Assembly: GCA_039831155.1 (NCBI GenBank)
Contig: JBDONT010000029.1
Span: 529-64,528, forward strand
Direction: 5' to 3'
Length of the DNA: 64,000 nucleotides
DNA from: Nautiliaceae bacterium
Lineage (GTDB): Bacteria; Campylobacterota; Campylobacteria; Campylobacterales; Nautiliaceae
Positions 1 to 64,000 of the stretch are shown one piece after another. The translations under genes were made by a program, and so were the position numbers. The notes beneath the pieces were generated by a model that was given only the letters and a program-made list of their open reading frames with translations, had not been told where the DNA came from and did no database searches. Positions within the stretch are counted from its first letter, which is position 1. Every line of letters starts with the position of its first letter.

Positions 1-919
1 AAGCAAGCCTATCTTGGTTCTCTTTCAAAGAGCATAAATTTTCACTAAGCTCTCTTGGAAGCATAGGTACCGATTTATGAGGAAAATAGATACTAAATCC
101 TCTCTCTTTGGCTTCTCTGTCTATATTTGAATTTAAAAACACATACTCGCTTACATCGGCAATAGCTACGTAAAGTTCGTTTTTTTCTTTATCGAAATAG
201 ATAGCGTCATCGTGGTCTTTAGCAGTTGGTGGGTCTATGGTACAAAAAGCCAAATAGGTTAAATCCACTCTATTAGGATAATACTCTTTTTCAACATAAT
301 CCCCGTACGCTTTGGCTTCTGCAATAGCCTTTTTACTAAACTCTTCTTTTTTATTGTATAAAGCCAAAGAAATTTTATCATCAACCCACGGGTCGTCCAA
401 TACTCCAAGTACCTCAACTATTTTATTCGTATAGTTATCCACTTTAAATACGGCACCTTCCGGAAGCTTTTTTAAAGTCTTTTTCTTTTCTACCACATAT
501 ACTTCAAGATTTGTCTTTATATTTCTTAAAACCGGAACTTTTTTATTGTTTTTGTATTCAAACGTCAAATAAACAACACTTACCCTAAAGGCTTTTTCCA
601 AAATATAAATAACTTTAGCTTTTGGTCTCCCGCTTTTATTAAAAAGTCTTTGGGCTACCACTAAATCCCCGTTCCCCGCTCCGTTTAAATGGTGGGATTC
701 TATTAAATAATCTTTTTCTTTAACACCCAAAGGGATTAAAAAACCAAATCCCTTTTTGGTTAAATCAACTTTTCCTATTCTGTATTTTGATTTTAATTTA
801 ATTATTTTAGAATCGCTCACAACTCCTAACGCAATTAAATCGTTAACAATATCTCTTTTATCTCTTGGGATATCTTTAGAAGCTATCCCCATTACTAATT
901 TATACGCAAATTCTTTCAA
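1..919 (-). CDS. rnr: Ribonuclease R (RNB family), 5' part; runs off the window start
   Basis: Manual translation of the minus strand: TTG start at 919 after an AAGGA SD, in frame with FCTIDPPTAKDHDDAIYFD, the RNase II/R catalytic motif. Not in the ORF track because it is truncated. Confidence 0.9.
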   Translation of the reverse strand, partial: MKEFAYKLVMGIASKDIPRDKRDIVNDLIALGVVSDSKIIKLKSKYRIGKVDLTKKGFGFLIPLGVKEKDYLIESHHLNGAGNGDLVVAQRLFNKSGRPKAKVIYILEKAFRVSVVYLTFEYKNNKKVPVLRNIKTNLEVYVVEKKKTLKKLPEGAVFKVDNYTNKIVEVLGVLDDPWVDDKISLALYNKKEEFSKKAIAEAKAYGDYVEKEYYPNRVDLTYLAFCTIDPPTAKDHDDAIYFDKEKNELYVAIADVSEYVFLNSNIDREAKERGFSIYFPHKSVPMLPRELSENLCSLKENQDRLA

Positions 920-921
920 TT

Positions 922-1713
922 TTATCCTTTTACTATTTCAACAGCCAATTCCAACGCCTCAATATTCAAAGAATATTTCTTAGCTACTTCAAACGCTTTT
1001 TGCTCATATTCTTTATCAAAAGGTTTTAACATATCGACTAAAAGTCTTAAAACCCACAATGCCGCACTTTCAACTTCATAAGGAGCTTTTGGTGAATAGA
1101 TATTTTTTAAAGAATCAACCAAATCCTCACTAAAATTCCAGTGCTTAAATATTTCAGCCGTAACCTCAACCGTAGTCGCCCCTACAAATTCTCTTTCCAG
1201 TTCGTCTCTATCTTCTCCGGCTTCCAATCTTCGTCTAAAGTTTTCACTTTCATTTTCATTATTCAGTACCAACGAAATAATAACGGCACCTATTTCCATT
1301 AAAAACGAATTAGTACCCAAAATATCCAACCTTCTTAAATCTTTTCTAAACCAGTTAAAAGCTATTGCGTTTCTTTTAGAAGAAATATCCTGAAACCGCC
1401 CCGAACTAATTCCGTATGCACTTAAATCGAATTTAAGTGAATTTCTAACTGCAAATGAAATTGCAAAACCTTTCACGGTATTTTTTCCGAATAAAGAGAC
1501 TGCAAGTTCAACACTGTTTATCTTTCTTCTAAATCCGTAAAGAGGCGAGTTTGCGGCTTTTAAAAGATTCGCTTTTAACATAGGGTCGGATTCTATAATA
1601 GGCACTAAATCAGCCCAAGAAGAGTCCGGGTCACTTGCTATTTTTTTAATTTTAATCACACTTTCAGGTAAAGGTGGTAAAAGTTTTATTTGTTCGAAAA
1701 TTTTTTCATTCAT
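922..1713 (-). CDS. HDOD domain protein
   Basis: LPPLPES...IESDPMLKANLLKAANSPLYG...SVELAVSLFG is the HDOD signature. Confidence 0.85.
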   Translation of the reverse strand: MNEKIFEQIKLLPPLPESVIKIKKIASDPDSSWADLVPIIESDPMLKANLLKAANSPLYGFRRKINSVELAVSLFGKNTVKGFAISFAVRNSLKFDLSAYGISSGRFQDISSKRNAIAFNWFRKDLRRLDILGTNSFLMEIGAVIISLVLNNENESENFRRRLEAGEDRDELEREFVGATTVEVTAEIFKHWNFSEDLVDSLKNIYSPKAPYEVESAALWVLRLLVDMLKPFDKEYEQKAFEVAKKYSLNIEALELAVEIVKG

Positions 1714-2437
1714 CTAAACTCCTTAGTAATTTATTTATTTCGTCATTATACCCATAATCGTTTAAATATATATTTAAAACTTCTTTAGCTTTCGCTTTAT
1801 TTTTCTTTTTTATTAAAATTAAAGCAAACATTTTCCAACTTTCATAATTGGAAGGATTAATACTATTAGCTTTTAACGCCCATTCTTTAGCGGCTTCCAA
1901 ATTGTTATGATTATAATAATAATTAGAAATTAACATCGCCATATCGAATTGAGGTTTTTTATTAAATTTTTTAATAAAATCTTTAACGTTAATTTCCGTT
2001 TCTTTAATCACATAAATAGGTTTCGGTATAGGAAGAGTATTATATTTTATTTTTTCTTTTTTTTCACTACTTTTTTTAGATTTTTTATTATTATCTATTT
2101 TTTTTATTTTTTTTCGTACTTCATCATCTTTTATATTAGGCACATCAAAAGAAATTTCCAAAGGCTCTTTTTTAATTTTTTTTCCGTTATTTTTTTCCGT
2201 TTTATTTAAATCGTCAATCTTTTTATTAATCTTAAGAGTCTTATTAATATCCTCTTTTTTACTAGTGTTATTTTCTATATTTCGTTCCAAAGAAGCCGTA
2301 TTAGGAATTTTACATAATAGTTTATTTTTTAAAACAACACCCCCTATTATACATAATATTAAAATAATCGTAATGCTTAAAACTTTAATAGTCTTTTTTT
2401 TATAATATAATTTTTCCAACTCTTCATATCTATGCAT
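1706..2437 (-). CDS. CtsX/MshN-like membrane-anchored protein with C-terminal TPR-like helices
   Basis: N-terminal TM, Lys-rich linker, helical C-terminus (AKEWALKANSINP); position after the ATPase matches the C. jejuni ctsD-ctsP-ctsX order. Confidence 0.6.
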   Translation of the reverse strand: MHRYEELEKLYYKKKTIKVLSITIILILCIIGGVVLKNKLLCKIPNTASLERNIENNTSKKEDINKTLKINKKIDDLNKTEKNNGKKIKKEPLEISFDVPNIKDDEVRKKIKKIDNNKKSKKSSEKKEKIKYNTLPIPKPIYVIKETEINVKDFIKKFNKKPQFDMAMLISNYYYNHNNLEAAKEWALKANSINPSNYESWKMFALILIKKKNKAKAKEVLNIYLNDYGYNDEINKLLRSLDE

Positions 2438-3167
2438 AAATCTCCTTAAGGTCCATATGAGCCATTTCTATATATTTATTGGAAATATAATCAAAATTTC
2501 TGCTCGGGTCTTTTTTTGCAAAGTAGTCTATTATATCAAAAACTTTAAACATAAGTTGATTTGTCGCTCGTAAAGAACCTTTTGTGTATTTGTAAATAAG
2601 CTTATAATTTTTAGGTTTTAGCATTTCTGCGATATCTATTAAATTGGATTTCAAAAGCTTTGTTTTAATAAAACTTTCAATTTCATCTCTTGTAGCTTTA
2701 TCTACTTTTAAAATATAATTAACTCTCGTTTCGAAATGTTTTTTTTCCATTAGTTTTTTTATGTCTATATCGTGAGTTGCAAAAACTAAAGTAATATTTC
2801 CTTTATCGGCATAAATTCTTAGATTTTCAAAAGTGTCTTCGGAAAGAAGTTGGGCCTCATCAAGTAAAAATATTTGATAATCGTCAAATTTTATATGTTT
2901 TAACATTTCTAAAATAGAATTAATCTCTAAATAAGGATTAGAAATATAAAACACTTTTTCCTTATCTTTTAATTCGTTAAATACCGATTTTAATATCATA
3001 CTTTTACCGCTTCCCGCTTCACCACTTATAAAAATCATCTTCTCGTGCTGCTTTAAAGCTTGCAGTAAATCTGCTTTTGTCTTTTCTACGGAAGCAATAG
3101 GAACATAGTAATTTAAATCCACCACATCCCTAAAAACTTCCTTAGCTTTAGCGAACTTTGTTTCCAA
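2430..3167 (-). CDS. CtsP/MshM(ExeA)-like AAA ATPase
   Basis: Walker A GEAGSGKS, Walker B FLLDEAQ; lies directly after the secretin. Confidence 0.8.
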   Translation of the reverse strand: METKFAKAKEVFRDVVDLNYYVPIASVEKTKADLLQALKQHEKMIFISGEAGSGKSMILKSVFNELKDKEKVFYISNPYLEINSILEMLKHIKFDDYQIFLLDEAQLLSEDTFENLRIYADKGNITLVFATHDIDIKKLMEKKHFETRVNYILKVDKATRDEIESFIKTKLLKSNLIDIAEMLKPKNYKLIYKYTKGSLRATNQLMFKVFDIIDYFAKKDPSRNFDYISNKYIEMAHMDLKEIYA

Positions 3168-4494
3168 AACCTAAATCCCTTAATGTTTTCTTTTTATTTA
3201 AATTTATTATATGTGGTGTAATTACGAACACCAACTCTTTTTTCTCCGTTATACGTTTTTTAGATGAAAACAGATATTTTAAAATCGGAATCTCTTTTAA
3301 TACCGGAACTCCATTTACCTGTAAACTTTTTTTATTGGTAATAAGCCCACCCATAACAAGAGTTTGATTATCTTTTAATTTTACAACCGTTAACATAGTA
3401 TTATCCGTTACATCCGGTGGCATATCTCTGTTTGCCGTATTTAATTGAGTCTGGTCTCTAAAATCACTGATTCTTGGAGCGATACTTAAAATAATCTTTC
3501 CATTATCACTTATTTGAGGAGTAATATCAAGCACAAAACCTACGAATTGAGACCCTATTGTGTATTGGGTATTAGGATTACCGTTTGAATCGGTAGTAAC
3601 TTTTGAAGCATATTTATAATAAATCGTACTACCTACGCTGATAATAGCTTTTTGATTATTAAGAGCTACTATTTTAGGATTGGAAATAGCGTTTACGTTC
3701 CCGTTTTGAGCCAAGAAATTCAAAAGTCCGGAAATATTAAACGTAGCAGAACTGAATACCGTTTGAGCTCCTCCTATATAAGTTCCTTTTAAAGGTACGT
3801 TTGTTCTGTTTAAACTAACAGACAGCTGACTCCAGTCAATTCCTGTTTGATGAGAATCTGTTAAATCAACAGAATAGATTTTTACATCTATTAAAACCTC
3901 TTTTGTCAATCTATGCTGAAGAGTTTCTATATATTTATCGATTTCATCTATCTGTTTTTTTGTACCTGTTACGGTAATTAAACCTACCGATTTATCCACA
4001 ATAGGAGGCTTAAAAGAATTCGAAGTATTTTGTAAAATAGTTACAATATTTTTTTGAACGTTATCCCAAAAATCAAAAGTATATTCGTTTTTTATTTTAC
4101 TATTCGTCGCATCAAGATTAGATTCTCCGACTCTATTACTAGAGATGAAATTAAGTTTATAAGTTTTCGTTTTAAAATAACTTATCTCCAACGTATCGTC
4201 TTTTAAAGTATAAAAAAGACCTCTTTTAGAAAGAATTAAATCCAAAATCTGATTTAAAGTATAATTTTTAACCCTTAAAAAAGGCATTTTATCTTTTACC
4301 AAGTTTCTAGATTCTGTATCATTATAAACAATATTAATGTTACATTTTTGAGTAACCAAAAGATTTAAAAACTGTTCAATAGTTAATCTACTTTGAGGAT
4401 TAATACTGTTTGAATAAGTAAACAACTTATTATTACACATATTTTGAGCCATTAAGCCCACTACAAATAACACCATAAACATTAATTTTCTCAT
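3148..4494 (-). CDS. Secretin (CtsD/MshL/PilQ type)
   Basis: VLIDVKIYSV...GIDW, ISNPKIVALNNQKAIISVG, LVMGGLI, VPVLKEIPILKYLF, KKELVFVITP secretin motifs. Confidence 0.9.
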   Translation of the reverse strand: MRKLMFMVLFVVGLMAQNMCNNKLFTYSNSINPQSRLTIEQFLNLLVTQKCNINIVYNDTESRNLVKDKMPFLRVKNYTLNQILDLILSKRGLFYTLKDDTLEISYFKTKTYKLNFISSNRVGESNLDATNSKIKNEYTFDFWDNVQKNIVTILQNTSNSFKPPIVDKSVGLITVTGTKKQIDEIDKYIETLQHRLTKEVLIDVKIYSVDLTDSHQTGIDWSQLSVSLNRTNVPLKGTYIGGAQTVFSSATFNISGLLNFLAQNGNVNAISNPKIVALNNQKAIISVGSTIYYKYASKVTTDSNGNPNTQYTIGSQFVGFVLDITPQISDNGKIILSIAPRISDFRDQTQLNTANRDMPPDVTDNTMLTVVKLKDNQTLVMGGLITNKKSLQVNGVPVLKEIPILKYLFSSKKRITEKKELVFVITPHIINLNKKKTLRDLGFGNKVR

Positions 4495-4946
4495 TTTGAA
4501 TCCCTTAATTGCGGTATTTTTTGATTTATTGTCTTAAACAACATTTTTTTAGAATTAGCACATTTGAAAATTGCATCAGTAGAAGTTAATTTTATTAGCG
4601 TACAATCATAGATTTTATCATTAAGTCCTATCCATTTTTTAACACTTCCCACCAACTGAGCTCCTAAATATTCATCTATTTTTATAAACGCTTTATTCAT
4701 AAAGATAGAAATTAACGTAATTTTTACACTTTTTTTAACCGGAACCCTTTTTGTATTTACAACTTTTTTATTAATAGAATTTTCATAAAAAGGACTTTTG
4801 ACATCCTCTAACTTATCTATTTTAAAACTATAATTAATAACTTTATTAGTATATTCCAAATACAAATCTTTTTGAGTTTTATTATCAGTCGCACATAAAG
4901 CGACTCCCAATATTCCCGTTAATAAAATAATTTTTACTCTTTTCAT
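4491..4946 (-). CDS. Exported pilus-assembly accessory protein (PilP-like position)
   Basis: Signal peptide; coupled between the PilO-like gene and the secretin. Confidence 0.45.
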   Translation of the reverse strand: MKRVKIILLTGILGVALCATDNKTQKDLYLEYTNKVINYSFKIDKLEDVKSPFYENSINKKVVNTKRVPVKKSVKITLISIFMNKAFIKIDEYLGAQLVGSVKKWIGLNDKIYDCTLIKLTSTDAIFKCANSKKMLFKTINQKIPQLRDSK

Positions 4947-5557
4947 TTTTCATACCCATATAATACGAATTTTATTACATAGTCTTTATTACTATTAATA
5001 TCAAGAGACTCTATTCTTAATAAATCTTTTATATTCTCATACTTATACATAAGATATAATAAATTTTTATATTCTCCGCTAACACGTAAAGAAATTTCCA
5101 TCTTTTTATTAATCAAGCCTTTGTTATTACTAAAAACTTCATTGGTAAATCCGTTTACTTTTAATCCTTCTTTCTTAGCGTTAACAACTAAATTTTTTAC
5201 AAACTCTCCCCATTTTTTTTGATTAAACACAACAAAACTTAACAATTTAGCAAGTTCGTTATAGTAATCTCTCTGCTGTTTAAGTGCGGCTTTTTCCAAT
5301 ACCAAATTTTTAATTTCTTTATTTAAAACTACTATTTTTTCACTTAATTTTCTTTTTTCTTCGGTTAATTGTTTCAATTCTATAGCCATTCTTTTATCTT
5401 TTTTATACTCATGGCCTCTATAGTGTTTAGCACTAGGCATAATAAAATAAAATCCGATAAAAGCTATCAACGCTACAACCAAAGCATAAATAACCATCGT
5501 TTCTTTTTCATCTTTCGAGTAAAAAAACTCGTCAATTTGATTAATTAACTCTTTCAT
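4943..5557 (-). CDS. PilO-like alignment protein
   Basis: TM + coiled coil + ISLRVSGEYKNLLYLMYKYENIKDLLRIESLDI, a PilO-like ferredoxin fold. Confidence 0.65.
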   Translation of the reverse strand: MKELINQIDEFFYSKDEKETMVIYALVVALIAFIGFYFIMPSAKHYRGHEYKKDKRMAIELKQLTEEKRKLSEKIVVLNKEIKNLVLEKAALKQQRDYYNELAKLLSFVVFNQKKWGEFVKNLVVNAKKEGLKVNGFTNEVFSNNKGLINKKMEISLRVSGEYKNLLYLMYKYENIKDLLRIESLDINSNKDYVIKFVLYGYEK

Positions 5558-7275
5558 TCTTTTATCCTAATAATGGCTTTATATTTATTATTTTCATATA
5601 TAACTCCCGGCGTATCAACTTTAAACCCGCTATTAACCAAATCGTCAATTAATGCCGGAATTTTAGTATCTTTAAAAGCGAATACACGCAATACGAATCC
5701 TTTAAAACTCTCTTCGCTCACATCTTTTTTCTTTTTGTTATAAACGCTGTTTTGCACCATATTATCAACAGCATAAGTTAATTTATCCAAATAAACTTTA
5801 TTTTTATTTAAAAGTAAAGTAATATCCGTTAATTCGGAAGATTTAGGAATATAAGAATACTTAAATTCGTACACGTTTTTGATTAGTTCTTTTTTTAATT
5901 TAATATCTTCGGTATATTGTTTCCTATCTTGAATTATCTTTTTCTTTCTAGCCTCTAAAACTCTGATTTTTATGTTTAAATTATTATTGATATATTGTAA
6001 GCTTTTTACTTTTTCGGATAATATTTTATTTTTTCTTTCATAAGATAATCCGTTTAAATAAAGATACAAAGGATAAATAGCGGTTAATAAAATCGAACCG
6101 AAAGTAATTAAAAAAAGCCTACCGCTCGGCCTGTAAAAAAATGTAGGTTTTCTTAGAAAAAGAGAAAAGTTATAATCTTGATTACCGTTTTTATATGCGT
6201 TATGAGCCTCCAACATCCCTAAAAACAAAAAAGGATTTACCGACAATCTATCCAAATTATACTCTTCATAAAACTCAAAACCGAACGTATCTACATTTAT
6301 CAATTGTTTAATATACTCTTGTAAACCGTCTATATTACCGTATTCGGAAATAACAAACACCCTTTCAACTTGAGAAATGTTATATTTTTGAGTTACTTTA
6401 TCTATTTGAGAATTAATAATATTAACTAAAGACAAAAACTCTTCTTTTATAATATCCAAGACTTTCTTTTCGTTTTTCCCATACTTTAAAGAATTCACCC
6501 CTTTTTTAGTTAAAAGCCTCTCGAACATCTCCGGTCCGAAGTCTTTAATTTTTAATTTTTCCAAAGCTTGATAAATTTTATCAAGCCCTCCGCTTACTGT
6601 TAAAATACTTAAAAGTTCTCCGTTTTCATAAAAAGTTAAAAAGACTTTATCATATAAAAACACTACAAAAACGTCATTCGCTTTTTTTATAATTTTTTCT
6701 TCATATAAAGCTTTATAAGCGAATGCCGGAAAGGAGATATAATCTATATATCCCGCTTCTTCCAATAAATCTTTATAACCGTTTTGAATAAATCCCACCG
6801 GTACGATAATAATCTCGATAGTAACAATTTTTTCATCTTTCATAGAGTCGATAATTTTGTATTTAATCAAATACTCTTCCGTTTCATCAACCCCGGCTTC
6901 TTCGTAAACTTTAGTTTCTATAAAATTATTTAAATCAACTTTTTCTATTACGCTTTTTTCAACCTCGAAACTGTAAAAAATAGCGTGTTCTATAGGAATA
7001 TATGAAGACAATAAGGCTCTTGCGGCTAAAGAATCTCTATAGATTCTTATAAGTTTCTTTTTAGTATAAAGAATAAATCTTTCTTTTCCTTTAGCTCCTA
7101 TAACTTCATCGACATCATAATCATATTTATTAAAAAGAGAAGGCTTTAACTTTTTTAAATCAAACTCTTTTAAAGAATTCAAATTAAATTTAATCGTACC
7201 GTTTTCATTACTTTTTTGAAATTTATCTTTAATTTTACTAAAATCAAAAACTTTTTTTAAATCTATTTTTTTCAT
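5554..7275 (-). CDS. PilM-PilN-like fusion protein
   Basis: Cytoplasmic actin-like N-terminal region, one TM near aa 390, coiled coil and PilN-like C-terminus; first gene of a pilMNOPQ-like order. Confidence 0.55.
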   Translation of the reverse strand: MKKIDLKKVFDFSKIKDKFQKSNENGTIKFNLNSLKEFDLKKLKPSLFNKYDYDVDEVIGAKGKERFILYTKKKLIRIYRDSLAARALLSSYIPIEHAIFYSFEVEKSVIEKVDLNNFIETKVYEEAGVDETEEYLIKYKIIDSMKDEKIVTIEIIIVPVGFIQNGYKDLLEEAGYIDYISFPAFAYKALYEEKIIKKANDVFVVFLYDKVFLTFYENGELLSILTVSGGLDKIYQALEKLKIKDFGPEMFERLLTKKGVNSLKYGKNEKKVLDIIKEEFLSLVNIINSQIDKVTQKYNISQVERVFVISEYGNIDGLQEYIKQLINVDTFGFEFYEEYNLDRLSVNPFLFLGMLEAHNAYKNGNQDYNFSLFLRKPTFFYRPSGRLFLITFGSILLTAIYPLYLYLNGLSYERKNKILSEKVKSLQYINNNLNIKIRVLEARKKKIIQDRKQYTEDIKLKKELIKNVYEFKYSYIPKSSELTDITLLLNKNKVYLDKLTYAVDNMVQNSVYNKKKKDVSEESFKGFVLRVFAFKDTKIPALIDDLVNSGFKVDTPGVIYENNKYKAIIRIKE

Positions 7276-8153
7276 AATTCTACCTCATAGCCAAGTTCTT
7301 CAAGCATCTTTTTATTTTTAGTCCATCCTTGAACAACTTTAACATAAAGTTCAAGGTATATCTTTTTACCGCTAAACTCTTCTAAAAGTCTCCGGGCATA
7401 CATACCTATCTCTTTTATTTTTTTACCCTTTTTACCTATTATCATTCCCTTTTGGCTAGACCTTTCTACTATAATTGTAGCATATATTTTATCTAATGTT
7501 TCCCCCTCTTCCAATTTTTCAATTAATACATCCGTCTCATAAGGAAGTTCGTCTCCAAGTTTTTCAAAAAGAGCTTCCCTTATCAGTTCTTTATAAATAT
7601 CTCTTATATGTTCCGTAGAGATAATTTCCGGGTCGTAATAGTATGGATGTTCCGGTAAATACTCTACAATAGTATCTAAAAGTTCATCTTTCCCTATTCC
7701 AGCCACCGCACTAACTGCGACAACTGCAAGTGCCTTATTTAAAGATTCATACTCTTTTTTCTTATTTTCTACAAACTCTTTATCCACCAAATCTATTTTC
7801 GTTAAAACTACGATATGAGGAATGTTTTTAGTATTTAATTCCAAAAACCACTCATACCCACTCAAATCATCTATTACATCAGATAAAAAAAGCACCAAAT
7901 CACTATCACTTAAAGCCTTCAAAGCTTCTTTTAGCATAAATTTATTAAGAAGTTTCTCTTTTTCGTGAAGTCCGGGCGTATCAAGAAGAATAATTTGATG
8001 CCCTTTATGCATAATAATGGCGTTCACTCTTTTTCTGCTTGCATTGGCTTTAGGAGAAACAAGAGCTATCTTTTCTCCTAAAAGCCAGTTTAAAAGAGTC
8101 GATTTTCCGGCATTCGGTTTACCAAGTATTCCTACAAATCCACTTTTTGGCAT
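7272..8153 (-). CDS. era: GTPase Era
   Basis: GKPNAGKS, DTPG, TKID and KH domain (MIIGKKG). Confidence 0.97.
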   Translation of the reverse strand: MPKSGFVGILGKPNAGKSTLLNWLLGEKIALVSPKANASRKRVNAIIMHKGHQIILLDTPGLHEKEKLLNKFMLKEALKALSDSDLVLFLSDVIDDLSGYEWFLELNTKNIPHIVVLTKIDLVDKEFVENKKKEYESLNKALAVVAVSAVAGIGKDELLDTIVEYLPEHPYYYDPEIISTEHIRDIYKELIREALFEKLGDELPYETDVLIEKLEEGETLDKIYATIIVERSSQKGMIIGKKGKKIKEIGMYARRLLEEFSGKKIYLELYVKVVQGWTKNKKMLEELGYEVEL

Positions 8154-8161
8154 ATTTTTCC

Positions 8162-9490
8162 TTATAAAATATATTTGGTTATCTCTTCATTCTCTACTAT
8201 ATCGTCAAGTTTTGATTTAACATAAGTCTCATCAATGACAAATTCTTTACCTTTGTATTCATCCGCTTCAAAGTTTATATCTTCCAGTACTTTTTCCACT
8301 ACCGTATGAAGACGTCTAGCCCCGATGTCTTCGGTTTTTTCATTTGCCAAAAACGCATATCTCGCTATTTCTCTTAAAGCATCTTCTGTAAACACCAAAT
8401 CAACTCCCTCAACTTCAAGAAGTTTTTGATACTGCTTAATTAAAGAATGTTTCGGTCTTGTTAAAATCTGATATAAAGCTTCTTCGTCAAGACTTTGAAG
8501 CTCAACTCTTAAAGGAAACCTACCTTGAAGCTCCGGAATCAAATCACTAGGTTTACTTACGTGAAAAGCACCGGCCGCAATAAATAAAATATGGTCCGTA
8601 TTTACGTATCCGTATTTAGTGTTAACGGTTGAGCCTTCAACGATTGGAAGTAAATCTCTCTGAACTCCCTCTTTACTAGGGTCTTGTCTTTGGTTGCCCG
8701 TTGCCGCGATTTTATCTATCTCATCAATAAAAATTATTCCGTTTTCGGCTCTTTTTAAAGCCTCTTTTTTTAAATCTTCTTTGCTGATAACTTTTTCGGC
8801 GGCTTCACGTCTTAAAAGCTCTTTGGCTTCTTTTACGCTAACTTCTTTTTTTTCTTTGTTTTTATTGAAAATTCCTATAATTTTAACAATACTCTCCTGT
8901 GCTTTTATCATCTCCGGAGGCAGATTGTCATCACCTTCCGGAAGTTCTTCCACTTCAATAGTTATTTTTAAATGGTCGACTTCCCCTTTTCTTACGCGTT
9001 CTTTCATTTTTTCAAAAGAGTACTGATATTCTATCTGTTTTTGTTCCGGAGCATTTTTTGGAAGCGGTGGCAAAAGTTTTTTCGTAATCTCTTCAATTAC
9101 ATTTTCTTCAATCTGCTCTTTTGCATTCTCTTCCATTTCCGCTCTTACTAAATTCATAGAGTTATTTACCAAATCCCTAATCATAGATTCAACGTCACGT
9201 CCGACAAATCCGACTTCGGTATATTTACTGGCTTCCACTTTAACAAAAGGAAGTTTCATCATCTTAGCCATACGTCTTGCAATTTCAGTTTTACCAACAC
9301 CTGTAGGTCCTATCATAAGAATGTTTTTGGGCATAATATCATCTTGCCACTCTTTAGTAAGCTGCATTCTTCTATATCTATTTCTAAGAGCAATCGCTAT
9401 TGTTTTTTTGGCATCTTTTTGACCTACTATATACTCGTCTAAATATGCAACTATCTGCTTTGGTGTCATACTCATTCTATTCCTTTTCAA
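8162..9490 (-). CDS. hslU: ATP-dependent protease ATPase subunit HslU
   Basis: [19 protein letters not shown]-like [34 protein letters not shown]. Confidence 0.98.
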
Positions 9491-10025
9491 GTTTTAATAT
9501 TTTTATATTGTGGTTTGTATAAATACATAAGTCGGCTGCGATATTAAGAGATTCTTTTACAAGCTCTTCCGGGGATAAATCAGAATGTTTAGCAAGAGCC
9601 CTCGCAGCGGAAATAGCGTAATTTCCGCCGCTTCCTATCGCCGCAAGTTCTCCGTCTTCGGGTTCTACGACATCTCCGTTTCCGCTTAATATAAATATAT
9701 GTTTTTGATTAAGTACAATCATCATCGCCTCAAGACGCCTAAGGTACTTATCTTTTCTCCACGCTTTCCCGAAATCTATAACGGATTTGATTAAATCCCC
9801 TTTTCTTTTTTGCAGAAAATCCTCAAACATATCAAAAAGAATAAAAGCGTCAGCCGTACTCCCTGCAAATCCGGCTAAAACCTTACCGTTGTAAAGCGTT
9901 CTGATTTTTGTCGCGTTTCCTTTTAAAACGGTATGACCAAACGTTACTTGACCGTCCCCTCCTATTACAGCTACACCGTCTTTTTTATACCCTAGTATCG
10001 TAGTGGCTTCCATATTTATCTTCAT
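9477..10025 (-). CDS. hslV: ATP-dependent protease peptidase subunit HslV
   Basis: TTILG N-terminal Thr, [23 protein letters not shown]. Confidence 0.98.
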
Positions 10026-10465
10026 TATTCACCTTCTACCACTAATTTTAAATTAGCGTGAATACCATGGCCTAGTTTTACATCTACATTAAATTCACCT
10101 ACGGTTTTAATCTGTTTCATCTCTATATGTTTTTTATCTATTTCTATGCCTTGTTCTTTTAATTTTTCGGCAACTTCTTTATTTGTGATAGCACCGTAAA
10201 GTTGCCCGTTCGCACCTAGTTTATGTTTAATATGTAGTGTTATGTTTTCAATTTTTTCTTTTAATTCGTTAAGTTTTGCAAGTTCTTTTTTAAGTTCTTC
10301 TTCTTTTCTTTTTTGTTCTTCTTGCCACTCTTTTATAACTTCATCCGTAGCAAGTTTTGCATAACCTTTAGGAATTAAAAAGTTTCTTGCATATCCATCT
10401 TTTGCATTTTTAATCTCACCCGCTTTTCCTAATCCTTTTACATCTTTTATTAATAAAATTTTCAT
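10025..10465 (-). CDS. rplI: 50S ribosomal protein L9
   Basis: [16 protein letters not shown]...[21 protein letters not shown]. Confidence 0.97.
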
Positions 10466-10557
10466 AAATTTCCTTTTTTTTTATTTGCATTTTACTAAAT
10501 TTTCGTTAAAATAGCAAAAAAGTCATTTTCTCATCACTAATTTGACAAAGGTAAAAC

Positions 10558-10980
10558 ATGAAACCAACTCCTATAAACGAAGAAGTTACGTTCAAAGACG
10601 TCGGAGTAAAAAATCGCCCTGTAATAAGTAAAACGGATTTAAAAGGCATTATTACTTTCGTAAATTCAGCTTTCTGTAAATTAGCCGGTTATTCAAAAGA
10701 AGAATTAATAGGTCAACCTCACAATATAGTCAGACATCCCGATATGCCAAAAGCGATATTCAAAGAAATGTGGAATACGATAGAAAGAGGAGAAAGTTTC
10801 AGAGGATTTATAAAAAATTTAAGAAAAGATGGTAAATACTATTGGGTGGAAGTTTTCATAGAACCGATGTTCGACGAACAAGGAGCAAAAATCGGTTATA
10901 TTTCCGCCAGAAAAGAAATTTCCGAATCAGATAAAGAAAAATATGAAAAACTATATCAAGAAATGAAAAAGGAAGAGTAA
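10558..10980 (+). CDS. Stand-alone Aer/CetB-type PAS protein
   Basis: ISKTDLKGIITFVN..FCKLAGYS.EEL.GQPHNIVRHPDMP, KNLRKDG.YYWV: the PAS_3 family of FAD-binding Aer PAS. Confidence 0.85.
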   Translation: MKPTPINEEVTFKDVGVKNRPVISKTDLKGIITFVNSAFCKLAGYSKEELIGQPHNIVRHPDMPKAIFKEMWNTIERGESFRGFIKNLRKDGKYYWVEVFIEPMFDEQGAKIGYISARKEISESDKEKYEKLYQEMKKEE

Positions 10981-12341
10981 TGTTTATTATAGTGGAAAAT
11001 AATAAGATAACGGGGATAGAAAAAAATTTATTAAACGATTTAAATATTACACTGGAATCGATTTCCGAATTTATCAATACTTTAGAATTACAAATAGCAA
11101 GTTTAACAGATTCTCAATTAAATATTAACAATAAAACATTTAATGTAAATGAAATTGAGATTATTTCTACAAAAAATATAAAAATTTTCAAATTAAAAGA
11201 AGTTTCAAATTCAAAACTTGAAGTTAAAGAAGAACCGTCACTTAATCCGGACGATTTACTGACAACTCCTAAAGAAGACGACAACTTAATAAAAGAAGAA
11301 CCGTCACTTAATCCGGACGATTTACTGACAACTCCTAAAGAAGACGACAACTTAATAAAAGAAGAACCGTCACTTAATCCGGACGATTTACTGACAACTC
11401 CTAAAGAAGACGACAACTTAATAAAAGAAGAACCGTCACTTAATCCGGACGATTTATTAGCAACTCCTAAAGAAGACGACAACTTAATAAAAGAAGAACC
11501 GTCACTTAATCCGGACGATTTACTGACAACTCCTAAAGAAGACGACAACTTAATAAAAGAAGAACCGTCACTTAATCCGGACGATTTACTGACAACTCCT
11601 AAAGAAGATATTTCAACGGAAAAAAACAGCGAAAAAGAAAAAGAAAACATTGAAGAAGAACCGACCACCGACAGTTTAGATTTTTCAAATCAAGAACCTT
11701 TAAAAGAACCTCTCAAACAAAACGAAATAAATTTAGGAGAAGAGAGTGAAGAAATAGAAATTTCTTTTGAAGACGATTTAGACGAAATAAAAGAAATTTT
11801 AGAATTAAGTACTGCGGAATTTAATAAACTAATAGAAGAAGAACTTCAAAAAGCTTCGAATGAGTTAGGAATAGATATAAAAGACTTAAGAGATTGGTAC
11901 CTGCAATTACTAGAACAAATACAAGAAGAAAAAAGCACAATATATAAAAACATAAAAAAAGCGGATTATGACGCATTACATAAAAATTATCATAAATTAA
12001 AAGGTGCGGCTTTAAATTTAAGATTATCCAAAATAGCTATTATTTTAAAAAAACTTGACGAATTATCCAAAGATAAAGAAGATATAAACAAAATTAAAAA
12101 AATTACGGATGATTTTTATTTACTATTCGAAAACAAAACTAAAACTTCCTCTCAAGAAAAAGATGAAATCACACCTATAAAAAATAATTTTTTAGAAAAA
12201 ATAATAATTCAAACCATTCAAACTTATTTGAAAACTCAAGACGAAGAAAGATTTAAAAAGGATAAAAAATACATAGAAAAAGTTTTAGGACAAAAAATAG
12301 AATCGATTGAAGATTTACAAAAATTCGTAAAAGGAATATAA
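10980..12341 (+). CDS. Hpt (histidine phosphotransfer) protein with acidic tandem-repeat linker
   Basis: HKLKGAALNLRL Hpt motif in the C-terminal half; 22-aa repeats in the linker. Confidence 0.8.
   Translation: MFIIVENNKITGIEKNLLNDLNITLESISEFINTLELQIASLTDSQLNINNKTFNVNEIEIISTKNIKIFKLKEVSNSKLEVKEEPSLNPDDLLTTPKEDDNLIKEEPSLNPDDLLTTPKEDDNLIKEEPSLNPDDLLTTPKEDDNLIKEEPSLNPDDLLATPKEDDNLIKEEPSLNPDDLLTTPKEDDNLIKEEPSLNPDDLLTTPKEDISTEKNSEKEKENIEEEPTTDSLDFSNQEPLKEPLKQNEINLGEESEEIEISFEDDLDEIKEILELSTAEFNKLIEEELQKASNELGIDIKDLRDWYLQLLEQIQEEKSTIYKNIKKADYDALHKNYHKLKGAALNLRLSKIAIILKKLDELSKDKEDINKIKKITDDFYLLFENKTKTSSQEKDEITPIKNNFLEKIIIQTIQTYLKTQDEERFKKDKKYIEKVLGQKIESIEDLQKFVKGI
11226..11608 (+). repeat. In-frame 66-bp tandem repeat, 5 full copies plus a partial sixth
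   Basis: Units start at 11226, 11292, 11358, 11424, 11490 and 11556 and encode KEEPSLNPDDLLTTPKEDDNLI; copy 4 has 3 substitutions (TTA-TTA-GCA versus TTA-CTG-ACA). Confidence 0.98.
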
Positions 12342-12727
12342 TGAAAAAGTTAATTGTTGCGATATTATTATTAATAAATAGCAGCTATGCGGCAAATTTA
12401 TATTTTAATGCTTTTCAAGACATAAAAAAAGCTAAAAGATTATTAAATAGCAATCCCGACAAAGCTAACAGTTTATTTATAGAAGCCGCCGGTTATTTAA
12501 AACAAGTAATCAATTCGTCCATTAACACTAATAAACCGTCCGGAAACGCTTTATACTTATTGGGAGAGATGTATTATAACGGCTGGGGAGTAAAGAAAAA
12601 CACGAAAAAAGCTTATAAGCTTTTTTGTGCGGCTAAACAATTAGGTAATTTTAAAGCTAAAACACAAGTTAACAAATTAAAAATCAAATGCAAAGTAATA
12701 AAAAACTTTAAGGAGCTACAACAATGA
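12341..12727 (+). CDS. Exported Sel1-like repeat protein
   Basis: Signal peptide; [34 protein letters not shown] is a Sel1 repeat. Confidence 0.8.
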
Positions 12728-15700
12728 AACTATCATTAACAAAACTACTTGCAATTGCAATATGGGTGCCGTCTATTATATTAATTTCCATTAGCGGATA
12801 TTTCTTGTACGTAAATTACGGTAAATATTCAAGCACTCAAAAAAGTTTGAAATATCTTCAACTTGCCAAAACATTAGAAGATATGTTGCTTTATTTGGGT
12901 CAAGAAAGAGGTACCAGTTCTATTTATGCTGTTTCAAAAGGTCAATACCCTAATTCAAAAAAAATAGTTTTACAAAAAAGACAACTATTTACAAAATCCG
13001 TAAACAGATTTAAAAATTTTATCAATAAACATCCGGAATTTTACAATGATGCAAAAGATGTTTTGAGTTTTTTAAACAGACTTGATGCTACAAGAAAAAA
13101 AATCGACTCTTTTAAAGAAAACTATATAAAAGGAGATTTCTTTAAATATTATACGGTTTTAGAACAAAAAATTATGAACCTCCAATCTAAAATTTACTCT
13201 CACTTTCCTCAAGAAATTAAAGATAAATACGCCGTTAAAATAGAACTTGAAAAATTAATCGCTTATTCCGGTATTACAAGAGGTTTCGGTTCTTATTATA
13301 TTACCGCGGATATGCCTATGAGCGAAAACGAATATAAAAACGTTCTTTTAAAATATTTTCACGACAGTAATATTTTAATTACAAGTATCTTATCGCATCA
13401 AAAAATCAAACAACTACTACATTCGAAAGAGTTTCAAAACATAGAAAGAAATATTAAAACGAATATATTCTATCTTCAACAAGCAAACCAAGAATATTAT
13501 ATTACCGGAGAATTTAACGGATACCCTATAGATGCTTTGGATTTCTTCTCAACCTTTACGAAACGTATTTCGGTATTCCAAGATATAGTGCATTATCTTA
13601 ATAAAAATATCAATGAAGTTTTAAACTCCATTATAGCTCAAGAAATAAAAACAAGAAATATCAATTTAACTATCTTCGTATTAGCGATATTGATGTTACT
13701 TCTAGGTTTTTATATCGAAAAAGCTATTATCAAACATATTCACACTCTTTCGGATTTAATTACGTCTTTAACTCCTATTACCGGTAAAAAAATAGAAATT
13801 GACATCACTACCGCTAAAGGGATGGATGAAGCGTTAAAAATTGTGGATGAAGCAATTAAAATTACTCAAGCATCAGTAAAAAAAGCTGAAGAGGCTACAA
13901 AAGCAAAATCTCTATTCCTTGCAAATATGTCACACGAAATCAGAACTCCTCTAAACGGTATTTTAGGTTTCTTAGAACTTTTAAACACTACCGACTTAAC
14001 GGAAGAGCAAATAGATTATGTAAATACAATCGCTCAAAGTGCCAAAAACTTACTTCAAATCGTTAATAACATCTTAGACGTGTCAAAAATCGAAAGCAAT
14101 AAAGTTTCACTAGAACTTATCGACTTTAAAGCACTTGACGAATTTGAAAACACCTTGGAAATTTTCGGTACTCCTGCCGCTCAAAAAAACATAGAATTTA
14201 TAACTGAAATATCTCCTAATATGCCATCGGTAATTAAAGGAGATATTTTAAAAATCAAAGAAATAATTACCAATCTAATGAGTAACGCCATTAAATTTAC
14301 ACCTGAAAACGGAACTATCAGCGTTAAAATAAAACTGGAAAAAATTATAGACAACAAAGCTAAAATTTACTTTGAAGTAAAAGACACCGGTATCGGTATG
14401 AGTGAAGAACAAAAAGAAAAAGTATTCGAAGCGTTTTCTCAAGCGGACGAATCGGTTACTAGAAAATACGGAGGTACCGGTCTTGGTCTTACAATCGTAA
14501 AATCTTATATAGAAATGATGGGCGGGCAAATTTATGTAGAAAGCGAACTAAATAAAGGTACTAAGTTTTATTTCGATTTAATGTTCGAAATAGTAAACCC
14601 TAAACCTAAATTTGATAAAAACTTCTTCGCAAATAAAGAAATAGCTATATTAAACACTCAAAAAGAATCTTTAAGAAAAGAAACCACCATTGAGTATTTA
14701 AACTATTTCGGAGCTAATAAAGTAGGATTTAACGACATAAACGAATTAAGAGCCCTACAAGGTAGAGAAAAATTCGACGGAGTAATGATTTTCTACGATG
14801 AAAGCGATAAAAGCGTAATTGAAGAATTGGATGCTCTCAACATTCCTAAAATCTTCGTAGCTTCTTACTCTAAAAAAGAGATTATTAATAAATTGAATTA
14901 CGAAGCGGTTATTTTCGACCCTAATTTACCTTCTAAAATATTCAAAGCATTAGAATCACTGGAAAAAGTACCGACAAACTCTCAAACAAAAACAAACGTA
15001 AAAGAAAAAGTGCAACACAAAGAAATTTACTCTTTAAAAGCACTAATAGCGGAAGACAATCCTATTAATCAAAAATTACTTCAAACAACTCTAAAAACTT
15101 TAGGTATCGAAAGCGATATAGCTAAAAACGGGCTTGAAGCGTTTAATAAATACACCACAAACCCTAATAAATACGACGTAATCTTTATGGACGTTCAAAT
15201 GCCGGTAATGGACGGACTTGAAGCTACTCACGAAATTTTAGAATTCGAAGCTGAAGAAGGCGTAGCTCACACTCCTATTATTGCAGTTACCGCAAACGTT
15301 TTAAAAGGAGACAGAGAAAGATTCCTAGGTGCCGGTATGGACGAATACATTTCAAAACCTATCTCAAAAGACGCTTTATTAAAAATACTTGAGAGAGTAG
15401 CACATGGAGACTTTACAAAATACTCTTCTCAAGAAATTCAAGAATCTAAGCCAACCGAAAATATTACTATAGAAGAAAAAGAAACAACAGCTACTACAGA
15501 AAGTAATAAAGAACAAATAATTGCCGCAACGGAAGAGAATTCATTCTTTTCAACTTATATAAAAAACGTAATTAATGATATAATAATAGCTGAGAATATC
15601 GGAAAATTATCCGAATTGTTAGCTAAAAATCCTAATTCGGTAATCTTAATAGATGAAGACTTTACCGAAGACTTAGAAGGATTAATCAAAAACTTAAAAA

Positions 15701-15813
15701 AACTACACCCTAAAAAAATTATTATCATAAGCGATAGCGAAAAAGCTATAAACGGTGTCGAATTTTTAAGTGATTTACAACCGGATAATATTAAAAAAGC
15801 AATAAAAGGATAA
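12724..15813 (+). CDS. Hybrid sensor histidine kinase with NIT-like periplasmic domain and receiver domain(s)
   Basis: Two TMs; LGQERG motif typical of NIT domains; H-box [15 protein letters not shown]; N/G boxes (NAIKFT, DTGIG, GGTGLGL); receiver with AEDN and DVQMP. Confidence 0.9.
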
Positions 15814-15817
15814 GACA

Positions 15818-16177
15818 ATGCCGATTAAAAAAGTGTTAGTAGTGGATGACGACCCGATTAATAGAAAACTTATAGTAAATATCCTTTCAAAAAAAGGTTT
15901 TGAAACGATAGAAGCCGGAAATGGTGTAGAAGCATTTGAAGTATTAGAACACAATGAAATTGATATTATTTTACTTGATATCGTTATGCCGGTAATGAAC
16001 GGTATAGAGTTTTTAAAAGAGATAAAAACCAAGCCTCAATTTTTAAATCTTCCTATTATTATTTTAACGACTGACGACAGTAAAAAAACGGAAGTATTAT
16101 CTTTAGGAGCGGACGATATTATTATAAAACCTATTTCTCCTGTTTCTCTATTAGAAAAAATGTCAAACTACGCTTAA
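15818..16177 (+). CDS. Single-domain response regulator (CheY-like)
   Basis: VDDD, LDIVMPVMNG, T and KP motifs; no output domain. Confidence 0.9.
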   Translation: MPIKKVLVVDDDPINRKLIVNILSKKGFETIEAGNGVEAFEVLEHNEIDIILLDIVMPVMNGIEFLKEIKTKPQFLNLPIIILTTDDSKKTEVLSLGADDIIIKPISPVSLLEKMSNYA

Positions 16178-16201
16178 AATTTCTCCCTCAAGGGAGAAAT
16201 T
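16178..16201. terminator. Probable bidirectional intrinsic terminator
   Basis: AATTTCTCCC-TCAA-GGGAGAAATT, a 10-bp stem between convergent genes. Confidence 0.75.
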
Positions 16202-17267
16202 AATAAACTTTAATTTCATTATACAAACTATCTCTCTCTACCGGTATAAATCCGCTATCTTTAATCAAATAAACCAATTCATCCAAATTCAAACCGTTTG
16301 AAGACAAAGCTCCGGCAGCAGAATTTATGGACTCTTTTTCAATAGTTCCGTCAATATCGTTAGCTCCGTATTCTTGAGCTACTAAAGAGAGATTAAGAGT
16401 GGTAGTAACCCAATAAGCTTTGATATTAGGAATATTCTCAAGCAAAATTCTACTAATTGCAATCGTTTTTAAAATTTCAACTCCCGTCAAAAATTTATCC
16501 ACTTTCAAATAGTTGTTTTTTCTCTGATACACAAGAGGAATAAAAGCATTAAACCCGCCTGTTTTTTCCTGTAATTTTTTTATTCTTAATATATGATCGA
16601 TTCTATGTTTTTTATTTTCAATATGTCCAAAAAGCATCGTAACATTTGATTTTTTACCCGCTTTATGCCATATTTCGTGAATTTTTAACCAATTTTCACT
16701 ACTAACTTTTCCTTTACATATTTTAGCTCTTACATTTTCATCAAAAATTTCGGCTCCTCCTCCCGGCATCGAATCCACACCGGCATTAATCATATCTTCT
16801 AATACATCTTCATAACTTTTTCCGCTAAGTTCACTTAAAAAGTTAACTTCAGCAGCCGTAAAAGCTTTTATATGAATATCCGGTAATTCTTTTTTTATCT
16901 CTTTTACTATATTCATATAATAATCATACCCTACCTCCGGATTATGGGCAGAAACTATATGAACTTCTTTAGCTCCTTTTTCATAAGCGTTTTTTGCAAC
17001 CTCAACACATTCATCAACACTCATCGTATAAGGGTGTAGATTCTTTCTATGAGCGGAAAAAGCACAAAATTTACAGACATCCTTACAGATATTAGTAGGA
17101 TTAATGTGTCTATTAATATTAAAATAAGTTTTTTTCCCAAACTTCTCTTCTCTTATTTTATTTGCAAAAAAGCCTAAATCAAAAAGCTCCGAATCATACA
17201 ATTTTTCCGCTTCCTTAATAGAAAGCTCCTCTTTATTTTCAAGTTTTTTTAGTAAAACTTTATTCAT
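16200..17267 (-). CDS. mqnE: Aminofutalosine synthase MqnE (CofH-family radical SAM)
   Basis: NRHINPTNICKDVCKFCAF, SMPGGGAEIF, NIKAYW, GANDIDGT. Confidence 0.88.
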   Translation of the reverse strand: MNKVLLKKLENKEELSIKEAEKLYDSELFDLGFFANKIREEKFGKKTYFNINRHINPTNICKDVCKFCAFSAHRKNLHPYTMSVDECVEVAKNAYEKGAKEVHIVSAHNPEVGYDYYMNIVKEIKKELPDIHIKAFTAAEVNFLSELSGKSYEDVLEDMINAGVDSMPGGGAEIFDENVRAKICKGKVSSENWLKIHEIWHKAGKKSNVTMLFGHIENKKHRIDHILRIKKLQEKTGGFNAFIPLVYQRKNNYLKVDKFLTGVEILKTIAISRILLENIPNIKAYWVTTTLNLSLVAQEYGANDIDGTIEKESINSAAGALSSNGLNLDELVYLIKDSGFIPVERDSLYNEIKVY

Positions 17268-17313
17268 AAAAATTCCTTATTTTTTATGATAAAATATCAT
17301 AAAAGGAAAGAAA

Positions 17314-19758
17314 ATGCAACTACAAGAAATAATTTATTCTTCTAACAACGACTTGGAAATCGCAAAAAAAATAAAAGCGGCAATAAAAGAATATTTAAGC
17401 GGTGTAACGGTAGAAGGCGGTAAAGATTTTTTCGTAAAACACACAAAAAAAACGGATGAGTTTATAACTCTAATTTATAAATATATTTTAAAAAAAAATT
17501 TTTCTGATTACGCTCCTTCCGTTAATTCCATACCGATATCCATTATAGCTTTAGGTTCTTACGGAAGAGAACAACTCTCCATCTATTCGGATATAGATAT
17601 TATGATTGTTTATAAAGAAATAAAAGGTTACAACTTAAAAGAAATAATAGAAAATTTTATAACTATGCTTTGGGATTTAGGATTAAAAATAGGTCATAGA
17701 GTTCACGAAATAAACGACTTATTTCCGGCAAGTAACGAAGACATTACCATTAAAACCGCAATGCTTGAGAGCAGATTTATATTCGGAAGCAAATTTTTAT
17801 GGTATGAAGTTGAAAACGAATTGAATAAAATAAGAAATTACAAAAAAAAAGAATATATTCTGGCAAAATATGAAGAAATGCTAAACAGACATAAAAAACA
17901 CCCTATTTCAATGGAACCGAACATAAAAGACGGATTCGGAGGGATAAGAGACGCCAATACTCTATTTTGGATTAATAAAGTAATTTTCAACTATCCTAAT
18001 AATTCTTATTTAGTACCTAAATACGCTAGTGAAGAAGAGTTTAAAGAATATAGAAGTTCACTTGAATTCTTGTTTAAAGTAAGAGTTTATTTGCATCTTG
18101 CCGCTAAGAAAAAAATAGATAAAGTATTACTTGAATACCAAAGAGAAATAGCTCTAAAAATGGGTTATTCCGATTCTCCCAGAATTAAAGCCGAAAGAAA
18201 ATTTATAAAGGATTTATTAAAAGCCCTTTGGACAATAAATACTTTTACTTCAATTACTATAAAAAAAATAATAAAACCGTTTTTATATTCCCATTCATAC
18301 TCCGGAATCAAACAAAAAAGAGTAAAAAAAGATTATTACTTATACGAAGAAACAATTTACACCAGATTTAATAATAAAGAATCTTATAAAGAAACTTTTT
18401 CAAATCTCTTGGAAATAAATTTTAAAAAAACCGATATTTCAATTACCGCAGCATTAAAGAAAAAATACTCGTTAAACAAAAAATTGAAAAAAGAGATGTT
18501 CTTTAAAGAAAATCTTTACCCTCTTTTGATAGCTTTATACAAGTCCAGAACCTTAGAAAAAATAATTCCTCCTTTTGAAAAAATAAAATATCTGGCTCAA
18601 TTCGACGGATATCACCAATACCCCGTAGATATTCATTCTTTATATACGGTAAAAGAAGTGGAAAACTTAAAAGAGTTTCAAGATTTATCAAATCAAGATA
18701 AAGCAATTTTAAGATTTACCGCTCTTTTTCACGATTTAGGAAAAGGAAGAGTCGAAGAACATTCGATAGTAGGAGCAAAAATAGCTAAAGAATTCGCACA
18801 AAAAATTTCAATGCCAGATAGCACCTTAATATCAAAACTCGTAAGATATCACACTCTTATGTCCAACATCGCTCAAAGAGAAGATATTCATAACGATAAA
18901 ACCATTCTTTCTTTCGCTCAAACAATAGAAGACAAAAGATGTTTAACTCTTTTATATTTATTAACCATAGCCGATATAAAAGCGGTAGGAAAAGGTATAT
19001 TTACGCCTTTTAAAGATTCGCTTTTAAAAACTCTTTATTTAAATACCTTAAATGCTTTAGAAAACAAAGAGTTAATAGACGAAATAGCTCAAAGAAAAAG
19101 AAAAGAAAAACTCCTCCAATCAAAAGAAGAATTTAAAAACTTTCCTAAACTGTTTCAAAAAAAAGTTCTTTCATCTCCGTCCAATCAACTATTTTTACAA
19201 AATTCCACAAATGAAATAATTAAACTTTTAGAATGGATAAAAGATACGAAAGAGTATAAATTCAAATTCGAAAATGAAAAACACCTTATTATTCATATAG
19301 TTAAAAACGATTCTTTAAATTTCTCTTTAAGTTGGTTTTTAGAAAAACTATCCAAACTCAATTTAACTCACTTATCAATTTACAAAATAGGAGATTTTAA
19401 ATATTTTAAAATAGAATTCGAAGAAACAATAAATAAATTTGATTTACCATTAATAGAAGAATATGTCAAAAAAGCCTTCGCCGAAACATTACATACTAAA
19501 GAAAAAGTGAAATTTAATATCAACGAATTTCAAATAGATTTTAATCATTCCCAAAATTACGCTAGTTTAAAGTTACAAACAAAAGATAAAAAAGGTATAA
19601 TTTCAACCGTAATACAAATACTTGACGACTTTGATATTAGAGTTGAAGACATTAAAATTTCAACTCAAAAAAACATAGCAAGAGATTTATTTATAATTTC
19701 GAAAGAAAACAATTTTTGTCAAAAAATAGAAGAAATTTTAAAAAGGCTTTGTGAATGA
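17314..19758 (+). CDS. glnD: PII uridylyltransferase/uridylyl-removing enzyme
   Basis: ALGSYGREQL..YSDIDI nucleotidyltransferase, EPNIKDGFGGIRD, HD domain (FHDLGKG) and C-terminal ACT-like region. Confidence 0.88.
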   Translation: MQLQEIIYSSNNDLEIAKKIKAAIKEYLSGVTVEGGKDFFVKHTKKTDEFITLIYKYILKKNFSDYAPSVNSIPISIIALGSYGREQLSIYSDIDIMIVYKEIKGYNLKEIIENFITMLWDLGLKIGHRVHEINDLFPASNEDITIKTAMLESRFIFGSKFLWYEVENELNKIRNYKKKEYILAKYEEMLNRHKKHPISMEPNIKDGFGGIRDANTLFWINKVIFNYPNNSYLVPKYASEEEFKEYRSSLEFLFKVRVYLHLAAKKKIDKVLLEYQREIALKMGYSDSPRIKAERKFIKDLLKALWTINTFTSITIKKIIKPFLYSHSYSGIKQKRVKKDYYLYEETIYTRFNNKESYKETFSNLLEINFKKTDISITAALKKKYSLNKKLKKEMFFKENLYPLLIALYKSRTLEKIIPPFEKIKYLAQFDGYHQYPVDIHSLYTVKEVENLKEFQDLSNQDKAILRFTALFHDLGKGRVEEHSIVGAKIAKEFAQKISMPDSTLISKLVRYHTLMSNIAQREDIHNDKTILSFAQTIEDKRCLTLLYLLTIADIKAVGKGIFTPFKDSLLKTLYLNTLNALENKELIDEIAQRKRKEKLLQSKEEFKNFPKLFQKKVLSSPSNQLFLQNSTNEIIKLLEWIKDTKEYKFKFENEKHLIIHIVKNDSLNFSLSWFLEKLSKLNLTHLSIYKIGDFKYFKIEFEETINKFDLPLIEEYVKKAFAETLHTKEKVKFNINEFQIDFNHSQNYASLKLQTKDKKGIISTVIQILDDFDIRVEDIKISTQKNIARDLFIISKENNFCQKIEEILKRLCE

Positions 19759-21374
19759 AGAAAAAAATTTTAACCATCTTGGCTTTAATTATAATCATAT
19801 CCACATTGATAAGAACCGTTATTATAAGTTACGCTTTTATCAGTTTTTCAAACAAAATAGTAAACAACGAAGCTAATTTAATTAAAGAACTATTACTAGG
19901 GGTAAAAGAAAAAGAAAAACTGATACGTTTAATAAAAAAAACCAAATACATAAGAGAACTATCTTTTATATCAAAAGATAAACTTCCCGAAAAATTAACG
20001 GCATACAATATTCACGAAAAAAGTTTTACGAAATACATACATTTTCAAGATGACACTTATTTGAAAATAACTTTTAAAAGTGAAAGTTATTTAAAAGAAG
20101 TTATTGAAGCGTTAGCAAGTTTAATCGTACTTGCTTTTATATCTTTAATAATCATAATAGCAACGGTCAACTATTTTTTAACCCCTTATTTGGAAATACT
20201 CGAAAAAGTAAAAAAATCTACTCAACAAATATTAAAAGGTAATTTTGAAGGATTTATAACCACTTCTTTAAAAGGAGAAGCCCAAGAGTTCGTTACCTCT
20301 TATAACACTTTCCTACAAAAATTAAAAGAAAGTTTCGGAGTTATAGAAGAAAAATATACATCCTTAATAGAAAAAGAAAAAACAAACGACCCTCTTAACG
20401 ACGCAAAAGAAACGATAGAACAATTAGCCAATATTTTTAAGTTTAAAAAAATAATAGAAGATGATAAAAATATAGACGATATTTTTAAACGATTAATAAA
20501 AGTAATAAAAGATTTTAAAATAAACAATTTCGCTTTATACGGAGTGGATAATACCGAAAAAAGAGCCTTTTTAATACATGCTCAAGGAGATAAATGCTGC
20601 GAATTCGAAAAAAATTATCAAGAATGTAGAGCGTTTAGATTAAAGGAAATCATAAACTCGGAAGAATTTAAAGAAGTTTGTCAAAGACACTATTGCGAAA
20701 ACAATTACATATGCATACCCTTTAGCACAAAAGGAAACTTTAGCGGCATTTTAAAAATCAATTTAACCGAAAATAAAAAAGAAATAGAAAAAAATCTGCC
20801 TTATATAAAAGCTTATTTAAAAGAAATTTCAGCTATTATAGAAGCTAAATATACCCTTGAACTTTTACATAACCAATCTATTAAAGACCATTTAACGGAT
20901 TTATTCAACAGAAGACATCTAGATAACATCTTACCTATGATAAGTGCAACCGCAAAAAGAAGAAACGAAAAAATAGGATTTTTATTAATCGATATGGACC
21001 ATTTTAAACAAGTAAACGATACTTACGGACATAAAGCCGGAGATAAGGTACTAAAAACTTTATCTGAAATATTAAAAAAATGCACCAGAAACGGTGATAT
21101 AATCATTAGATACGGAGGGGAAGAGTTTTTAGTAATTTTACAAAATATAAAAAATTGCAACGAAGCTTATCTAATAGCTGAAAAAATAAGAAGAGAGATA
21201 CAAAACACTCCTATCAATATTCAAGGGACGGTATTAAATAAAACTATCAGTATAGGTATAAGCGTATATCCTAATCATTGTGAAGAACCTAAAGAGTGCA
21301 TTAAATTAGCGGATGAAGCTTTATATAAAGCTAAAAAAAGCGGTAGAAATAAAATAGTTATTTACTCTTCTTAG
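19755..21374 (+). CDS. Membrane diguanylate cyclase (HAMP + Cys-rich GAF-like + GGDEF)
   Basis: Two TMs, DHLTDLFNRR, IDMDHFKQVNDTYGH..GD, RYGGEEF, with an RNGD I-site five residues before. Confidence 0.9.
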   Translation: MKKKILTILALIIIISTLIRTVIISYAFISFSNKIVNNEANLIKELLLGVKEKEKLIRLIKKTKYIRELSFISKDKLPEKLTAYNIHEKSFTKYIHFQDDTYLKITFKSESYLKEVIEALASLIVLAFISLIIIIATVNYFLTPYLEILEKVKKSTQQILKGNFEGFITTSLKGEAQEFVTSYNTFLQKLKESFGVIEEKYTSLIEKEKTNDPLNDAKETIEQLANIFKFKKIIEDDKNIDDIFKRLIKVIKDFKINNFALYGVDNTEKRAFLIHAQGDKCCEFEKNYQECRAFRLKEIINSEEFKEVCQRHYCENNYICIPFSTKGNFSGILKINLTENKKEIEKNLPYIKAYLKEISAIIEAKYTLELLHNQSIKDHLTDLFNRRHLDNILPMISATAKRRNEKIGFLLIDMDHFKQVNDTYGHKAGDKVLKTLSEILKKCTRNGDIIIRYGGEEFLVILQNIKNCNEAYLIAEKIRREIQNTPINIQGTVLNKTISIGISVYPNHCEEPKECIKLADEALYKAKKSGRNKIVIYSS

Positions 21375-22116
21375 CTTTTTTCTTTTTACTAGGCTTTGCA
21401 AATTCTATCAAATCCTCTCCCGTTTGAATTTCTTTTGGTAAGTTATCTAAAGCCATTAAAAATATTCTAGCGGTAGTTTTTGCATCTCCTAAAGCTCTGT
21501 GATGAACCTCTTGAGGCAAATCCAATTCTTCCATTAAATATTTAAGTCCGTATCTTGAAGCTTTAAGGGTTTTTTGAGAAAGAGTTAACGTACACAAAAA
21601 TCTGTTTAAAAGCACTCCTAAATTCTCTTTTTCAAACTGTCTGGCTAAAAAATTAAAATCAAAATCGGCAGCGTGGGCTACAAATATACTATCCCCTAAA
21701 AAAAGTCTGAATTTTTTCAAAATCTCTTTTTGAGATTTTTCATTTTTTAGCATTTTTTGATTAATTCCGGTTACCCTCTCTACATAAACGGGTACGTCTT
21801 TTGCATAAATTAAAAAATCAAAAGTATCTACTATTTGTAAATTTTTTATTTTAACCGCCCCTATTTCTATAGCCTGGCCTACATCCGGTTTTGAATTGTT
21901 AACCTCAATATCAACAATACAATACTCGCACTCTTCATAAGGAATTATGGCAGTTTTTAAAATTACAAAATCACCGTCTTGAGTAATAGGAAGACCTTGA
22001 AAAGTTAAAATATCCATAATACTTTCAAATTTAAATCCGGGATAAAACTTTTGCATTAAATTAACAAACTCTTCTTTTTTTATACCCTCTTTTAATTTTT
22101 CTATAATACCGTCCAT
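21358..22116 (-). CDS. DEDDh 3'-5' exonuclease (DnaQ/epsilon-like)
   Basis: DIE (ExoI), AHAADFD (ExoII), HRALGDA (ExoIII). Confidence 0.85.
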   Translation of the reverse strand: MDGIIEKLKEGIKKEEFVNLMQKFYPGFKFESIMDILTFQGLPITQDGDFVILKTAIIPYEECEYCIVDIEVNNSKPDVGQAIEIGAVKIKNLQIVDTFDFLIYAKDVPVYVERVTGINQKMLKNEKSQKEILKKFRLFLGDSIFVAHAADFDFNFLARQFEKENLGVLLNRFLCTLTLSQKTLKASRYGLKYLMEELDLPQEVHHRALGDAKTTARIFLMALDNLPKEIQTGEDLIEFAKPSKKKKAKKSK

Positions 22117-22255
22117 TACTCGCTTTTTTTATGCAATTATAACATAACGAAAAAATAACAAAAACTTACAATAATGGAAAATTTTTATTATTTAATATAT
22201 TTTTTTATTGATTTTACTCTTTTTTTCGATATAATACATAAAATTTTTTCAAAGG

Positions 22256-23320
22256 ATGATGATGGTTTTAGTAATGAAGGTTGGTGCAACAAAAGATGAA
22301 ATCAACCAAACAATAGAACAAATAAAAAAATGGGGTCACGACGTTAGTTTAGCTCCGGGAGAAAAACAGGTGGTTATAGGAATTATAGGAGATAAAACCG
22401 ACTTAGCCGGAAGACCTTTAAATACACTTCCGGGAGTTGCAAAAGTACTTGAAGTTTCAGCTCCTTATAAAAGAGCAAGTAGAGAGTTTCATCCGGAAGA
22501 TACTATCATAGATATCGAGGGTGTAAAAGTAGGTGGAGGACATAAAGTAATAATCGCCGGACCTTGCAGCGTTGATACTGTAGAAAACGTTGTATACCTT
22601 GCAAAAGTAGCAAAAGAAAACGGTGCACAAATGTTAAGAGGCGGAGCTTATAAACCTAGAACATCTCCGTACACTTTCCAAGGTCACGGAGAAGACGGAC
22701 TAAAAATGTTAGCGGAAGCAAAAGCCGAAACGGGACTTCCTATCGTAACAGAACTTATGAGTATAAAAGATATAGATGTTGTTTATAAATATGCCGATGT
22801 TATCCAAATCGGTGCTAGAAATATGCAAAACTTTCCTTTACTTAAAGAAATAGGAAAACTTGATAAACCGGTAATTCTTAAAAACGGTATCTGCTCAACG
22901 GTAAAAGAGCATTTAATGAGTGCCGAATACATTATGAGCGAAGGAAACAATAAAGTAATACTTTGTCTTAGAGGTACAAGAAGTTATGAAACGGCAGTTA
23001 GAAACACCCTTGACGTAACACTTGTGCCTATTATGCAAAAAATGACTCATTTACCTATTATCGTAGACCCGAGTCACGCAGCAGGTAAAAGAGAATTCGT
23101 AAGTGCCTTAGCTTATGCAGGTATGGCAGTAGGGGCTGACGGATTAATCATAGAAATGCACAACTGTCCGAAAGAAGCACTAAGTGATGGAGACCAAGCA
23201 CTGCTTCCAAGAGATTTTGAATATTTAATGAATAAACTAAAATCTCTAAACGCTTGGAATCAAAAAGAGTGGTGGGAATTCGATAAGCAAAAAGAAACGG
23301 ATTGTATAAAGGTTAAATAA
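22256..23320 (+). CDS. aroF: DAHP synthase, class I-beta with N-terminal ACT-like regulatory domain
   Basis: AGPCSV, RGGAYKPRTSPYTFQG, IGARNMQNF, DPSH, ALSDGDQ; three tandem ATGs, so the exact start is uncertain. Confidence 0.88.
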   Translation: MMMVLVMKVGATKDEINQTIEQIKKWGHDVSLAPGEKQVVIGIIGDKTDLAGRPLNTLPGVAKVLEVSAPYKRASREFHPEDTIIDIEGVKVGGGHKVIIAGPCSVDTVENVVYLAKVAKENGAQMLRGGAYKPRTSPYTFQGHGEDGLKMLAEAKAETGLPIVTELMSIKDIDVVYKYADVIQIGARNMQNFPLLKEIGKLDKPVILKNGICSTVKEHLMSAEYIMSEGNNKVILCLRGTRSYETAVRNTLDVTLVPIMQKMTHLPIIVDPSHAAGKREFVSALAYAGMAVGADGLIIEMHNCPKEALSDGDQALLPRDFEYLMNKLKSLNAWNQKEWWEFDKQKETDCIKVK

Positions 23321-23358
23321 CCTCTTTCCTCTTCCCTATCCCACTAAAAGGAAATAAA

Positions 23359-24741
23359 ATGAAAAAAGTAAAAATAGTAGCGACTCTAGGACCGTCCTCA
23401 ATAGATAAAATTGCTCAAATGATTAATGCCGGAGTAGATATTTTTAGATTAAATTTTTCTCACGCCGACCATAAAATCCATAAACAATCTATAAAACTTA
23501 TAAGAGAAACTGCAAAAAAACTTAACAGCAAAACCGCTATTTTACAAGATATAAGCGGACCAAAAATCAGAATAGGAGAAATAAAAGGTTTTCTGGAATT
23601 AAAAAGAAACGACAAAATTCGTCTTGTAAAGAAAAATCCTACTTCCATTTATGATTTAACGATAAGCTATCCGGAAATCATAGACCAAGTAAACATAGGA
23701 GAATATGTATTTTTCGCAGATGGAAGTATCCGCACAAAAGTAATTGATAAAGATAAAAACTCTTTAACTTTGGAAGTAAAAAACGAAGGTATTTTATCCA
23801 GTAGAAAAGGTGTCAATTTCCCAAATAGCAATCTTAAAATTTCCGCAATTACACCAAAAGACGAAAAAGATTTAATTTTCGGTGCAAAAAACGGTGTAGA
23901 TATAGTGGCTATCTCTTTTGTAAACAGCAAAAAAGATATTTTAAAAGCAAAAGAAATATTAAAATCACACCAAGCGAATCCTTGGGTAATCGCAAAAATA
24001 GAAACGAAACAAGCCGTAGAAAATCTTGATGAAATCTTAGAAGTTAGCGACGGTGTAATGGTAGCCAGAGGAGATTTGGGAATAGAAGTCGGAATAGAAA
24101 AAGTACCGGTAATTCAAAAGAAAATTATCCGTCGTGCCAATAAACTAAAAAAACCGGTAATTACCGCCACTCAAATGCTTTTATCAATGGTAAACTCACC
24201 ATTCCCTACCCGTGCGGAAGTGAGCGACGTAGCAAACGCCGTAATGGACGGAAGTGACGGAGTTATGCTAAGCGATGAAACGACTGTCGGTAAATATCCG
24301 GTAAAAGCCGTAGAAACACTAAAAAACGTTATTCTAGAAACTCAAAATATTTATCCTTACTATAAAAAATATGAAATAGAAGACAGTGATGCAATTGCAG
24401 CTAGTGTCGCCGATTTATGTAAAGGAACAAATCCTAAAGCAATCGTATGCTTTACAAGTTCAGGTACTACCGTAAAATCCATAGCAAAATACAGACCAAA
24501 ATCTCCTATATTCGCAGTAACTCATTGTATAAAAACAAGTCGGAAATTAAATATAGTTTGGGGAGTAACACCTCTATTTGAAATATCAAAAATTAAAACC
24601 CCGGAAAAACTTATTGAAAAGTTCAAAGAATTAGCGGTAAAAAGCGGCTATTTTAAAAAAGGAGATATGGTAATTATTACAATGGGTAGTTTAGTAGGAA
24701 AAGAAGGAACTACCAATATGATTAGAATAATAGAAATTTAA
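23359..24741 (+). CDS. pyk: Pyruvate kinase
   Basis: KIVATLGP, RLNFSH, SSRKGVN, IAKIE, MVARGDLG, ATQML, DGVMLS. Confidence 0.97.
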   Translation: MKKVKIVATLGPSSIDKIAQMINAGVDIFRLNFSHADHKIHKQSIKLIRETAKKLNSKTAILQDISGPKIRIGEIKGFLELKRNDKIRLVKKNPTSIYDLTISYPEIIDQVNIGEYVFFADGSIRTKVIDKDKNSLTLEVKNEGILSSRKGVNFPNSNLKISAITPKDEKDLIFGAKNGVDIVAISFVNSKKDILKAKEILKSHQANPWVIAKIETKQAVENLDEILEVSDGVMVARGDLGIEVGIEKVPVIQKKIIRRANKLKKPVITATQMLLSMVNSPFPTRAEVSDVANAVMDGSDGVMLSDETTVGKYPVKAVETLKNVILETQNIYPYYKKYEIEDSDAIAASVADLCKGTNPKAIVCFTSSGTTVKSIAKYRPKSPIFAVTHCIKTSRKLNIVWGVTPLFEISKIKTPEKLIEKFKELAVKSGYFKKGDMVIITMGSLVGKEGTTNMIRIIEI

Positions 24742-25028
24742 ATTATCTCTTTATCAAAATAAAACTCAATTTCCGGAAAATGGGAGAATAAAAAATCTTC
24801 TATTTTTCTCTCTATCTCACCGGCTAGCTTTTCATTATGAGCCAAAAAACAAAGAGCAAGACTCGCTTCTTTTGGATATTCAGCGGAAATATCAAGAATA
24901 GAGACATTAAATTTTTTTAATTTATCTTTTATAGAGTTTACTATTTTTCTTCTCTCTTTTAGAGAAAAAACAAAAGGTAGTTCAAAATCGACTATTAAAT
25001 TAACTATCACCATCTTTACAAGACTCAC
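24738..25028 (-). CDS. DUF503 (YlxP-like) protein
   Basis: SLKERRKIVNSIKDKLK.FNVS matches the family pattern. Confidence 0.7.
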   Translation of the reverse strand: MSLVKMVIVNLIVDFELPFVFSLKERRKIVNSIKDKLKKFNVSILDISAEYPKEASLALCFLAHNEKLAGEIERKIEDFLFSHFPEIEFYFDKEII

Positions 25029-25401
25029 AAATCCCGTAAATATAAAGTTCTTTATAAGAATTAGGATATCTTTTATCTATTTCTTCCTTTACAACATCAC
25101 TAAAAGGAATATCCTCTACTTTTCCGCATTTTTTACAAATAAAGTGAGCATGAGGTTCTTTTGTAATTTCAAATTTAGGCTTTTGATGTAAACAAATTTC
25201 ACTTATAATATTTTCATCTTTTAAAGCGGTAATGTTTTTATAAATAGTTGCAAGAGAAATTGAAGGAAAAAAATCTCTTATATCATCATATATCTCTTCA
25301 ATACTTGCATGACCTTTTTTTTCAAGTTCTTTTAAAATAGCAAGTCTTTGAGGAGTAATTTTGAGATTTGACTCTTCAAGTAATGATTTTATCTCTTTCA
25401 T
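25000..25401 (-). CDS. perR: Fur-family regulator, PerR-like
   Basis: KITPQR, SLATIYKN, HAHFICKKC and CESC Zn site; directly downstream of ahpC. Confidence 0.75.
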   Translation of the reverse strand: MKEIKSLLEESNLKITPQRLAILKELEKKGHASIEEIYDDIRDFFPSISLATIYKNITALKDENIISEICLHQKPKFEITKEPHAHFICKKCGKVEDIPFSDVVKEEIDKRYPNSYKELYIYGICESCKDGDS

Positions 25402-25459
25402 ATTAACCTTTCTTTTCTTTAAAAATTCAAAAAACTCTTAAAGAAAAGAAAAGGAAAAA

Positions 25460-26209
25460 TTAAGCGTTTTTAAACGCTTTTACCATTTCTTCCATTTCTT
25501 TTACATCATTTTCATCAATTAAATCATTAACTGTTACATACGCTCCAACATTTCCTGTCATAGGTTCGATATCTGTGTTAACCGGAAGCGTTTTTTTACC
25601 AGGTTTCCAGTTAGCCGGGCATACTTCACCAGTTTTATATGCGTGTTGATGAGCGATAATTTGTCTTACGAATTCTTTTACGCTTCTACCTACCGGTGGT
25701 GCTTGAACTTCTTGAGCTACGATTTGTCCGTCCGGATTAATTAAAAATCTACCTCTTAAAGCAAGCCCGGCACCTTCAATCATTACACCGAATTTTCTTG
25801 TAACTTCACCTGTCGGGTCAGCTGCAATTGTAAGTTTAAGGTCTTTAAGTAGTGGTTCGGTTTCTACAAATCTTTTATGTGAGAATTTTGTATCAGTTGA
25901 AACTGCAAGTACCTCAACACCTAATTCTTTTAAGTATGGTAATGCTGCGTTCATTGCTGCGATTTCAGTAGGACATACGAATGTAAAGTCTGCCGGATAA
26001 AAACATACAACAGTCCATTTTCCTTTATAATCTTCGCTACTTACTTCTGTATAATGTCCAGTTTCTGCGTTATAAGCTTCCATTTTGAATTCCGGCATAT
26101 TTTTAAGAACCAATACACCTTCTTGAGTTTTGATTTCTTCCATTGTTACCTCCTTAGTTTGTGAGTTTTCAGCTTGTGATAACTCTTTTGTATCTTTTTC
26201 GCATGCCAT
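25460..26209 (-). CDS. ahpC: 2-Cys peroxiredoxin (AhpC); alternative start at 26143
   Basis: YPADFTFVCPTEI, LRGRF, GEVCPANW. The start was moved from the ORF-track 26284 because a GGAGG SD precedes ATG 26209. Confidence 0.92.
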   Translation of the reverse strand: MACEKDTKELSQAENSQTKEVTMEEIKTQEGVLVLKNMPEFKMEAYNAETGHYTEVSSEDYKGKWTVVCFYPADFTFVCPTEIAAMNAALPYLKELGVEVLAVSTDTKFSHKRFVETEPLLKDLKLTIAADPTGEVTRKFGVMIEGAGLALRGRFLINPDGQIVAQEVQAPPVGRSVKEFVRQIIAHQHAYKTGEVCPANWKPGKKTLPVNTDIEPMTGNVGAYVTVNDLIDENDVKEMEEMVKAFKNA

Positions 26210-26239
26210 ATAGCACCTCCATTGTTTTTTTACATCGTA

Positions 26240-26268
26240 ATTATATTCTTTTAAAACTTTTTTGTCAA
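26240..26268 (-). promoter_or_regulatory. Consensus housekeeping-sigma promoter of ahpC-perR
   Basis: TTGACA (26268-26263), 17-nt spacer, TATAAT (26245-26240). Confidence 0.85.
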
Positions 26269-26301
26269 GGAAAAAGAGAAACAAAAGAAAAAAATTTTCC
26301 T

Positions 26302-26673
26302 TTAGAAGATTTTATCAAGTTCTAAATTATAAAAAAGATTGGGATGTTCAAGTTTAACCCTGTTAACAACCTCATCAATACTAGCGTCTTTATCTTTTTT
26401 CATTTCTTCTAAAACAACGGCTTTTACATCATCATAATCAATAGGAAACTCACTAAGAATAGCTTTTTCAAGCTTTAATTCAAAATTTTCTTTTAAACTC
26501 TTTTTTAAAAGCTCCATCTCTTTTAAATACTCTTCGGCTTTTAAAGCCACTCTAATTTCATTATTAATCTCTAAAAGCCAAATGTCATTATTCAAATTAC
26601 CTTCAATCAGCTCAAATTCTTTACATCGTACGATAGTGTTTTTACCTATTTTTTTTGCTATCTTTTCAACCAA
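26302..26673 (-). CDS. DUF2603-like Campylobacterota protein
   Basis: [10 protein letters not shown]...VKLEHPNLF; follows argF as in Campylobacter. Confidence 0.6.
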
Positions 26674-27587
26674 ACCATCAATCCTTTCTGTGCGTGAAGT
26701 CTGTTTTCAGCTTCTGTAAATACCTCTTCACTGTGGGATTCAAAAACATCTTCGCTAACTTCATATCCTCTGTAAGCCGGAAGACAGTGAAGAAAAATCG
26801 CTTCTTTTTTTGCAAGTTTCATTAATTCGTCATTTACTTCAAAACCTTTAAAATCTTTTATTCTCTTTTCTTTTTCATCCTCTTGTCCCATACTAACCCA
26901 CGTATCGGTAGTTACTACATCCGCTTCTTTTACTGCCTCTTTCGGGTCGTTTAAAAAGTTTATTTTAGCACCGCTTATTTTGGCAAACTCCAAAGCTTTG
27001 TTTTTTATATTTTCATCAATTTCATACCCTTTAGGAGTTGCTATATTTAGTTTAAACCCAAGTTTACTAGCAAGAATAGCCCACGAATTAGCCATATTAT
27101 TACCATCTCCCACATATGCGACAAGAGTTTTTTGAGGATTATTAAAATCAAATTTACCAAATTCAATCATCGTCATCAAATCCGCTAAAAGCTGGACCGG
27201 ATGGCATAAATCCGTAAGTCCGTTAATTACCGGTACTTTTGAATATTTGGCAAACTCTTCAAGCCTCTCTTGCCCGAAAGTCCTAATCATTACCAAATCA
27301 ACCATTCTGGTTATTACTCTTGCAGTGTCTTTTAAAGGTTCTCCTCTTCCGAGCTGAATATCTCTGCTACTTAAAAAAAGTGCATCCCCACCTAATTGAT
27401 TCATACCGACCTCAAAAGAAACCCTTGTACGAGTAGAGCTTTTTTCAAAAATCATAGCAAGCTGCATATTTTTCAAATAGGGTTTAAAAATTCCGGCTTT
27501 TGTCTCTTTTTTTATCTGAAAACCTAAATCGATTATTTCTTTTATTTCCTCTTTTGTATAATCACATAACCATAAAAAATGTCTCAA
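26658..27587 (-). CDS. argF: Ornithine carbamoyltransferase
   Basis: STRTR carbamoyl-phosphate motif, HPVQ, TWVSMG, HCLP. Confidence 0.97.
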
Positions 27588-27663
27588 TTTTAATCCTTAT
27601 TCTTTTTTTAATGCACTTTGGGTTTTTATTTAAGATATAATTTTATCAAAAAAAGGAGATTTT

Positions 27664-28221
27664 TTGAAAATTTCAGAAGTCGCAAATTTACCCACACAAT
27701 ACGGAAATTTTAAAATACAGTCCTTTAAAGAAGGAAATAAAGAGCATTTAGCTATTTTCACCTCAATAATGCCGAAAGTTCCTTTTGTAAGAATTCACAG
27801 TGAATGTTTAACGGGAGACGCTTTAAAAAGTTTAAAATGCGATTGTGGGGAGCAGTTGGAGTTTGCCTTAAAAACAATAGCAAAAGAGGGAGGAATACTT
27901 TTATATTTAAGACAGGAAGGAAGAGGCATAGGACTTTTTAACAAAGTAAACGCATACGCACTTCAAGATAAAGGCTTGGATACGGTAGAAGCAAATCATC
28001 AGTTAGGTTTTGAAGCAGATATGAGAGATTTTTCAATAGTGGAAAAAATTTTAAAACATTTCGGAATAAATAAAATAAATCTCCTTACAAACAATCCAAA
28101 AAAAGAATTCGCTTTTAAAGAAATAGAAGTTGTAAAAAGAATACCTATTATAATAAAACCAAATCCGTATAATGAAAACTATCTGAAAACAAAAAAGGAA
28201 AAATTAGGTCATAAATTATAA
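27664..28221 (+). CDS. ribA: GTP cyclohydrolase II
   Basis: RIHSECLTGD..SLKCDCG, QEGRGIGL, LLTNNP. Confidence 0.96.
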   Translation: MKISEVANLPTQYGNFKIQSFKEGNKEHLAIFTSIMPKVPFVRIHSECLTGDALKSLKCDCGEQLEFALKTIAKEGGILLYLRQEGRGIGLFNKVNAYALQDKGLDTVEANHQLGFEADMRDFSIVEKILKHFGINKINLLTNNPKKEFAFKEIEVVKRIPIIIKPNPYNENYLKTKKEKLGHKL

Positions 28222-28247
28222 ACCGGACCTTTAAATAAAGGAAAAAG

Positions 28248-28781
28248 ATGGATAAATTTGAAATTTTTACAAATGAACTTTTAAAATGGAATAAAGTCCA
28301 CAAACTTACAAATTACAAAACAAAAGAAGAGATAAAAGCCCAAATAGAAGACTCTTTATATCCATTAGAAAAAATCAAACATTTAAGTACAGCCCTTGAT
28401 ATAGGTACGGGTGCCGGATTTCCGGGACTTATTTTGGCAATTGCTATGCCTAATACCAAATGGTACCTAGTAGAACCTCTTAAAAAAAGATATTCGTTTT
28501 TAAATTATATGAAAATAAAGCTGGGATTAAAAAACACTTCCGTAATACCTTCAAGATTGGAAAACACCGACATTAAACCGGTAGAACTTATAACGACAAG
28601 AGCCGTAATGCCTACAAGGGAAATTTTACAAATTGCCCTTCCTTACCTGAAAAAAAATGGTACAATACTTTTATACAAAGGTTCCGGTATTTCAGAGGAA
28701 TTACAAAAAATTCCGTATAAAGCCGAAATTATTCAAAAAGGAACCAGAAATTACGTATTTTTAAAGGATTTAAATGGGTAA
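28248..28781 (+). CDS. rsmG: 16S rRNA m7G527 methyltransferase
   Basis: LLKWNKVHKLT, DIGTGAGFPG, ITTRAV. Confidence 0.92.
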   Translation: MDKFEIFTNELLKWNKVHKLTNYKTKEEIKAQIEDSLYPLEKIKHLSTALDIGTGAGFPGLILAIAMPNTKWYLVEPLKKRYSFLNYMKIKLGLKNTSVIPSRLENTDIKPVELITTRAVMPTREILQIALPYLKKNGTILLYKGSGISEELQKIPYKAEIIQKGTRNYVFLKDLNG

Positions 28782-28968
28782 AATTATTTTATTATTATTA
28801 ATTATAGGTGGAATTTACTTTTTCTTTATAAAAAAGACTCTTCAAAAAACAGAAGAAGAGGAAAACGAATTTCAACAATGCGACAAATGTAAAACATTTG
28901 TTTTAAAAAAAGAATTAAAAGAAAAAAACGGTCAACTTTTATGCAAGGACTGTTATGCTAATTCTTGA
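28774..28968 (+). CDS. Small membrane protein with CxxC...CxxC (PP0621-like)
   Basis: N-terminal TM, CDKC and CKDC. Confidence 0.55.
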   Translation: MGKIILLLLIIGGIYFFFIKKTLQKTEEEENEFQQCDKCKTFVLKKELKEKNGQLLCKDCYANS

Positions 28969-29332
28969 AAAGCCGTTTTGTGAAGAAGAGTTTTTATACG
29001 TAAAAACGCTAGAAGATATAAAAAACTCAAAACCGAATACCACTCTTATTTTTCATTACTGCGATTCCTCTCTTGAACTGTTTAATTTTTGTAAGCTAAA
29101 CAATATCGAATACGGAGTTATCGTAAATTCTGTAAAAGAGCTGATATTTTGTGCCAATTTAAATGCCAAATATCTTTTTTGCGAAAATTTAAAAAAAGCA
29201 AAAGAATTTCAAAAAATTGCCGATAATTATTTACTAGATTCGAAAATAGTATTTTTAGCGGATTCTCTAAATGAGATAGAAGAGATATCAAAATACACAA
29301 TTGATGCAATAAAATTAAAGGGGAACAAATGA
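28955..29332 (+). CDS. Hypothetical protein
   Basis: Overlaps both neighbours and has normal codon style; no motif recognised. Confidence 0.6.
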   Translation: MLILEKPFCEEEFLYVKTLEDIKNSKPNTTLIFHYCDSSLELFNFCKLNNIEYGVIVNSVKELIFCANLNAKYLFCENLKKAKEFQKIADNYLLDSKIVFLADSLNEIEEISKYTIDAIKLKGNK

Positions 29333-29862
29333 GAAAACCTAAAGTAACGCCTACAAATAAAGAAGTTGTTTTAAAAGAAGAAGATTTTATCATCTCAAAA
29401 ACCGATTTAAAAAGTAAAATTATTTACGGAAACCAGATTTTTATCCAAATGAGCGGATACTCCGAAAAAGAACTCTTAGGCAAACCTCATAACATCTTAA
29501 GACATCCGGATATGCCAAGATGTGCTTTTAAAGTATTATACGACCACATAGAAAACGGAAAAGAGTGGTTCGGATATGTTAAAAACCTAAGAAAAGACGG
29601 AGGGTATTATTGGGTGTTTGCAAACATCTCTCCTACATACGACACAAACGGAAACTTAATAGGTTATTATTCAGTAAGAAGAAAACCAAGAGACGGCTTT
29701 AAATCAATAATAGAACCTCTTTATCAATCTTTAATAAGCATAGAAGCATCCGGTGGAATGGAAGCTTCTTTAAATGAAGTTGAAAACCTTTTAAAAAAGT
29801 ATAATATGACTTTTAATGAAGTAATGCTAAAAATACAAAAAGGAATTATCAATGAACTATAA
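29329..29862 (+). CDS. cetB: CetB-like PAS protein (bipartite Aer)
   Basis: [32 protein letters not shown]; coupled to an MCP gene. Confidence 0.75.
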
Positions 29863-31285
29863 CAAAATAGCACAAATAAGCTCAAGTGTTTTATTTTTGG
29901 TTATAACAGGATACGGTGTTTACACTCAAAGCTACTTAATAGCCGCAATAGCTTTTATCGGGTTTATAATAACTTTAATTCCGATTTTCACTCAAAAATC
30001 AAACCAAGATTTATTAGACCCTCTTGCAAAAGAGATTGAAGAGGTGTTAATTACGGCATCAAACGGAAACTTTGAAAAAAGAATTACCAATATAGACTTG
30101 CAAAATCCTTTCGCAAAATCGGCATGGGCGTTAAACGACCTTTTAGACCAGCTAGAAGCGTTTGAAAGAGACATTAAAGAATCTATAGAAGCAGCTAAAA
30201 ACGGAATCGATTATCGCGATATCGCCCCTCAAGGATACAAAGGAATCTTTAGAAGAACGGTTATTATGCTAAATGAAGCTATTGACGCAATTTCAACCTC
30301 CCTAAAAGAACAAGCAAGAAGCGAACTTGCAATGATCCTTAACAACTTAGGTGGAGGTATGAAAAAACAAATTAACGACATAAAAATCTCTCTTGATACG
30401 AAACTAAAAGAATTTATGATAAAAATAGACAATTTATCAGGCGAAATATATGAAGGTGCGGATGCAAGTGCGGTTAAAGTAGAAAACCTCACAATGGTAT
30501 TAAACGAGTTAATAGACTTCATATCTCATACAAACGAAGCTATTAATATGCTATCTCAAAGAACTGATGAAATCGGAAAAATCGTAGAATTAATCACCGA
30601 TATCGCAGACCAGACAAATCTACTTGCCCTAAACGCGGCAATTGAAGCTGCTCGTGCCGGAGAACACGGACGCGGTTTTGCAGTAGTTGCGGATGAAGTT
30701 AGAAAACTGGCGGAACGCACTCAAAAAGCTACAAGTGAAATTTCAATCACAATTAAAACATTGCAACAAGAAACAAGCGATATCCAGGCAAATTCCGATA
30801 AAATAACCGAAATGGCGGTAACCTCAAGAGAAGACATAGAATCAGTACAAGAGATAATAGTAGGCTTTAGAGACAAATCTTTAGAAAATAGAAAAAATGT
30901 TGATTTTGCATTAACAAGAATGCTTATGGACTTAGCAAAAATCTCTCACTTACTATACAAACTTAACGCTCACGAAGCTATTATAGAAGAAAAAGAGATA
31001 AAAATAGCAAATGAAAATGAATGTGACTTCGGCAGATGGCTACAAAACCAAGAAACAATCCAAAAAATAGGATGTTTCAGTGAATATAAAACAATAAAAG
31101 ATAATCTTCATAAGAAAGTCCATCAAGAAGTAACCAATGCTCTTGAATGCGTAAAAGATAAAAGCTGTATAAAAAACAAAGACAAAACTATAGAAAAATT
31201 CGAAGAAATTGAACAAATTTCACAACAATTATCTTCGACATTAGATAATTTATTTGAAAAATATATAAAAGAGTCTTGTAAATGA
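29852..31285 (+). CDS. cetA: CetA-like methyl-accepting chemotaxis protein with C-terminal CZB domain
   Basis: Adjacent N-terminal TM hairpin without a periplasmic domain, [39 protein letters not shown], and CZB-type H...CDFGRW...HKKVH. Confidence 0.75.
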
Positions 31286-32352
31286 CGAAACATTTTAATT
31301 ATTTTTTAATTTTTCTTCTTCCTTTTATGGCGATAAGTCTATTTCTAGTAAACGAAATTTCTCATAAGCTTTTTATTAAAGAATTAATATACATCTTTAT
31401 AGGTATAATCGCTTTTTTTGTAACATATCTTTTACCTATAAGAAAACTTTTATGGATTATACCTTTCATCTATCTTTTTAACCTCATTCTTTTAGGATTA
31501 GTGGATATTGTAGGTGTAAAAATATTAGGAGCTCAAAGATGGCTTAAAATCCCTATTTTAAATATAACCATCCAACCGTCAGAATTTATGAAAACCACCC
31601 TGCTTTTAATGCTAGGTTACTCTATTTATAAATACCCTCCAAGACCTGTTTATAATTTTAAAGAATTCATAAAACTCTCCTTAATTATTGTAGTTCCTTT
31701 TTTACTAATAGCAAAAGAACCGGACTTAGGAACTGCACTTATTACTCTTATAATAGGATTTGGAGTACTATTTATAGTAGGAGTGGACAAAAAAATCTGG
31801 ATATCATTAGGTATTTTTGCAATCCTCTTTACACCGGTTGCTTACAAATTTTTATTAAAAGATTATCAAAAAAAAAGAATAGAAAATTTTCTAAATAAAC
31901 CTAGCTATCACGTAAAACAATCAATAATAGCCATAGGAAGTGGCGGTTTATACGGAAAAAGCAAAGATGAAGCTACCCAAACCCAGCTAAAATTTCTTCC
32001 GATTGCCAGCAGTGATTTTATCTTTGCTTATTTAGTAGAAAGATTTGGATTTATAGGAGCTAGCAGTTTAATAACTCTTTATTTTATTCTTATCTATTAT
32101 CTTTTCTCCATTGCAAAAAAACTAAAAGAAGACTATTTTGCCAAAGTAATGTTTAGTGGAGTGGCTCTTATGATTTTTATCTACTCTTACATCAACATCT
32201 CAATGACTATGAATTTGGCTCCGGTTGTAGGTGTGCCTCTTCCCCTTGTAAGTCACGGAGGAACAAGTTTTATTAACTTTATGATACTTTTTGGGATACT
32301 AGAAAATTTAATTAGCAAAAAAGAGTTTATAAACACATACGGAGTAAAATAA
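31282..32352 (+). CDS. rodA: SEDS peptidoglycan glycosyltransferase RodA
   Basis: [42 protein letters not shown]. Confidence 0.88.
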
Positions 32353-32444
32353 TATAGTAATTCAATATAAAGTTTGAGCCGATTTAAACTAGCAAAAAAA
32401 TTAAATGAATTTATATAAGAAGTAACCAGAAAGTTTTGAATAAG

Positions 32445-32520
32445 TGGTGCCCAGGGACGGAATCGAACCGCCGACACAGGGATTTTCAGTCCCTTGCTCT
32501 ACCGACTGAGCTACCTGGGC
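32445..32520 (-). tRNA. tRNA-Phe (GAA)
   Basis: GCCCAGGTAGCTCAGTCGGTAGAGCAAGGGACTGAAAATCCCTGTGTCGGCGGTTCGATTCCGTCCCTGGGCACCA: cloverleaf with encoded CCA. Confidence 0.97.
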
Positions 32521-32525
32521 AAAAG

Positions 32526-32602
32526 TGGTGGACTCGGCAGGACTCGAACCTGCGACCAACCGGTTATGAGCCGGTTGCTCTAACCAACTGAGCTACGAGT
32601 CC
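32526..32602 (-). tRNA. tRNA with CAU anticodon, probably tRNA-Ile2 (lysidine-modified) rather than elongator Met
   Basis: GGACTCGTAGCTCAGTTGGTTAGAGCAACCGGCTCATAACCGGTTGGTCGCAGGTTCGAGTCCTGCCGAGTCCACCA; G1-C72 pair excludes initiator; GGAC acceptor stem and CGGCUCAUAACCG arm resemble B. subtilis tRNA-Ile2. Confidence 0.85.
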
Positions 32603-32659
32603 ACTTCTATGTGGATTGAAATTATATCTACTATAAGAAAAAAAATCAAGAGAAAAAAG

Positions 32660-34780
32660 TTAAAATTTCAAAAATTTATTAATTTCCTCTTTTAAATTAT
32701 CTTTTAATCTCTTTTTCAATTCATTTTCGGATAACTTCTTAAGCTCTTTTTTCAAAGAATTCATATCTAAATTTAAAAAGTCGGTATTCTCAAATTTCAA
32801 AGAACCTATTTGAGACGTTAACAGTTTTTTAGCTTTTTTCTTCTCTTTTTCTATCTCTTCATTTACACCTCTTTTAACTACAGAAGATAACACCCTATCA
32901 AGATTTGAATGAATTCTTAATTTTAAATTTTCCATTTTACCCAACACTTCTATGTCAAATTCCAGTTTTTTAACATTTTTCAAAAGATTAGTAACTTTTT
33001 TTGAATTTAAAAACTCTATAATTGAATTGTCACTAAAAGCTTTAATATTCAGTTTTAAAAATTTATCTTTTAAAATACCTTGAAATCTCACATCAAAATC
33101 AGCACTTAAAATTTTTAAAGGACCTATAAAATAATCTTTAACTTTTAATCTATCTACTTTTCCAAAAAGTTTAAACTCATTTAAATATTCAATTTTTATG
33201 AATGCAAAATCAAAATATCCGCTTTTTGAATCAACTTTTAAAATCGCACTTTTACTTAAAAGTTTTTGATTAGAGGATATATTATAACCGTTCACGACAA
33301 AACTTGCGTTTTTTAATATTACATTAGAGTAGAAATGTTCCAATACACAATCCGGATAAACGTTTTTATCCTTAAACTTAATATAAACTCCCTTAAATCT
33401 GCTTTTTTCTTCCTTAGAAGATGATTTTAAATAAGGTTTTACTCTCTCATACCAATATAAAGCTTTATTAATATATTCGCTTATTTGAGGTTTCAAAAAA
33501 CTCTCCACAAAAGATAAATACTCTTTATTTTTCAGCATATCATATCTTTTTTCTATATTCAAATAATCCTCATTAACAGCTTCTTTAAAGGCTTTTAAAT
33601 CTTTCTTTACTTTTTCTTTTGCTTTTAAAACTTCTTTTTTATCGCTTTTAATTAAAGAATCTATTTTAGAAATTTCATTATCAAGATTTTTTACTTTTTG
33701 AATTATGTCACTAATGTTATTGGCATTAGGTTTTGTGTTTTTTAAAGAGTCTATTTGAAGCTTTATAGAATTTAACTTTTCTTTAGCGATTTTTGCGTCT
33801 TGCTTTGATTTATTAACTATTTTTAAGAAACTTTCATAATCTTTTTTCAAAACTTCCAACTCTTTTTTACTTTTTAATTCATAATTAGCCAATACCTTAG
33901 AAACATCCGGAATTTTTATATTTAATTTAAAATCAGCAGTTTTTGAAGGTTTTGAAGAGACGTTTTTAACCTTTACAATCTCTTCTATATTTTTATTTGA
34001 ATAAACTTTAGAAATAACAAGTTTTTCAATATCACATTTCTTCCACATCAACTCTTTAAAAGAAAACTTTATTAAAATAGTATCAATCTTAACATCTCCT
34101 ACATAAACCCCTTTTAAATCAACTTTTAAATTTCCAAAAGAAACATCAACTTTTTTTACTTTGACCGGTTTACGGGTAATTTTAGATACTGAAACTTCAA
34201 AAGCCTTTTTTATAATAAAAGGAGTGGTAACATAAATAAATCCACTAATTAAACCTACAACCCCTACAAAAGCAATCAAACCACTTAATCTAAAAACACC
34301 TTTTTTCTCCTCCTTAGGTACAAGCCACTTTAAAAGTTTGTATTTACTAAAAAAAGGAAACAGCTTTTTTCTATAAACTTCTATCGAACGGTTTAATAAA
34401 ATATAAACCCCAACACCTAAAACGACTCCCCAAACAAACGAACCCAAAACAACCGTATTATTAAAATCACTCCACCTAAAATAAGGAATATTATAAAGCC
34501 ACTCCCATAAAGGCTCCAAAAATTTAAAATGCAAAAGTTCCCACCCCGTGTAAGCAAAAACAGGATCCAAAACAAAAGCTATAATCTCAAAAAAACTCCA
34601 AGAAGCAAAATAAAGTCCCAAAGGTATTCTAAATACAAACACAAAAAACAAAATCAAAAAAGTTATTAAATTAATCCCCGGCAAAAACCCACTTACAAGC
34701 CCAAGCACAATCGCCAAAGAGATAAATTTCTGTGAATCCGCACTGTTTAGTTCTCTTAAAAACTTAATCAAAAATTCCAT
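32660..34780 (-). CDS. Apparent TIGR03546 + TIGR03545 family fusion membrane protein
   Basis: N-terminal LRELNS...ISLAIVLGLVSGFLP / FNNTVVLGS membrane module, then TM, central coiled coil and beta-rich AsmA-like C-terminus. Confidence 0.6.
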   Translation of the reverse strand: MEFLIKFLRELNSADSQKFISLAIVLGLVSGFLPGINLITFLILFFVFVFRIPLGLYFASWSFFEIIAFVLDPVFAYTGWELLHFKFLEPLWEWLYNIPYFRWSDFNNTVVLGSFVWGVVLGVGVYILLNRSIEVYRKKLFPFFSKYKLLKWLVPKEEKKGVFRLSGLIAFVGVVGLISGFIYVTTPFIIKKAFEVSVSKITRKPVKVKKVDVSFGNLKVDLKGVYVGDVKIDTILIKFSFKELMWKKCDIEKLVISKVYSNKNIEEIVKVKNVSSKPSKTADFKLNIKIPDVSKVLANYELKSKKELEVLKKDYESFLKIVNKSKQDAKIAKEKLNSIKLQIDSLKNTKPNANNISDIIQKVKNLDNEISKIDSLIKSDKKEVLKAKEKVKKDLKAFKEAVNEDYLNIEKRYDMLKNKEYLSFVESFLKPQISEYINKALYWYERVKPYLKSSSKEEKSRFKGVYIKFKDKNVYPDCVLEHFYSNVILKNASFVVNGYNISSNQKLLSKSAILKVDSKSGYFDFAFIKIEYLNEFKLFGKVDRLKVKDYFIGPLKILSADFDVRFQGILKDKFLKLNIKAFSDNSIIEFLNSKKVTNLLKNVKKLEFDIEVLGKMENLKLRIHSNLDRVLSSVVKRGVNEEIEKEKKKAKKLLTSQIGSLKFENTDFLNLDMNSLKKELKKLSENELKKRLKDNLKEEINKFLKF

Positions 34781-34782
34781 CT

Positions 34783-35073
34783 TTATCCTTTTATTTTTTC
34801 TATAAATTTTGCAATCTCTTCAAAATCTTTATCAATTCTATAATACGGCTTATATTTTTCAAAATTCCTCCAGGGAATATAAGCACTGTTTCTGCCTCTT
34901 TTTTCAAGTTCCATTGCAACTGCGGCATTTATAAGACCTTTATAAGCAAATTGAATTTTATCGTCTCCTTTTCTTAAACCTTGCCAAACTTCTTCTAATA
35001 CTTCGTGGGCTTCATAAAATTCACCTTTTAAAATAAGTTTTTTAAACTCCTCTAACTCTTTTCTCAAAACCAC
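34783..35073 (-). CDS. DUF309 protein
   Basis: FYEAHEVLEEVW...KGLINAAVA family motif. Confidence 0.8.
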   Translation of the reverse strand: MVLRKELEEFKKLILKGEFYEAHEVLEEVWQGLRKGDDKIQFAYKGLINAAVAMELEKRGRNSAYIPWRNFEKYKPYYRIDKDFEEIAKFIEKIKG

Positions 35074-35105
35074 TCCTTATATTATAATTTCAAAAAAGGC
35101 TTTAA

Positions 35106-35825
35106 ATGTTAAACATCGTAACGGCTTTAAGTATAGAGGCAAAACCTATAATAAAACATTTCAATCTAAAAGCCAAAAACGAAATATATCAAAATAATTA
35201 TTTAAATTTAACAATAACCGGCAGTGGTAAACTAAAATCGGCAATAAACACCACTATTTTACTTACGAAATATCAATTCCCGACTCTTAATATAGGAATT
35301 GCAGGAAGTAACGAACATCAGATAAACCAAGGTTTTTTTATTCACAAAATCATAGACACCGACTCCAACCTAAAATACTATCCCGATTTTTTCCAAGACA
35401 ACAGCGAAACTTTACATACCGTATCCCAAATAAAAACATACTACCCTCTTGTAGATATGGAAGGAAGTGGCTTTTTTGAAGCTTGTTACAAATTTTTAAG
35501 TGTAGAGGAAATTATTCTTTATAAAATAGTAAGCGATACTCCATTAAGAGAGCCTAAAAAAGATTTAATCCCTTCTCTTATCAAAAACCATATCCACGTT
35601 ATAGAAAACCTCCTAGACTCACTTCCTAAAAAAGAAGAGTTTTTCAAAGAGATAAACGAAGCCTTAAAAGAAGCCTCTTTAAAAATGCATTTAACCAAAA
35701 CCCAATACAATCAACTAAAAAACATCTTAACTTATTACAAGCTAATAAACAAACCTTTTCCAAAATTTTATAAAATAAGAAAAAAAGAAGATGTTAAGAA
35801 GTTTATTACCAGTTTAACTTCTTAA
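35106..35825 (+). CDS. Nucleoside phosphorylase/MTA-nucleosidase fold protein
   Basis: ALSIEAKP, ITGSGK, NIGIAG, VDMEGSGF, KIVSD. Confidence 0.7.
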   Translation: MLNIVTALSIEAKPIIKHFNLKAKNEIYQNNYLNLTITGSGKLKSAINTTILLTKYQFPTLNIGIAGSNEHQINQGFFIHKIIDTDSNLKYYPDFFQDNSETLHTVSQIKTYYPLVDMEGSGFFEACYKFLSVEEIILYKIVSDTPLREPKKDLIPSLIKNHIHVIENLLDSLPKKEEFFKEINEALKEASLKMHLTKTQYNQLKNILTYYKLINKPFPKFYKIRKKEDVKKFITSLTS

Positions 35826-38655
35826 CTTGAGATTTTGTAACGTTTTCTTCATTCGGAGTAATATTTACATCAACCGTGCGATTAGTTTCATTAAACTTTT
35901 CATTCGATATCGATTTAACCCCGCTCCATCCTTTCGAACTCATTAAAAAATCAACTTTAACACAAGGATGAGTAAAACAACTTTCATCTTCACTAGGGTC
36001 TTTATATATTGTAGCTAAAGGATGATACCACAACCAAGAATTAATTCCCAAATGGATTTTTACACTATAAGGAAGAATATGTATAGTTTTAAAAGTCACA
36101 TTCTCTTCACCGTTTACAACCGAATTTAATTCCACCGTAACATCATTCGGTTTAACAACCGAAGTTATATTTCCATCATTATTATTATGGTCTTTATTTA
36201 AAACCCACTCATCATTATTCCAGTAAAAATAAGTAAATTTACCATTTAATTCATTTCCATAACCTGCTACATTTGTAGCTTTTATACGTCCGTATCTGTA
36301 AGTTGCTTTGGAATAAGTCGGATTGATTACGCTTATATCCGCACTTCCGAATGTAGAATTTTCATCGCTCACATTTACATCTCTTAGCGTTACGTTAAAT
36401 TCATTTACCGGATAAGAATATTTTTTAGTAAATCCTATTAAAAGATGAATTATAGCACTTCCGTTCGTATCGATTGAGAAGAAATTTTTATTAACATCTC
36501 TCAATTCCAATACTTGATTTAAAGAAACATTATTTTCTTCTCCCGTTTGGTTTATTTCATAACTAACTTTTTGGTCAATCGGAAAATTATTAACATCCAA
36601 ATATTTATAAGAAACATTCAAATCGAAATTTTTAGCATAACATAACGCATTATAATTTTTAGCTATCGAATTTTTCGTATAAGCTGTAATATTTAATTCG
36701 GCAAAAGCGGACATCTTTAAAGTATTAGAAATATAAGTAAACTTACCTTTGTTAAAATTATAAAAACCTCCGTTAATTACGAATTTATAAGGAACGAAAA
36801 GTTTAAACGTTCCGTATCCCGGTGAAATAAGCAAAATATCGTCACTTATTCCGCTATCATTTTCATCAACACTAGCAAATTCGTGAGTATCTTTAATTTC
36901 TCTTACGCTAGCGTTAATTTCTCCGACTTCATTATAAGCTACGCTAACGTGAGCCACTCCGTTTACAAAATTAGCATTATAAAACTCATTTGCAAATTTA
37001 CCTCCGAGACAAGATGCTTTTAAATCTTTAGCACTCAACCCTATATCATCGTTAAAATTAGCATTCGAAATCAAATTACCGTTATAATCTAAAGCTTCTA
37101 ACGTAATATTAAACTCATCTCCGGCTTTTATAACCGAATCTATATTTGATAATTTATATTTAGCCGGTCTTATGGAAAAATCGTCTCTACTACAAACTTT
37201 ATTGGAATAATTATCAAATACACACTGTAAACATTCGTCACTAGGGACATCTCCGCCTCCGTAAGTTCTGTTTCTTTTATAGTTACAAACTTGTGCACAC
37301 GGTACGTCACAATAATCCGAATCTATATTTCCCGTCGGACAAGCATCTCCGTATCTAGCCGTTGCTATTTGAGTTAATAATCCCCACACGCAATTATTAG
37401 TTCTATCGACACACGCATTATCATTATCCGCTATCATATTACCTTGAGCGTCAGTCAAATATCTAACCCTAAATCTAGCATCTTTCAACACTCCGGAATA
37501 AATTATATTATTTATTTCCTTTACGCTTTCTTGATTAAAAAACAAAAAATACCTATTAAGAGTCGGATTCGTATCGCATTCATATTGATTGGAAGGATTT
37601 TTAATCAAATCAACCTCCACAACTCCCGAATAATTTTCTAAGGTTTGATAATCTTTATTTAACTTTAAAACCTTTACCGAAAAAGGTTTATTCGCTATTT
37701 TTGTAAAGATTTGATTTAAAGAGTTTTCCGGGTCTATAGGATCGGTATCGGAATCAAAACTACTTTCAACTACATTGAAAGTTCCTGTTACCAAAGAGAC
37801 TTGAGAATGTTCCGTACAATTAAACATATCTCCTATCGAACCGTCATATATAAAAATTCCGTTATTTCCGTTTATATTTCGTTCGGCAGTTAAAGCTCCG
37901 TACAAAATTATAGGTAAATTCGCTCTAAATTCACCTTTTACATAAAGATACGCTCTTACTACCGATACTCTATCCACTTCTATACTTCCTCCACTATAGA
38001 TAAACAAATTATGAGAATCTCCGTTTCTATTTATATCTCCCATTATTTTAAAATCATTTTTCACAAAAATTCTAACATCTCCCCCTTCCGGCAATATAAT
38101 TTTAGTATCGCTGTTAATTATTAAAGAATTAAAATAATAATCCCCCGGATAAAATTCAAGAGTAAAAGTTCTGTTTTGTAAAGTAATATCACCAAACGTC
38201 ATACATTTTTGATTTGTATCGTAAGGACAAGTTTCATTAGCATCAAAAATTAAAGTCGAAGGAGTCATATTGTTAAAATTATTAGTATTGGAAGTATAAT
38301 CGGTATGTGTAAAATTACACTCATTAGGATATTTACAATCGTTATCAACACTATAAGTTAAAGCCGAAGTCAATAATACCGGTGTAAATGTAGGAGCGTT
38401 TAAAGATTTTATATCACAAGTCACATTCGATAAACACTCTTTATCCGTATAACATTTCACACTTTGCAACGTATTTGTTTTATCCGAATAAATCGAACTA
38501 CTACCACAGATTTTAGAATTTGAAAATTGAACCGTAGAATACCCGTACACCGAACTTGGAAACACATCACATATATTAGCGAATCTATCTCCTATAGTAG
38601 CGGTATCCGCCCTTAACAAAGTAAAAAATATAAAAAAGAAAAACAATCCTCTCAT
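35806..38655 (-). CDS. Secreted MshQ-like (DUF6701-type) Cys-rich protein
   Basis: Signal peptide, beta-solenoid-like N-terminal region, DDFSIRPA, C-terminal YRYGRIKATNVAG...FTYFYW typical of MshQ-like proteins. Confidence 0.6.
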   Translation of the reverse strand: MRGLFFFFIFFTLLRADTATIGDRFANICDVFPSSVYGYSTVQFSNSKICGSSSIYSDKTNTLQSVKCYTDKECLSNVTCDIKSLNAPTFTPVLLTSALTYSVDNDCKYPNECNFTHTDYTSNTNNFNNMTPSTLIFDANETCPYDTNQKCMTFGDITLQNRTFTLEFYPGDYYFNSLIINSDTKIILPEGGDVRIFVKNDFKIMGDINRNGDSHNLFIYSGGSIEVDRVSVVRAYLYVKGEFRANLPIILYGALTAERNINGNNGIFIYDGSIGDMFNCTEHSQVSLVTGTFNVVESSFDSDTDPIDPENSLNQIFTKIANKPFSVKVLKLNKDYQTLENYSGVVEVDLIKNPSNQYECDTNPTLNRYFLFFNQESVKEINNIIYSGVLKDARFRVRYLTDAQGNMIADNDNACVDRTNNCVWGLLTQIATARYGDACPTGNIDSDYCDVPCAQVCNYKRNRTYGGGDVPSDECLQCVFDNYSNKVCSRDDFSIRPAKYKLSNIDSVIKAGDEFNITLEALDYNGNLISNANFNDDIGLSAKDLKASCLGGKFANEFYNANFVNGVAHVSVAYNEVGEINASVREIKDTHEFASVDENDSGISDDILLISPGYGTFKLFVPYKFVINGGFYNFNKGKFTYISNTLKMSAFAELNITAYTKNSIAKNYNALCYAKNFDLNVSYKYLDVNNFPIDQKVSYEINQTGEENNVSLNQVLELRDVNKNFFSIDTNGSAIIHLLIGFTKKYSYPVNEFNVTLRDVNVSDENSTFGSADISVINPTYSKATYRYGRIKATNVAGYGNELNGKFTYFYWNNDEWVLNKDHNNNDGNITSVVKPNDVTVELNSVVNGEENVTFKTIHILPYSVKIHLGINSWLWYHPLATIYKDPSEDESCFTHPCVKVDFLMSSKGWSGVKSISNEKFNETNRTVDVNITPNEENVTKSQVKKLNW

Positions 38656-38734
38656 TTTAAAACCTTTTTGTTTTAATCCTATTTTAATTATACAACTTTT
38701 TTATAAAATTTACAAATTTAATACCAAAGTCAAA

Positions 38735-38758
38735 AAAGTGAAAAACAACTTTCACTTT
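38735..38758. promoter_or_regulatory. Perfect 9-bp inverted repeat, candidate operator
   Basis: AAAGTGAAA-N6-TTTCACTTT, 7 nt upstream of the extended -10-like TGATACACT of the SPL-like gene. Confidence 0.5.
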
Positions 38759-38790
38759 ATTTTGATACACTTTCAAAAAAAGGTTAAGAG

Positions 38791-39714
38791 TTGATTTGTT
38801 ATATAGAAAAAGAAATTTTAAATGAAGCTTTAATACAAAAAATTATAAACAAATTCAATCCCAAAATAATAGAAATAGACCATTATAAAGATATCTTTAA
38901 CCGTTCTCATCAAAATTTTAACTATCAAAAACAAAAAAACGTACTCATCCTGGCAAAAAAAGAAAAAAACTTTTTATATAAAGGAAGCAGCTTTTGTAAT
39001 AATAGAGGCTATCAAAATTTTTTTTATTCAACTCAAATTTTAGGATGTATTTATAACTGTCATTACTGTTATTTAGCCGGAATGTACCCGTGTGGATATC
39101 CGGTGATTTTTGTAAATGAAGATGATTTTATAAAAGAGAGCGAAAAACTCTCAAACACTTATATAGCAATTAGCTACGAAACCGACCTTTTAGCATTTGA
39201 GGGAATTTATCCTTTCCATAAAAAATGGATAGAACTTGCCAAAAAAAGAAAAGATTTATTTATAGAAAGTAGAACGAAATCGGCAAATACCCACAAGCTA
39301 CCAAACAATCCTCCTAAAAATTTTCTACTTAGCTTCTCATTATCACCTATAGAAATAAATAAATTTGAAGAAAAAGCCCCTACTCTTGAAAAAAGAATAA
39401 AAGCAATAAAAATCGCTCAAGAAAAAAATTACAATATAGAAATAGCAATAGACCCTATTTTAAAAGTAGAAAATCATGAAGAAATATACAAAAACTTTAT
39501 AGCTTATCTCAAAAAGCAATTGGACTTAAAATATATAAACCTGGAAATAGGAGCTTTTAGAATGAATAAAGGATTTTTAAAAAATTTAAGAAAAACTCAT
39601 TTAAGTCCTATAAGCTGGTATCCATATGAAATAAAAAATAACGAAGCAAGATATGAAGATGAAAAAAAGATAATTGAAAATATAAAAAAAATAATAAAGG
39701 AAGAAGGAAATTAG
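38791..39714 (+). CDS. Spore photoproduct lyase family radical SAM protein
   Basis: GCIYNCHYCYL (B. subtilis SplB GCMGHCHYCYL), FVNEDDF, SRTK, FSLSP..NKFEEKAPTLEKRI, IDPI. Confidence 0.85.
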   Translation: MICYIEKEILNEALIQKIINKFNPKIIEIDHYKDIFNRSHQNFNYQKQKNVLILAKKEKNFLYKGSSFCNNRGYQNFFYSTQILGCIYNCHYCYLAGMYPCGYPVIFVNEDDFIKESEKLSNTYIAISYETDLLAFEGIYPFHKKWIELAKKRKDLFIESRTKSANTHKLPNNPPKNFLLSFSLSPIEINKFEEKAPTLEKRIKAIKIAQEKNYNIEIAIDPILKVENHEEIYKNFIAYLKKQLDLKYINLEIGAFRMNKGFLKNLRKTHLSPISWYPYEIKNNEARYEDEKKIIENIKKIIKEEGN

Positions 39715-40835
39715 AATTTATAGTTTCCTTCAAATCTGAATTCTTTATTATCGCTAGTGTTAACTTTAAAATCAGCTACATCATAAGCTGCTGCAAATGA
39801 AAGTTTTTTATTAACTGCATATTTCGCACCTAACGTGTATTCATTTAGGTCATTGTTTGCAGAAGTTTTGTCATTTTGATGTTGATATGCTACATATACG
39901 CTTGTAGCGTTGTCTACATTGTATCCAACTTTTGCATATAGAGCAGTTCTATCGCTTTTATCAGCAATTGAATAGTTGTTTACAGTTGGAATAACCTTTG
40001 CAATTGGTGCATCTATTGAAGTTGTTACAAGGCTGTTTCCGTCGTTTACATAAGCGTAACCGGCTTTTACGCAGAATGCATCTTGAGCATATTTAGCTGA
40101 AATATTGTAATAAGTTGTAGATTTTACATTTGAACCTTCGTTTTTACCGTTTGCAAAGTCAACGTGTACGTCTACATCTTTTACCGGAGTAGCATCTAAT
40201 GATAAAGTTACTAAGTGTTTAACTGTATTTGTTATTTGATAATACCAAGCGTTACCTTTTACCATATCAGTGTTGAATAGTGCAGCTATTGCATATACGT
40301 CAGCTGTATTTGCCACTACTGTTTTTCCGTTTTTAAGTGCATCAATCCAAGCTGCCGCTACTGTTAAGTTTTTGTTTACAGTATAAGTAGCAATAGCACC
40401 CGCACCATGTCCTGGAGCGAAGTAATCAGCACTTGTAATTGAAGTAGCTACAGGAATTTTACCTAAAATAGCACTTACATTATCTTTTTTATATTGGATA
40501 AATAGTAAGTTGTTTAAGATATTACTATCAACACTTGTAGTTCCACCAGCTTGAGTATCTGTAAGACTATCATCGTCAGTGTATACGTTTGATTCTACAG
40601 AGTTTCTCATTACAATGCTGAATCCAGTATCACCGATTGGATTTTTGAATACGAATACGGCGTTTGTTCTCCATCTATTGTAAGAGTTTTGATCTTTTGG
40701 CATTTCATGGTAAAGTCTTACTCTAATTTTTCCACTTAAATCTACATTTTTAATTGCGTCAGATAATGAAGTAGCACTTGCTACACTCATTGAACCCATT
40801 GCTATTAAAGCTGCTAAAGATAATTTTTTTAGCAT
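39711..40835 (-). CDS. porA: Major outer membrane porin (Campylobacter MOMP family)
   Basis: MLKKLSLAALIA...ATSLSDAIKNVDLSG.IRVR N-terminus, alternating beta-strands, terminal YKF; high-expression codon bias. Confidence 0.8.
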   Translation of the reverse strand: MLKKLSLAALIAMGSMSVASATSLSDAIKNVDLSGKIRVRLYHEMPKDQNSYNRWRTNAVFVFKNPIGDTGFSIVMRNSVESNVYTDDDSLTDTQAGGTTSVDSNILNNLLFIQYKKDNVSAILGKIPVATSITSADYFAPGHGAGAIATYTVNKNLTVAAAWIDALKNGKTVVANTADVYAIAALFNTDMVKGNAWYYQITNTVKHLVTLSLDATPVKDVDVHVDFANGKNEGSNVKSTTYYNISAKYAQDAFCVKAGYAYVNDGNSLVTTSIDAPIAKVIPTVNNYSIADKSDRTALYAKVGYNVDNATSVYVAYQHQNDKTSANNDLNEYTLGAKYAVNKKLSFAAAYDVADFKVNTSDNKEFRFEGNYKF

Positions 40836-40935
40836 TCTCTCTCCTTTTTTTTAATATTGTCTCATAATTATATCGTCAAATTCACTAAAAATCAAATGTT
40901 TTTTTGTTATTTTTTTAAAAATTTTTAAAAACTCG

Positions 40936-41715
<780 letters not shown>

Positions 41716-42399
41716 TTACATCTCCTTTGCTATATTTATCATTTCTTTAAAAACCTCAATATCCAAACTGGCACTTCCCACCAAAACACCGTTTACATTT
41801 TCTATACTTAAAATATCTCTAATATTATTAAGTTTCACGCTTCCGCCGTATAAAATAGGTCTATTAGTAAGGTTTCTTATTCTTTGATGAGTCTCTTTTA
41901 TCTCTTTCACACTCGCACTAACACCCGTACCGATAGCCCAAACCGGCTCATATGCAATAATTAACCTCTCATACTCTAAATCAATTCCTCTAAACTGTTC
42001 TTTTAAATATTCAATCACTGCACTAATTCCCTCTTTTCTAACTTCAAGAGGTTCGCCTATACAATACATAATTTCAAAACCGTGTTCTTTAAAAAACCTA
42101 AATTTTTCTGCTATAAACTCTTGAGACTCTTTTAAAATATGTCTTCTCTCACTATGACCCAAAATAATTTTATCTATATCAAACTCTTTTAACTGCTCAA
42201 GCCCTACTTCTCCTGTAAAAGCTCCGTTAAATGTAGGATAAGCGTTTTGAGCCCCTACAATCTTTTCTTCAAAAAGAGCAGTAAGAGGAGGATAAACCCT
42301 AACTTCAACCCCTCCGAAATCCATCTCTTTTAATTTTGCAAGATACTCTTTTGTCTCTTTTCTTGTTTTGTTTGTTTTAAAATTCGCCGCTACTATCAT
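41716..42399 (-). CDS. tpiA: Triosephosphate isomerase
   Basis: ANFK, GHSERR, AYEPVWAIGTG, YGGSV, LVGSAS. Confidence 0.97.
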   Translation of the reverse strand: MIVAANFKTNKTRKETKEYLAKLKEMDFGGVEVRVYPPLTALFEEKIVGAQNAYPTFNGAFTGEVGLEQLKEFDIDKIILGHSERRHILKESQEFIAEKFRFFKEHGFEIMYCIGEPLEVRKEGISAVIEYLKEQFRGIDLEYERLIIAYEPVWAIGTGVSASVKEIKETHQRIRNLTNRPILYGGSVKLNNIRDILSIENVNGVLVGSASLDIEVFKEMINIAKEM

Positions 42400-42401
42400 A
42401 T

Positions 42402-43601
42402 CTATTCCTCAACCTCTAATGCCGCAATTCCCGGAAGTTTTTTACCTTCAAGAAGTTCAAGACTAGCTCCTCCACCGGTTGAGATAAAGGTCATCTCTTC
42501 GTCATCTCCTGCTCTTTGCACTGCATCGGCGGTATCTCCTCCACCTACAACCTTAATCCCGTGGCTTCTTGCGATTTCGTGAGAAATTTTAAAGGTACCT
42601 CTAGAAAATTTATCCATCTCATATACACCCATAGGACCGTTCCAAAGAATTGTTTGAGCATCCCATAAAACTTCTCCAAAAAGTCTGACACTAGCCGGTC
42701 CTATATCAAGCCCCATCCATTCATCCGGAATTTCTTGAGCCGTTACGTATTTTATCATAGCGTCTTCACTAAATTTTTCAGCTACGACAATATCTACCGG
42801 TAAGTAAAACTTAACTCCAAGTCTTTTAGCTTCAGCCATAATTTTCAAAGCTTCATCAATCAAATCATCCTCCACTAAACTTTTACCCACTTCATAACCG
42901 ATAGCTTTAAGAAAAGTAAAAGCCATGCCCCCACCGATAATAATTTTATCCACTTTTTGAATTAAATTCATTAACGCTTGAAGTTTGCCGCTAACTTTAC
43001 TTCCTCCTACAACCGCAACGAAAGGTCTTACCGGATTTTCAAGCAATTTATGGAAAAAGTTAATTTCTTTAAGAAGTAAAAATCCGGCCGCTTTATGGTA
43101 TTTATCGTAAAATCTCGTAATAGCTTCCACACTTGCGTGAGCTCTGTGAGATACCCCAAAAGCGTCATTTATATAAAACTCTCCAAATTCACTTAACTCT
43201 TTTGCAAATCCTTCGTCATTTTTCGTTTCTCTAGAATCAAATCTCACATTTTCCAAAAGTAAAATTTCCCCGTTTTTTAACTCCGAAGCCTTACTTTTAG
43301 CATCTTCTCCTACTACATCTTTAGCCATAATTACATCTTGCTTTAATAAATGAGAAAGTCTCTTCGCAACCGGTTTTAAAGAATATTTTTCGTTAAATTC
43401 CCCTTTAGGACGACCCAAATGGGAAGCTATCACAATTTTACAATCGTTATCAAGAAGATATTTTATAGTAGGTATAGCCATTCTTATTCTTCTATCGTCG
43501 GTAATATTTCCGAATTCGTCCAAAGGTACGTTAAAATCACATCTTAAAAACACTCTGCTTCCGGGTTTAAATTCCAAATCTTTAGGTGAATAAAGTTTCA
43601 T
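42402..43601 (-). CDS. pgk: Phosphoglycerate kinase
   Basis: [35 protein letters not shown]; start set at ATG 43601 after AAGGAG. Confidence 0.97.
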
Positions 43602-43694
43602 ATCACTCCTTTTTTTCAAAATTATACCGAATTAATCTTCACTTCAGAAAAAAATTCGATTTAAGTAAAATCAAACGAACTTAAAAGTAACAAT

Positions 43695-44672
43695 TTAATA
43701 TTTAATAACAAATTCCGCCATCTCTATCATTCTATTGGAATATCCCCACTCATTATCATACCAGGAAAAAATTTTTACCAAATCTTTATTCGCTTGAGTT
43801 AAATCCTTAGCTACTATACTGCTTGCCGGATTTGAATTTATATCACTGCTTACCTTATAGTCGTTGTCAATTTCCAAAATCCCTCTTAAATCCGTTTTAG
43901 AATGAAACTCTAAAAGTTCGTTTATTTCATCCGCACTAACTTCACAAGAAAGTTCCAAAACCAAATCCATCAAAGAAACGTTTGCAACCGGTACCCTTAT
44001 GCTTCTTCCGTCAAGCTTTCCTTTTAAATTAGGAAGTACTTTATAAATAGCCTTAGCCGCCCCCGTAAAAGTAGGTATTATATTAACAGCAGCCGCACGA
44101 GAGCGTCTTATGTCTCTGTAATTCGGAGAATCCAAGAGTTTTTGGTCCATCGTATAACTGTGAATAGTTGTCATAAACCCTCTTTTTATCCCGAACTTCT
44201 CATCAATTACCTTAGCTATAGGAGCCAAACAGTTTGTAGTGCAAGAAGCGTTTGAAATAACACTTTCTCCTTTGTAATCTTTATGATTCACACCAAGTAC
44301 GTAAGTAGGGGTATCGTCATTTGCAGGAGCTGAAATAATAACCTTTTTTACATTCCCTTTTATATGTGGCGTAACCTCTTTAGCGGTTAAAAACTTCCCA
44401 CTGCATTCAAGCACTACATCAGCTTCTTTAAAATCGGTCTCTTTAGGAGACGATACACTAGAATAAGAAACAATATTTTTGCCTATTCTTAAAGTCTTTT
44501 CATCTAAAACCTCAACATCCAAAGCTCCTCTTACAGTATCGAATTTAAGCAAATAGACTGCGTGATTTATATCCATAATATCGTTTATAGCTACAATTTC
44601 GACATTTTTTAACATTGCAGCTCTTATTATATTTCTTCCTATTCTTCCAAGTCCGTTAATAGCTATTTTCAT
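43695..44672 (-). CDS. gapA: Glyceraldehyde-3-phosphate dehydrogenase
   Basis: INGLGRIGR, SNASCTTNCLAP, WYDNEWGYS. Confidence 0.97.
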   Translation of the reverse strand: MKIAINGLGRIGRNIIRAAMLKNVEIVAINDIMDINHAVYLLKFDTVRGALDVEVLDEKTLRIGKNIVSYSSVSSPKETDFKEADVVLECSGKFLTAKEVTPHIKGNVKKVIISAPANDDTPTYVLGVNHKDYKGESVISNASCTTNCLAPIAKVIDEKFGIKRGFMTTIHSYTMDQKLLDSPNYRDIRRSRAAAVNIIPTFTGAAKAIYKVLPNLKGKLDGRSIRVPVANVSLMDLVLELSCEVSADEINELLEFHSKTDLRGILEIDNDYKVSSDINSNPASSIVAKDLTQANKDLVKIFSWYDNEWGYSNRMIEMAEFVIKY

Positions 44673-44727
44673 TCCTAGCCTTTTAAAGTTTTTGAAATTA
44701 TATTATAATTAGTAAAAAAGGGGTGTT

Positions 44728-45285
44728 TTGAAAAAAGAAAAAAAATCGGCTCTTTTTGGTGGAAGTTTTGACCCCGTCCATTTAGGACATATACAAATAG
44801 CTAAAAAGGCTTTAAATTTTGCAGATGAAGTAATTATAATGCCAAACTACTTAAACCCTTTAAAACACTCTTTTTCAGCCCCTCCTAATTTAAGATATAA
44901 ATGGCTAAAAAAAGTCTTTAAAAATTTCAAAAACATAAAAGTAAGCACATGGGAAACAGAAAAACAAAGACCGGTTTATTCAATAGAAACGATTAAACAT
45001 TTTAGACCGGATTTTTTTATAATAGGAAGCGACAACCTAAAAGGCTTAGATAAATGGTATAAAATAGACGAAATTTTAAATTTAACGGAGTTTATCGTAG
45101 CTACTCGCGGTGAGGTTGATAAAAATCTCTTAAAAAAGTATAATATCACCAAACTTATAGAAATTGATATCACTATCAGTTCCACTGAAATTCGAAATTG
45201 TAATTTCAAATATATCCCGAAAGAAATAGAAAAAGAAATAAAGGAGTTTTATGGACAGAATTGCAAGAATAAAAGAGTTACTTGA
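44728..45285 (+). CDS. nadD: Nicotinate-nucleotide adenylyltransferase
   Basis: GGSFDPVHLGH, IIGSD, ISSTEIR. Confidence 0.93.
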   Translation: MKKEKKSALFGGSFDPVHLGHIQIAKKALNFADEVIIMPNYLNPLKHSFSAPPNLRYKWLKKVFKNFKNIKVSTWETEKQRPVYSIETIKHFRPDFFIIGSDNLKGLDKWYKIDEILNLTEFIVATRGEVDKNLLKKYNITKLIEIDITISSTEIRNCNFKYIPKEIEKEIKEFYGQNCKNKRVT

Positions 45286-45580
45286 AGAAAAAAAAGCTCT
45301 TGATGTAATGGATTACGATTTAAAGAAAAGTGATTATTTTGTAGATTATGTAATAGTAGCTACAACTATGGCAGACAAACACGCCCAAGCACTGCTTGAT
45401 TATTTAAAAAAAACACTAAAACCTATGGGTGAGAGTTTTTTAGGTGTTGATTCCAGTGACGATTGGACGGTAATTGATTTAGGAGATATTTTAATTCATT
45501 TAATGAGTGAAGAGTATAGAGCGAAATACCAAATGGATAAATTTTTAGAAGAGATAAAAGCAAGACTTAAAAGAGATTAA
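45251..45580 (+). CDS. rsfS: Ribosome silencing factor
   Basis: DYVIVAT, WTVIDLGDILIHLM, YQMD; follows nadD. Confidence 0.92.
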   Translation: MDRIARIKELLEEKKALDVMDYDLKKSDYFVDYVIVATTMADKHAQALLDYLKKTLKPMGESFLGVDSSDDWTVIDLGDILIHLMSEEYRAKYQMDKFLEEIKARLKRD

Positions 45581-45708
45581 TATCTCTTTTTATTCCAATT
45601 ACTTTCTTTTTTCAATCTCTCTTGCAAATATGTTAAAATTCCGATTTCTAAAAGAAAAAATTTTGTAATTATTTAGTAAAATTTTATAAACTCTGAAAAG
45701 GATGATAA

Positions 45709-46491
45709 TTGAACTCTTTTAAAAGTCATATCACTCTTATTTTAGCTCTCGTTTCCATTTTGACAAGCATTTTTTTATATAGATTATTTCGTACCGTCTT
45801 AAACGAATATCAACATACTATTTTAAATAATTATTCAATAGTGATAGTCAGCACTAAAAAAATAGAACATATAGATTATCCTCTAATATCAAGTATTTCT
45901 CAAATAGATATTTCGTCTAAAATAAAAAAATTGAAAAAAAAATTCGAAAATATAAATTTGGAAGATATTTCTTTACCTTTTTTTTATAAACTTAAATTAA
46001 AAACCTTGCCCTCTCCGACGGAATTAAAAAATTTAGAAGAGTTCTTAAAAAGTTTTCCTTATATAAAAAGAGTTTTGACTTATAGCTCGTCCCAAACAAA
46101 AATTTACAATCTTTTAACTCTTTTAAAACTAATCTCCAATATATTTATGTTGGCAATTTCCGCTTTAGGATTTTTATTAATAGTAAAACAGCTGGAAGTA
46201 TGGAAACTTCAACACTCTCAAAGAATGTATATTATGGAACTGTTCGGAGCTCCTTTTTGGTTTAAAGGAGCGGTACTTTTTAAAATAGCTTTCTTAGACT
46301 CTTTAATAGCTATTATTTTAAGTACCATATCGATAATTTTTATAAAAAACTCTTCTCTTTTTAATATGATTGTAAATGACTTAAAAATAAATTTACATAT
46401 CAACTACTTTAAAGAAATATTGTTACTATTAACAATTAGTTTAACCATTTCTTTAATAAGCTCGATTTTGGTAATTATAGGAAAAAAATGA
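45709..46491 (+). CDS. ftsX: Cell division permease FtsX
   Basis: Campylobacter-type FtsX, including IMELFGAPFW and four TMs; precedes an EnvC-like gene. Confidence 0.75.
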   Translation: MNSFKSHITLILALVSILTSIFLYRLFRTVLNEYQHTILNNYSIVIVSTKKIEHIDYPLISSISQIDISSKIKKLKKKFENINLEDISLPFFYKLKLKTLPSPTELKNLEEFLKSFPYIKRVLTYSSSQTKIYNLLTLLKLISNIFMLAISALGFLLIVKQLEVWKLQHSQRMYIMELFGAPFWFKGAVLFKIAFLDSLIAIILSTISIIFIKNSSLFNMIVNDLKINLHINYFKEILLLLTISLTISLISSILVIIGKK

Positions 46492-47603
46492 GGTTTTTTG
46501 CTATTTTATTTATTATCTTAAACTTTAATCTTATAAATGCAAACAATATAAAAAACACAAAAAAAGCTTTAAAATATACATCTTATAAAATAAGCAAAAT
46601 GAATGCTAAATTGGATTATTTAGCAAAAAACATTTTAAAAAGAGAAAATGAAATAAACCTATTATCAAAACAAGAAAACACTATTCGTCATCAAATAAAA
46701 ACTCTTCAAGAAGAATTAAAAAATTCAAATAAAGATTTAAACGAATTACAAACAACACTAAAAACATTACAAGCAAAAAAAGAAAGCATATCGGACGAAA
46801 TTATAAAATTTATTTCTCAAAATTACTACCTAGACACTCAAAAAATCAATTCGTTAAACGACTTGATTTATAGTGAAATAAACAAAAAAATATTAAATAT
46901 TTATGCTAAAAAAATAGCTCTTCTTAGTAAAGCCTTAAAAAATATAAATAAAAACATTTCCGAAATATCACAAAAAATATCCTCCATTTTAAGTAAAAAA
47001 TTAATGCTTCAGCAAAAACAACAAGAACTTGCAAAATTAAAAAATAAAAAACTTTTGGAACTTAAAAAACTTAAAAAACAAAAAGAATTTTATAAAGAAA
47101 AACTAGTAGCAATGCTTAAAAAACAAGAAAGATTAAGAAAAAAACTTCAAGAATTAAAAATAGTAACAAAAAGAATTCACGTAAAAACATTTAATCCTAA
47201 TTACAAAATAAAAACCGCTTCTTATAAAGGAACTAAAACCATTTCTCCGGTAAGAGGAAAAATTATAAAAAAATTCGGAAGTTACATAGACCCTATATAT
47301 AAAATTAGAATTTACAACGATTCCATAACTATTAAAACAAAACCGAACGCCATTATTAGAGCGATAAAAAGCGGAAAAGTGGTTTATATAGGAAAAGCTA
47401 ACGATAAATACGTAATTTTCATAAAACATAAAGGCAATCTTTTCAGCATTTATGCAAATTTAGAAAAAGTATCTCCTCTTTTAAAAAAAGGTTCGTATGT
47501 AAAAAAAGGACAAATAATAGCAAGAGTAAAAGAAAAACTTGAATTTGAAGTTACTTATAAAGATAAACCGATAAACCCTTTGAAGGTAATTAAACTATAC
47601 TAA
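46488..47603 (+). CDS. EnvC-like murein hydrolase activator (coiled coil + degenerate M23)
   Basis: Signal peptide, long coiled coil, SPVRG, FSIYANL, VKKGQIIA, PINPL; lacks M23 Zn ligands. Confidence 0.8.
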   Translation: MRFFAILFIILNFNLINANNIKNTKKALKYTSYKISKMNAKLDYLAKNILKRENEINLLSKQENTIRHQIKTLQEELKNSNKDLNELQTTLKTLQAKKESISDEIIKFISQNYYLDTQKINSLNDLIYSEINKKILNIYAKKIALLSKALKNINKNISEISQKISSILSKKLMLQQKQQELAKLKNKKLLELKKLKKQKEFYKEKLVAMLKKQERLRKKLQELKIVTKRIHVKTFNPNYKIKTASYKGTKTISPVRGKIIKKFGSYIDPIYKIRIYNDSITIKTKPNAIIRAIKSGKVVYIGKANDKYVIFIKHKGNLFSIYANLEKVSPLLKKGSYVKKGQIIARVKEKLEFEVTYKDKPINPLKVIKLY

Positions 47604-47621
47604 AAAAGGATTTTTTGATAA

Positions 47622-48365
<744 letters not shown>

Positions 48366-48374
48366 AGGAGAATC

Positions 48375-48578
48375 ATGAGAATAGAACAAATTAACGCAAA
48401 AGCTTTAGAAAAAGTAAATTACGACAGATACTTATTATCTCAAGCAATTGCAAAAAGAGTAAACGAACTAATAAACGGAGCAAAACCTCTAATCGAACTT
48501 CCTAAAAAAAATATGCAACTTACGGAAATAGCAACTCTTGAAATTGCCGAAGGTCTTATAAAGGTTAAAGAGATTTGA
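48375..48578 (+). CDS. rpoZ: RNA polymerase omega subunit
   Basis: DRYLLSQAIAKRV...IATLEIAEG; between pyrH and spoT. Confidence 0.9.
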   Translation: MRIEQINAKALEKVNYDRYLLSQAIAKRVNELINGAKPLIELPKKNMQLTEIATLEIAEGLIKVKEI

Positions 48579-50689
48579 GAGAAGATTTCGAAAAATTAAT
48601 CCGACAAATTACTTTCGTTAAAACTACAAAAGAAGCTAAAGAGCTTCTTTTAAATCAAATAAACACTCCCTTTATTCAAAAAGCAATAGACTTTGCTATA
48701 AAAGCCCACGAAGGCCAAAAAAGAAAAAGCGGAGAAGATTATGTCATTCATCCACTATTAGTAGCCACTATAACAAGTTATTTCAATAATGACGAAGAAG
48801 TGGTGGTAGCCGCAATTTTACACGATGTCGTAGAAGATACTCCTTATTCGATAGAATATATAAGCGAACATTTTTCTTTAAGCGTAGCACATTTAGTAGA
48901 GGGATTAACTAAAATAGTTGAAATAAGACAGAATTCTTTAATCCCCTCTTCTTCCAATGAAAAACTTACTAAATCCGCTATGACATTTAGAAAAATGCTT
49001 TTAGCTTCCATTAAAGATATAAGAGTATTGGTAATAAAATTATGCGATAGACTTCATAATATGTTAACCTTAGACCCTCTTCCACCACACAAACAAAAAA
49101 GAATAGCGGAAGAGACTCTAGTTGTATATACCCCAATCGCCCACAGACTCGGAATAGCCACTTTAAAAAATTATCTAGAGGATTTGGCTTTTAAATACCT
49201 ATTACCCGACGAATATCAAAAAATAGACTCTTACATAAGAAAAAACAGAGAAAAATTTACTCTAAAACTTAATGAATTCACTCAAAAAGTAACCTCTCTT
49301 TTACAAAAAGAGGGAATAAAAGATTTTGAAATAAAAAGCAGAATAAAACACTATTATTCCATTTTTCTTAAAATGCAAAGAAAAGGCATCTCAATTGAAG
49401 AGATTTTAGACCTGCTAGCTATAAGAATAATAGTAAAAGAACCTATCGAATGCTATAAAACCTTAGGAATAGTTCATTTAAATTTCAGACCCCTTATAAG
49501 CAGGTTTAAAGACTATATAGCAATTCCTAAAGATAACGGTTATCAAACACTTCACACAACCGTTTACGCAAAAGATTCGATTATAGAAGTTCAAATAAGA
49601 ACGTTCGATATGGATAAAAACGCGGAATTCGGAATTGCGGCTCATTGGAAATATAAACTCAATACGCAAATGCCGAATATCAAATGGCTAGAAGATATGA
49701 AATTTGACGAAAATATAGAAGATTTTTACGAACTTGCAAAAAACGATTTATTTAGCGAAGACATAGTCGTATATTCTCCTAAATTCGATACGTTTACGCT
49801 TCCGCTAGGAGCTACCGCTCTTGATTTTGCATATGCAATTCATACGGATGTAGGAAACAAAGCTATAAAAGCTTACGTAAACAAAGAAGAAGTCCCTCTT
49901 CTTCATCAGTTAAAAACGGGAGATATCGTAAGAATCGTAACGGGAGATGAGATTATCCCTAGATGCAGCTGGATAGAATCTTTAAAAACAAGTAAAGCCA
50001 AATACGAACAGAAAAAACTATGCCGTGCAAAAGAAAAAGAGATTAACAAAAAACTTGCAATTGCCATTTTAAAAACAATTTTTGACATAAACGAAAGAAA
50101 AATAAAAGCTTTGTTGAAAGTCAACCGCTTATGCGAAATAACGGAAAAGATACCGGAAGATAAAAATCTCTTAAAAGAAAACGTAAAAAAAATTTACGAT
50201 ACCTTAAAAAAGAAGAATCTTTTATATTTTAAAAAAACGAAACTAAAAGAGTACGTTTTCGGTAACATAAGAATCATAAGCAACAAACCTATAAACGAAA
50301 TAAGTTTCAGTTACTGTTGTCATCCTAAATTCGGAGACAAAATAATAGGACTTTTAAATAAAAAAGAAGTTGAAATTCATCACAGATTTTGTAATAATGC
50401 CGAACATCAAATTAAAAACGCCGTATTTATCGAATGGATTGAAAATAACCAAAATAAATATTTCTTAACGGTAAATCTACCGAACAAAAAAGGAGAACTT
50501 GCAAAATTTATTAATTTTTTAACTAAACTTGACATTTTCATTCATTATATTACTCTGGGAAAAGAGTCAAGTAACTGTAAACTTGAAATTGAGTTTGATT
50601 CAAAAAAATTTGAAAAAATCAAAGAAAAAATTCAAAAAGAATACAACATAATCGAATTTATCTCAACAAAGGACGCATATAATGGATAA
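48575..50689 (+). CDS. spoT: Bifunctional (p)ppGpp synthetase/hydrolase
   Basis: [48 protein letters not shown] and ACT regions. Confidence 0.96.
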
Positions 50690-51905
50690 ACTTACAAAAC
50701 ATCCTAAACTAGACGAGGCAATGGCCGAAATTCAAAGAGGAAGTAGCGAAATAATAGGCCTTGAAAAGATTGAAAAACTGGTAAACAAATTCCTACATAC
50801 GGGTGAGAGATTTACAATAAAAGCAGGATTTGACCCGACAGCTCCAGATTTGCACCTAGGTCATACCGTACTTTTACAAAAATTAAAAACCTTTCAAAAA
50901 TACGGAGCTAAAGTTCAGTTTTTAATAGGAGACTTTACGGCTCAAATAGGAGACCCAACAGGAAAAAGTGCAACCCGTAAAATGTTAACTCCGGATGAAG
51001 TTAAACAAAACGCACAAACTTACAAAACACAGGTATTTAAAATCTTAGATAAAGATTTAACCGATGTAGTGTTTAACAGCGAATGGCTAAACGCATTAGG
51101 GGCTAGTGGAATTGTAGAACTTACCACAACTTATACGGTGGCAAGAATGCTAGAAAGAGATGATTTTGAGAAAAGATACAAATCAAACACCCCTATAGCA
51201 ATAAGTGAATTTATATATCCTCTACTTCAAGGATATGACAGTGTTGCATTAAAAAGCGACATAGAAATAGGAGGAACGGACCAGAAATTTAACCTCTTAA
51301 TGGGAAGACATCTTCAAAAAGTCTATAACGTAGGAAAAGAACAATCGGTTATTATGATGCCTCTACTTGTAGGGCTTGACGGTGTTAATAAAATGAGTAA
51401 ATCCCTTGGAAATTATATAGGAATAACGGAAGACCCAAATACGATTTTCGCAAAAGTTTTAAGTATTTCCGATGAGCTTATGTGGGAGTGGTATGAACTA
51501 TTAAGCGAAAAATCCATTAAAGAAATAGAAGAGCTTAAACAAAAAGTAAAAGAAGGAATGAACCCTAAAATCGCAAAAGAGATGCTCGCTATTGAAATAG
51601 TAGATAGATTCCACGGAAAAGGTACAGGACTCAAAGCAAAAGAACACTTCGACAAAGTACACAAACAAGGTCAAATTCCGGATGATATTAAAATTTTTGA
51701 ACTAGAACCTACTAATATAGTAGACGCTCTTGTAGCTACAAAACTAGCTTCATCCAAAAGTGAAGCAAGACGTCATATAAAAGGTGGGGCGATTAGAATA
51801 AATCAGGAAAAAATAAGCGACCAAAATATAAACTTAGAACCGAACAAAGATTACATTTTACAAATCGGTAAAAGAAAATTCGCAAAAGTAAAAGTGAAAG
51901 GATGA
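50682..51905 (+). CDS. tyrS: Tyrosine--tRNA ligase
   Basis: [32 protein letters not shown]4 domain. Confidence 0.98.
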
Positions 51906-52993
51906 ATATGAAACCTCTAAAAATAGGAAAACACACAATAAAGCACCCTATTATTCAAGGGGGAATGGGGCTTGGAATCAGTTGGGATAAACTAGCGGGA
52001 AGCGTAAGCCGTGAAGGTGGTTTGGGAGTTATTAGTGCAGTTGGTACGGGATATTACGAAAATAAAAAATACGTAAAAAAACTTGTAGAGGGAAGGCCTC
52101 TTCTTGAGAGCGATTTTTACAACAGAGACGCTCTTTTTAAAATTTTTGAAAACGCAAGAAAAATTTGTGGCGACGCCCCACTTGGGTGTAATGTTTTATA
52201 TGCGATAAACGATTACGGAAGAGTTGTAAGAGACGCTTGTGAAGCCGGAGCAAATATCATAATAACAGGTGCCGGACTTACTATGGATATGCCGGAATTT
52301 ACAAAAGATTTTCCGGAGGTTGCACTTGTACCTATCGTATCTACGGGAAGGGCTTTTAGACTTATTACCAGAAGATGGGAAAAAAGATACGGAAGAATTC
52401 CGGATGCCGTAATTGTGGAAGGTCCTCTAAGTGGTGGACATCAAGGATTTAAATATGAAGAGTGCTTTAAAGAAGAAAACCAACTTGAAAATTTAATCCC
52501 GGATGTTAGAGAAGAAGTGGATAAATGGGATAAAAACATTCCGGTAATTGCAGCCGGTGGAATTTGGACTCACGAAGATATAGTTAAATTCTTAAATTTA
52601 GGTGCAAACGGAGTCCAGCTAGGTACTAGATTTGCCCTAACTTATGAATGCGACGCAAGTGATGAATTTAAAGAAACTCTACTTAACGCAAAAAAAGAAG
52701 ACATTATCTTAATGAAATCTCCGGTAGGATACCCGGCAAGAGGTGTTAAAACAAAACTTATAGAAAAAGTGGAAAAAAAAGAAGGTCCTATTATCAAATG
52801 TATTTCAAATTGTGTCTCTCCTTGTAATAGAGGTGAAGAAGCTAGAAAAGTAGGTTATTGTATTGCCGACAGACTTGCCGACGCATACGAAGGAGACCTT
52901 GAAAACGGACTTTATTTCAGTGGAGCTTATGCATACAGAGCCGATAAACTTCTAAGCGTTAAAGAACTTATGAAAGAGTTATTAGGAGAATAA
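51902..52993 (+). CDS. fabX: FabX-type acyl-ACP dehydrogenase/isomerase (nitronate monooxygenase family)
   Basis: [45 protein letters not shown]; closely resembles H. pylori FabX (HP0773) and has the same tyrS-fabX-amiA position. Confidence 0.8.
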
Positions 52994-54267
52994 TGAGGTT
53001 TTTATTACTTCTTTTCTCTTTTATATTTATCTTTGCTTGTAATACTTCATCAATAAATAAAGCATATACCGAATATTATAATTATCAAAAAAAATATATT
53101 TCGGCTCTTTTAGATAACAATAAACAAGCCCAAATAAAATATTTAAAAGAGATGATAGAGTGCGGAGAATTTTTACATTTAAATATTACCGATTATAAAA
53201 AAAAGTTACAAAGTTTATCAAAAACATATAAACCGGTTAAAAATTATCCGACACTTTCAAAACATATTAAAATACTCTCTTATAATCCTATAAAAATCAA
53301 ACTTCCTTCAAACCAAGTTACTTTTTTTACTTCCGAATATAAACTCTATAAAAAAGTCTTTGACATCAAAAATGCCGCTATACATAAATTTATAACAAAA
53401 AAACTTAAAAGTAATATTATTCTAAAAATCGCCCAATTTAATAAAAATACGGTAAGAATCGTTTTATATTCGAAATATAAATTCAGAATTAAGTACCGAA
53501 TAAAAAATAATTTACTTACTATTTCCATCATATCCTATCAAAAAAACTTACCCGGCCAACTTTCCGCCGTATCTTTTAAACCTATAAAAAAGCATAAAAA
53601 AGTAATCGTAATAGACCCGGGACACGGCGGAAAAGATGCTGGAGGAGTAGGAATTAAACATAGAATGGAAAAAGAAGCCGTTTTAAAAATAGCGAAATAT
53701 TTAAAAATTTATCTTCAAAGCCAAGGATATATAGTATATCTCACAAGAAAAGGAGATTATTTTATTCCTTTAAAAAAAAGAACTCATTTCGCAAATATAA
53801 AAAAAGCGGATTTATTTATATCCATTCACTGCAATATAGCTCCTAGACATTATAAAAAACCTCACGGAATAGAAACTTACTTTTTATCTCCTACTAGAAA
53901 CGAAAGAGCTATTCAAGTAGCCAGAACGGAAAACAAAGAGATAAAAGGTCTAAATTATTTAGACCAAAGAGTAATTTTAAATTTTTTAAATAGAGACAGA
54001 ATGATTAATTCAAACAAACTAGCGATAGACATTCAAAAAGGTATGTTACTGTCTTTAAGAAAAAAATATTCTCGAATAAAAGACGGAGGAGTAAGACCAG
54101 CTCCCTTTTGGGTACTAGTTGGTACTCAAATGCCGGCTATTTTAATAGAAACGGGTTACCTTACAAACCCTTTAGAATCAAAAAGACTTTTTAATCCCGA
54201 ATATCAAAAAAACTTAGCTAAAGGAATAGCCGAGGGTATAAAAAGCTATTTTAAAAAAAACCCTTAA
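52993..54267 (+). CDS. amiA: N-acetylmuramoyl-L-alanine amidase (AMIN + Amidase_3)
   Basis: IDPGHGGKD, KE, SIHCN, MPAILIETGYLTN. Confidence 0.92.
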   Translation: MRFLLLLFSFIFIFACNTSSINKAYTEYYNYQKKYISALLDNNKQAQIKYLKEMIECGEFLHLNITDYKKKLQSLSKTYKPVKNYPTLSKHIKILSYNPIKIKLPSNQVTFFTSEYKLYKKVFDIKNAAIHKFITKKLKSNIILKIAQFNKNTVRIVLYSKYKFRIKYRIKNNLLTISIISYQKNLPGQLSAVSFKPIKKHKKVIVIDPGHGGKDAGGVGIKHRMEKEAVLKIAKYLKIYLQSQGYIVYLTRKGDYFIPLKKRTHFANIKKADLFISIHCNIAPRHYKKPHGIETYFLSPTRNERAIQVARTENKEIKGLNYLDQRVILNFLNRDRMINSNKLAIDIQKGMLLSLRKKYSRIKDGGVRPAPFWVLVGTQMPAILIETGYLTNPLESKRLFNPEYQKNLAKGIAEGIKSYFKKNP

Positions 54268-54268
54268 T

Positions 54269-55039
54269 TTAAACTTTCATAAGCCTCCATATAAAAAACA
54301 CAAACGGCACTTCAAATATGAGAGATATCCCTATAGCTTTAATGGTCCCGTAAGGGTCGTCGGTATAAGGAAGTCCTCCCGTATTCATACCGAAAAACCC
54401 GGTAATTAACGTAAGAGGTAAAAAGATGGCAGATAAAATAGTCAAAATAAACATAATATTATTCATTTTTTCATCTTGTTTAGCTTTAAAAAACTCATAT
54501 AAATAATCAAGTTTTTCAATGGCGTTTTTTGAAAATCTAAAAGCCCTCTCAATATGCTCCGCTAAATCCCTAAAAGCAAACTCATCAAGTTTTGATTTAT
54601 AATATTTTAAAAACCTTTCAAAAGCTATTTGAGAATGCCCCATAAGTCTTTCTATCAAAACAAGCTCTTTCTTATATTTAAGCCATTGATTAGAAAAATC
54701 ATAAGGCATATCGTTTTCGTAAAGTTCATCTTCTATTTTTGCAATAGCTATATGTAGTTTGGAGATTTTTCCCAAAATCTCATCTATTCTAACATCCAAA
54801 TAATCGTGTAAATCATCAAAACTACCAAGAAACTCAAACTCTTTTGTTTTTCTATCATATTTATAAACTTTATCGTCTTTAATCAAAAACGCATAAGAAA
54901 CAACCCCTACTCCTCCTTCTTCATTAATAAAAGGAAGTCTTAAAATCAAAATAGAATATTCACTCGTAACCTCAAAATCACTCGGATGGTCTTTATTTTC
55001 GATATCGTCAATTAAATATTTATTAATTTTAAATTTCAT
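54269..55039 (-). CDS. corA: CorA-family Mg/Co transporter
   Basis: FLPLTLITGFFGMN signature before the last TM. Confidence 0.8.
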   Translation of the reverse strand: MKFKINKYLIDDIENKDHPSDFEVTSEYSILILRLPFINEEGGVGVVSYAFLIKDDKVYKYDRKTKEFEFLGSFDDLHDYLDVRIDEILGKISKLHIAIAKIEDELYENDMPYDFSNQWLKYKKELVLIERLMGHSQIAFERFLKYYKSKLDEFAFRDLAEHIERAFRFSKNAIEKLDYLYEFFKAKQDEKMNNIMFILTILSAIFLPLTLITGFFGMNTGGLPYTDDPYGTIKAIGISLIFEVPFVFFIWRLMKV

Positions 55040-56727
55040 AAAAATTCCTTTTTTAAAAATCTACTAAAAAGATAAAGCGTCCACAAATGCTGCTTATACC
55101 TTTTATGCCCGGTTTTTATAATCTCTTTCAAATACTCTTCATTAAAAATTTTGGTTTTTCTGTTTACATCTATAATCACTCTTAGCTCATTTTCCTCTTT
55201 AAGCCACTCTAAAAACGGATAAGCAAAACCTTTTTTTCTTCTGTTTACAATTTCGTTTGGTAAATATTTTTTTGCTATCTCTTTTACTATCCACTTATTA
55301 GCACCTCTTACCTCCTCTTTTAAAGAGAAAACGAAGTTTACCAAATTTTTATCCAAAAAAGGACTCCTAGCCTCAATTCCATACGCCATAAACATCTTAT
55401 CAAGCTTCATTAAAAGCACTTCCCCTATCCAAACCTTTAAATCAAAATAAGTAAAATCAAAGCTCCCCCACCCTTTTACAAAACGTTTATAATCAACTTC
55501 TTTAGCTCTTTTTTTTAAAACCTTATTAATCTGTCTTTGATAAAAAGTTTCGTTAATACCCCTAAAAACCACCTCATCTGCAAAAAACCTCCTAAAAATT
55601 TCCCACTCTTTTATATCTTCAGGGTATCTTTCAAGATACTTTTTAAGCCACTTTTTATTAGGAAGATACGCTTTAAAAAAGCCCAAATATTCGTTATACC
55701 TTCTATATCCTAAAAAAAGCTCGTCGCTCCCCTCTCCACTTAAAACAACTTTTAAAGGAATTTTTGAAGCCAAAAAATTAGCCGGAAAAAAACTACTATC
55801 CGCAATAGGCTCGTCCATATCGTTTAAAACTTTTTCAAAAGAATCAAAAAAATCCTTTTTGGTATAGTTTATTTCATAATGAGTAGAATTAATATGATTC
55901 TCTACAATCTTAGCGTATTTCCTCTCATCATAATTCTCATACCCCTCATACCCAATACTAAAGGTTTTTATCTCTCTCTCTTGAGATAAAAGAGCACAAA
56001 TCAAACTGCTATCCACTCCCCCACTTAAAAGAGCCCCTATCTCCACATCTCCCATCAATCTTTTTTTTATGCTTTGTCTTAAAAGATTTTCCACTTCTAC
56101 AATAACATTCCCCTCATCCCTCTCCTCTCTTTTAAAATCAAACCATCTTTTTATCTCTCCGTCAAAATAACACCCACTAGGAAGCTTATAAATTCCTTCA
56201 TAAATAGTATTAGGTGCCAAACTTGAATTAAGTGCCAAATATTCACTCAAAGCGTTAAAATTCAACTCTTTTTTCACAAAAGGCAAAATAGCTTTTATTT
56301 CACTTGCAAATATACCGTTTTTAGTAAAATAAAGAGGTTTTTTACCAAACTCATCCCTAAAAAGATAAAGTTTTTTATCATAAACGGCAATCGCAAACAT
56401 CCCGTCAAACAACTTAACAAAATCAATCCCAAACCTAACCCACAATTCATACAAAACTTCCACTTCAGTTATAGCATTTAAAGAAAACCTCTTTATAAGT
56501 TCTTTGTAGTTATAAATTTCACCGTTAAACAAAACAACCACCCCATTTTTAAAAAAGGGCTGATTATTTACGTTTATATTTTCTATCGCAAGCCTGTTAA
56601 AACCGAACATCCCAAAAGAAGTTTTCAAAACAGATTGAAAATCTAACCCCCTATGAGAGATTAAGTCAAGAGCGTATTTAAACTTTTTTTCATCAACTTT
56701 TCCTATTATTCCCAATATAGCACACAA
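55036..56727 (-). CDS. asnB: Asparagine synthase (glutamine-hydrolysing) family amidotransferase
   Basis: Cys2, HRG, RLAI, FNGEIYN, RDEFGKKPLY, LSGGVDSS, SGEGSDELF, RSPFLD. Confidence 0.88.
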   Translation of the reverse strand: MCAILGIIGKVDEKKFKYALDLISHRGLDFQSVLKTSFGMFGFNRLAIENINVNNQPFFKNGVVVLFNGEIYNYKELIKRFSLNAITEVEVLYELWVRFGIDFVKLFDGMFAIAVYDKKLYLFRDEFGKKPLYFTKNGIFASEIKAILPFVKKELNFNALSEYLALNSSLAPNTIYEGIYKLPSGCYFDGEIKRWFDFKREERDEGNVIVEVENLLRQSIKKRLMGDVEIGALLSGGVDSSLICALLSQEREIKTFSIGYEGYENYDERKYAKIVENHINSTHYEINYTKKDFFDSFEKVLNDMDEPIADSSFFPANFLASKIPLKVVLSGEGSDELFLGYRRYNEYLGFFKAYLPNKKWLKKYLERYPEDIKEWEIFRRFFADEVVFRGINETFYQRQINKVLKKRAKEVDYKRFVKGWGSFDFTYFDLKVWIGEVLLMKLDKMFMAYGIEARSPFLDKNLVNFVFSLKEEVRGANKWIVKEIAKKYLPNEIVNRRKKGFAYPFLEWLKEENELRVIIDVNRKTKIFNEEYLKEIIKTGHKRYKQHLWTLYLFSRFLKKEFL

Positions 56728-56768
56728 AGTAAACCTTTTTTGTTAAAATTCTACCAAAAAGGAAAACA

Positions 56769-57557
56769 ATGAAAGACGTTTTTAAATATACATTCCTAAC
56801 AATTGCAGATATTAAAAAGTTTCTATTTATAGTACTTTTAATTTCTACTTTCACTTTACTTGAGAGTATCCCGTTTATTAAGACAATAGCTTTTCTTTTT
56901 GAAAAATTACTCTATTTAAGCATAGGCGTTCTTCTAATTCACATCTTAAAAAGAACCCCTAATGAAAATAAATTTTTCGAAATTTTAACATACCAACCTT
57001 TCTCTACCTTTACCCTCCATTTTATACCGAGTGCCAGTGGGATTTTAATGGGAATAATTATAATCCTAACTCTTTTTATCTCATTTTTTATATTCATACT
57101 GCAATTTACATCATCTCTTTTTATTCTTCAAAACCCTCACGAGGTTTTAATCGCCCTTTCAAAAGCACCTTATATTACTAAAGTATTATTAGGATTCTAT
57201 TCTGTGTATCTACTCTTTTTTTCTTATATATTCTTAGGAAAATTCGGAGAAGCCTTAACAAAAGAAAATTTCAAAGACGCTTTTTTAGCCACCTTATCTT
57301 CTGTAGTAGATTTTAAATTTTGGATAAACAGTTTTAATTTAAAATATATGGGAATTTATTTTATTTGGAGTTTAATAATTTCTTTTTTCTACGTTATCAT
57401 AACTTTTAGTTACATATTTTACGTTTATCCTATTGTTCTTAAAAATCCGGATTTCTCTTTAATCATAATCCCTATTTTATCTTCTTGCACCGCAATACTA
57501 CTTTATTTTACTTTTTTTAGTGCTTATTTCTCATACAAAACTACAACTTCTTTTTAA
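56769..57557 (+). CDS. Hypothetical integral membrane protein
   Basis: About six hydrophobic segments, SD-led start; no motif recognised. Confidence 0.6.
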   Translation: MKDVFKYTFLTIADIKKFLFIVLLISTFTLLESIPFIKTIAFLFEKLLYLSIGVLLIHILKRTPNENKFFEILTYQPFSTFTLHFIPSASGILMGIIIILTLFISFFIFILQFTSSLFILQNPHEVLIALSKAPYITKVLLGFYSVYLLFFSYIFLGKFGEALTKENFKDAFLATLSSVVDFKFWINSFNLKYMGIYFIWSLIISFFYVIITFSYIFYVYPIVLKNPDFSLIIIPILSSCTAILLYFTFFSAYFSYKTTTSF

Positions 57558-58051
57558 TTCTTTTTTTTTATCAAAAAAAGATATCCCAAAGCCACTGCCG
57601 GTACTACACTAACCCCAAATAAAAAACTTAAATAATCAAAGATATTATTCTTAGTAAGCCAAATAAACCCAGATATTAAACTTGCATATCCCCCTATTCT
57701 AAGAAGATTAAATCCACCCTTAAAATAAAACAAAATAGCTTCATACCATTTAAGCTTCTTTTCTTTTAATTTTTTAAGCTCTTCTTTTTTTATCTCATCC
57801 TCTTCATCGTCAAGATTATAAGGGTCTTCATATTTTTTTAAAATATCTTCTCCTACGTTACCGTTTTTAATCTGTGCTTTTACCATATTAGAATACCCTA
57901 TAAAACTTCCCAAAATTATCAAACTCACACTAAAAAACGCTATTTGAGTATTATAAAGCCAAATCATATTATCTTCCAAATAACAAAAAACGACAATTCC
58001 TACATCAATAGCAATTAAAATCCTTAACACGTTAAAAAATTCTCTCATCAA
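57554..58051 (-). CDS. Hypothetical membrane protein
   Basis: Four hydrophobic segments around an acidic loop (DPYNLDDEEDE). Confidence 0.6.
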   Translation of the reverse strand: MMREFFNVLRILIAIDVGIVVFCYLEDNMIWLYNTQIAFFSVSLIILGSFIGYSNMVKAQIKNGNVGEDILKKYEDPYNLDDEEDEIKKEELKKLKEKKLKWYEAILFYFKGGFNLLRIGGYASLISGFIWLTKNNIFDYLSFLFGVSVVPAVALGYLFLIKKKN

Positions 58052-58057
58052 TTCTCC

Positions 58058-58954
58058 TTAAATTATAGCCTTATAAAACTTAACCCCTCCTACAAACACC
58101 TCTTCTATTAAATTTTCCTTTAATAAATCGTTAAAAACCTTTTGAGTATGCTCGTCAAAAATATGCTCAACGTCAGAATCGCTAAAAGGCCTCTTTTTAA
58201 GAGTTGTCAAAAGCTCCTCTTTTGTTAAATTCTCGATTTGAAATTTCAGTTTTTCCCTGGTCGGAATAAAAATATGCTGATTTTCAATTTTTCTAGACAA
58301 CTCAAAAAGGTTTTTTACACTAACTCCTTTAACGTTATAAGCAGGAGGTCTGTCAATTGTTGAAATATCAACTCTGTTTGGTTTTATCTCTTTTAAAACT
58401 TCATTTAGTTTTTCAAACTCTTCTTCTTTATCATTAATCCCCTTAACAACCAAAATCTCGATAATAAGCTCTTTATTGTAAATTTTTCTAAACTCTTTAA
58501 TTCCTCTAACAATATCTTCTATTTTTATATCTTTATGAGGTCTGTCTATTTTCTTGAAGATTTTAGGAGTTACGGCATCAAGAGAAAGTTTTACTATGTC
58601 AAACTTTAAAAGAGTATTTTGAATCTCTTTTTTAAAAATCGTAGAAGAGTTACTCAAAATAAGCAGTTTTTGATTTTTAATTTTACTTACAAGTTCATCC
58701 AAATAAGGATATAAAGTCGGCTCCCCGTTACTTGTAATAGTCAAAACATCAAAATTAAACTTATCTATAGCTTCATTTATCTCTTTTAAAATTTCATCTA
58801 CACTAGGGGGATTAGCATATTCATTAACCGGCTTTGCCGGGTCAAGTTCGCAGTATATACAATCAAAATTACATCTTTTTTTATCGGGAGAGAGGTCGAC
58901 TCCAAGACTCATCCCAAAACGTCTTGAAGCCACCGGACCGAATATATATTTCAT
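58058..58954 (-). CDS. Radical SAM protein of unknown function
   Basis: GPVASRRFGMSLGVD, CNFDCIYC, SNGEPTLY. Confidence 0.85.
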   Translation of the reverse strand: MKYIFGPVASRRFGMSLGVDLSPDKKRCNFDCIYCELDPAKPVNEYANPPSVDEILKEINEAIDKFNFDVLTITSNGEPTLYPYLDELVSKIKNQKLLILSNSSTIFKKEIQNTLLKFDIVKLSLDAVTPKIFKKIDRPHKDIKIEDIVRGIKEFRKIYNKELIIEILVVKGINDKEEEFEKLNEVLKEIKPNRVDISTIDRPPAYNVKGVSVKNLFELSRKIENQHIFIPTREKLKFQIENLTKEELLTTLKKRPFSDSDVEHIFDEHTQKVFNDLLKENLIEEVFVGGVKFYKAII

Positions 58955-58969
58955 AATTTCACCTTAAAA

Positions 58970-59494
58970 TTAATGTTCGCCTTTATGCATATAATATAAA
59001 GCCAAAGCAAGTGCTAAAATACTTCCGGCAAGATACAACATCTCAAGTGGACTTGCAAACTCCATATGCATAACTCTTTTAAAAAATCCGACGATTAAAA
59101 CCATTACAACAACTTTACCAAGTTTGTCTTTAAGCTCATCCAAACTGTGAATAGCTAAAATTTTACTTCCGACTTCACTATTTTCCGCATCATCAATTTC
59201 GCTAATAAAAAGCTCATAAATACCGAATGAAAAAATAAGCAACACAACGGCTATAAGATATAAATCCACAGCCCCTATTATTTTACCTATTAACATTTCG
59301 TGGAAATTATCCGGATGATAGTGAGAAAAGAAAAAGAGATAAGTTTTCTTAGCCACCATCACTATATCGTAACTGGCTACCAAAAATAGAACTATAGCTC
59401 CTATCATCCCGAAAATAACTGCCAAAACGGCAATTATCCTACTTCTCCAAAGCGTACCTTCAAATATTGCTTCTAAAAAACCTCTATTTTCCAT
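58970..59494 (-). CDS. YqhA/UPF0114 family membrane protein
   Basis: AVDLYLIAVVLLIFSFGIYELFIS, SLDELKDKL. Confidence 0.85.
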   Translation of the reverse strand: MENRGFLEAIFEGTLWRSRIIAVLAVIFGMIGAIVLFLVASYDIVMVAKKTYLFFFSHYHPDNFHEMLIGKIIGAVDLYLIAVVLLIFSFGIYELFISEIDDAENSEVGSKILAIHSLDELKDKLGKVVVMVLIVGFFKRVMHMEFASPLEMLYLAGSILALALALYYMHKGEH

Positions 59495-60528
59495 TATTTA
59501 GCCTCCGTTTCTATCCATTTTTCAGCAATTCTCACTGCATTTGTAGCAGCACCTACTCTAATTTGGTCTGCAACGTTAAAGAAATGTAAAACTTTCGGGT
59601 CATATAAATCTTTTCTGATTCTACCCACATACACATAATCGGTATCGGTTGCAATTATAGGCATAGGGTATTCGTTTTTTTCAGGATTATCTATAACTTT
59701 TACATCTTCAAAATTTGCAAGCACTTCTCTTGCCCTCTCAACCGAAACCTCTTTTTCACAATAAATAGTAATAGCCTCACTATGGCTTCTAAGTACCGGT
59801 ACCCTTACGCAAGTCGGTGCCACTTGAATGTTTGAGTGCATAATTTTATTTGTTTCATTTACCATCTTCATCTCTTCTTTCGTAAATCCGTTATCCATAA
59901 ATTTATCGATATGAGGAATTACGTTTAAAGCGATTTGATGTTGAAAAACTTCTCTCTCTTCCACTTTTTTATCAAGCTTAAAATTAAATAAAGCTCTCAT
60001 CTGCTCAAAAAGTTCTTCCATTCCTTTTTTCCCGGCACCACTTACGGCTTGATAAGTAGCCACGTCAACTCTTTTGATTCCGAACTCTTTATGAAGAGGT
60101 GCTAAAGAAATAACCATCTGAATCGTAGAACAGTTCGGATTTGCAATAATTCCCTTTTTCTTCCACAAAGCTATATCCTCCGGGTTTACTTCCGGTACCA
60201 CAAGAGGAACGTCAGGGTCCATCCTAAAATGACTCGTATTATCAATTACAACCGCCCCGGCTTCTGCTGCACAAGGAGCAAACTTCGCACTCACACTCCC
60301 TCCGGCACTAAAAAACGCAATATCAATCTCTTCTTCCTTAAATACATCACAGGTAAGTTCTTTTACTTTTAAAGTCTCACCTTTAAACTCAACTTCTCTT
60401 CCCACACTTCTTGCACTCGCAAGAGGAACCAATTTTTTAACGGGAAAATTTCTCTCTTCAAGTATTCTTAATAACTCTTCTCCAACCGCTCCGGTTGCTC
60501 CGGCAATCGCTACGTTATACATATTCAC
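59494..60528 (-). CDS. asd: Aspartate-semialdehyde dehydrogenase
   Basis: GATGAVG, DNTSHFRM, NPNCSTIQ, TYQAVSGAG, CVRVP.LRSHSE, DQIRVGAA. Confidence 0.97.
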   Translation of the reverse strand: MNMYNVAIAGATGAVGEELLRILEERNFPVKKLVPLASARSVGREVEFKGETLKVKELTCDVFKEEEIDIAFFSAGGSVSAKFAPCAAEAGAVVIDNTSHFRMDPDVPLVVPEVNPEDIALWKKKGIIANPNCSTIQMVISLAPLHKEFGIKRVDVATYQAVSGAGKKGMEELFEQMRALFNFKLDKKVEEREVFQHQIALNVIPHIDKFMDNGFTKEEMKMVNETNKIMHSNIQVAPTCVRVPVLRSHSEAITIYCEKEVSVERAREVLANFEDVKVIDNPEKNEYPMPIIATDTDYVYVGRIRKDLYDPKVLHFFNVADQIRVGAATNAVRIAEKWIETEAK

Positions 60529-60532
60529 TCCT

Positions 60533-61651
60533 TTATATAAAAATCAAATCTTCTTTTTTTATTTCTCTATTTTCGCTTAAAATAGCAGCTCTTTCTATTA
60601 CGTTTATAAGCTCCCTTATATTCCCCGGATAATCATACTCAAGCAACGCCTTTTTAGCTTCTTCACTCAAAACCTTCTCTTTTAGAGAGTATTCTTTTAT
60701 AGTTTTTTTAAGTATATTTTCAGCAATTGGAATTATATCGTTTTTTCTCTCTCTTAAAGGTGGTATTTTAATAGGAATGGTATTTAAACGATAATACAAA
60801 TCTTCTCTGAATTTATTATTTTTTATCATCTCTTCAACGTTTTGATTTGTCGCACTTATAATTCTCACATCAAGCTTTATAGGTTTGGTACCTCCTAAAC
60901 GGTAAAACTCTCTCTCTTGTAAAACCCTTAGTAATTTTGCTTGAAGATTATAAGGCATTTCCCCTATTTCATCCAAAAACAGCGTCCCACCCTGGGCAAG
61001 TTCAAAAAGTCCGGTTTTATTGGAAGTCGCATCGGTAAAAGCACCCTTTTCATACCCAAACAACTCACTCTCAATTAAATTTTCAGGAATAGCACCCATA
61101 TTAATAGCTACAAATTTACCGTTTCTGCCACTATTTTCGTGAATAAACTTGGCAAACTCCTCTTTTCCAACTCCACTCTCTCCCAAAAGCATCACGTTTG
61201 CCATTGTAGGAGCCACTTTTTTAGCCATTTCAAGGACTTTTTTTGTATTTTCGTCGTTTGCTATGAAAGCCGGTTTAAACTCTACTTTTTTTCCTTTTGT
61301 TTTTTCTTTGACTCTTCTTTTTCTCTCAATTGCAGCTATTAAATCCTCTATTTCAAAAGGTTTTGTCAAGAAATCTTTAACTCCTAGTCTAAGTGCTTCT
61401 ATCGCTTTATTTAAAGTGGCGTTTCCGGTAATTAAAATAACCTCATACTTCCCTTTTAACTCTTTTACAAACTCAATTCCGTCTATTTTCGGCATAGTAA
61501 TATCGCTCACTATAACATCCACATCATCAGTTAACTTCTTTAACGCATCAATAGCGTTTCTAAATTCGACAACCTCATAACCTTCGCTTTTAAGGGCAAG
61601 TGAGAGAGATTTTCTCATATTTATGTCATCTTCTACAATAGCAACTTTCAT
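60533..61651 (-). CDS. flgR: Sigma54-dependent flagellar response regulator FlgR (no C-terminal HTH)
   Basis: Receiver + GESGVGKE, ESELFG.EKGAFTDA, DEIG, YPGNIREL; ends right after the AAA+ domain; conserved asd/flgP context. Confidence 0.85.
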   Translation of the reverse strand: MKVAIVEDDINMRKSLSLALKSEGYEVVEFRNAIDALKKLTDDVDVIVSDITMPKIDGIEFVKELKGKYEVILITGNATLNKAIEALRLGVKDFLTKPFEIEDLIAAIERKRRVKEKTKGKKVEFKPAFIANDENTKKVLEMAKKVAPTMANVMLLGESGVGKEEFAKFIHENSGRNGKFVAINMGAIPENLIESELFGYEKGAFTDATSNKTGLFELAQGGTLFLDEIGEMPYNLQAKLLRVLQEREFYRLGGTKPIKLDVRIISATNQNVEEMIKNNKFREDLYYRLNTIPIKIPPLRERKNDIIPIAENILKKTIKEYSLKEKVLSEEAKKALLEYDYPGNIRELINVIERAAILSENREIKKEDLIFI

Positions 61652-62016
61652 TCATCACCTTTTAAATAGAAATAAGCAATTCCGTTTTTTATAATGATAT
61701 CAAATCTTTGAGGTAAAAAAGTAAGAGTAGAGATATTACTAAGAGAAAAATTATCAACCTTATCCCTGGAATAAAGAATGACGTTTTTTAATAAAAAATC
61801 CATAATTTCATTTTTATGTTTATAGCAACATTTAATTACGGAAGAATCACAAGGCAAAGAGAAGAGAAACCTTCTTTTGGAATCGACCTTGCTAAGAGCT
61901 TTTGAGCAGTTGAATTTAAAATAACTAAGCTTATAATTACTAACCCTATACTGAAAAGAGATAAAATAATCCCCCCACAGATTAATAGTTATTAACAACA
62001 GTAGGATAATTCTCAA
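61648..62016 (-). CDS. flgQ: FlgQ-like exported protein
   Basis: Signal peptide; position between flgP and flgR as in C. jejuni Cj1026c-Cj1025c-Cj1024c. Confidence 0.55.
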   Translation of the reverse strand: MRIILLLLITINLWGDYFISFQYRVSNYKLSYFKFNCSKALSKVDSKRRFLFSLPCDSSVIKCCYKHKNEIMDFLLKNVILYSRDKVDNFSLSNISTLTFLPQRFDIIIKNGIAYFYLKGDE

Positions 62017-62527
62017 TATATCTGTTCCACTCTTGAGGATTTAATTTAACAGACAACACAACGCTATAAACACCGTTTTTAAAATCTTCTTCTTCTATTT
62101 GTGCCCCTCTTATAAGACCGTAAACATAAGCACGAAGTTGAGAGTTTTGTAAAATCATATTTTTTACCGTATCCCTTCCGTTTACTTGAATTCCGTACAT
62201 TTTTTCCGCCAAGGCTTTATACGCATCAACAATAGCCGCACGCCTTGCCATTACCATCGCTTGAGCAGTAGAACAGGTCCCATTACAAGGAGGAACTCCA
62301 ACACCTTTGGCTTCAAGTCTTAAAATACATTCTCCGGTTGTTTTATTAGTTAAAATACAAGTGTTTTTTTTATTTACCGGTTTTAAAGTAGTAGCAGAAT
62401 TAGAAATACTTTTTCCCGTTACCGAATTAGGAGTTGTACAATTAACGGTTAAAGAAGCGGGTTGAGCGGATTTTGATACGCAACCCGTTAACAATAATCC
62501 TCCTGCCAATAAAAATAATTTTTTCAC
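61982..62527 (-). CDS. flgP: FlgP-like LPP20 lipoprotein, copy 2
   Basis: Lipobox LLLTG-C; GVGVPP...AMVMARRAAIVDAYKALAEKMYGIQVNGRDTVKNM. Confidence 0.75.
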   Translation of the reverse strand: MKKLFLLAGGLLLTGCVSKSAQPASLTVNCTTPNSVTGKSISNSATTLKPVNKKNTCILTNKTTGECILRLEAKGVGVPPCNGTCSTAQAMVMARRAAIVDAYKALAEKMYGIQVNGRDTVKNMILQNSQLRAYVYGLIRGAQIEEEDFKNGVYSVVLSVKLNPQEWNRYIENYPTVVNNY

Positions 62528-62550
62528 TTCTTCTCCTTTTTAAAAGAAGA

Positions 62551-62568
62551 AGCAAAGAACGTTCCGAA
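62551..62568 (-). promoter_or_regulatory. Sigma54 (-24/-12) promoter of flgP copy 2
   Basis: TTCGGAACGTTCTTTGCT: GG-N10-GC spacing, close to the epsilon-proteobacterial TTGGAAC-N4-TTGCT consensus; intergenic. Confidence 0.8.
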
Positions 62569-62569
62569 A

Positions 62570-63127
62570 CTATTGTCTAGCTATATAATTCGGTCTGGTT
62601 TCTAATATTTCATTCCATTTATTTACATCAAGTTTTACGCTCATACTTACCGTATAAATCCCGTTTTTAAAATCTTCTTCTTCTACTCTAGCACCTTTTA
62701 CAACACCTTCAACATAAGCACGAAGTTGAGAGTTTTGTAAAATCATATTTTTTACCGTATCCCTTCCGTTTACTTGAATTCCGTATATTTTTTCCGCCAA
62801 CGCTTTATATGCATCAAGCACTGCAGCACGTCTTGCCATCGCTCTTGCTTGAGCTTCCGAACAAGTCCCATCACACGGAGGAACACCCACACCTTTTGCT
62901 TCTAGTAAAATAATACAAGATTTTTTAATCCCGTTTTCAATTATACACTCTTGATTACCGTATTTTACGGTTTGTATAAGCGGTTTTTGAGGTTTAGGAA
63001 CGACAATAGGTTTAATAACAGGTTTAGAAGTAACTGAGGACGTAGTGTTACAATCAACTAATTCTAATCTCTTACAACATCCGGTAAATAATAAAATACC
63101 ACCTATCGCTAACGCAACTTTTCTCAT
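62570..63127 (-). CDS. flgP: FlgP-like LPP20 lipoprotein, copy 1
   Basis: Lipobox LLFTG-C; same core as copy 2 (ARAMARRAAVLDAYKALAEKIYGIQVNGRDTVKNM). Confidence 0.75.
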   Translation of the reverse strand: MRKVALAIGGILLFTGCCKRLELVDCNTTSSVTSKPVIKPIVVPKPQKPLIQTVKYGNQECIIENGIKKSCIILLEAKGVGVPPCDGTCSEAQARAMARRAAVLDAYKALAEKIYGIQVNGRDTVKNMILQNSQLRAYVEGVVKGARVEEEDFKNGIYTVSMSVKLDVNKWNEILETRPNYIARQ

Positions 63128-63157
63128 CTATTCTCCTTTTACTTTATAATTACCTAA

Positions 63158-63184
63158 TTATCGGCAAAAGGAGAAAAAATTTAA
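63158..63184 (-). promoter_or_regulatory. Sigma28-type promoter of flgP copy 1
   Basis: Perfect GCCGATAA (63165-63158) with TAAA 14 nt (TTAA 15 nt) upstream, in the gyrA-flgP intergenic region. Confidence 0.7.
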
Positions 63185-63191
63185 CAAAAAA

Positions 63192-64000
63192 TTAAATTAA
63201 TTCCTCTTTTTGCGACGGAGTTTTAGCGATTGAAACTACTTTATTATCGTTATCAAGTTTCACAACTCTTACACCTTGAGTGTTTTTACCGGTTTTAGAA
63301 ATTGAATCAATTGAAACTCTTATCATTTTTCCACTGCTTGTTAAGACCATTAAATCGTGATTTTCTTCAGTAGCCACAACACCTACTAAATCTCCGGTTT
63401 TTGAAGTAAGTTTCATAGCAATTACACCCTTGCCTCCACGATTTGTAAGCCTATAAAGATTAGCTTCGGTTCTTTTTCCAAACCCTTTTTCGCTAACAGT
63501 TAAAATCTCTTGATTTTCATCTTTTAAACTTAAAGCTCCTACAACCTCATCGCCTTCGATTTTAAATTTAATTCCACTAACCCCTCTTGCACTTCTTCCC
63601 ATCTCTCTTACGGTATCAACCGGAAATCTTATAGCCATACCCTTTTTAGTAACGATAAACAATTCTTTATCTTCCGGTTTTACGATTTTAGCAGTTACAA
63701 GTTCGTCATTTTCATCTATCGTAATTGCTCTAACTCCGGTACTTCTTATGTTTTTAAATTCACTTAAATTCGTTCTTTTTACTATTCCGTTTTTTGTAAA
63801 GAATGCAAGAGATTTACTCTCATCAAAATCACTTGTTTTAATAATAGTCTGAATTTTTTCGTCTTTATCGAGGTTTATTAAATTTACAATCGCCTTACCT
63901 TTACTTGTTCTACTGCCTTCAGGGATTTTATATACTTTTAACCAATGCAGCTGACCTTTATCGGTAATAATCATTAAAGTATCGTGAGCTTTTGCCACAT
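63192..64000 (-). CDS. gyrA: DNA gyrase subunit A, C-terminal beta-pinwheel (5' part outside the window)
   Basis: Repeats such as GRSARGVSGI, NRGGKGVIAM, GKNTQGVRVV; the ORF is open to the window edge. Confidence 0.93.
   Translation of the reverse strand, partial: VAKAHDTLMIITDKGQLHWLKVYKIPEGSRTSKGKAIVNLINLDKDEKIQTIIKTSDFDESKSLAFFTKNGIVKRTNLSEFKNIRSTGVRAITIDENDELVTAKIVKPEDKELFIVTKKGMAIRFPVDTVREMGRSARGVSGIKFKIEGDEVVGALSLKDENQEILTVSEKGFGKRTEANLYRLTNRGGKGVIAMKLTSKTGDLVGVVATEENHDLMVLTSSGKMIRVSIDSISKTGKNTQGVRVVKLDNDNKVVSIAKTPSQKEELI

Follow-up and report, generated by a model that had tools for sequence, protein, structure and literature searches.

The window analysed here is a stretch of 64,000 nt from a Nautiliaceae MAG (GCA_039831155.1, contig JBDONT010000029.1). 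Its open reading frame list contains an operon of five genes on the + strand (10558-16177), encoding in this order a PAS protein, an Hpt protein, a Sel1-repeat protein, a hybrid kinase with a NIT sensor domain and a receiver. The PAS/Hpt and Hpt/Sel1 junctions both read TAATG, with a 1-nt overlap, the Sel1 and kinase genes overlap by 4 nt (ATGA), and the kinase and receiver genes lie 4 nt apart. The five co-oriented genes with touching or overlapping ends of the original prediction are thus confirmed in their coordinates and junctions. The sole intergenic space before the operon is the 93 nt that follow the divergent rplI. It contains a sigma-70-like promoter candidate, TTTGCA-17-TAAAAT (10484..10512, + strand), which matches the consensus at 9 of 12 positions and constitutes weak evidence in AT-rich DNA. 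As for the clean terminator proposed at the other end, only a part of the claim stands. A strong 10-bp hairpin (16178..16201, no strand assigned; dG -13.2 kcal/mol, z -4.5), equalled by 0 of 200 shuffles, occupies the gap between the receiver gene and the convergent radical-SAM gene (16200-17267, minus strand), but its 3' tail on the + strand, UAAUAAAC, is not a canonical U-tract and the hairpin was not listed by the terminator scan.

The first gene (10558..10980, + strand) encodes a stand-alone PAS protein of the Aer/CetB type, 140 aa long and predicted to be a FAD-binding redox sensor, which matches PAS_3 in Pfam at 4e-19. A phmmer search against the PDB retrieved the FAD-PAS domain of MmoS (3ewk, 4e-34) and the PAS domain of E. 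coli Aer (8dik, 2.4e-32). The FAD contacts described in Aer are H53, R57, M69, W70, N85 and R115 (PMC9668731), and all six are conserved, as H55, R59, M71, W72, N87 and R118. The profile, the Aer match and the FAD pocket thus support the Aer-type assignment made initially. The protein is an Aer-type module that stands alone like CetB from C. jejuni, but its syntenic partner is a phosphorelay and not an MCP-type transducer as for CetB/CetA and Aer. Elsewhere in the window, a canonical CetB/CetA pair, missed in the original prediction, is found at 29329-31285. It consists of a CetB-like PAS protein (29329-29862), 47% identical to that of the operon, and a CetA-like transducer (29852-31285), with which this PAS type is used in trans in the same genome.

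The Hpt protein (453 aa; 10980..12341, + strand) is composed, in its AF2 model, of a PAS-like N-domain, a disordered acidic linker, an Hpt bundle and C-terminal helices. The mini PAS-like N-domain (residues 1-77; 10980..11210, + strand; pLDDT about 88) has the topology beta-beta-alpha-alpha-alpha-beta-beta-beta and matches the PAS domains 3fc7 and 3mfx in Foldseek. Homologous N-domains, of about 110 aa outside Nautiliaceae, are present in all Hpt proteins of the module, and that of L020 weakly matches PAS_9. This three-part organization, with a PAS-like domain of its own, had escaped the first reading. The linker (residues 78-263; pLDDT below 50) includes a coding tandem repeat of 66 bp x 5.8 (11226..11608, + strand; TRF: 98% matches, score 745) that encodes a 22-residue Pro/Asp/Glu-rich repeat. 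Its length is hypervariable among orthologs, the whole proteins ranging from 331 to 739 aa. The helical bundle (residues 264-385; 11769..12134, + strand; pLDDT above 90) has Hpt domains as top Foldseek matches: RcsD/YojN (1sr2), 3myf, HptB (7c1i), YPD1, ArcB (2a0b) and BarA (3iqt). The phospho-acceptor H338 sits in the invariant motif HxLKGAxLNLRLS, and H338-K-L-K-G is invariant in the ortholog alignment. With the PF01627 profile, the window protein scores 21.3 bits, just below the gathering threshold of 24.6, whereas distant orthologs reach 52.8, 47.1, 36.2 and 29.8 bits and 10 of 10 family orthologs match at E <= 0.01. The existence of a separate Hpt protein, as initially claimed, is consequently supported by the fold, H338 and the matches of its orthologs.

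The third gene (12341..12727, + strand) encodes a Sel1-repeat, Hcp-like protein of 128 aa, predicted to be secreted (Sel1 35.1 bits in Pfam for a cut-off of 30.7). Among solved structures the nearest is HcpC from H. pylori (1ouv, 1e-12), and HcpB (1klx) is also matched. The N-terminus is hydrophobic with a ...SYA/AN site, and 16 orthologs share the signal peptide and a Cys pair. A periplasmic Sel1-repeat protein accompanies a membrane sensor kinase, as in this operon, in the ExoR-ExoS/ChvI system of Sinorhizobium and Agrobacterium, in which ExoR regulates ExoS through direct binding. On the other hand, ExoR is a larger protein whose gene lies apart from that of its kinase, and ExoS, unlike the operon kinase, is neither a NIT nor a hybrid kinase. 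The recognizable likeness between the two Sel1 proteins is that of the type of repeat.

The kinase gene (12724..15813, + strand) encodes a hybrid sensor histidine kinase of 1029 aa, in which Pfam, NCBIfam and motifs delineate TM1, a NIT domain, TM2, a linker, HisKA, HATPase_c, a receiver-like segment, a REC domain and a pseudo-receiver. The NIT domain (residues about 31-311; 12814..13656, + strand), assigned to the periplasm, is flanked by TM segments at residues about 3-22 and 317-337. PF08376 recognizes it with 32.5 bits, above the required 24.9, the match spanning only profile positions 6-147 of 239; ortholog L022 covers positions 2-238 with 50.3 bits. The AF2 model of the domain is all-helical (pLDDT 91.5) and its sole significant Foldseek match (E below 0.001) is NasR (4akk; E 5e-6, probability 1.0, TM 0.60). 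Hence, the QERG-type NIT-like sensor proposed from the sequence alone is a genuine NIT fold. The GQERG motif occupies residues 59-63. Profile alignment places E61-R62 on the ERG motif of NasR and T185-R186 on NasR E175-R176, and the nitrate pocket of NasR has been assigned to the helix-1 ERG motif and helix-5 E175/R176 (PMC7496416). Y35, E61, R62 and R124 are invariant across 17 kinase orthologs, as is E61-R62-G63, and nine family-level groups retain the ERG motif together with the two pocket arginines. The helix-5 Glu, E175 in NasR, is replaced by Thr (T185) in Nautiliaceae kinases.

NasR from Klebsiella oxytoca, a NIT-ANTAR nitrate-responsive antiterminator, therefore has the same sensor fold, ERG motif and helix-5 Arg as the kinase, with about 14% sequence identity. 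It is nevertheless a soluble, cytoplasmic, one-component and RNA-binding protein, whereas the NIT domain of the operon is periplasmic, lies between TM segments and drives a hybrid kinase. The chemoreceptors PscN/PacN and Dd15070 do display a periplasmic NIT domain between two TM helices, and in PscN and Dd15070 this ligand-binding domain has a micromolar KD for nitrate and nitrite (PMC12358799). Their output proceeds through an MCP signalling domain to CheA, while the operon kinase feeds a relay. A functional analogue could be NarX/NarQ-NarL/NarP, where a membrane kinase senses periplasmic nitrate/nitrite (PMC8199190), but this system differs by its sensor family, by the lack of internal receiver and Hpt, and by its DNA-binding regulator as output. 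NarXL/NarQP-type nitrate sensors are absent from Campylobacterota (PMC6682613).

Beyond the linker, the kinase core (13903..14583, + strand) comprises HisKA (residues 394-458, with H404) and HATPase_c (506-620), at 81 and 105 bits in Pfam, with the G-boxes DTGIGM (554-559) and GTGLGL (584-589). In agreement with the original prediction, the kinase contains one intact receiver (residues 774-889; 15043..15390, + strand; Response_reg 86 bits), with AEDN at 776-779, DVQMP at 823-827, and E777/D778, D823, T856 and K878 as invariant columns. Two degenerate receiver-like segments had also been described, and their cases differ. The C-terminal one (residues 930-1029; 15511..15810, + strand) aligns with the stand-alone REC family in hhalign (probability 94.8%, E 5e-8) and is a pseudo-receiver whose acidic pocket and Lys are not conserved; the equivalent region of L022 scores as a second Response_reg/PDE8A_N stretch. 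The other, residues 636-760 (14629..15003, + strand), is conserved across families, but its collinear alignment with REC is not significant (probability 2.6%, E 0.018). With weak, sub-threshold PDB profile matches to CcpA (0.0025), MrkE (0.0036) and the REC domain of AdeR (0.06), it could be a degenerate receiver or a flavodoxin-like fold.

The best NCBIfam match of the kinase is BarA, at 424 bits, with an alignment that spans HisKA, HATPase, linker and REC. An equivalog assignment was rejected for BarA (424 vs 890 bits), TorS (335 vs 676), LuxQ (297 vs 1200), RcsC (288 vs 920) and ArcB (266 vs 838). BarA/GacS-type unorthodox kinases have a similar long spacer between ATPase and receiver, but BarA has an Hpt domain fused at its end, whereas the operon kinase terminates with a pseudo-receiver, has its Hpt on a separate protein and carries a different sensor domain. 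The LuxN/LuxQ-LuxU-LuxO relay with LuxP and the TorT-TorS system also associate a hybrid kinase with a separate (LuxU) or downstream Hpt step, and the TorS and LuxQ models match the kinase core, far below their cut-offs. LuxP and TorT are periplasmic accessory proteins that bind the sensor; they have periplasmic-binding-protein folds, whereas the operon accessory protein is made of Sel1 repeats. The operon further differs from the Lux/Tor relays in that the latter have transcription factors as terminal regulators and small single domains as Hpt proteins.

The last gene (15818..16177, + strand) encodes a single-domain response regulator of 119 aa that matches Response_reg (102 bits) and nothing else in Pfam, as expected for the bare receiver announced. 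Its residues D10-D12, D54, T84/T85 and K104 are invariant in 16 orthologs, and a TTD(D/E)xKK stretch is conserved after beta-4. Identification as CheY was rejected (61.5 vs 189 bits for NF007901 and 64.4 vs 200 bits for NF041367); the product is a generic single-domain receiver and a better CheY candidate exists on contig C33. The operon is devoid of any DNA-binding domain, as had been stated.

We then considered 36 orthologous loci from nine family-level groups, and surveyed the kinase and NapA in 301 Campylobacterota genomes, about 51 of which possess a full-length kinase ortholog. The module is phylum-wide and not a local oddity, a point that had not been perceived before. The receiver gene adjoins the kinase gene, directly 3', in 36/36 loci; the other genes beside the kinase are Hpt in 33/36, PAS in 24/36 and Sel1 in 16/36. 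In five genera of Nautiliaceae, the five-gene order is identical except at L024, which lacks Sel1 and has two receivers after the kinase. Nine of the ten Nautiliaceae loci share the era-hslUV-rplI / operon / rSAM-glnD neighbourhood, L024 meeting the contig end after its receiver genes. All five genes are found together in two more family-level groups (L018, L041, L042, L044), and outside Nautiliaceae the cluster always comes after uvrC. In the loci that have it, PAS invariably opens the cluster, immediately ahead of Hpt, and Sel1, when there, invariably separates Hpt from the kinase; these positions hold down to 35% kinase identity between families, with overlapping or short junctions. With linkage and gene order maintained in nine family-level groups, the arrangement lies far beyond what chance would produce. 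The module is ancient and vertically inherited, with Hpt, NIT-kinase and receiver as its core. The proposal of a five-gene relay therefore holds as a unit for this core, PAS and Sel1 being accessory: PAS is missing in 11/36 loci (L028 undetermined) and Sel1 in 20/36. Both were lost repeatedly while the relay stayed, and are thus not essential to it.

Altogether, the explanation that we favor, and consider reasonably likely as a whole, is that the locus encodes a conserved four-step phosphorelay with a NIT input and accessory PAS and Sel1 inputs. Each phospho-acceptor residue of the anticipated His-Asp-His-Asp architecture is present, and a functional relay among the operon proteins is highly probable. 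Binding of a ligand, of which nitrate/nitrite is the likeliest candidate, to the periplasmic NIT domain would alter autophosphorylation at H404. The phosphoryl group would presumably then travel from H404 to D823 of the kinase receiver, to H338 of the Hpt protein and to D54 of the single-domain receiver. As this regulator has no output domain, either the output must be exerted by protein-protein interaction, or the Hpt protein also feeds another regulator; to name the motor or c-di-GMP enzymes as its target is purely speculative. The cytoplasmic FAD-PAS protein probably supplies a redox or energy-state input in trans, and we lean slightly towards its acting on this relay. Its docking site could be the juxtamembrane linker of the kinase or the PAS-like N-domain of the Hpt protein. 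In Aer and CetA, a HAMP domain serves as PAS docking site; with matches accepted up to E <= 10, none was detected in residues 320-400 of the kinase or in any of four orthologs, so that the Aer/CetA docking model is not directly transferable. The Sel1 protein would probably touch the periplasmic sensor in the way ExoR binds ExoS, and by this analogy we tentatively suggest that it acts on the kinase sensor. The parts of this system are standard, but we found no published description of the five-gene combination in the literature, in line with the undescribed circuit that had been predicted.

From the fold and two conserved arginines, nitrate or nitrite as the ligand of the NIT domain is an evenly balanced proposition. 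One could assume instead that the relay is real and that the domain senses another small anion or a periplasmic partner such as Sel1, nitrate being there in name only. We give this alternative limited but real weight. Neither nitrate nor nitrite is a ligand of the PA4520 NIT domain, and the NIT chemoreceptors from P. putida and P. fluorescens are not responsible for nitrate taxis (PMC6381276). The PA4520 case implies that the NIT superfamily spans more than one class of ligand, and that ligand identity is not transferable by family name. The partial PF08376 match and the Thr replacing NasR E175 point in the same direction. Moreover, NapA is not enriched with the kinase (43/51 kinase-bearing genomes, 84%, vs 250/301, 83%, for the whole sample), and the kinase occurs without NapA in eight near-complete genomes. 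Against this, the ERG motif and both pocket arginines are conserved, nitrate and/or nitrite is a ligand of the NIT domains of NasR, PscN and Dd15070 (PMC7496416, PMC12358799), and nitrate serves cultured members of the host family as electron acceptor or nitrogen source (PMC2628731). Genome G012 shows a joint decay of the kinase gene (at least 4 frameshifts plus in-frame stops), the Hpt gene, napA and two further genes of the nap operon. The neighbouring genes are mostly intact there, but two unrelated flanking genes are also frameshifted, so part of this decay signal may be assembly error.

A similar uncertainty concerns the output. It is conceivable, although less likely than not, that the adjacent receiver is a phosphate sink or shuttle and that the true output is a regulator elsewhere (DNA-binding, GGDEF/EAL or sigma-54 type) fed by the same Hpt. 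Stand-alone receivers acting as sinks have been discussed for Campylobacterota gene clusters (PMC9239204). The genome contains about 22 receiver domains, several being orphans with GGDEF, GGDEF-EAL, PP2C, AAA+ or winged-helix outputs without adjacent kinase, and with a second stand-alone Hpt beside these many orphan receivers, cross-talk is possible. The two receivers of L024 also fit this view, and two Hpt stretches in some distant Hpt proteins suggest branching. Yet no partner is linked to the kinase as faithfully as the receiver, the family-specific TTD(D/E)xKK surface stretch of the receiver would be expected of a dedicated effector and not of a passive sink, and in none of the families examined is another regulator syntenic with the module. 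Lastly, PAS and/or Sel1 could be mere neighbours, the former serving chemotaxis, where the CetA-like transducer would have it as a second partner of the CetB type, and the latter with an unrelated periplasmic role. The related CetB/CetA pair in the window would fit this view, as two PAS proteins, CetB and CetC, serve one CetA in C. jejuni (PMC3558505). So would the kinase lacking a detectable HAMP, the loci devoid of PAS or Sel1, and a weak MotX-like match of the Sel1 protein (E 0.024). We nonetheless find it unlikely, because the fixed positions of PAS and Sel1 across diverged families are hard to explain without a shared function. In addition, on contig C35 of the same genome an Aer/CetB-type PAS is fused to a cytoplasmic hybrid kinase, which indicates that this type of module can drive a kinase.

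The five open reading frames of the original prediction (PAS, Hpt, Sel1, NIT-type hybrid kinase and receiver) are present exactly as listed between positions 10558 and 16177 of the window, all on the + strand. They are joined by TAATG, TAATG and ATGA overlaps plus one 4-nt gap, and a 93-nt intergenic region separates the operon from the divergent rplI on its 5' side. The clean terminator that had been claimed at the 3' end holds only in part. A strong 10-bp hairpin (dG -13.2 kcal/mol, z -4.5) does occupy the gap between the receiver gene and the convergent radical-SAM gene, but it has no proper U-tract on the + strand and is not listed by the terminator scan. No structured RNA was found in the operon or next to it by an Rfam search at E <= 0.1, and antisense ORFs inside the repeat and the kinase were treated as spurious. 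The Hpt/Sel1 junction (window 12314-12342) carries the region's best sigma-70-like match, TTTACA-17-TATAAT (11/12), which may be an internal promoter serving Sel1, kinase and receiver or may have arisen by chance in AT-rich DNA.

We then consider how far this arrangement extends. The close relatives of the window lineage are Nautiliaceae, hydrothermal-vent-type MAGs, and in this family the order era-hslU-hslV-rplI / PAS-Hpt-Sel1-kinase-receiver / rSAM-glnD is kept in five genera; one locus has no Sel1 gene and a second receiver. Among 301 genomes sampled across the phylum, about 51, from seven family-level groups, carried a full-length ortholog of the kinase, and 26 further loci were taken from eight other family-level groups, designated by group and not by family. 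Neighbourhood conservation across Campylobacterota had been put forward as a check of the circuit, and the linkage is indeed kept in 36 loci from nine family-level groups. The receiver lies directly 3' of the kinase in all 36 and the Hpt gene directly 5' of the kinase, or of Sel1, in 33, while the PAS gene precedes Hpt in 24/36 and Sel1 stands between Hpt and kinase in 16/36. The module is thus built around a core of Hpt, NIT-kinase and receiver, to which PAS and Sel1 are recurrently added as accessories, always in the same slots. Three loci from one family-level group, L058-L060, gave no sign of a separate Hpt gene, and in two of them (L058 and L059) the kinase reaches 1385-1517 aa. A co-oriented uvrC gene is directly 5' of the module in 24/24 non-Nautiliaceae loci examined for flanks (L018-L021, L041-L060). 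Such conservation of linkage and position across family-level groups establishes that the module is ancient and vertically inherited. A lon gene is often found 3' of the module outside Nautiliaceae; it was discarded as a functional hint, being convergent and missing there in several families and in Nautiliaceae.

The kinase (1029 aa) has transmembrane segments at about residues 3-22 and 317-337, flanking a periplasmic domain; signal-peptide and transmembrane calls, here and for the Sel1 protein, are based on hydropathy and the AF2 model only. The periplasmic domain scores above the Pfam NIT threshold and is modelled at pLDDT 91.5. Its sole significant structural match is NasR, the NIT antiterminator of Klebsiella oxytoca (PDB 4akk; E 5e-6, TM 0.60). 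In the profile alignment, E61-R62 falls on the ERG motif of NasR and T185-R186 pairs with NasR E175-R176, which together form the predicted nitrate pocket of that protein (PMC7496416). H404 and the G-boxes are present in the kinase core, as is an intact receiver (D823). Of the two degenerate receiver-like segments described beforehand, the one formed by the last 100 residues is a pseudo-receiver (hhalign 94.8%). The case is less clear for the conserved 125-residue spacer before the receiver, which is only weakly receiver-like, with a non-significant hhalign score against the receiver and weak PDB profile matches. BarA is the best-scoring curated family for the kinase, yet at less than half its cut-off, and none of the curated equivalog models is passed. 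The last gene (119 aa) encodes a complete single-domain receiver (D10-D12, D54, T84/T85, K104), generic and not CheY-like by curated models.

The Hpt gene product is, in the AF2 model, a three-part protein of 453 aa. A well predicted N-domain (residues 1-77; beta-beta-alpha-alpha-alpha-beta-beta-beta) is followed by a disordered, acidic linker (residues 78-263) and by a helical bundle (residues 264-385; pLDDT above 90), after which come three further helices. Most of the linker is encoded by a coding tandem repeat of 66 bp x 5.8, 98% identical (window 11226-11608). Orthologous proteins range from 331 to 739 aa, and the several-fold variation in linker length suggests that the repeat may expand and contract rapidly. 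A Pfam match to Ste5 was rejected as a low-complexity artefact of this repeat, because no single stretch passes alone. The Pfam Hpt score is just sub-threshold for the window protein (21.3 vs a cut-off of 24.6 bits); the family is matched by 10/10 family orthologs, and distant orthologs score 30-53 bits. Since the sequence profile searched against the PDB gave only E 0.19, the identity of the protein was settled by its fold: the best Foldseek matches of the model are the Hpt domains of RcsD, HptB, YPD1, ArcB and BarA. H338 lies within an invariant HxLKGAxLNLRLS motif. The N-domain has a homologous counterpart in every Hpt protein of the module, of about 110 aa outside Nautiliaceae, and two PAS domains are among the Foldseek matches of this N-terminal part. 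The Hpt gene is truncated by the end of the contig in a 98%-identical sister MAG, the break lying about 1.1 kb 5' of the kinase.

All residues for transfer are present and conserved, and a four-step relay is therefore the natural reading: the phosphoryl group would pass from H404 to D823 within the kinase, then to H338 of the Hpt protein and to D54 of the single-domain receiver, a direction and specificity that we infer. The overall logic is similar to that of LuxQ/LuxU, TorS/TorT and BarA-type relays. The fused Hpt of BarA is missing from the window kinase. It is also possible that the Hpt protein branches to another regulator than the adjacent receiver. Orphan receivers are numerous in the genome, their outputs being of GGDEF, EAL, PP2C, AAA+ and DNA-binding types, and there is a second stand-alone Hpt. 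One of several such orphans is a 372-aa REC-AAA+ (sigma-54 activator-like) regulator on the minus strand (window 60533-61651), which has no adjacent kinase and ends without an obvious DNA-binding domain.

The PAS protein (140 aa) is an Aer-type module whose phmmer matches in the PDB include the FAD-PAS of MmoS (4e-34) and the PAS of E. coli Aer (2.4e-32). The six flavin contacts named in the Aer structure (H53, R57, M69, W70, N85, R115; PMC9668731) are all kept, as H55, R59, M71, W72, N87 and R118. The window also holds a canonical bipartite energy-taxis pair (29329-31285), in which a CetB-like PAS protein of 177 aa, 47% identical to the operon PAS, overlaps the start of the gene for a membrane transducer (CetA-like, 477 aa) that carries an MCP signalling domain. 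Elsewhere in the genome, an Aer-type RHPDMP PAS is fused within a soluble, cytoplasmic hybrid kinase (PAS-HisKA-HATPase-REC-weak Hpt; C35:72166-74463) and within a REC-PAS-EAL-type protein (C43:86435-88408). One flavin-PAS type thus occurs, fused or in trans, in at least four architectures in this genome. Since this PAS type partners a CetA-like transducer in trans and is also fused to a hybrid kinase, the operon PAS protein could plausibly be a trans-acting redox input to the relay.

Where this protein would dock is another matter. A Pfam scan (E <= 10) of the juxtamembrane linker of five orthologs found no HAMP domain that could serve as a docking site. Another candidate docking partner is the PAS-like N-domain found in the Hpt protein. 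One could go further and imagine that the flavin-PAS heterodimerises with this N-domain instead of acting on the kinase, so that the relay is gated at the Hpt step: a nitrate/nitrite signal from the periplasm would send phosphate on to the receiver only when the cell is in a given redox state, the acidic linker tuning the coupling; the module would then be the missing nitrate-sensing pathway of Campylobacterota. We regard this whole scheme as unlikely; if true, it would place an AND-gate inside a phosphotransfer protein. Should the Aer-type PAS act on the relay, this would extend the bipartite CetA/CetB principle beyond chemoreceptors to two-component phosphorelays; otherwise the module is one more multi-step relay of standard parts.

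Our best guess for the ligand of the NIT domain is nitrate or nitrite. In its favour are the NIT-type fold of the domain and its pair of conserved arginines, as well as the lack of NarX/NarQ in the phylum (PMC6682613); nitrate/nitrite is bound by NasR and by two NIT chemoreceptors, PscN and Dd15070 (PMC7496416, PMC12358799). On the other side, the NIT domain of PA4520 binds neither (PMC6381276). NapA (TIGR01706) shows no enrichment with the kinase, occurring in 43/51 kinase-bearing genomes (84%) vs 250/301 sampled genomes (83%), as counted by hand from two tables, and eight near-complete genomes have the kinase and no NapA. A suggestive argument for the nitrate link comes from one Nautiliaceae genome, G012, in which the NIT-kinase (at least four frameshifts, plus stops) and Hpt are pseudogenes and napA and two other nap-operon genes are also frameshifted or decayed (loci L065 and L066, G012:C1:1144756-1147445 and G012:C1:334087-336871). 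Their neighbours are mostly intact, and all the decayed genes are intact in the sister genome G008; this is a single lineage, in which two unrelated flanking genes are also frameshifted. The NIT sensor profile also detects ORFs of 660-690 aa (E about 1e-33 to 1e-43), probably NIT chemoreceptors, in G001, G004, G007, G011 and many other Campylobacterota genomes, and none was found in the window's own genome.

Among Campylobacterota are the chemolithoautotrophs that dominate hydrothermal vents and sulfidic habitats. The phylum is devoid of NarX/NarQ (NarXL, NarQP), and in Wolinella a nitrate response is known only for the Crp/Fnr-type regulator NssA (PMC6682613). A phosphorelay with a NIT sensor, kept at one genomic position in nine family-level groups, is an obvious candidate for nitrate perception in this phylum, and the module supplies concrete proteins and residues for testing. 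Our literature search found no paper describing it, and in a survey of signalling in Campylobacterota hybrid-kinase clusters come up in general terms only (PMC9239204). All its parts belong to known families. The module stands apart in that a hybrid kinase carries the NIT sensor, in that the Hpt protein includes a PAS-like domain of its own and a hypervariable acidic linker, and in that genes for a CetB-like flavin-PAS and an Hcp-like Sel1 protein are conserved in the same cluster.

The N-terminus of this Sel1 protein (128 aa) is hydrophobic, and this feature and a pair of cysteines are kept in 16 orthologs; the closest solved relatives of the protein are HcpC and HcpB from H. pylori. After the precedent of ExoR-ExoS, it could plausibly contact the sensor in the periplasm.

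Follow-up and report, generated by a model that had tools for sequence, protein, structure and literature searches.

The window (the whole 64,000-nucleotide stretch of DNA that was analysed) contains two plus-strand genes of one cassette. The upstream gene (35106–35825) encodes a 239-residue nucleosidase (NUC) with a trimmed MTAN-fold core, residues ~1–150, and a four-helix C-terminal tail. The downstream gene (38791–39714) has a TTG start and encodes a 307-residue radical SAM enzyme with the SPL fold (rSAM). Between them on the minus strand (35806–38655) lies the gene for a 949-residue, Cys-rich, MshQ-like secreted protein whose only match is a weak one to DUF7305; inserted antisense, this gene interrupts the cassette without belonging to it. 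Open reading frames and fold assignment thus bear out the arrangement described in an earlier note on this DNA, in which a co-oriented MTA-nucleosidase-fold gene lies upstream of the SPL-like gene with an antisense MshQ-like gene between the two. Divergent from NUC, across a 32-bp gap, is a DUF309 gene (34783–35073, minus strand; PF03745, 48.2 bits).

rSAM matched the Pfam SPL family PF20903 with 43.7 bits (cut-off 27; 42.3 bits in the genome search), and its family profile aligned over the full length to Geobacillus SPL (E=1.5e-28). The best structural matches of its AF2 model (pLDDT 95.9) in Foldseek were the SPL structures 4fhe and 4fhc (TM 0.85, 18–19% identity), so that the fold is shared over its whole length with SplB (EC 4.1.99.14; TIGR04070; Geobacillus thermodenitrificans 4FHC–4FHG, 4RH0). 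As in SplB, the CxxxCxxC motif that binds [4Fe-4S]/SAM has a Tyr between its second and third Cys (C86-I-Y-N-C90-H-Y92-C93; 39046–39069, plus strand). All three Cys were invariant in 72 type-1 relatives, and Y92 was present in 70 of them. rSAM also has counterparts of D143, of the T172-K174-type SAM-binding segment, of the E/R in the HFE..GRL region and of R273. The proposed likeness to SplB "motif by motif" was overstated, since rSAM and SPL are less than 20% identical in sequence.

The residues that serve catalysis in SPL are a different matter. In both HMMER alignments, Tyr129 of rSAM (codon 39175–39177, plus strand), within the segment ISYETD (residues 127–132, nt 39169–39186), aligned with Cys140 of Geobacillus SPL, the counterpart of the H-donor Cys141 of B. 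subtilis. All 72 type-1 relatives had Tyr at this position, and all 22 of type 2 had Gln. No Cys outside the cluster was conserved across the 72 relatives. Cys69 lies three residues past Ser66, the equivalent of Ser76, where it could recall the alternative H-donor Cys of the Clostridium type, but a Cys occurs there in only 32 of the 72. These results uphold the earlier observation that the H-donor Cys is missing. The position of the relay Tyr (Tyr98 in Geobacillus, Tyr99 in B. subtilis) is Tyr94 in the window protein; across the family it was Tyr in 39, Phe in 32 and Trp in one of the type-1 proteins and Ser or Ala in type 2, a distribution that does not point to selection for a relay function. 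Judged from these alignments, the Cys-Tyr relay of SPL (Cys140 to Tyr98 to 5′-dA) appears not to be conserved in the rSAM family. The DNA-inserting hairpin residues are not conserved either: Arg304 and Tyr305 of SPL fall in a 7-residue SPL insertion relative to the family profile, and the shortened hairpin of rSAM has the tip K-N-N-E, whose residues vary among relatives (position 287 is S/T in 54/72).

With the SplB equivalog model TIGR04070, rSAM scored 52.2 bits against a cut-off of 400, and relatives at 40–45% identity scored 58–95 bits. TIGR03886, for SPL-family proteins of non-sporulating bacteria, gave 32 bits over a partial stretch (cut-off 437.55). A true SplB (522–543 bits with TIGR04070) coexists with the cassette paralogue in three cassette-bearing spore-forming Firmicutes, C. 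tyrobutyricum, Thermosediminibacter and Fervidicola. The model scores, the unconserved relay and hairpin residues and this coexistence rule out SplB, and rSAM is an SPL-fold paralogue. Unlike SplB, it is also found in non-sporulating phyla and is obligately paired with a nucleosidase, usually with a short-chain reductase (SDR) as well.

The AF2 model of NUC (pLDDT 95.0) gave MTANs throughout as its top Foldseek matches; among the solved structures listed, it covered the trimmed Chlamydia MTAN CT263 best (TMt 0.70–0.75). E11, M118-E119, K140 and D144 were invariant in 52 relatives and S143 nearly so, and the catalytic residues aligned to the PEE, VEME and RAMSD segments of MTAN, so that both the fold and the aligned residues correspond to MTAN Glu12, Met173-Glu174 and Ser196-Asp197. 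The core is ~50 residues shorter than that of MTAN between the NIGIAG and DMEG motifs and is thus not a full-size core with the 5′-alkylthio pocket loops. Canonical MtnN/Pfs and MqnB were both rejected as identities for NUC, because its NCBIfam scores were far under the cut-offs: 20.3 bits vs 169 for the MtnN/Pfs equivalog (NF004079, EC 3.2.2.9) and 25.3 bits, over the N-terminal 70 residues only, vs 124.7 for futalosine hydrolase (MqnB, TIGR03664), which was nevertheless the best NCBIfam match. A canonical MTAN is encoded elsewhere in the genome (C41:73301–73981, 292.6 bits). NUC thus differs from the housekeeping MTAN and is predicted to hydrolyse adenine nucleosides, its catalytic residues being intact. 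Its tail domain (residues 152–238; 35559–35822, plus strand) is modelled as helices 152–160, 163–172, 176–194, 198–213 and 227–238, has conserved L-T-x-T-Q...L-K-x-L-L and K-x-E-x-K segments and gave no significant Pfam match. An hhalign comparison of the tail with the N-terminal extension of type-2 radical SAM proteins was only suggestive (probability 42%, P=2.7e-4).

Among 80 species genomes containing NUC, the SPL-like gene was directly downstream on the same strand in 65, spread over many phyla; the two genes were ~3 kb apart in three genomes and fused in one. In 301 Campylobacteria genomes, 51 had both genes, two had NUC only, six had rSAM only and 242 had neither, and in 21 of the 51 two-gene genomes the pair was unlinked yet both genes were present. 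The adjacency, the fusion and the co-occurrence even when unlinked establish NUC and rSAM as a true functional pair. The two-gene module proposed earlier is therefore real but incomplete. About 29 loci had a specific SDR (31–56% identity) immediately after the rSAM gene, and 18 had a specific GT2 glycosyltransferase immediately before NUC, although neither adjoined the pair in many loci. The usual unit has three or four genes, (GT2)-nucleosidase-rSAM-SDR, and is widespread among bacterial phyla; carriers include Fusobacterium, Clostridium, Leptospira and Nautilia. The closest solved relative of the SDR is clavaldehyde dehydrogenase, an aldehyde reductase. We found no published characterisation of this cassette or of its chemistry.

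Two known gene pairs, HpnH/HpnG and MqnE/MqnB, combine a radical SAM enzyme with a PNP/MTAN-fold protein, and both carry out adenosylation followed by adenine removal. The cassette shows the same genomic coupling of a radical SAM gene to a PNP/MTAN-fold adenine-releasing enzyme. Its gene logic is that of HpnH/HpnG(/HpnI), which build the polyol side chain of bacteriohopanepolyols: there too the radical SAM gene lies beside that of the adenine remover, and once adenosylation and adenine removal are done the ribosyl group is reduced to a polyol, with a GT2 in some lineages. It differs in that rSAM has an SPL-type rather than an HpnH-type fold, no squalene-hopene cyclase is found in its context and several carriers (Fusobacterium, Clostridium, Leptospira, Nautilia) are not known for hopanoids. 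In the futalosine pathway, radical adenosylation by MqnE is followed by the action of a trimmed MTAN-fold hydrolase (MqnB, or MTAN, CT263), and the NUC core is trimmed like CT263. However, NUC is far under the MqnB cut-off, rSAM resembles MqnE poorly (Foldseek E about 0.015, TM 0.38) and the window genome has its canonical MTAN for that role.

Since the SPL relay, which returns the H atom and regenerates SAM, is not conserved, SAM would be consumed as a co-substrate and the pathway intermediate would be an adenine nucleoside. By analogy to HpnH/HpnG and MqnE/MqnB, the reading we tentatively prefer, while giving it somewhat less than an even chance, is a pathway in which SAM would yield an adenosyl product that is de-adenylated and then reduced at the sugar. 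In the first step, an acceptor, probably polar, would be attacked at an unsaturated carbon by the 5′-deoxyadenosyl radical; the resulting adduct radical would then be quenched, for which the invariant Tyr129 is a plausible agent in type 1. NUC, docked via its helical tail, would then take off adenine to leave a C5 ribosyl appendage. Finally, the SDR would turn the sugar aldehyde into a polyol, which the GT2 may glycosylate in some lineages. Against this reading, type 2 has Gln instead of Tyr at the proposed quenching position. To our knowledge, H abstraction and C–C scission are the sole reactions characterised for the SPL fold, radical addition not being among them, and this record counts against adenosylation.

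The radical SAM enzymes MqnE, HpnH and ArsS attach the 5′-deoxyadenosyl group as a whole to carbon. It is conceivable, if doubtful, that another family of such transferases has evolved independently on the SPL fold and, together with the tailed nucleosidase and the reductase, would install a C5 polyol on a common cellular molecule, glycosylated in some lineages. If so, a ribose-derived C5 polyol pathway would be spread across bacteria that include the Nautiliaceae of deep-sea vents as well as Clostridium, Fusobacterium and Leptospira.

The charged and polar residues conserved in the rSAM family are E6, Q41, Q46, K47, K57, E159, R161, K163, E193, R202, D221 and R257; they fit a metabolite as well as a nucleotide substrate. 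Gene order does not set reaction order, so the NUC reaction could also come ahead of that of rSAM. Another possibility, which we regard with some doubt, is that rSAM is an ordinary H-abstracting enzyme (a lyase, isomerase or dehydratase) whose substrate is a small adenine nucleoside or a sugar derived from it, with NUC making or finishing the substrate and the SDR reducing a carbonyl. For example, MTA, SAH or 5′-dA might be hydrolysed by NUC, and the 5-substituted ribose so released might be cleaved or rearranged by rSAM. Lyase chemistry is native to the SPL fold, and because the natural substrate of SPL is a dinucleoside, a nucleoside-sized polar pocket in rSAM is plausible, in line with the conserved polar and charged residues. 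The obligate pairing with NUC despite a canonical MTAN fits a nucleoside intermediate equally well, and an SDR would be a fitting enzyme to reduce a product that bears a keto or aldehyde group. A precedent for such a salvage or degradation route is queuosine salvage by QueK/QueL, in which a radical SAM queuine lyase acts after a nucleoside hydrolase (10.1101/2023.12.05.570228, PMC12632869), a pairing that resembles the cassette and acts on a substrate of base or nucleoside size. NUC, however, is MTAN-fold whereas QueK belongs to the IUNH family, and the GT2 partner would be left unexplained. Nor did the neighbourhood survey reveal recurring transporter or salvage genes beside the cassette, such as the QueT context of QueK/QueL, and a search for riboswitches around it in nine loci was negative.

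The earlier note placed the substrate among DNA or nucleotide lesions or substrates other than spore photoproduct, with the nucleosidase removing 5′-dA or the released base. We consider it unlikely that rSAM repairs a non-SP lesion in DNA or RNA, or modifies a nucleobase, while NUC only clears inhibitory 5′-deoxyadenosine or a released base. 5′-dA does inhibit radical SAM enzymes, but the canonical MTAN already handles it, which weakens simple clean-up as a role for NUC. The full-length SPL fold and the alignment of R257 with Arg273 of Geobacillus SPL agree with repair, whereas the Cys of the relay is lost and its Tyr appears unconserved in the family, and the absence of the Arg304-Tyr305 insertion and the variable tip speak against a DNA-lesion substrate. 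polA lies downstream of the cassette in eight Thermosediminibacter-type loci, but this linkage is confined to one family, and rather than repair genes, it is a reductase and a glycosyltransferase that accompany the pair as conserved partners. The orthologue was listed among vent-specific repair candidates in the N. profundicola genome paper (PMC2628731); in spore-formers, by contrast, the cassette coexists with a true SplB.

In the Nautilia-like window genome, the cassette has been split by insertion and rearrangement with all three core genes kept, the SDR gene being on another contig. NUC and rSAM abut, with no MshQ-like gene between them, in loci L011, L012 and L119; other Nautiliaceae (L006, L014, L114–L118) carry one to three diverged MshQ-like copies (30–41% identity) at the same site. 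The split is common to Nautilia, Caminibacter and Lebetimonas, across which NUC is 54–95% and rSAM 68–95% identical, values that indicate purifying selection. Although the operon is disrupted by the insertion and the relocation of the SDR, and promoter-like sites in the window region were no commoner than in shuffled sequence, it is very improbable that the window genome holds a decaying remnant with one or more non-functional genes, given that the three open reading frames are intact with every family-invariant residue, both protein models reach pLDDT >= 95, the split is old and the genes are retained unlinked in 21 other Campylobacteria genomes. The DUF309 gene was not found beside the cassette outside Nautiliaceae, and any link between the two is hypothetical; within Nautiliaceae it is a conserved neighbour, occupying the equivalent position in L006, L012, L014 and L114–L118.

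The radical SAM gene of the cassette (rSAM; 38791-39714, +) encodes 307 aa from a TTG start with AAGG ahead of it, and its product has the fold of spore photoproduct lyase (SPL). The protein passes the Pfam model PF20903 'SPL' (43.7 bits, cut-off 27) and falls far short of the NCBIfam equivalogs TIGR04070 (52 bits, cut-off 400) and TIGR03886 (32 bits, cut-off 437). A profile built from 56 rSAM relatives matched Geobacillus SPL along the whole chain (E=1.5e-28), and SPL structures were the sole strong structural neighbours of the very confident AF2 model (pLDDT 95.9), with a TM score of 0.85 at 18-19% identity. The cluster motif is C86-x3-C90-x2-C93. An earlier note on this DNA had claimed that the catalytic H-donor cysteine is replaced, and this was borne out: in both alignments Tyr129, within the segment ISYETD (residues 127-132), lies on Cys140 of Geobacillus SPL, and Tyr129 and Asp132 are invariant across 72 rSAM relatives. 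Outside the cluster, no cysteine is conserved among these 72 proteins. Cys69 of the window protein lies 3 residues past the equivalent of Ser76, the site of the Clostridium-type alternative cysteine (cf. entry 4rh0); only 32 of the 72 relatives have a cysteine there. The position of the SPL relay tyrosine, Tyr98, is Tyr in the window protein and either Tyr or Phe in the family (39/32). In SPL, Arg304 and Tyr305 occupy the tip of the DNA-inserting hairpin, inside a 7-residue insertion, whereas the rSAM family lacks the insertion and has a shortened hairpin with a variable tip. Three spore-forming Firmicutes with the cassette have a bona fide SplB as well (522-543 bits).

Because of the sub-cut-off scores, Tyr129, the unconserved relay tyrosine, the lost hairpin tip and the co-resident true SplB, rSAM is, as judged from alignments and model, an SPL-fold paralogue and not a spore photoproduct (SP) lyase. 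In databases such proteins carry the name 'spore photoproduct lyase' or 'DNA photolyase', and the genome paper on Nautilia profundicola goes no further than listing the rSAM orthologue as a possible vent-specific DNA-repair gene (PMC2628731). The evidence says that the DNA-repair or SP lyase label of rSAM orthologues is wrong.

The nucleosidase gene of the cassette (NUC; 35106-35825, +) is a 239 aa ORF whose product gave weak N-terminal matches alone in sequence libraries, to futalosine hydrolase and MTAN. Its AF2 model (pLDDT 95.0) has the MTAN fold. All of 52 relatives share E11, M118-E119, K140 and D144, and nearly all share S143; aligned with solved MTANs, these residues fall on the catalytic segments PEE, VEME and RAMSD. 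NUC is an intact adenine-nucleoside hydrolase. Its core is ~50 residues shorter than that of MTAN and, of the solved structures listed, gives its best coverage on the trimmed enzyme CT263 from Chlamydia. A four-helix tail spans residues 152-238, and neither Pfam nor NCBIfam gave a significant match for it. The genome encodes a canonical MTAN elsewhere (contig C41, 73301-73981; 292.6 bits), and NUC is therefore an additional, specialised enzyme. In three alphaproteobacterial loci resembling the window cassette (L073, L079 and L081), NUC is just ~195 aa long and lacks the helical tail.

A nucleosidase-alignment scan of one genome per species gave 80 loci from Nautiliaceae, Leptospira, Clostridium, Fusobacterium, Thermosediminibacter, Dictyoglomota, Gamma- and Alphaproteobacteria, Opitutales, Lentisphaeria, Myxococcota and others. 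With a clean HMM, an SPL-like gene was found directly 3' of NUC and on the same strand in 65 of the 80 loci and ~3 kb away in three; 11 loci, several of them truncated, yielded no such gene. The same arrangement appeared in independent contig look-ups. Of 301 evenly sampled Campylobacteria genomes, 51 had both genes, 2 had NUC only, 6 had rSAM only and 242 had neither (Fisher's test, 2.6e-48, uncorrected for phylogeny). The pair is adjacent in 21 of the 51 two-gene genomes, within 15 kb in 9 and unlinked in 21, and this retention of both genes even when unlinked argues for functional dependence. NUC and rSAM form a module, as the earlier note had supposed, and the pairing is obligate. A gammaproteobacterial MAG carries the two domains fused in a single 658-aa ORF (L067:865-2838). 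In four loci, a SUFU-domain gene (PF05076, 108.8 bits; L001-L004:6813-7469) lies between NUC and rSAM and overlaps the NUC stop; we treated it as a lineage-specific insert.

Two other genes are frequent partners. A specific short-chain reductase (SDR) gene lies directly 3' of rSAM in ~29 loci, with 31-56% identity between phyla, and a specific soluble GT2 glycosyltransferase gene lies directly 5' of NUC in 18. Both have generic names alone and no specific curated name; clavaldehyde dehydrogenase is the closest solved relative of the SDR. The evidence says that rSAM belongs to a pan-bacterial radical SAM/nucleosidase/reductase cassette. The wider neighbours in two GT2-type loci (acyl-CoA dehydrogenase, CopCD, beta-lactamase, GH20, HemN-like) did not recur and were dropped, and an Rfam scan of nine cassette loci returned nothing but an unrelated cobalamin riboswitch and tRNAs.

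The SPL H-return relay is probably lost, so that SAM would be consumed. Since NUC and rSAM stay paired in spite of a housekeeping MTAN, we infer that an adenine nucleoside is a pathway intermediate and not mere waste. We favour a sequence in which rSAM would carry out a radical adenosylation, adenine would then be removed and the ribosyl group would finally be reduced. Adenosylation followed by adenine removal is the logic of HpnH/HpnG and MqnE/MqnB, which the favoured reading follows. A close rival is that rSAM acts as an H-abstracting lyase on a nucleoside or a nucleoside-derived sugar, for which QueK/QueL are a published analogue (10.1101/2023.12.05.570228; PMC12632869). A DNA lesion as the substrate, which the earlier note had allowed for, has little support in a family that has lost the tip of the DNA-inserting hairpin. 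No characterisation of the cassette came up in literature searches on SPL-like/SPL-family radical SAM proteins, nucleosidase pairing, queuine lyase and radical adenosylation. If its chemistry were solved, hundreds of genes that are now mis-annotated would gain a function and more would be learnt of the capabilities of the SPL fold; gut anaerobes, spirochaetes and chemolithoautotrophs might turn out to contain a new metabolite or modification derived from SAM.

Other Campylobacteria carry a second type of cassette, in which a short nucleosidase (~175-195 aa, no tail) adjoins a longer SPL-fold protein (390-470 aa) that is extended by helices at its N terminus; a related SDR is encoded near the pair. 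Here Gln invariably takes the Cys140 position, and Ser or Ala the Tyr98 position. Comparison of the NUC tail of the window-like type with the N-terminal extension of the second type by hhalign (probability 42%, P=2.7e-4) hints that they may be one helical domain, placed before the gene boundary in one type and after it in the other and mediating contact, although this is only suggestive. In one Campylobacteria genome (L086:3388-9159), the second-type pair directly follows trmD-rplS, and genes for a Znu-type ABC transporter and DedA separate it from its SDR.

The window region has a G+C content of ~30%, its best protein matches come from Nautilia, Caminibacter and Lebetimonas, and the nearest genome fragment is from an uncultured Nautiliales MAG (L006, ~95% protein identity). 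Two Nautiliaceae loci (L011 and L012) have the simple order DUF309(-)/NUC-rSAM-SDR. Genes for MshQ-like proteins lie antisense between NUC and rSAM in Nautilia, Caminibacter and Lebetimonas, always at one site (window, 35806-38655, -; L116:1564-9964; L014, L114, L115, L117 and L118). The window copy encodes a Cys-rich secreted protein of 949 aa, and its ORF overlaps that of NUC tail to tail by 20 bp. There are 1-3 copies in tandem, and their divergence (30-41% identity) suggests that the insertion is old and that duplication came after it. In the window and in L006, the SDR gene is gone from the 3' side of rSAM and a porin gene is found there instead; an SDR orthologue with 80% identity to that of L011 lies on another contig of the genome, C32 (27868-28503). 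The NUC, rSAM and SDR ORFs are all intact in this genome, with each family-invariant residue present; the cassette is retained even with its genes scattered. On C32 (27868-28976), the 211-aa SDR overlaps the stop of an upstream same-strand gene for a 158-aa Crp/Fnr-like regulator. Promoter-like sites were no more frequent than in shuffled sequences and hence uninformative. The DUF309 gene (34783-35073, -) is divergent from NUC, with 32 bp separating the start codons, an arrangement that is kept in every Nautiliaceae locus examined and absent outside the family. TIGR03546 and TIGR03545 are usually described as separate proteins; at 32660-34780 (-), a TIGR03546-family N-terminal membrane domain (DUF2062-like) and a TIGR03545-family body are joined in one 706-aa protein.

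Follow-up and report, generated by a model that had tools for sequence, protein, structure and literature searches.

The locus and its genes

The window, the whole stretch of DNA that was analysed, comprises 64,000 nucleotides of a Nautiliaceae genome that we label G000; G001 and G004, both complete, belong to the GTDB genus of G000. Five coding sequences make up the locus:

63192..63998, minus strand: 3' part of gyrA (TIGR01063 gyrA, E 5e-87; ORF list), truncated by the window edge
62570..63127, minus strand: flgP copy 1 (flgP1), a 185-aa lipoprotein of the LPP20/FlgP family (Pfam LPP20, 29 bits)
61982..62527, minus strand: flgP copy 2 (flgP2), a 181-aa lipoprotein with a GTG start at 62527-62525 (Pfam LPP20/FlgT_N)
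61648..62016, minus strand: small conserved ORF of 122 aa, in the place equivalent to Cj1025c (flgQ) in C. jejuni synteny
60533..61651, minus strand: flgR, sigma-54 activator response regulator (NF049963 FlgR, 572 bits; Sigma54_activat domain)

The gyrA stop codon occupies 63194-63192 and the ATG of flgP1 occupies 63127-63125, both on the minus strand. A terminator scan of 61500-63400 predicts no terminator in the gap between these two genes. NCBIfam models give no FlgP match for flgP1 or flgP2, and the identity comes instead from a PDB profile search, with a match to 9hmf_C (E 2e-54) and to chains named FlgP (8z5n, 9yds). The two copies share 59% identity. Both carry a lipoprotein signal, a lipobox cysteine (LFTGC and LLTGC) and an LPP20/FlgP domain, as is characteristic of FlgP/LPP20 flagellar basal-disk lipoproteins. 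The 122-aa ORF has neither a Pfam nor an NCBIfam match; tblastn finds it right after flgP at ~25 Nautiliaceae loci with 38-96% identity. An Rfam scan of 61500-63400 yields sub-threshold chance matches only and assigns no family.

Promoters and expected transcription start sites

At the motif level, both flgP genes are immediately preceded by an alternative-sigma promoter of their own:

63158..63183, minus strand: sigma-28 (FliA)-type promoter of flgP1, TAAA-N14-GCCGATAA (from the sequence; motif in relatives)
62551..62565, minus strand: sigma-54 (RpoN)-type promoter of flgP2, GGAACgttctTTGCT (from the sequence; motif GGAAC-N5-TTGCT)

For flgP1, the TAAA element is located at 63183-63180 and GCCGATAA at 63165-63158. 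This sigma-28 motif is kept before flgP in ~20 Nautiliaceae genomes, and the sigma-54-type motif is conserved in orthologs. Eleven promoters resembling the sigma-54 type of flgP2 precede flagellar genes in the genome. For sigma-28 promoters, a regular-expression search of G000 returned mainly chance matches within genes. The genome encodes fliA, and rpoN is also present. The sequence-only reading had named two flgP paralogs under a sigma-28 and a sigma-54 promoter, and this assignment is borne out by the FlgP profile match, by FlgR downstream, by the presence of FliA and RpoN and by the conservation of the promoter motifs in relatives.

In C. jejuni, dRNA-seq places the transcription start site (TSS) of FliA promoters 9-11 nt past CGAT and that of RpoN promoters 11-14 nt past the GC of TTGC (PMC3656092 supplements). 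By analogy with these mapped distances, transcription would start at about 63151-63149 for flgP1 and at about 62540-62538 for flgP2.

Hairpins between promoter and ribosome binding site

Each promoter region can pair with the Shine-Dalgarno (SD) region of the gene behind it. The arms are the following:

63164..63175, minus strand: copy 1 5' (anti-SD) arm UUCUCCUUUUGC, within the -35/-10 spacer between TAAA and GCCGATAA
63131..63142, minus strand: copy 1 3' arm GUAAAAGGAGAA, which includes the SD
62542..62556, minus strand: copy 2 5' (anti-RBS) arm UUUGCUUCUUCUUUU, overlapping the -12 element
62523..62537, minus strand: copy 2 3' arm AGGAGAAGAAGUGAA, spanning the SD and the GUG start codon

The pairings that the sequence-only reading had proposed are found in both copies. 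In copy 1, TTCTCCTTTT (63175-63166) and AAAAGGAGAA (63140-63131) are exact reverse complements of each other, and in RNAfold the stem grows to 12 bp (63175-63164 with 63142-63131) plus an inner 6-bp helix. The fold reaches -18.3 kcal/mol (z = -5.0), and none of 200 shuffles is equally good. In copy 2, CUUCUUCUUUU (62552-62542) pairs with AGGAGAAGAAG (62537-62527) through 9 Watson-Crick and 2 G-U pairs; this pairing starts within the TTGC of GGAACgttctTTGCT and takes up both the SD and the GTG start. RNAfold extends it to 15 bp (62556-62542 with 62537-62523) closed by an AAAA loop, at -14.9 kcal/mol (z = -4.1). The claim that both 5' arms lie upstream of the start sites agrees with the TSSs expected from the C. 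jejuni distances.

The contrast between long and short leaders, which had been suggested as a check, is clear in silico. In read-through contexts of 160 nt, copy 1 is predicted to have its SD paired with a probability of 1.00 at 37 C and 0.99 at 65 C, and copy 2 with 0.98 and 0.84, respectively. For the promoter-initiated RNAs these probabilities drop to 0.00 and 0.12. The SD is thus predicted to be sequestered in the long isoform and free in the short one.

These calculations also bear on a gate of a different kind, in which every long RNA would have a masked RBS, to be opened by heat or by ribosomes that finish the preceding ORF. The 5' arm in G007 and G011 starts just 4-10 nt past the gyrA stop and would be reachable by a terminating ribosome, and the U-run of copy 2 paired with AGGAG resembles a fourU thermometer. 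Here, however, the distance from the preceding stop codon to the arm is 17 nt in copy 1 and 14 nt in copy 2, about where the footprint of a terminating ribosome ends. With the upstream ORF forced single-stranded, mimicking coverage by ribosomes, the SD remains paired (1.00 and 0.98 at 37 C, 1.00 and 0.84 at 65 C). Since pairing is predicted even at 65 C (P 0.84-0.99), a melting switch is not expected at the probable growth temperatures, and the melting within the physiological range that defines a fourU RNA thermometer is not predicted for these stems. We regard coupling or temperature control as highly improbable.

Rarity and compositional background

We calculated the RBS-opening energy for a window from -15 to +3 within leaders from -70 to +15 for 1526 crude gene calls. 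Genome-wide, the mean is 4.6 (sd 2.6) and the 99th percentile 12.6 kcal/mol. Copy 1 requires 16.2 kcal/mol (rank 2 of 1526) and copy 2 15.4 kcal/mol (rank 4 of 1526). Folding with a longer gyrA tail lowers the opening energy of copy 1 from 16.2 to 8.4 kcal, since this purine-rich tail can compete for the arm; this counts against insulation from read-through.

Many top-ranked genes have sigma-70-type promoters in which CCTTTTT upstream of TATAAT faces AAAAAGG. This layout had first raised the suspicion of a genome-wide design, which we rejected since real and swapped distributions are alike: when promoter zones are swapped between genes, 1.03% of the pairs reach at least 14 kcal, compared to 0.98% of the real ones. 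A single hairpin of this kind is therefore a ~1% compositional event, arising where T-rich promoters face A-rich SD leaders.

The hairpins may be a functionless by-product of composition, with the two flgP cases in the tail of the distribution, an explanation that we consider rather unlikely. T-rich spacers and -12 to +1 segments are typical of Campylobacterota, as are A-rich GGAG leaders, and a few C's in a T-run would be enough to mimic an anti-SD. The identity of the real and swapped distributions and the frequent layout among the top-ranked genes favour such an origin, as does the finding that C. jejuni sigma-54 promoters are likewise T-rich past TTGC. What composition explains less well is that two adjacent paralogs rank within the top 4 of 1526 genes; the chance of two such hairpins in adjacent paralogs is about 1e-4.

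Comparison across the Nautiliaceae

The arm in the sigma-28 spacer is found in only 4 of ~20 Nautiliaceae genomes. Besides G000, a CTCC-bearing flgP spacer arm occurs in G005, in the complete genome G007 (13 perfect bp) and in G011, with spacer-shuffle fractions of 0.004, 0.006 and 0.11, respectively. It is missing in G001, G004, G002, all g5 genomes and L062. This patchiness among relatives is in line with a compositional by-product. Against it stands that CTCC is found in flgP spacers of a second genus, and in none of ~14 sigma-28 flagellin spacers, including those of genomes with the flgP arm. Flagellin promoters of relatives were taken as the sigma-28 control because the G000 assembly is without a flagellin gene. 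As the arm is absent from sigma-28 flagellin promoters of the same genomes, it is no generic sigma-28 feature.

For sigma-54, the arms recur with differing sequences. The flgP2 genes of G000, G005 and G002 have three different arms, each pairing with the SD. All eight sigma-54 flagellin promoters found in the family carry an arm beside the -12 element, and 7 of these 8 sit right behind a sigma-28 flagellin gene. Genomes with such flaB arms include G001, G004, G007 and G011. The flagellin arm pairs diverge and partly compensate, for example TTGCTATTCT/AGAATAGCAA, TACTCCTTT/AAAGGAGTA and CTTCTTCT/AGAAGGAG. In TTGCTATTCT/AGAATAGCAA the matching extends outside the SD. Because arm registers and loop lengths vary between genomes, we chose swapped-pair tests over fixed-register covariation; own arms pair better than swapped ones with p = 0.002 for 22 sigma-54 promoters and p = 0.015 for the flaB/flgP2 group. 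Both the tests and the retention of pairing in 8 of 8 flagellin arms despite differing sequence argue against a by-product of composition. For the remaining sigma-54 genes, opening of the RBS costs just 2-5 kcal, and these genes are similarly AT-rich at -12 to +1, yet have no arm. In favour of the by-product, the pyrimidine-only flgP2 arm often still pairs equally well after shuffling (fraction 0.11 in G000, 0.60 in G005). We also considered a protein operator in the form of a DNA inverted repeat and rejected it, as arm sequence and spacing vary among orthologs while self-complementarity stays.

Within G000, no arm is found at FlgH, which lies behind a co-oriented housekeeping gene, nor at a FlgK/L-like gene behind rpsI; a weak arm is present at one sigma-54 gene that is transcribed divergently. 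The inspected flgP promoters of Campylobacter, Helicobacter, Sulfurospirillum and Wolinella carry no anti-SD arm, and the pattern of the mapped C. jejuni flaB promoter has no match in 401 genomes of the order, a sample without C. jejuni.

As to conservation of the arms in other Nautiliaceae, which had been named as a check, the sigma-54 design recurs (flgP2 in three species, 8 of 8 flagellin promoters), and most relatives lack the sigma-28 arm. The idea of a deliberate gate that was built twice gains from the recurrence at sigma-54 promoters with differing arms. It loses from sigma-54 genes that stand behind housekeeping genes without arms, and from the ~1% expected by composition.

The flagellin loci also help to judge whether the hairpins serve the upstream transcript, either by terminating it, weakly or with the help of a factor, or by shielding the 3' end of gyrA, flgP1 or flaA mRNA with a stem, RBS occlusion being incidental. 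The copy 2 hairpin is the sole terminator-like site flagged in 61500-63400, in a lenient scan only, and the hairpins lie right behind abundant upstream genes (flgP1, flaA). Neither copy, however, has the G+C-rich stem with immediate U-tract of an intrinsic (Rho-independent) terminator: the copy 2 stem, with no more than 3 G-C pairs, continues into six A's ahead of any U-run, and copy 1 encloses 25 nt of structured RNA and lacks a U-tract. Flagellin hairpins are followed by coding sequence UGGGAUUU, and at several flagellin loci the sigma-54 promoter is preceded by a canonical terminator distinct from the hairpin. Moreover, a terminator would have no need for its 3' arm to be the SD or start codon of the gene behind it, as is invariably the case here. 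A role for the upstream transcript appears improbable to us.

Proposed insulation from read-through

We consider it plausible, and slightly more likely than not, that the hairpins make flgP translation depend on where the transcript starts and thereby insulate it from read-through. In this mechanism, the DNA of each alternative-sigma promoter would double as the 5' arm of a hairpin, which lies in the -35/-10 spacer for sigma-28 and takes in the -12 element and the 10 nt behind it for sigma-54. The 3' arm would be the SD and, in copy 2, also the start codon. RNA polymerase at the gene's own promoter would start downstream of the 5' arm, so the RBS would be open in that mRNA. Longer RNA from gyrA, or from flgP1 into flgP2, would hold both arms, fold and hide the RBS. 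Production of FlgP1 would then be limited to active FliA, and that of FlgP2 to active RpoN plus FlgR. Untranslated read-through RNA may in addition be exposed to Rho-dependent termination. The arms with their predicted stability, the promoter motifs with their conservation and the recurrence of the design are what the sequences show; read-through and any effect on translation are inferred, as are the TSS positions, by homology to the mapped C. jejuni promoters.

If insulation is real, the flagellar hierarchy of these bacteria would be enforced at translation besides transcription. It would explain how flagellar genes can follow an essential housekeeping gene immediately, with no terminator in between, and it would point to a functional split of the two FlgP paralogs. 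The hairpins would also provide an example of compact (34-56 nt) self-insulating promoters, useful for annotation and synthetic biology.

Beyond this locus, we tentatively propose a possible rule for the Nautiliaceae, to which we give less credence than to insulation at flgP itself. Sigma-54 genes behind sigma-28 paralogs (flaA to flaB, flgP1 to flgP2) would use the -12 element as anti-RBS arm, and flgP behind gyrA would do likewise with the sigma-28 spacer. Were this rule true, paralogous structural proteins would be kept strictly in separate assembly stages, the two FlgP paralogs would join the basal disk at different times, and core promoter DNA would be dually selected for sigma binding and RNA pairing.

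Comparison with known systems

In pyrC and pyrD of E. coli and Salmonella, transcripts starting a few nucleotides further upstream can form an SD-occluding hairpin, and shorter ones cannot. Whereas pyrC has one promoter with a nucleotide-sensitive choice of start, flgP would have two different transcription sources. In IS10/Tn10 and IS50, incoming transcripts reportedly carry a segment from upstream of the TSS that pairs with the transposase RBS, and this fold-back inhibition is said to restrict translation to promoter-initiated transposase mRNA. Unlike the transposase gene, flgP is a chromosomal structural gene, and the purpose would be insulation between regulatory classes, not the limiting of transposition. 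Instead of an insertion sequence with a transposase we find FlgP lipoproteins in a conserved chromosomal locus, and the likeness to IS10/IS50 is in mode alone. Protection of IS10/Tn10 from external promoters by fold-back inhibition goes back to Davis, Simons and Kleckner (1985, Cell 43:379), as cited in PMC13181058.

The gene order matches that of C. jejuni Cj1027c-Cj1024c, where gyrA, flgP, flgQ (Cj1025c) and flgR follow each other and a flagellar promoter of flgP lies right after gyrA (PMC3656092). C. jejuni flgP has its primary TSS behind TTGGAAC-N5-TTGCTT (PMC3656092 supplements). Unlike the locus described here, the C. jejuni locus contains only one flgP, which has a sigma-54 promoter and a 5'UTR of 26 nt (PMC3656092).

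TSS-dependent RBS occlusion is already established, in the B. subtilis sigma-B regulon and in IS10/IS50, and is less novel than the sequence-only reading had assumed. For ctc and yvrE of the sigma-B regulon, sigma-factor-dependent translation of mRNA isoforms ('dual induction') has been shown experimentally, and the principle was predicted for other sigma factors (McCormick et al. 2021, RNA 27:791, PMC8208050). As is proposed for flgP, the gene is placed behind a housekeeping operon, long isoforms hide the SD and start codon, and an internal alternative-sigma promoter starts within or after the structure, which frees the RBS (PMC8208050). The flgP case differs in involving flagellar sigma-28 and enhancer-dependent sigma-54 in a thermophilic Campylobacterota MAG, as predicted from sequence. 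Its hairpins are short and local (34-56 nt), and core promoter DNA, either the -35/-10 spacer or the -12 TTGC, itself supplies the 5' arm. If real, insulation of flgP would extend isoform-specific translation of the B. subtilis sigma-B type to sigma-28 and enhancer-dependent sigma-54 in a distant phylum.

The flgP locus

The genome of the window (G000) belongs to an uncultured Nautiliaceae MAG of 1.53 Mb with 32% G+C and encodes both FliA and RpoN. Behind gyrA lie two tandem flgP paralogs, copy 1 (flgP1) with a sigma-28-type and copy 2 (flgP2) with a sigma-54-type promoter.

Features of the locus
63194-63192, minus: gyrA stop; the window ends in gyrA, of which it holds the 3' part
63127-62570, minus: flgP copy 1, lipoprotein, 185 aa, Pfam LPP20 match
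62527-61982, minus: flgP copy 2, lipoprotein, 181 aa, GTG start, Pfam LPP20 match
62016-61648, minus: conserved ORF, 122 aa, kept after flgP in relatives
61651-60533, minus: sigma-54 activator response regulator (FlgR), Campylobacter FlgR model, 572 bits

The lipoprotein-family profile matches PDB chain 9hmf_C (171 aa) at E 2e-54 and also 8z5n and 9yds, chains deposited as FlgP. The 122-aa ORF, which has no match in Pfam or NCBIfam, overlaps the flgP2 3' end over 35 nt; some 25 Nautiliaceae loci have it directly behind flgP, at 38-96% identity. Its place is that of Cj1025c (flgQ) in C. jejuni, where the genes run gyrA (Cj1027c), flgP (Cj1026c), Cj1025c, flgR (Cj1024c). Both flgP copies share an identical 75-nt block (62785-62711 and 62197-62123; protein sequence YGIQVNGRDTVKNMILQNSQLRAYV) against 67% nucleotide identity overall, which points to a gene-conversion tract or to unusually strong constraint on this segment.

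Hairpins and predicted start sites

The sequence-only reading had proposed that anti-SD arms embedded in both promoters occlude the ribosome binding site (RBS) of read-through RNA, and its coordinates all agree with the window sequence. In copy 1, the 5' arm TTCTCCTTTT (63175-63166) is perfectly complementary to AAAAGGAGAA (63140-63131) and lies between the promoter elements TAAA (63183-63180) and GCCGATAA (63165-63158); in RNAfold the stem grows to 12 bp and gains an inner 6-bp helix (-18.3 kcal/mol, z = -5.0). The 15-bp stem of copy 2 (62556-62542 with 62537-62523, AAAA loop, -14.9 kcal/mol, z = -4.1) starts inside the TTGC of GGAACgttctTTGCT (62565-62551) and spans both the SD and the GUG start.

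The C. jejuni dRNA-seq supplements give -50 to +1 sequences of mapped FliA- and RpoN-dependent TSSs, which lie 9-11 nt past CGAT (flaG, flaA, Cj0977) and 11-14 nt past the GC of TTGC (flaB, flgI, flgB, flgL, flgP), respectively; the flgP 5'UTR there is 26 nt (PMC3656092). By these distances we predict TSSs at about 63151-63149 for copy 1 and 62540-62538 for copy 2, which would place both 5' arms upstream of the transcripts, as the earlier reading expected. The predicted copy 2 leader of 11-13 nt is short, yet typical for G000: of 11 credible sigma-54 promoters (contigs C12, C21, C28, C30, C38), 9 have the start codon 21-23 nt past the TTGCT end. This implies that the 5'UTRs of middle-class flagellar genes in this genome would be uniform and, at about 10-13 nt, unusually short.

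Predicted probability that the SD is paired (copy 1; copy 2)
Read-through RNA, 160 nt, 37 C: 1.00; 0.98
Read-through RNA, 160 nt, 65 C: 0.99; 0.84
Upstream ORF kept unpaired, as under ribosomes, 37 C: 1.00; 0.98
Upstream ORF kept unpaired, as under ribosomes, 65 C: 1.00; 0.84
RNA from predicted TSS, 37 C: 0.00; 0.12

In these foldings the SD of both copies is paired in the long and free in the short RNA, in line with the original proposal. We regard TSS-dependent RBS occlusion as, on balance, the probable explanation of the hairpins. Only transcripts that begin at a gene's own sigma-28 or sigma-54 promoter would then be translated, while RNA reading in from gyrA, flgP1 (or flaA) would be silent and probably exposed to Rho. 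A gate that responds to translational coupling or to temperature seems very improbable; the predicted pairing stays at 0.84 or above under a ribosome-covered upstream ORF and at 65 C. Termination or 3'-end stabilisation of the upstream mRNA is an improbable role. The copy 2 hairpin is the only terminator-like call in 61500-63400; its stem has 3 G-C pairs, and its U-run comes only after six A's. The interval from gyrA to flgP1 has no predicted terminator. The arms differ in sequence and spacing yet stay self-complementary, which makes a protein operator unlikely.

Chance expectation in the genome

Opening energy, the free energy to free the RBS from structure, was calculated for the RBS (-15 to +3) in the -70 to +15 leader over crude calls of the whole genome (n=1526). 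With 16.2 and 15.4 kcal, flgP1 and flgP2 rank 2 and 4 of 1526 (mean 4.6, sd 2.6, 99th percentile 12.6). Many other top-ranked genes have a pyrimidine run just 5' of the TATAAT box opposite an AAAAAGG leader. When promoter zones were exchanged among 409 genes with intergenic upstream regions, the share reaching at least 14 kcal was 0.98% for real pairs and 1.03% for swapped ones, and swapping reproduced the distribution exactly; there is thus no genome-wide selection for promoter/RBS complementarity. By composition a single such hairpin is an event of roughly 1%, and two in adjacent paralogs one of about 1e-4, so that comparative evidence must decide. We regard a by-product of composition as a rather unlikely origin of the flgP hairpins.

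Many sigma-70-type promoters of G000 carry a C-containing T-run 5' of TATAAT that is complementary to the A-rich SD leader (for example C12:59839, C33:4696 and C38:31150), with opening energies among the genome's highest; by the swap result this complementarity is compositional, not gene-specific. Outside the window, contig C30 (~28975-29045, +) has TCCTTCCT opposite AGGAAGGA at the SD, a 9-bp anti-SD after an FlgM-like gene (sigma-28-type promoter; protein ending AQAMAKSLL) and before a 137-aa gene, in an apparent operon with no promoter between the two.

The arms across Nautiliaceae

Within the family the sigma-54 arm is more general (three flgP2 copies, 8/8 flagellin promoters) than the sigma-28 arm, which occurs in four genomes. 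The promoter TAAA-N14/15-(G)CCGAT stands directly after gyrA and before flgP in about 20 Nautiliaceae genomes.

Spacer of the promoter behind gyrA
Real anti-SD (CTCC in T-run): G000; its sister G005; G007 (TTTTTCTCCTTTT/AAAAGGAGAAAAA, 13 bp); G011 (CTCCTTTTT/AAAAAGGAG)
T-run with one C: G017, G023, G008, G012
No arm: G001, G004, G002 and all g5 genomes, in which the end of the gyrA coding sequence and the flgP promoter overlap
Sigma-54 promoter instead: locus L062 (Nautiliaceae MAG FK190211), TGGAAT-N5-TTGCT overlapping the gyrA stop

Shuffling the 15-nt spacer in a longer context equalled or bettered the native arm in fractions of 0.004 (G005), 0.006 (G007), 0.058 (G000) and 0.11 (G011); in this context the purine-rich gyrA tail is a competing partner for the arm and lowers the G000 opening energy to 8.4 kcal. 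CTCC was not found in the T/A-rich spacers of flagellin sigma-28 promoters of the same genomes, so the arm is not generic to sigma-28 promoters. The sigma-28 arm is lineage-restricted, with moderate evidence for selection.

The promoter class behind gyrA switches within Nautiliaceae (L062; L015/L016 in G004 and G001); flgP is sigma-28-type in most of these genomes and sigma-54-type in all non-Nautiliaceae Campylobacterota inspected. All Nautiliaceae sigma-28-type flagellin leaders carry a conserved hairpin, gaagtaGCAAGGATGCtac, with A(A/G)GGA in the loop, ~40-20 nt upstream of ATG (loci L032, L033, L036, L038, L041, L042, L045, L053, L058, L145-L150, L152). It resembles a CsrA-type binding site, such as is known from C. 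jejuni flaA mRNA.

Throughout Helicobacter, Sulfurospirillum, Wolinella and others, flgP is preceded by a sigma-54 promoter and a longer leader that lacks an arm. Second flgP copies in Nautiliaceae have three different arms adjoining TTGC (CTTCTTCTTTT in G000, TTTTCCTTTTT in G005, TTCTCCTTTTT in G002), each pairing its own SD region; that of G006 has none. The same layout with divergent sequences occurs in 8/8 sigma-54 flagellin promoters found in the family.

Arm pairs of sigma-54 flagellin genes
G001: TTGCTATTCT/AGAATAGCAA, runs into ATG
G004: TACTCCTTT/AAAGGAGTA
G011: 14-bp stem, end GCAA just before ATG
G012: GCTTCTTTT/AAGGAGAAGC
G019: CTTCTTCT/AGAAGGAG
G007, G008, G017: TCTCCTT/AAGGAGA

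A sigma-28 flagellin gene lies directly upstream of 7/8 of these genes, and G017 has two sigma-54 copies in tandem. The G000 assembly (96.7% complete) contains no flagellin gene, Flagellin_N being matched only by an 889-aa FlgK/L-like protein; in G005 a contig ends in a fragment of a flagellin gene. Assembly gaps probably account for the missing tandem flagellin genes.

Opening energies are 6-18 kcal in the flaB/flgP2 group versus 2-5 kcal for rod, hook, L-ring and hook-associated sigma-54 genes. Arms pair better with their own RBS than with swapped ones, both over 22 promoters (p = 0.002) and inside the flaB/flgP2 group (p = 0.015). These comparisons are the best evidence for selected pairing and tie the design to sigma-54 genes behind a sigma-28-driven paralog. 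Several findings speak against a general insulation rule. In G000, arms are lacking at FlgH (after a co-oriented housekeeping gene without gap) and at the FlgK/L-like gene (after rpsI), and a weak one of 8 bp is seen at a divergently transcribed sigma-54 gene. Shuffles of the pyrimidine-only flgP2 arm often still pair.

Comparison with known systems

The principle proposed for flgP is the same as that of sigma-B regulon genes in B. subtilis, where sigma-A read-through isoforms were shown experimentally to sequester the RBS and internal sigma-B promoters begin beyond the sequestering structure, with translation efficiencies up to 100-fold different; the authors raised the possibility of the same principle for other sigma factors (PMC8208050). 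The logic also equals the protection of IS10/IS50 from external promoters (Davis et al. 1985, as cited in PMC13181058). The principle is already known and the setting is new: it involves flagellar sigma factors (sigma-28 and sigma-54) in a thermophile of the Campylobacterota, very compact hairpins whose 5' arm coincides with core promoter DNA, and an association of the design with tandem late/middle-class paralogs.
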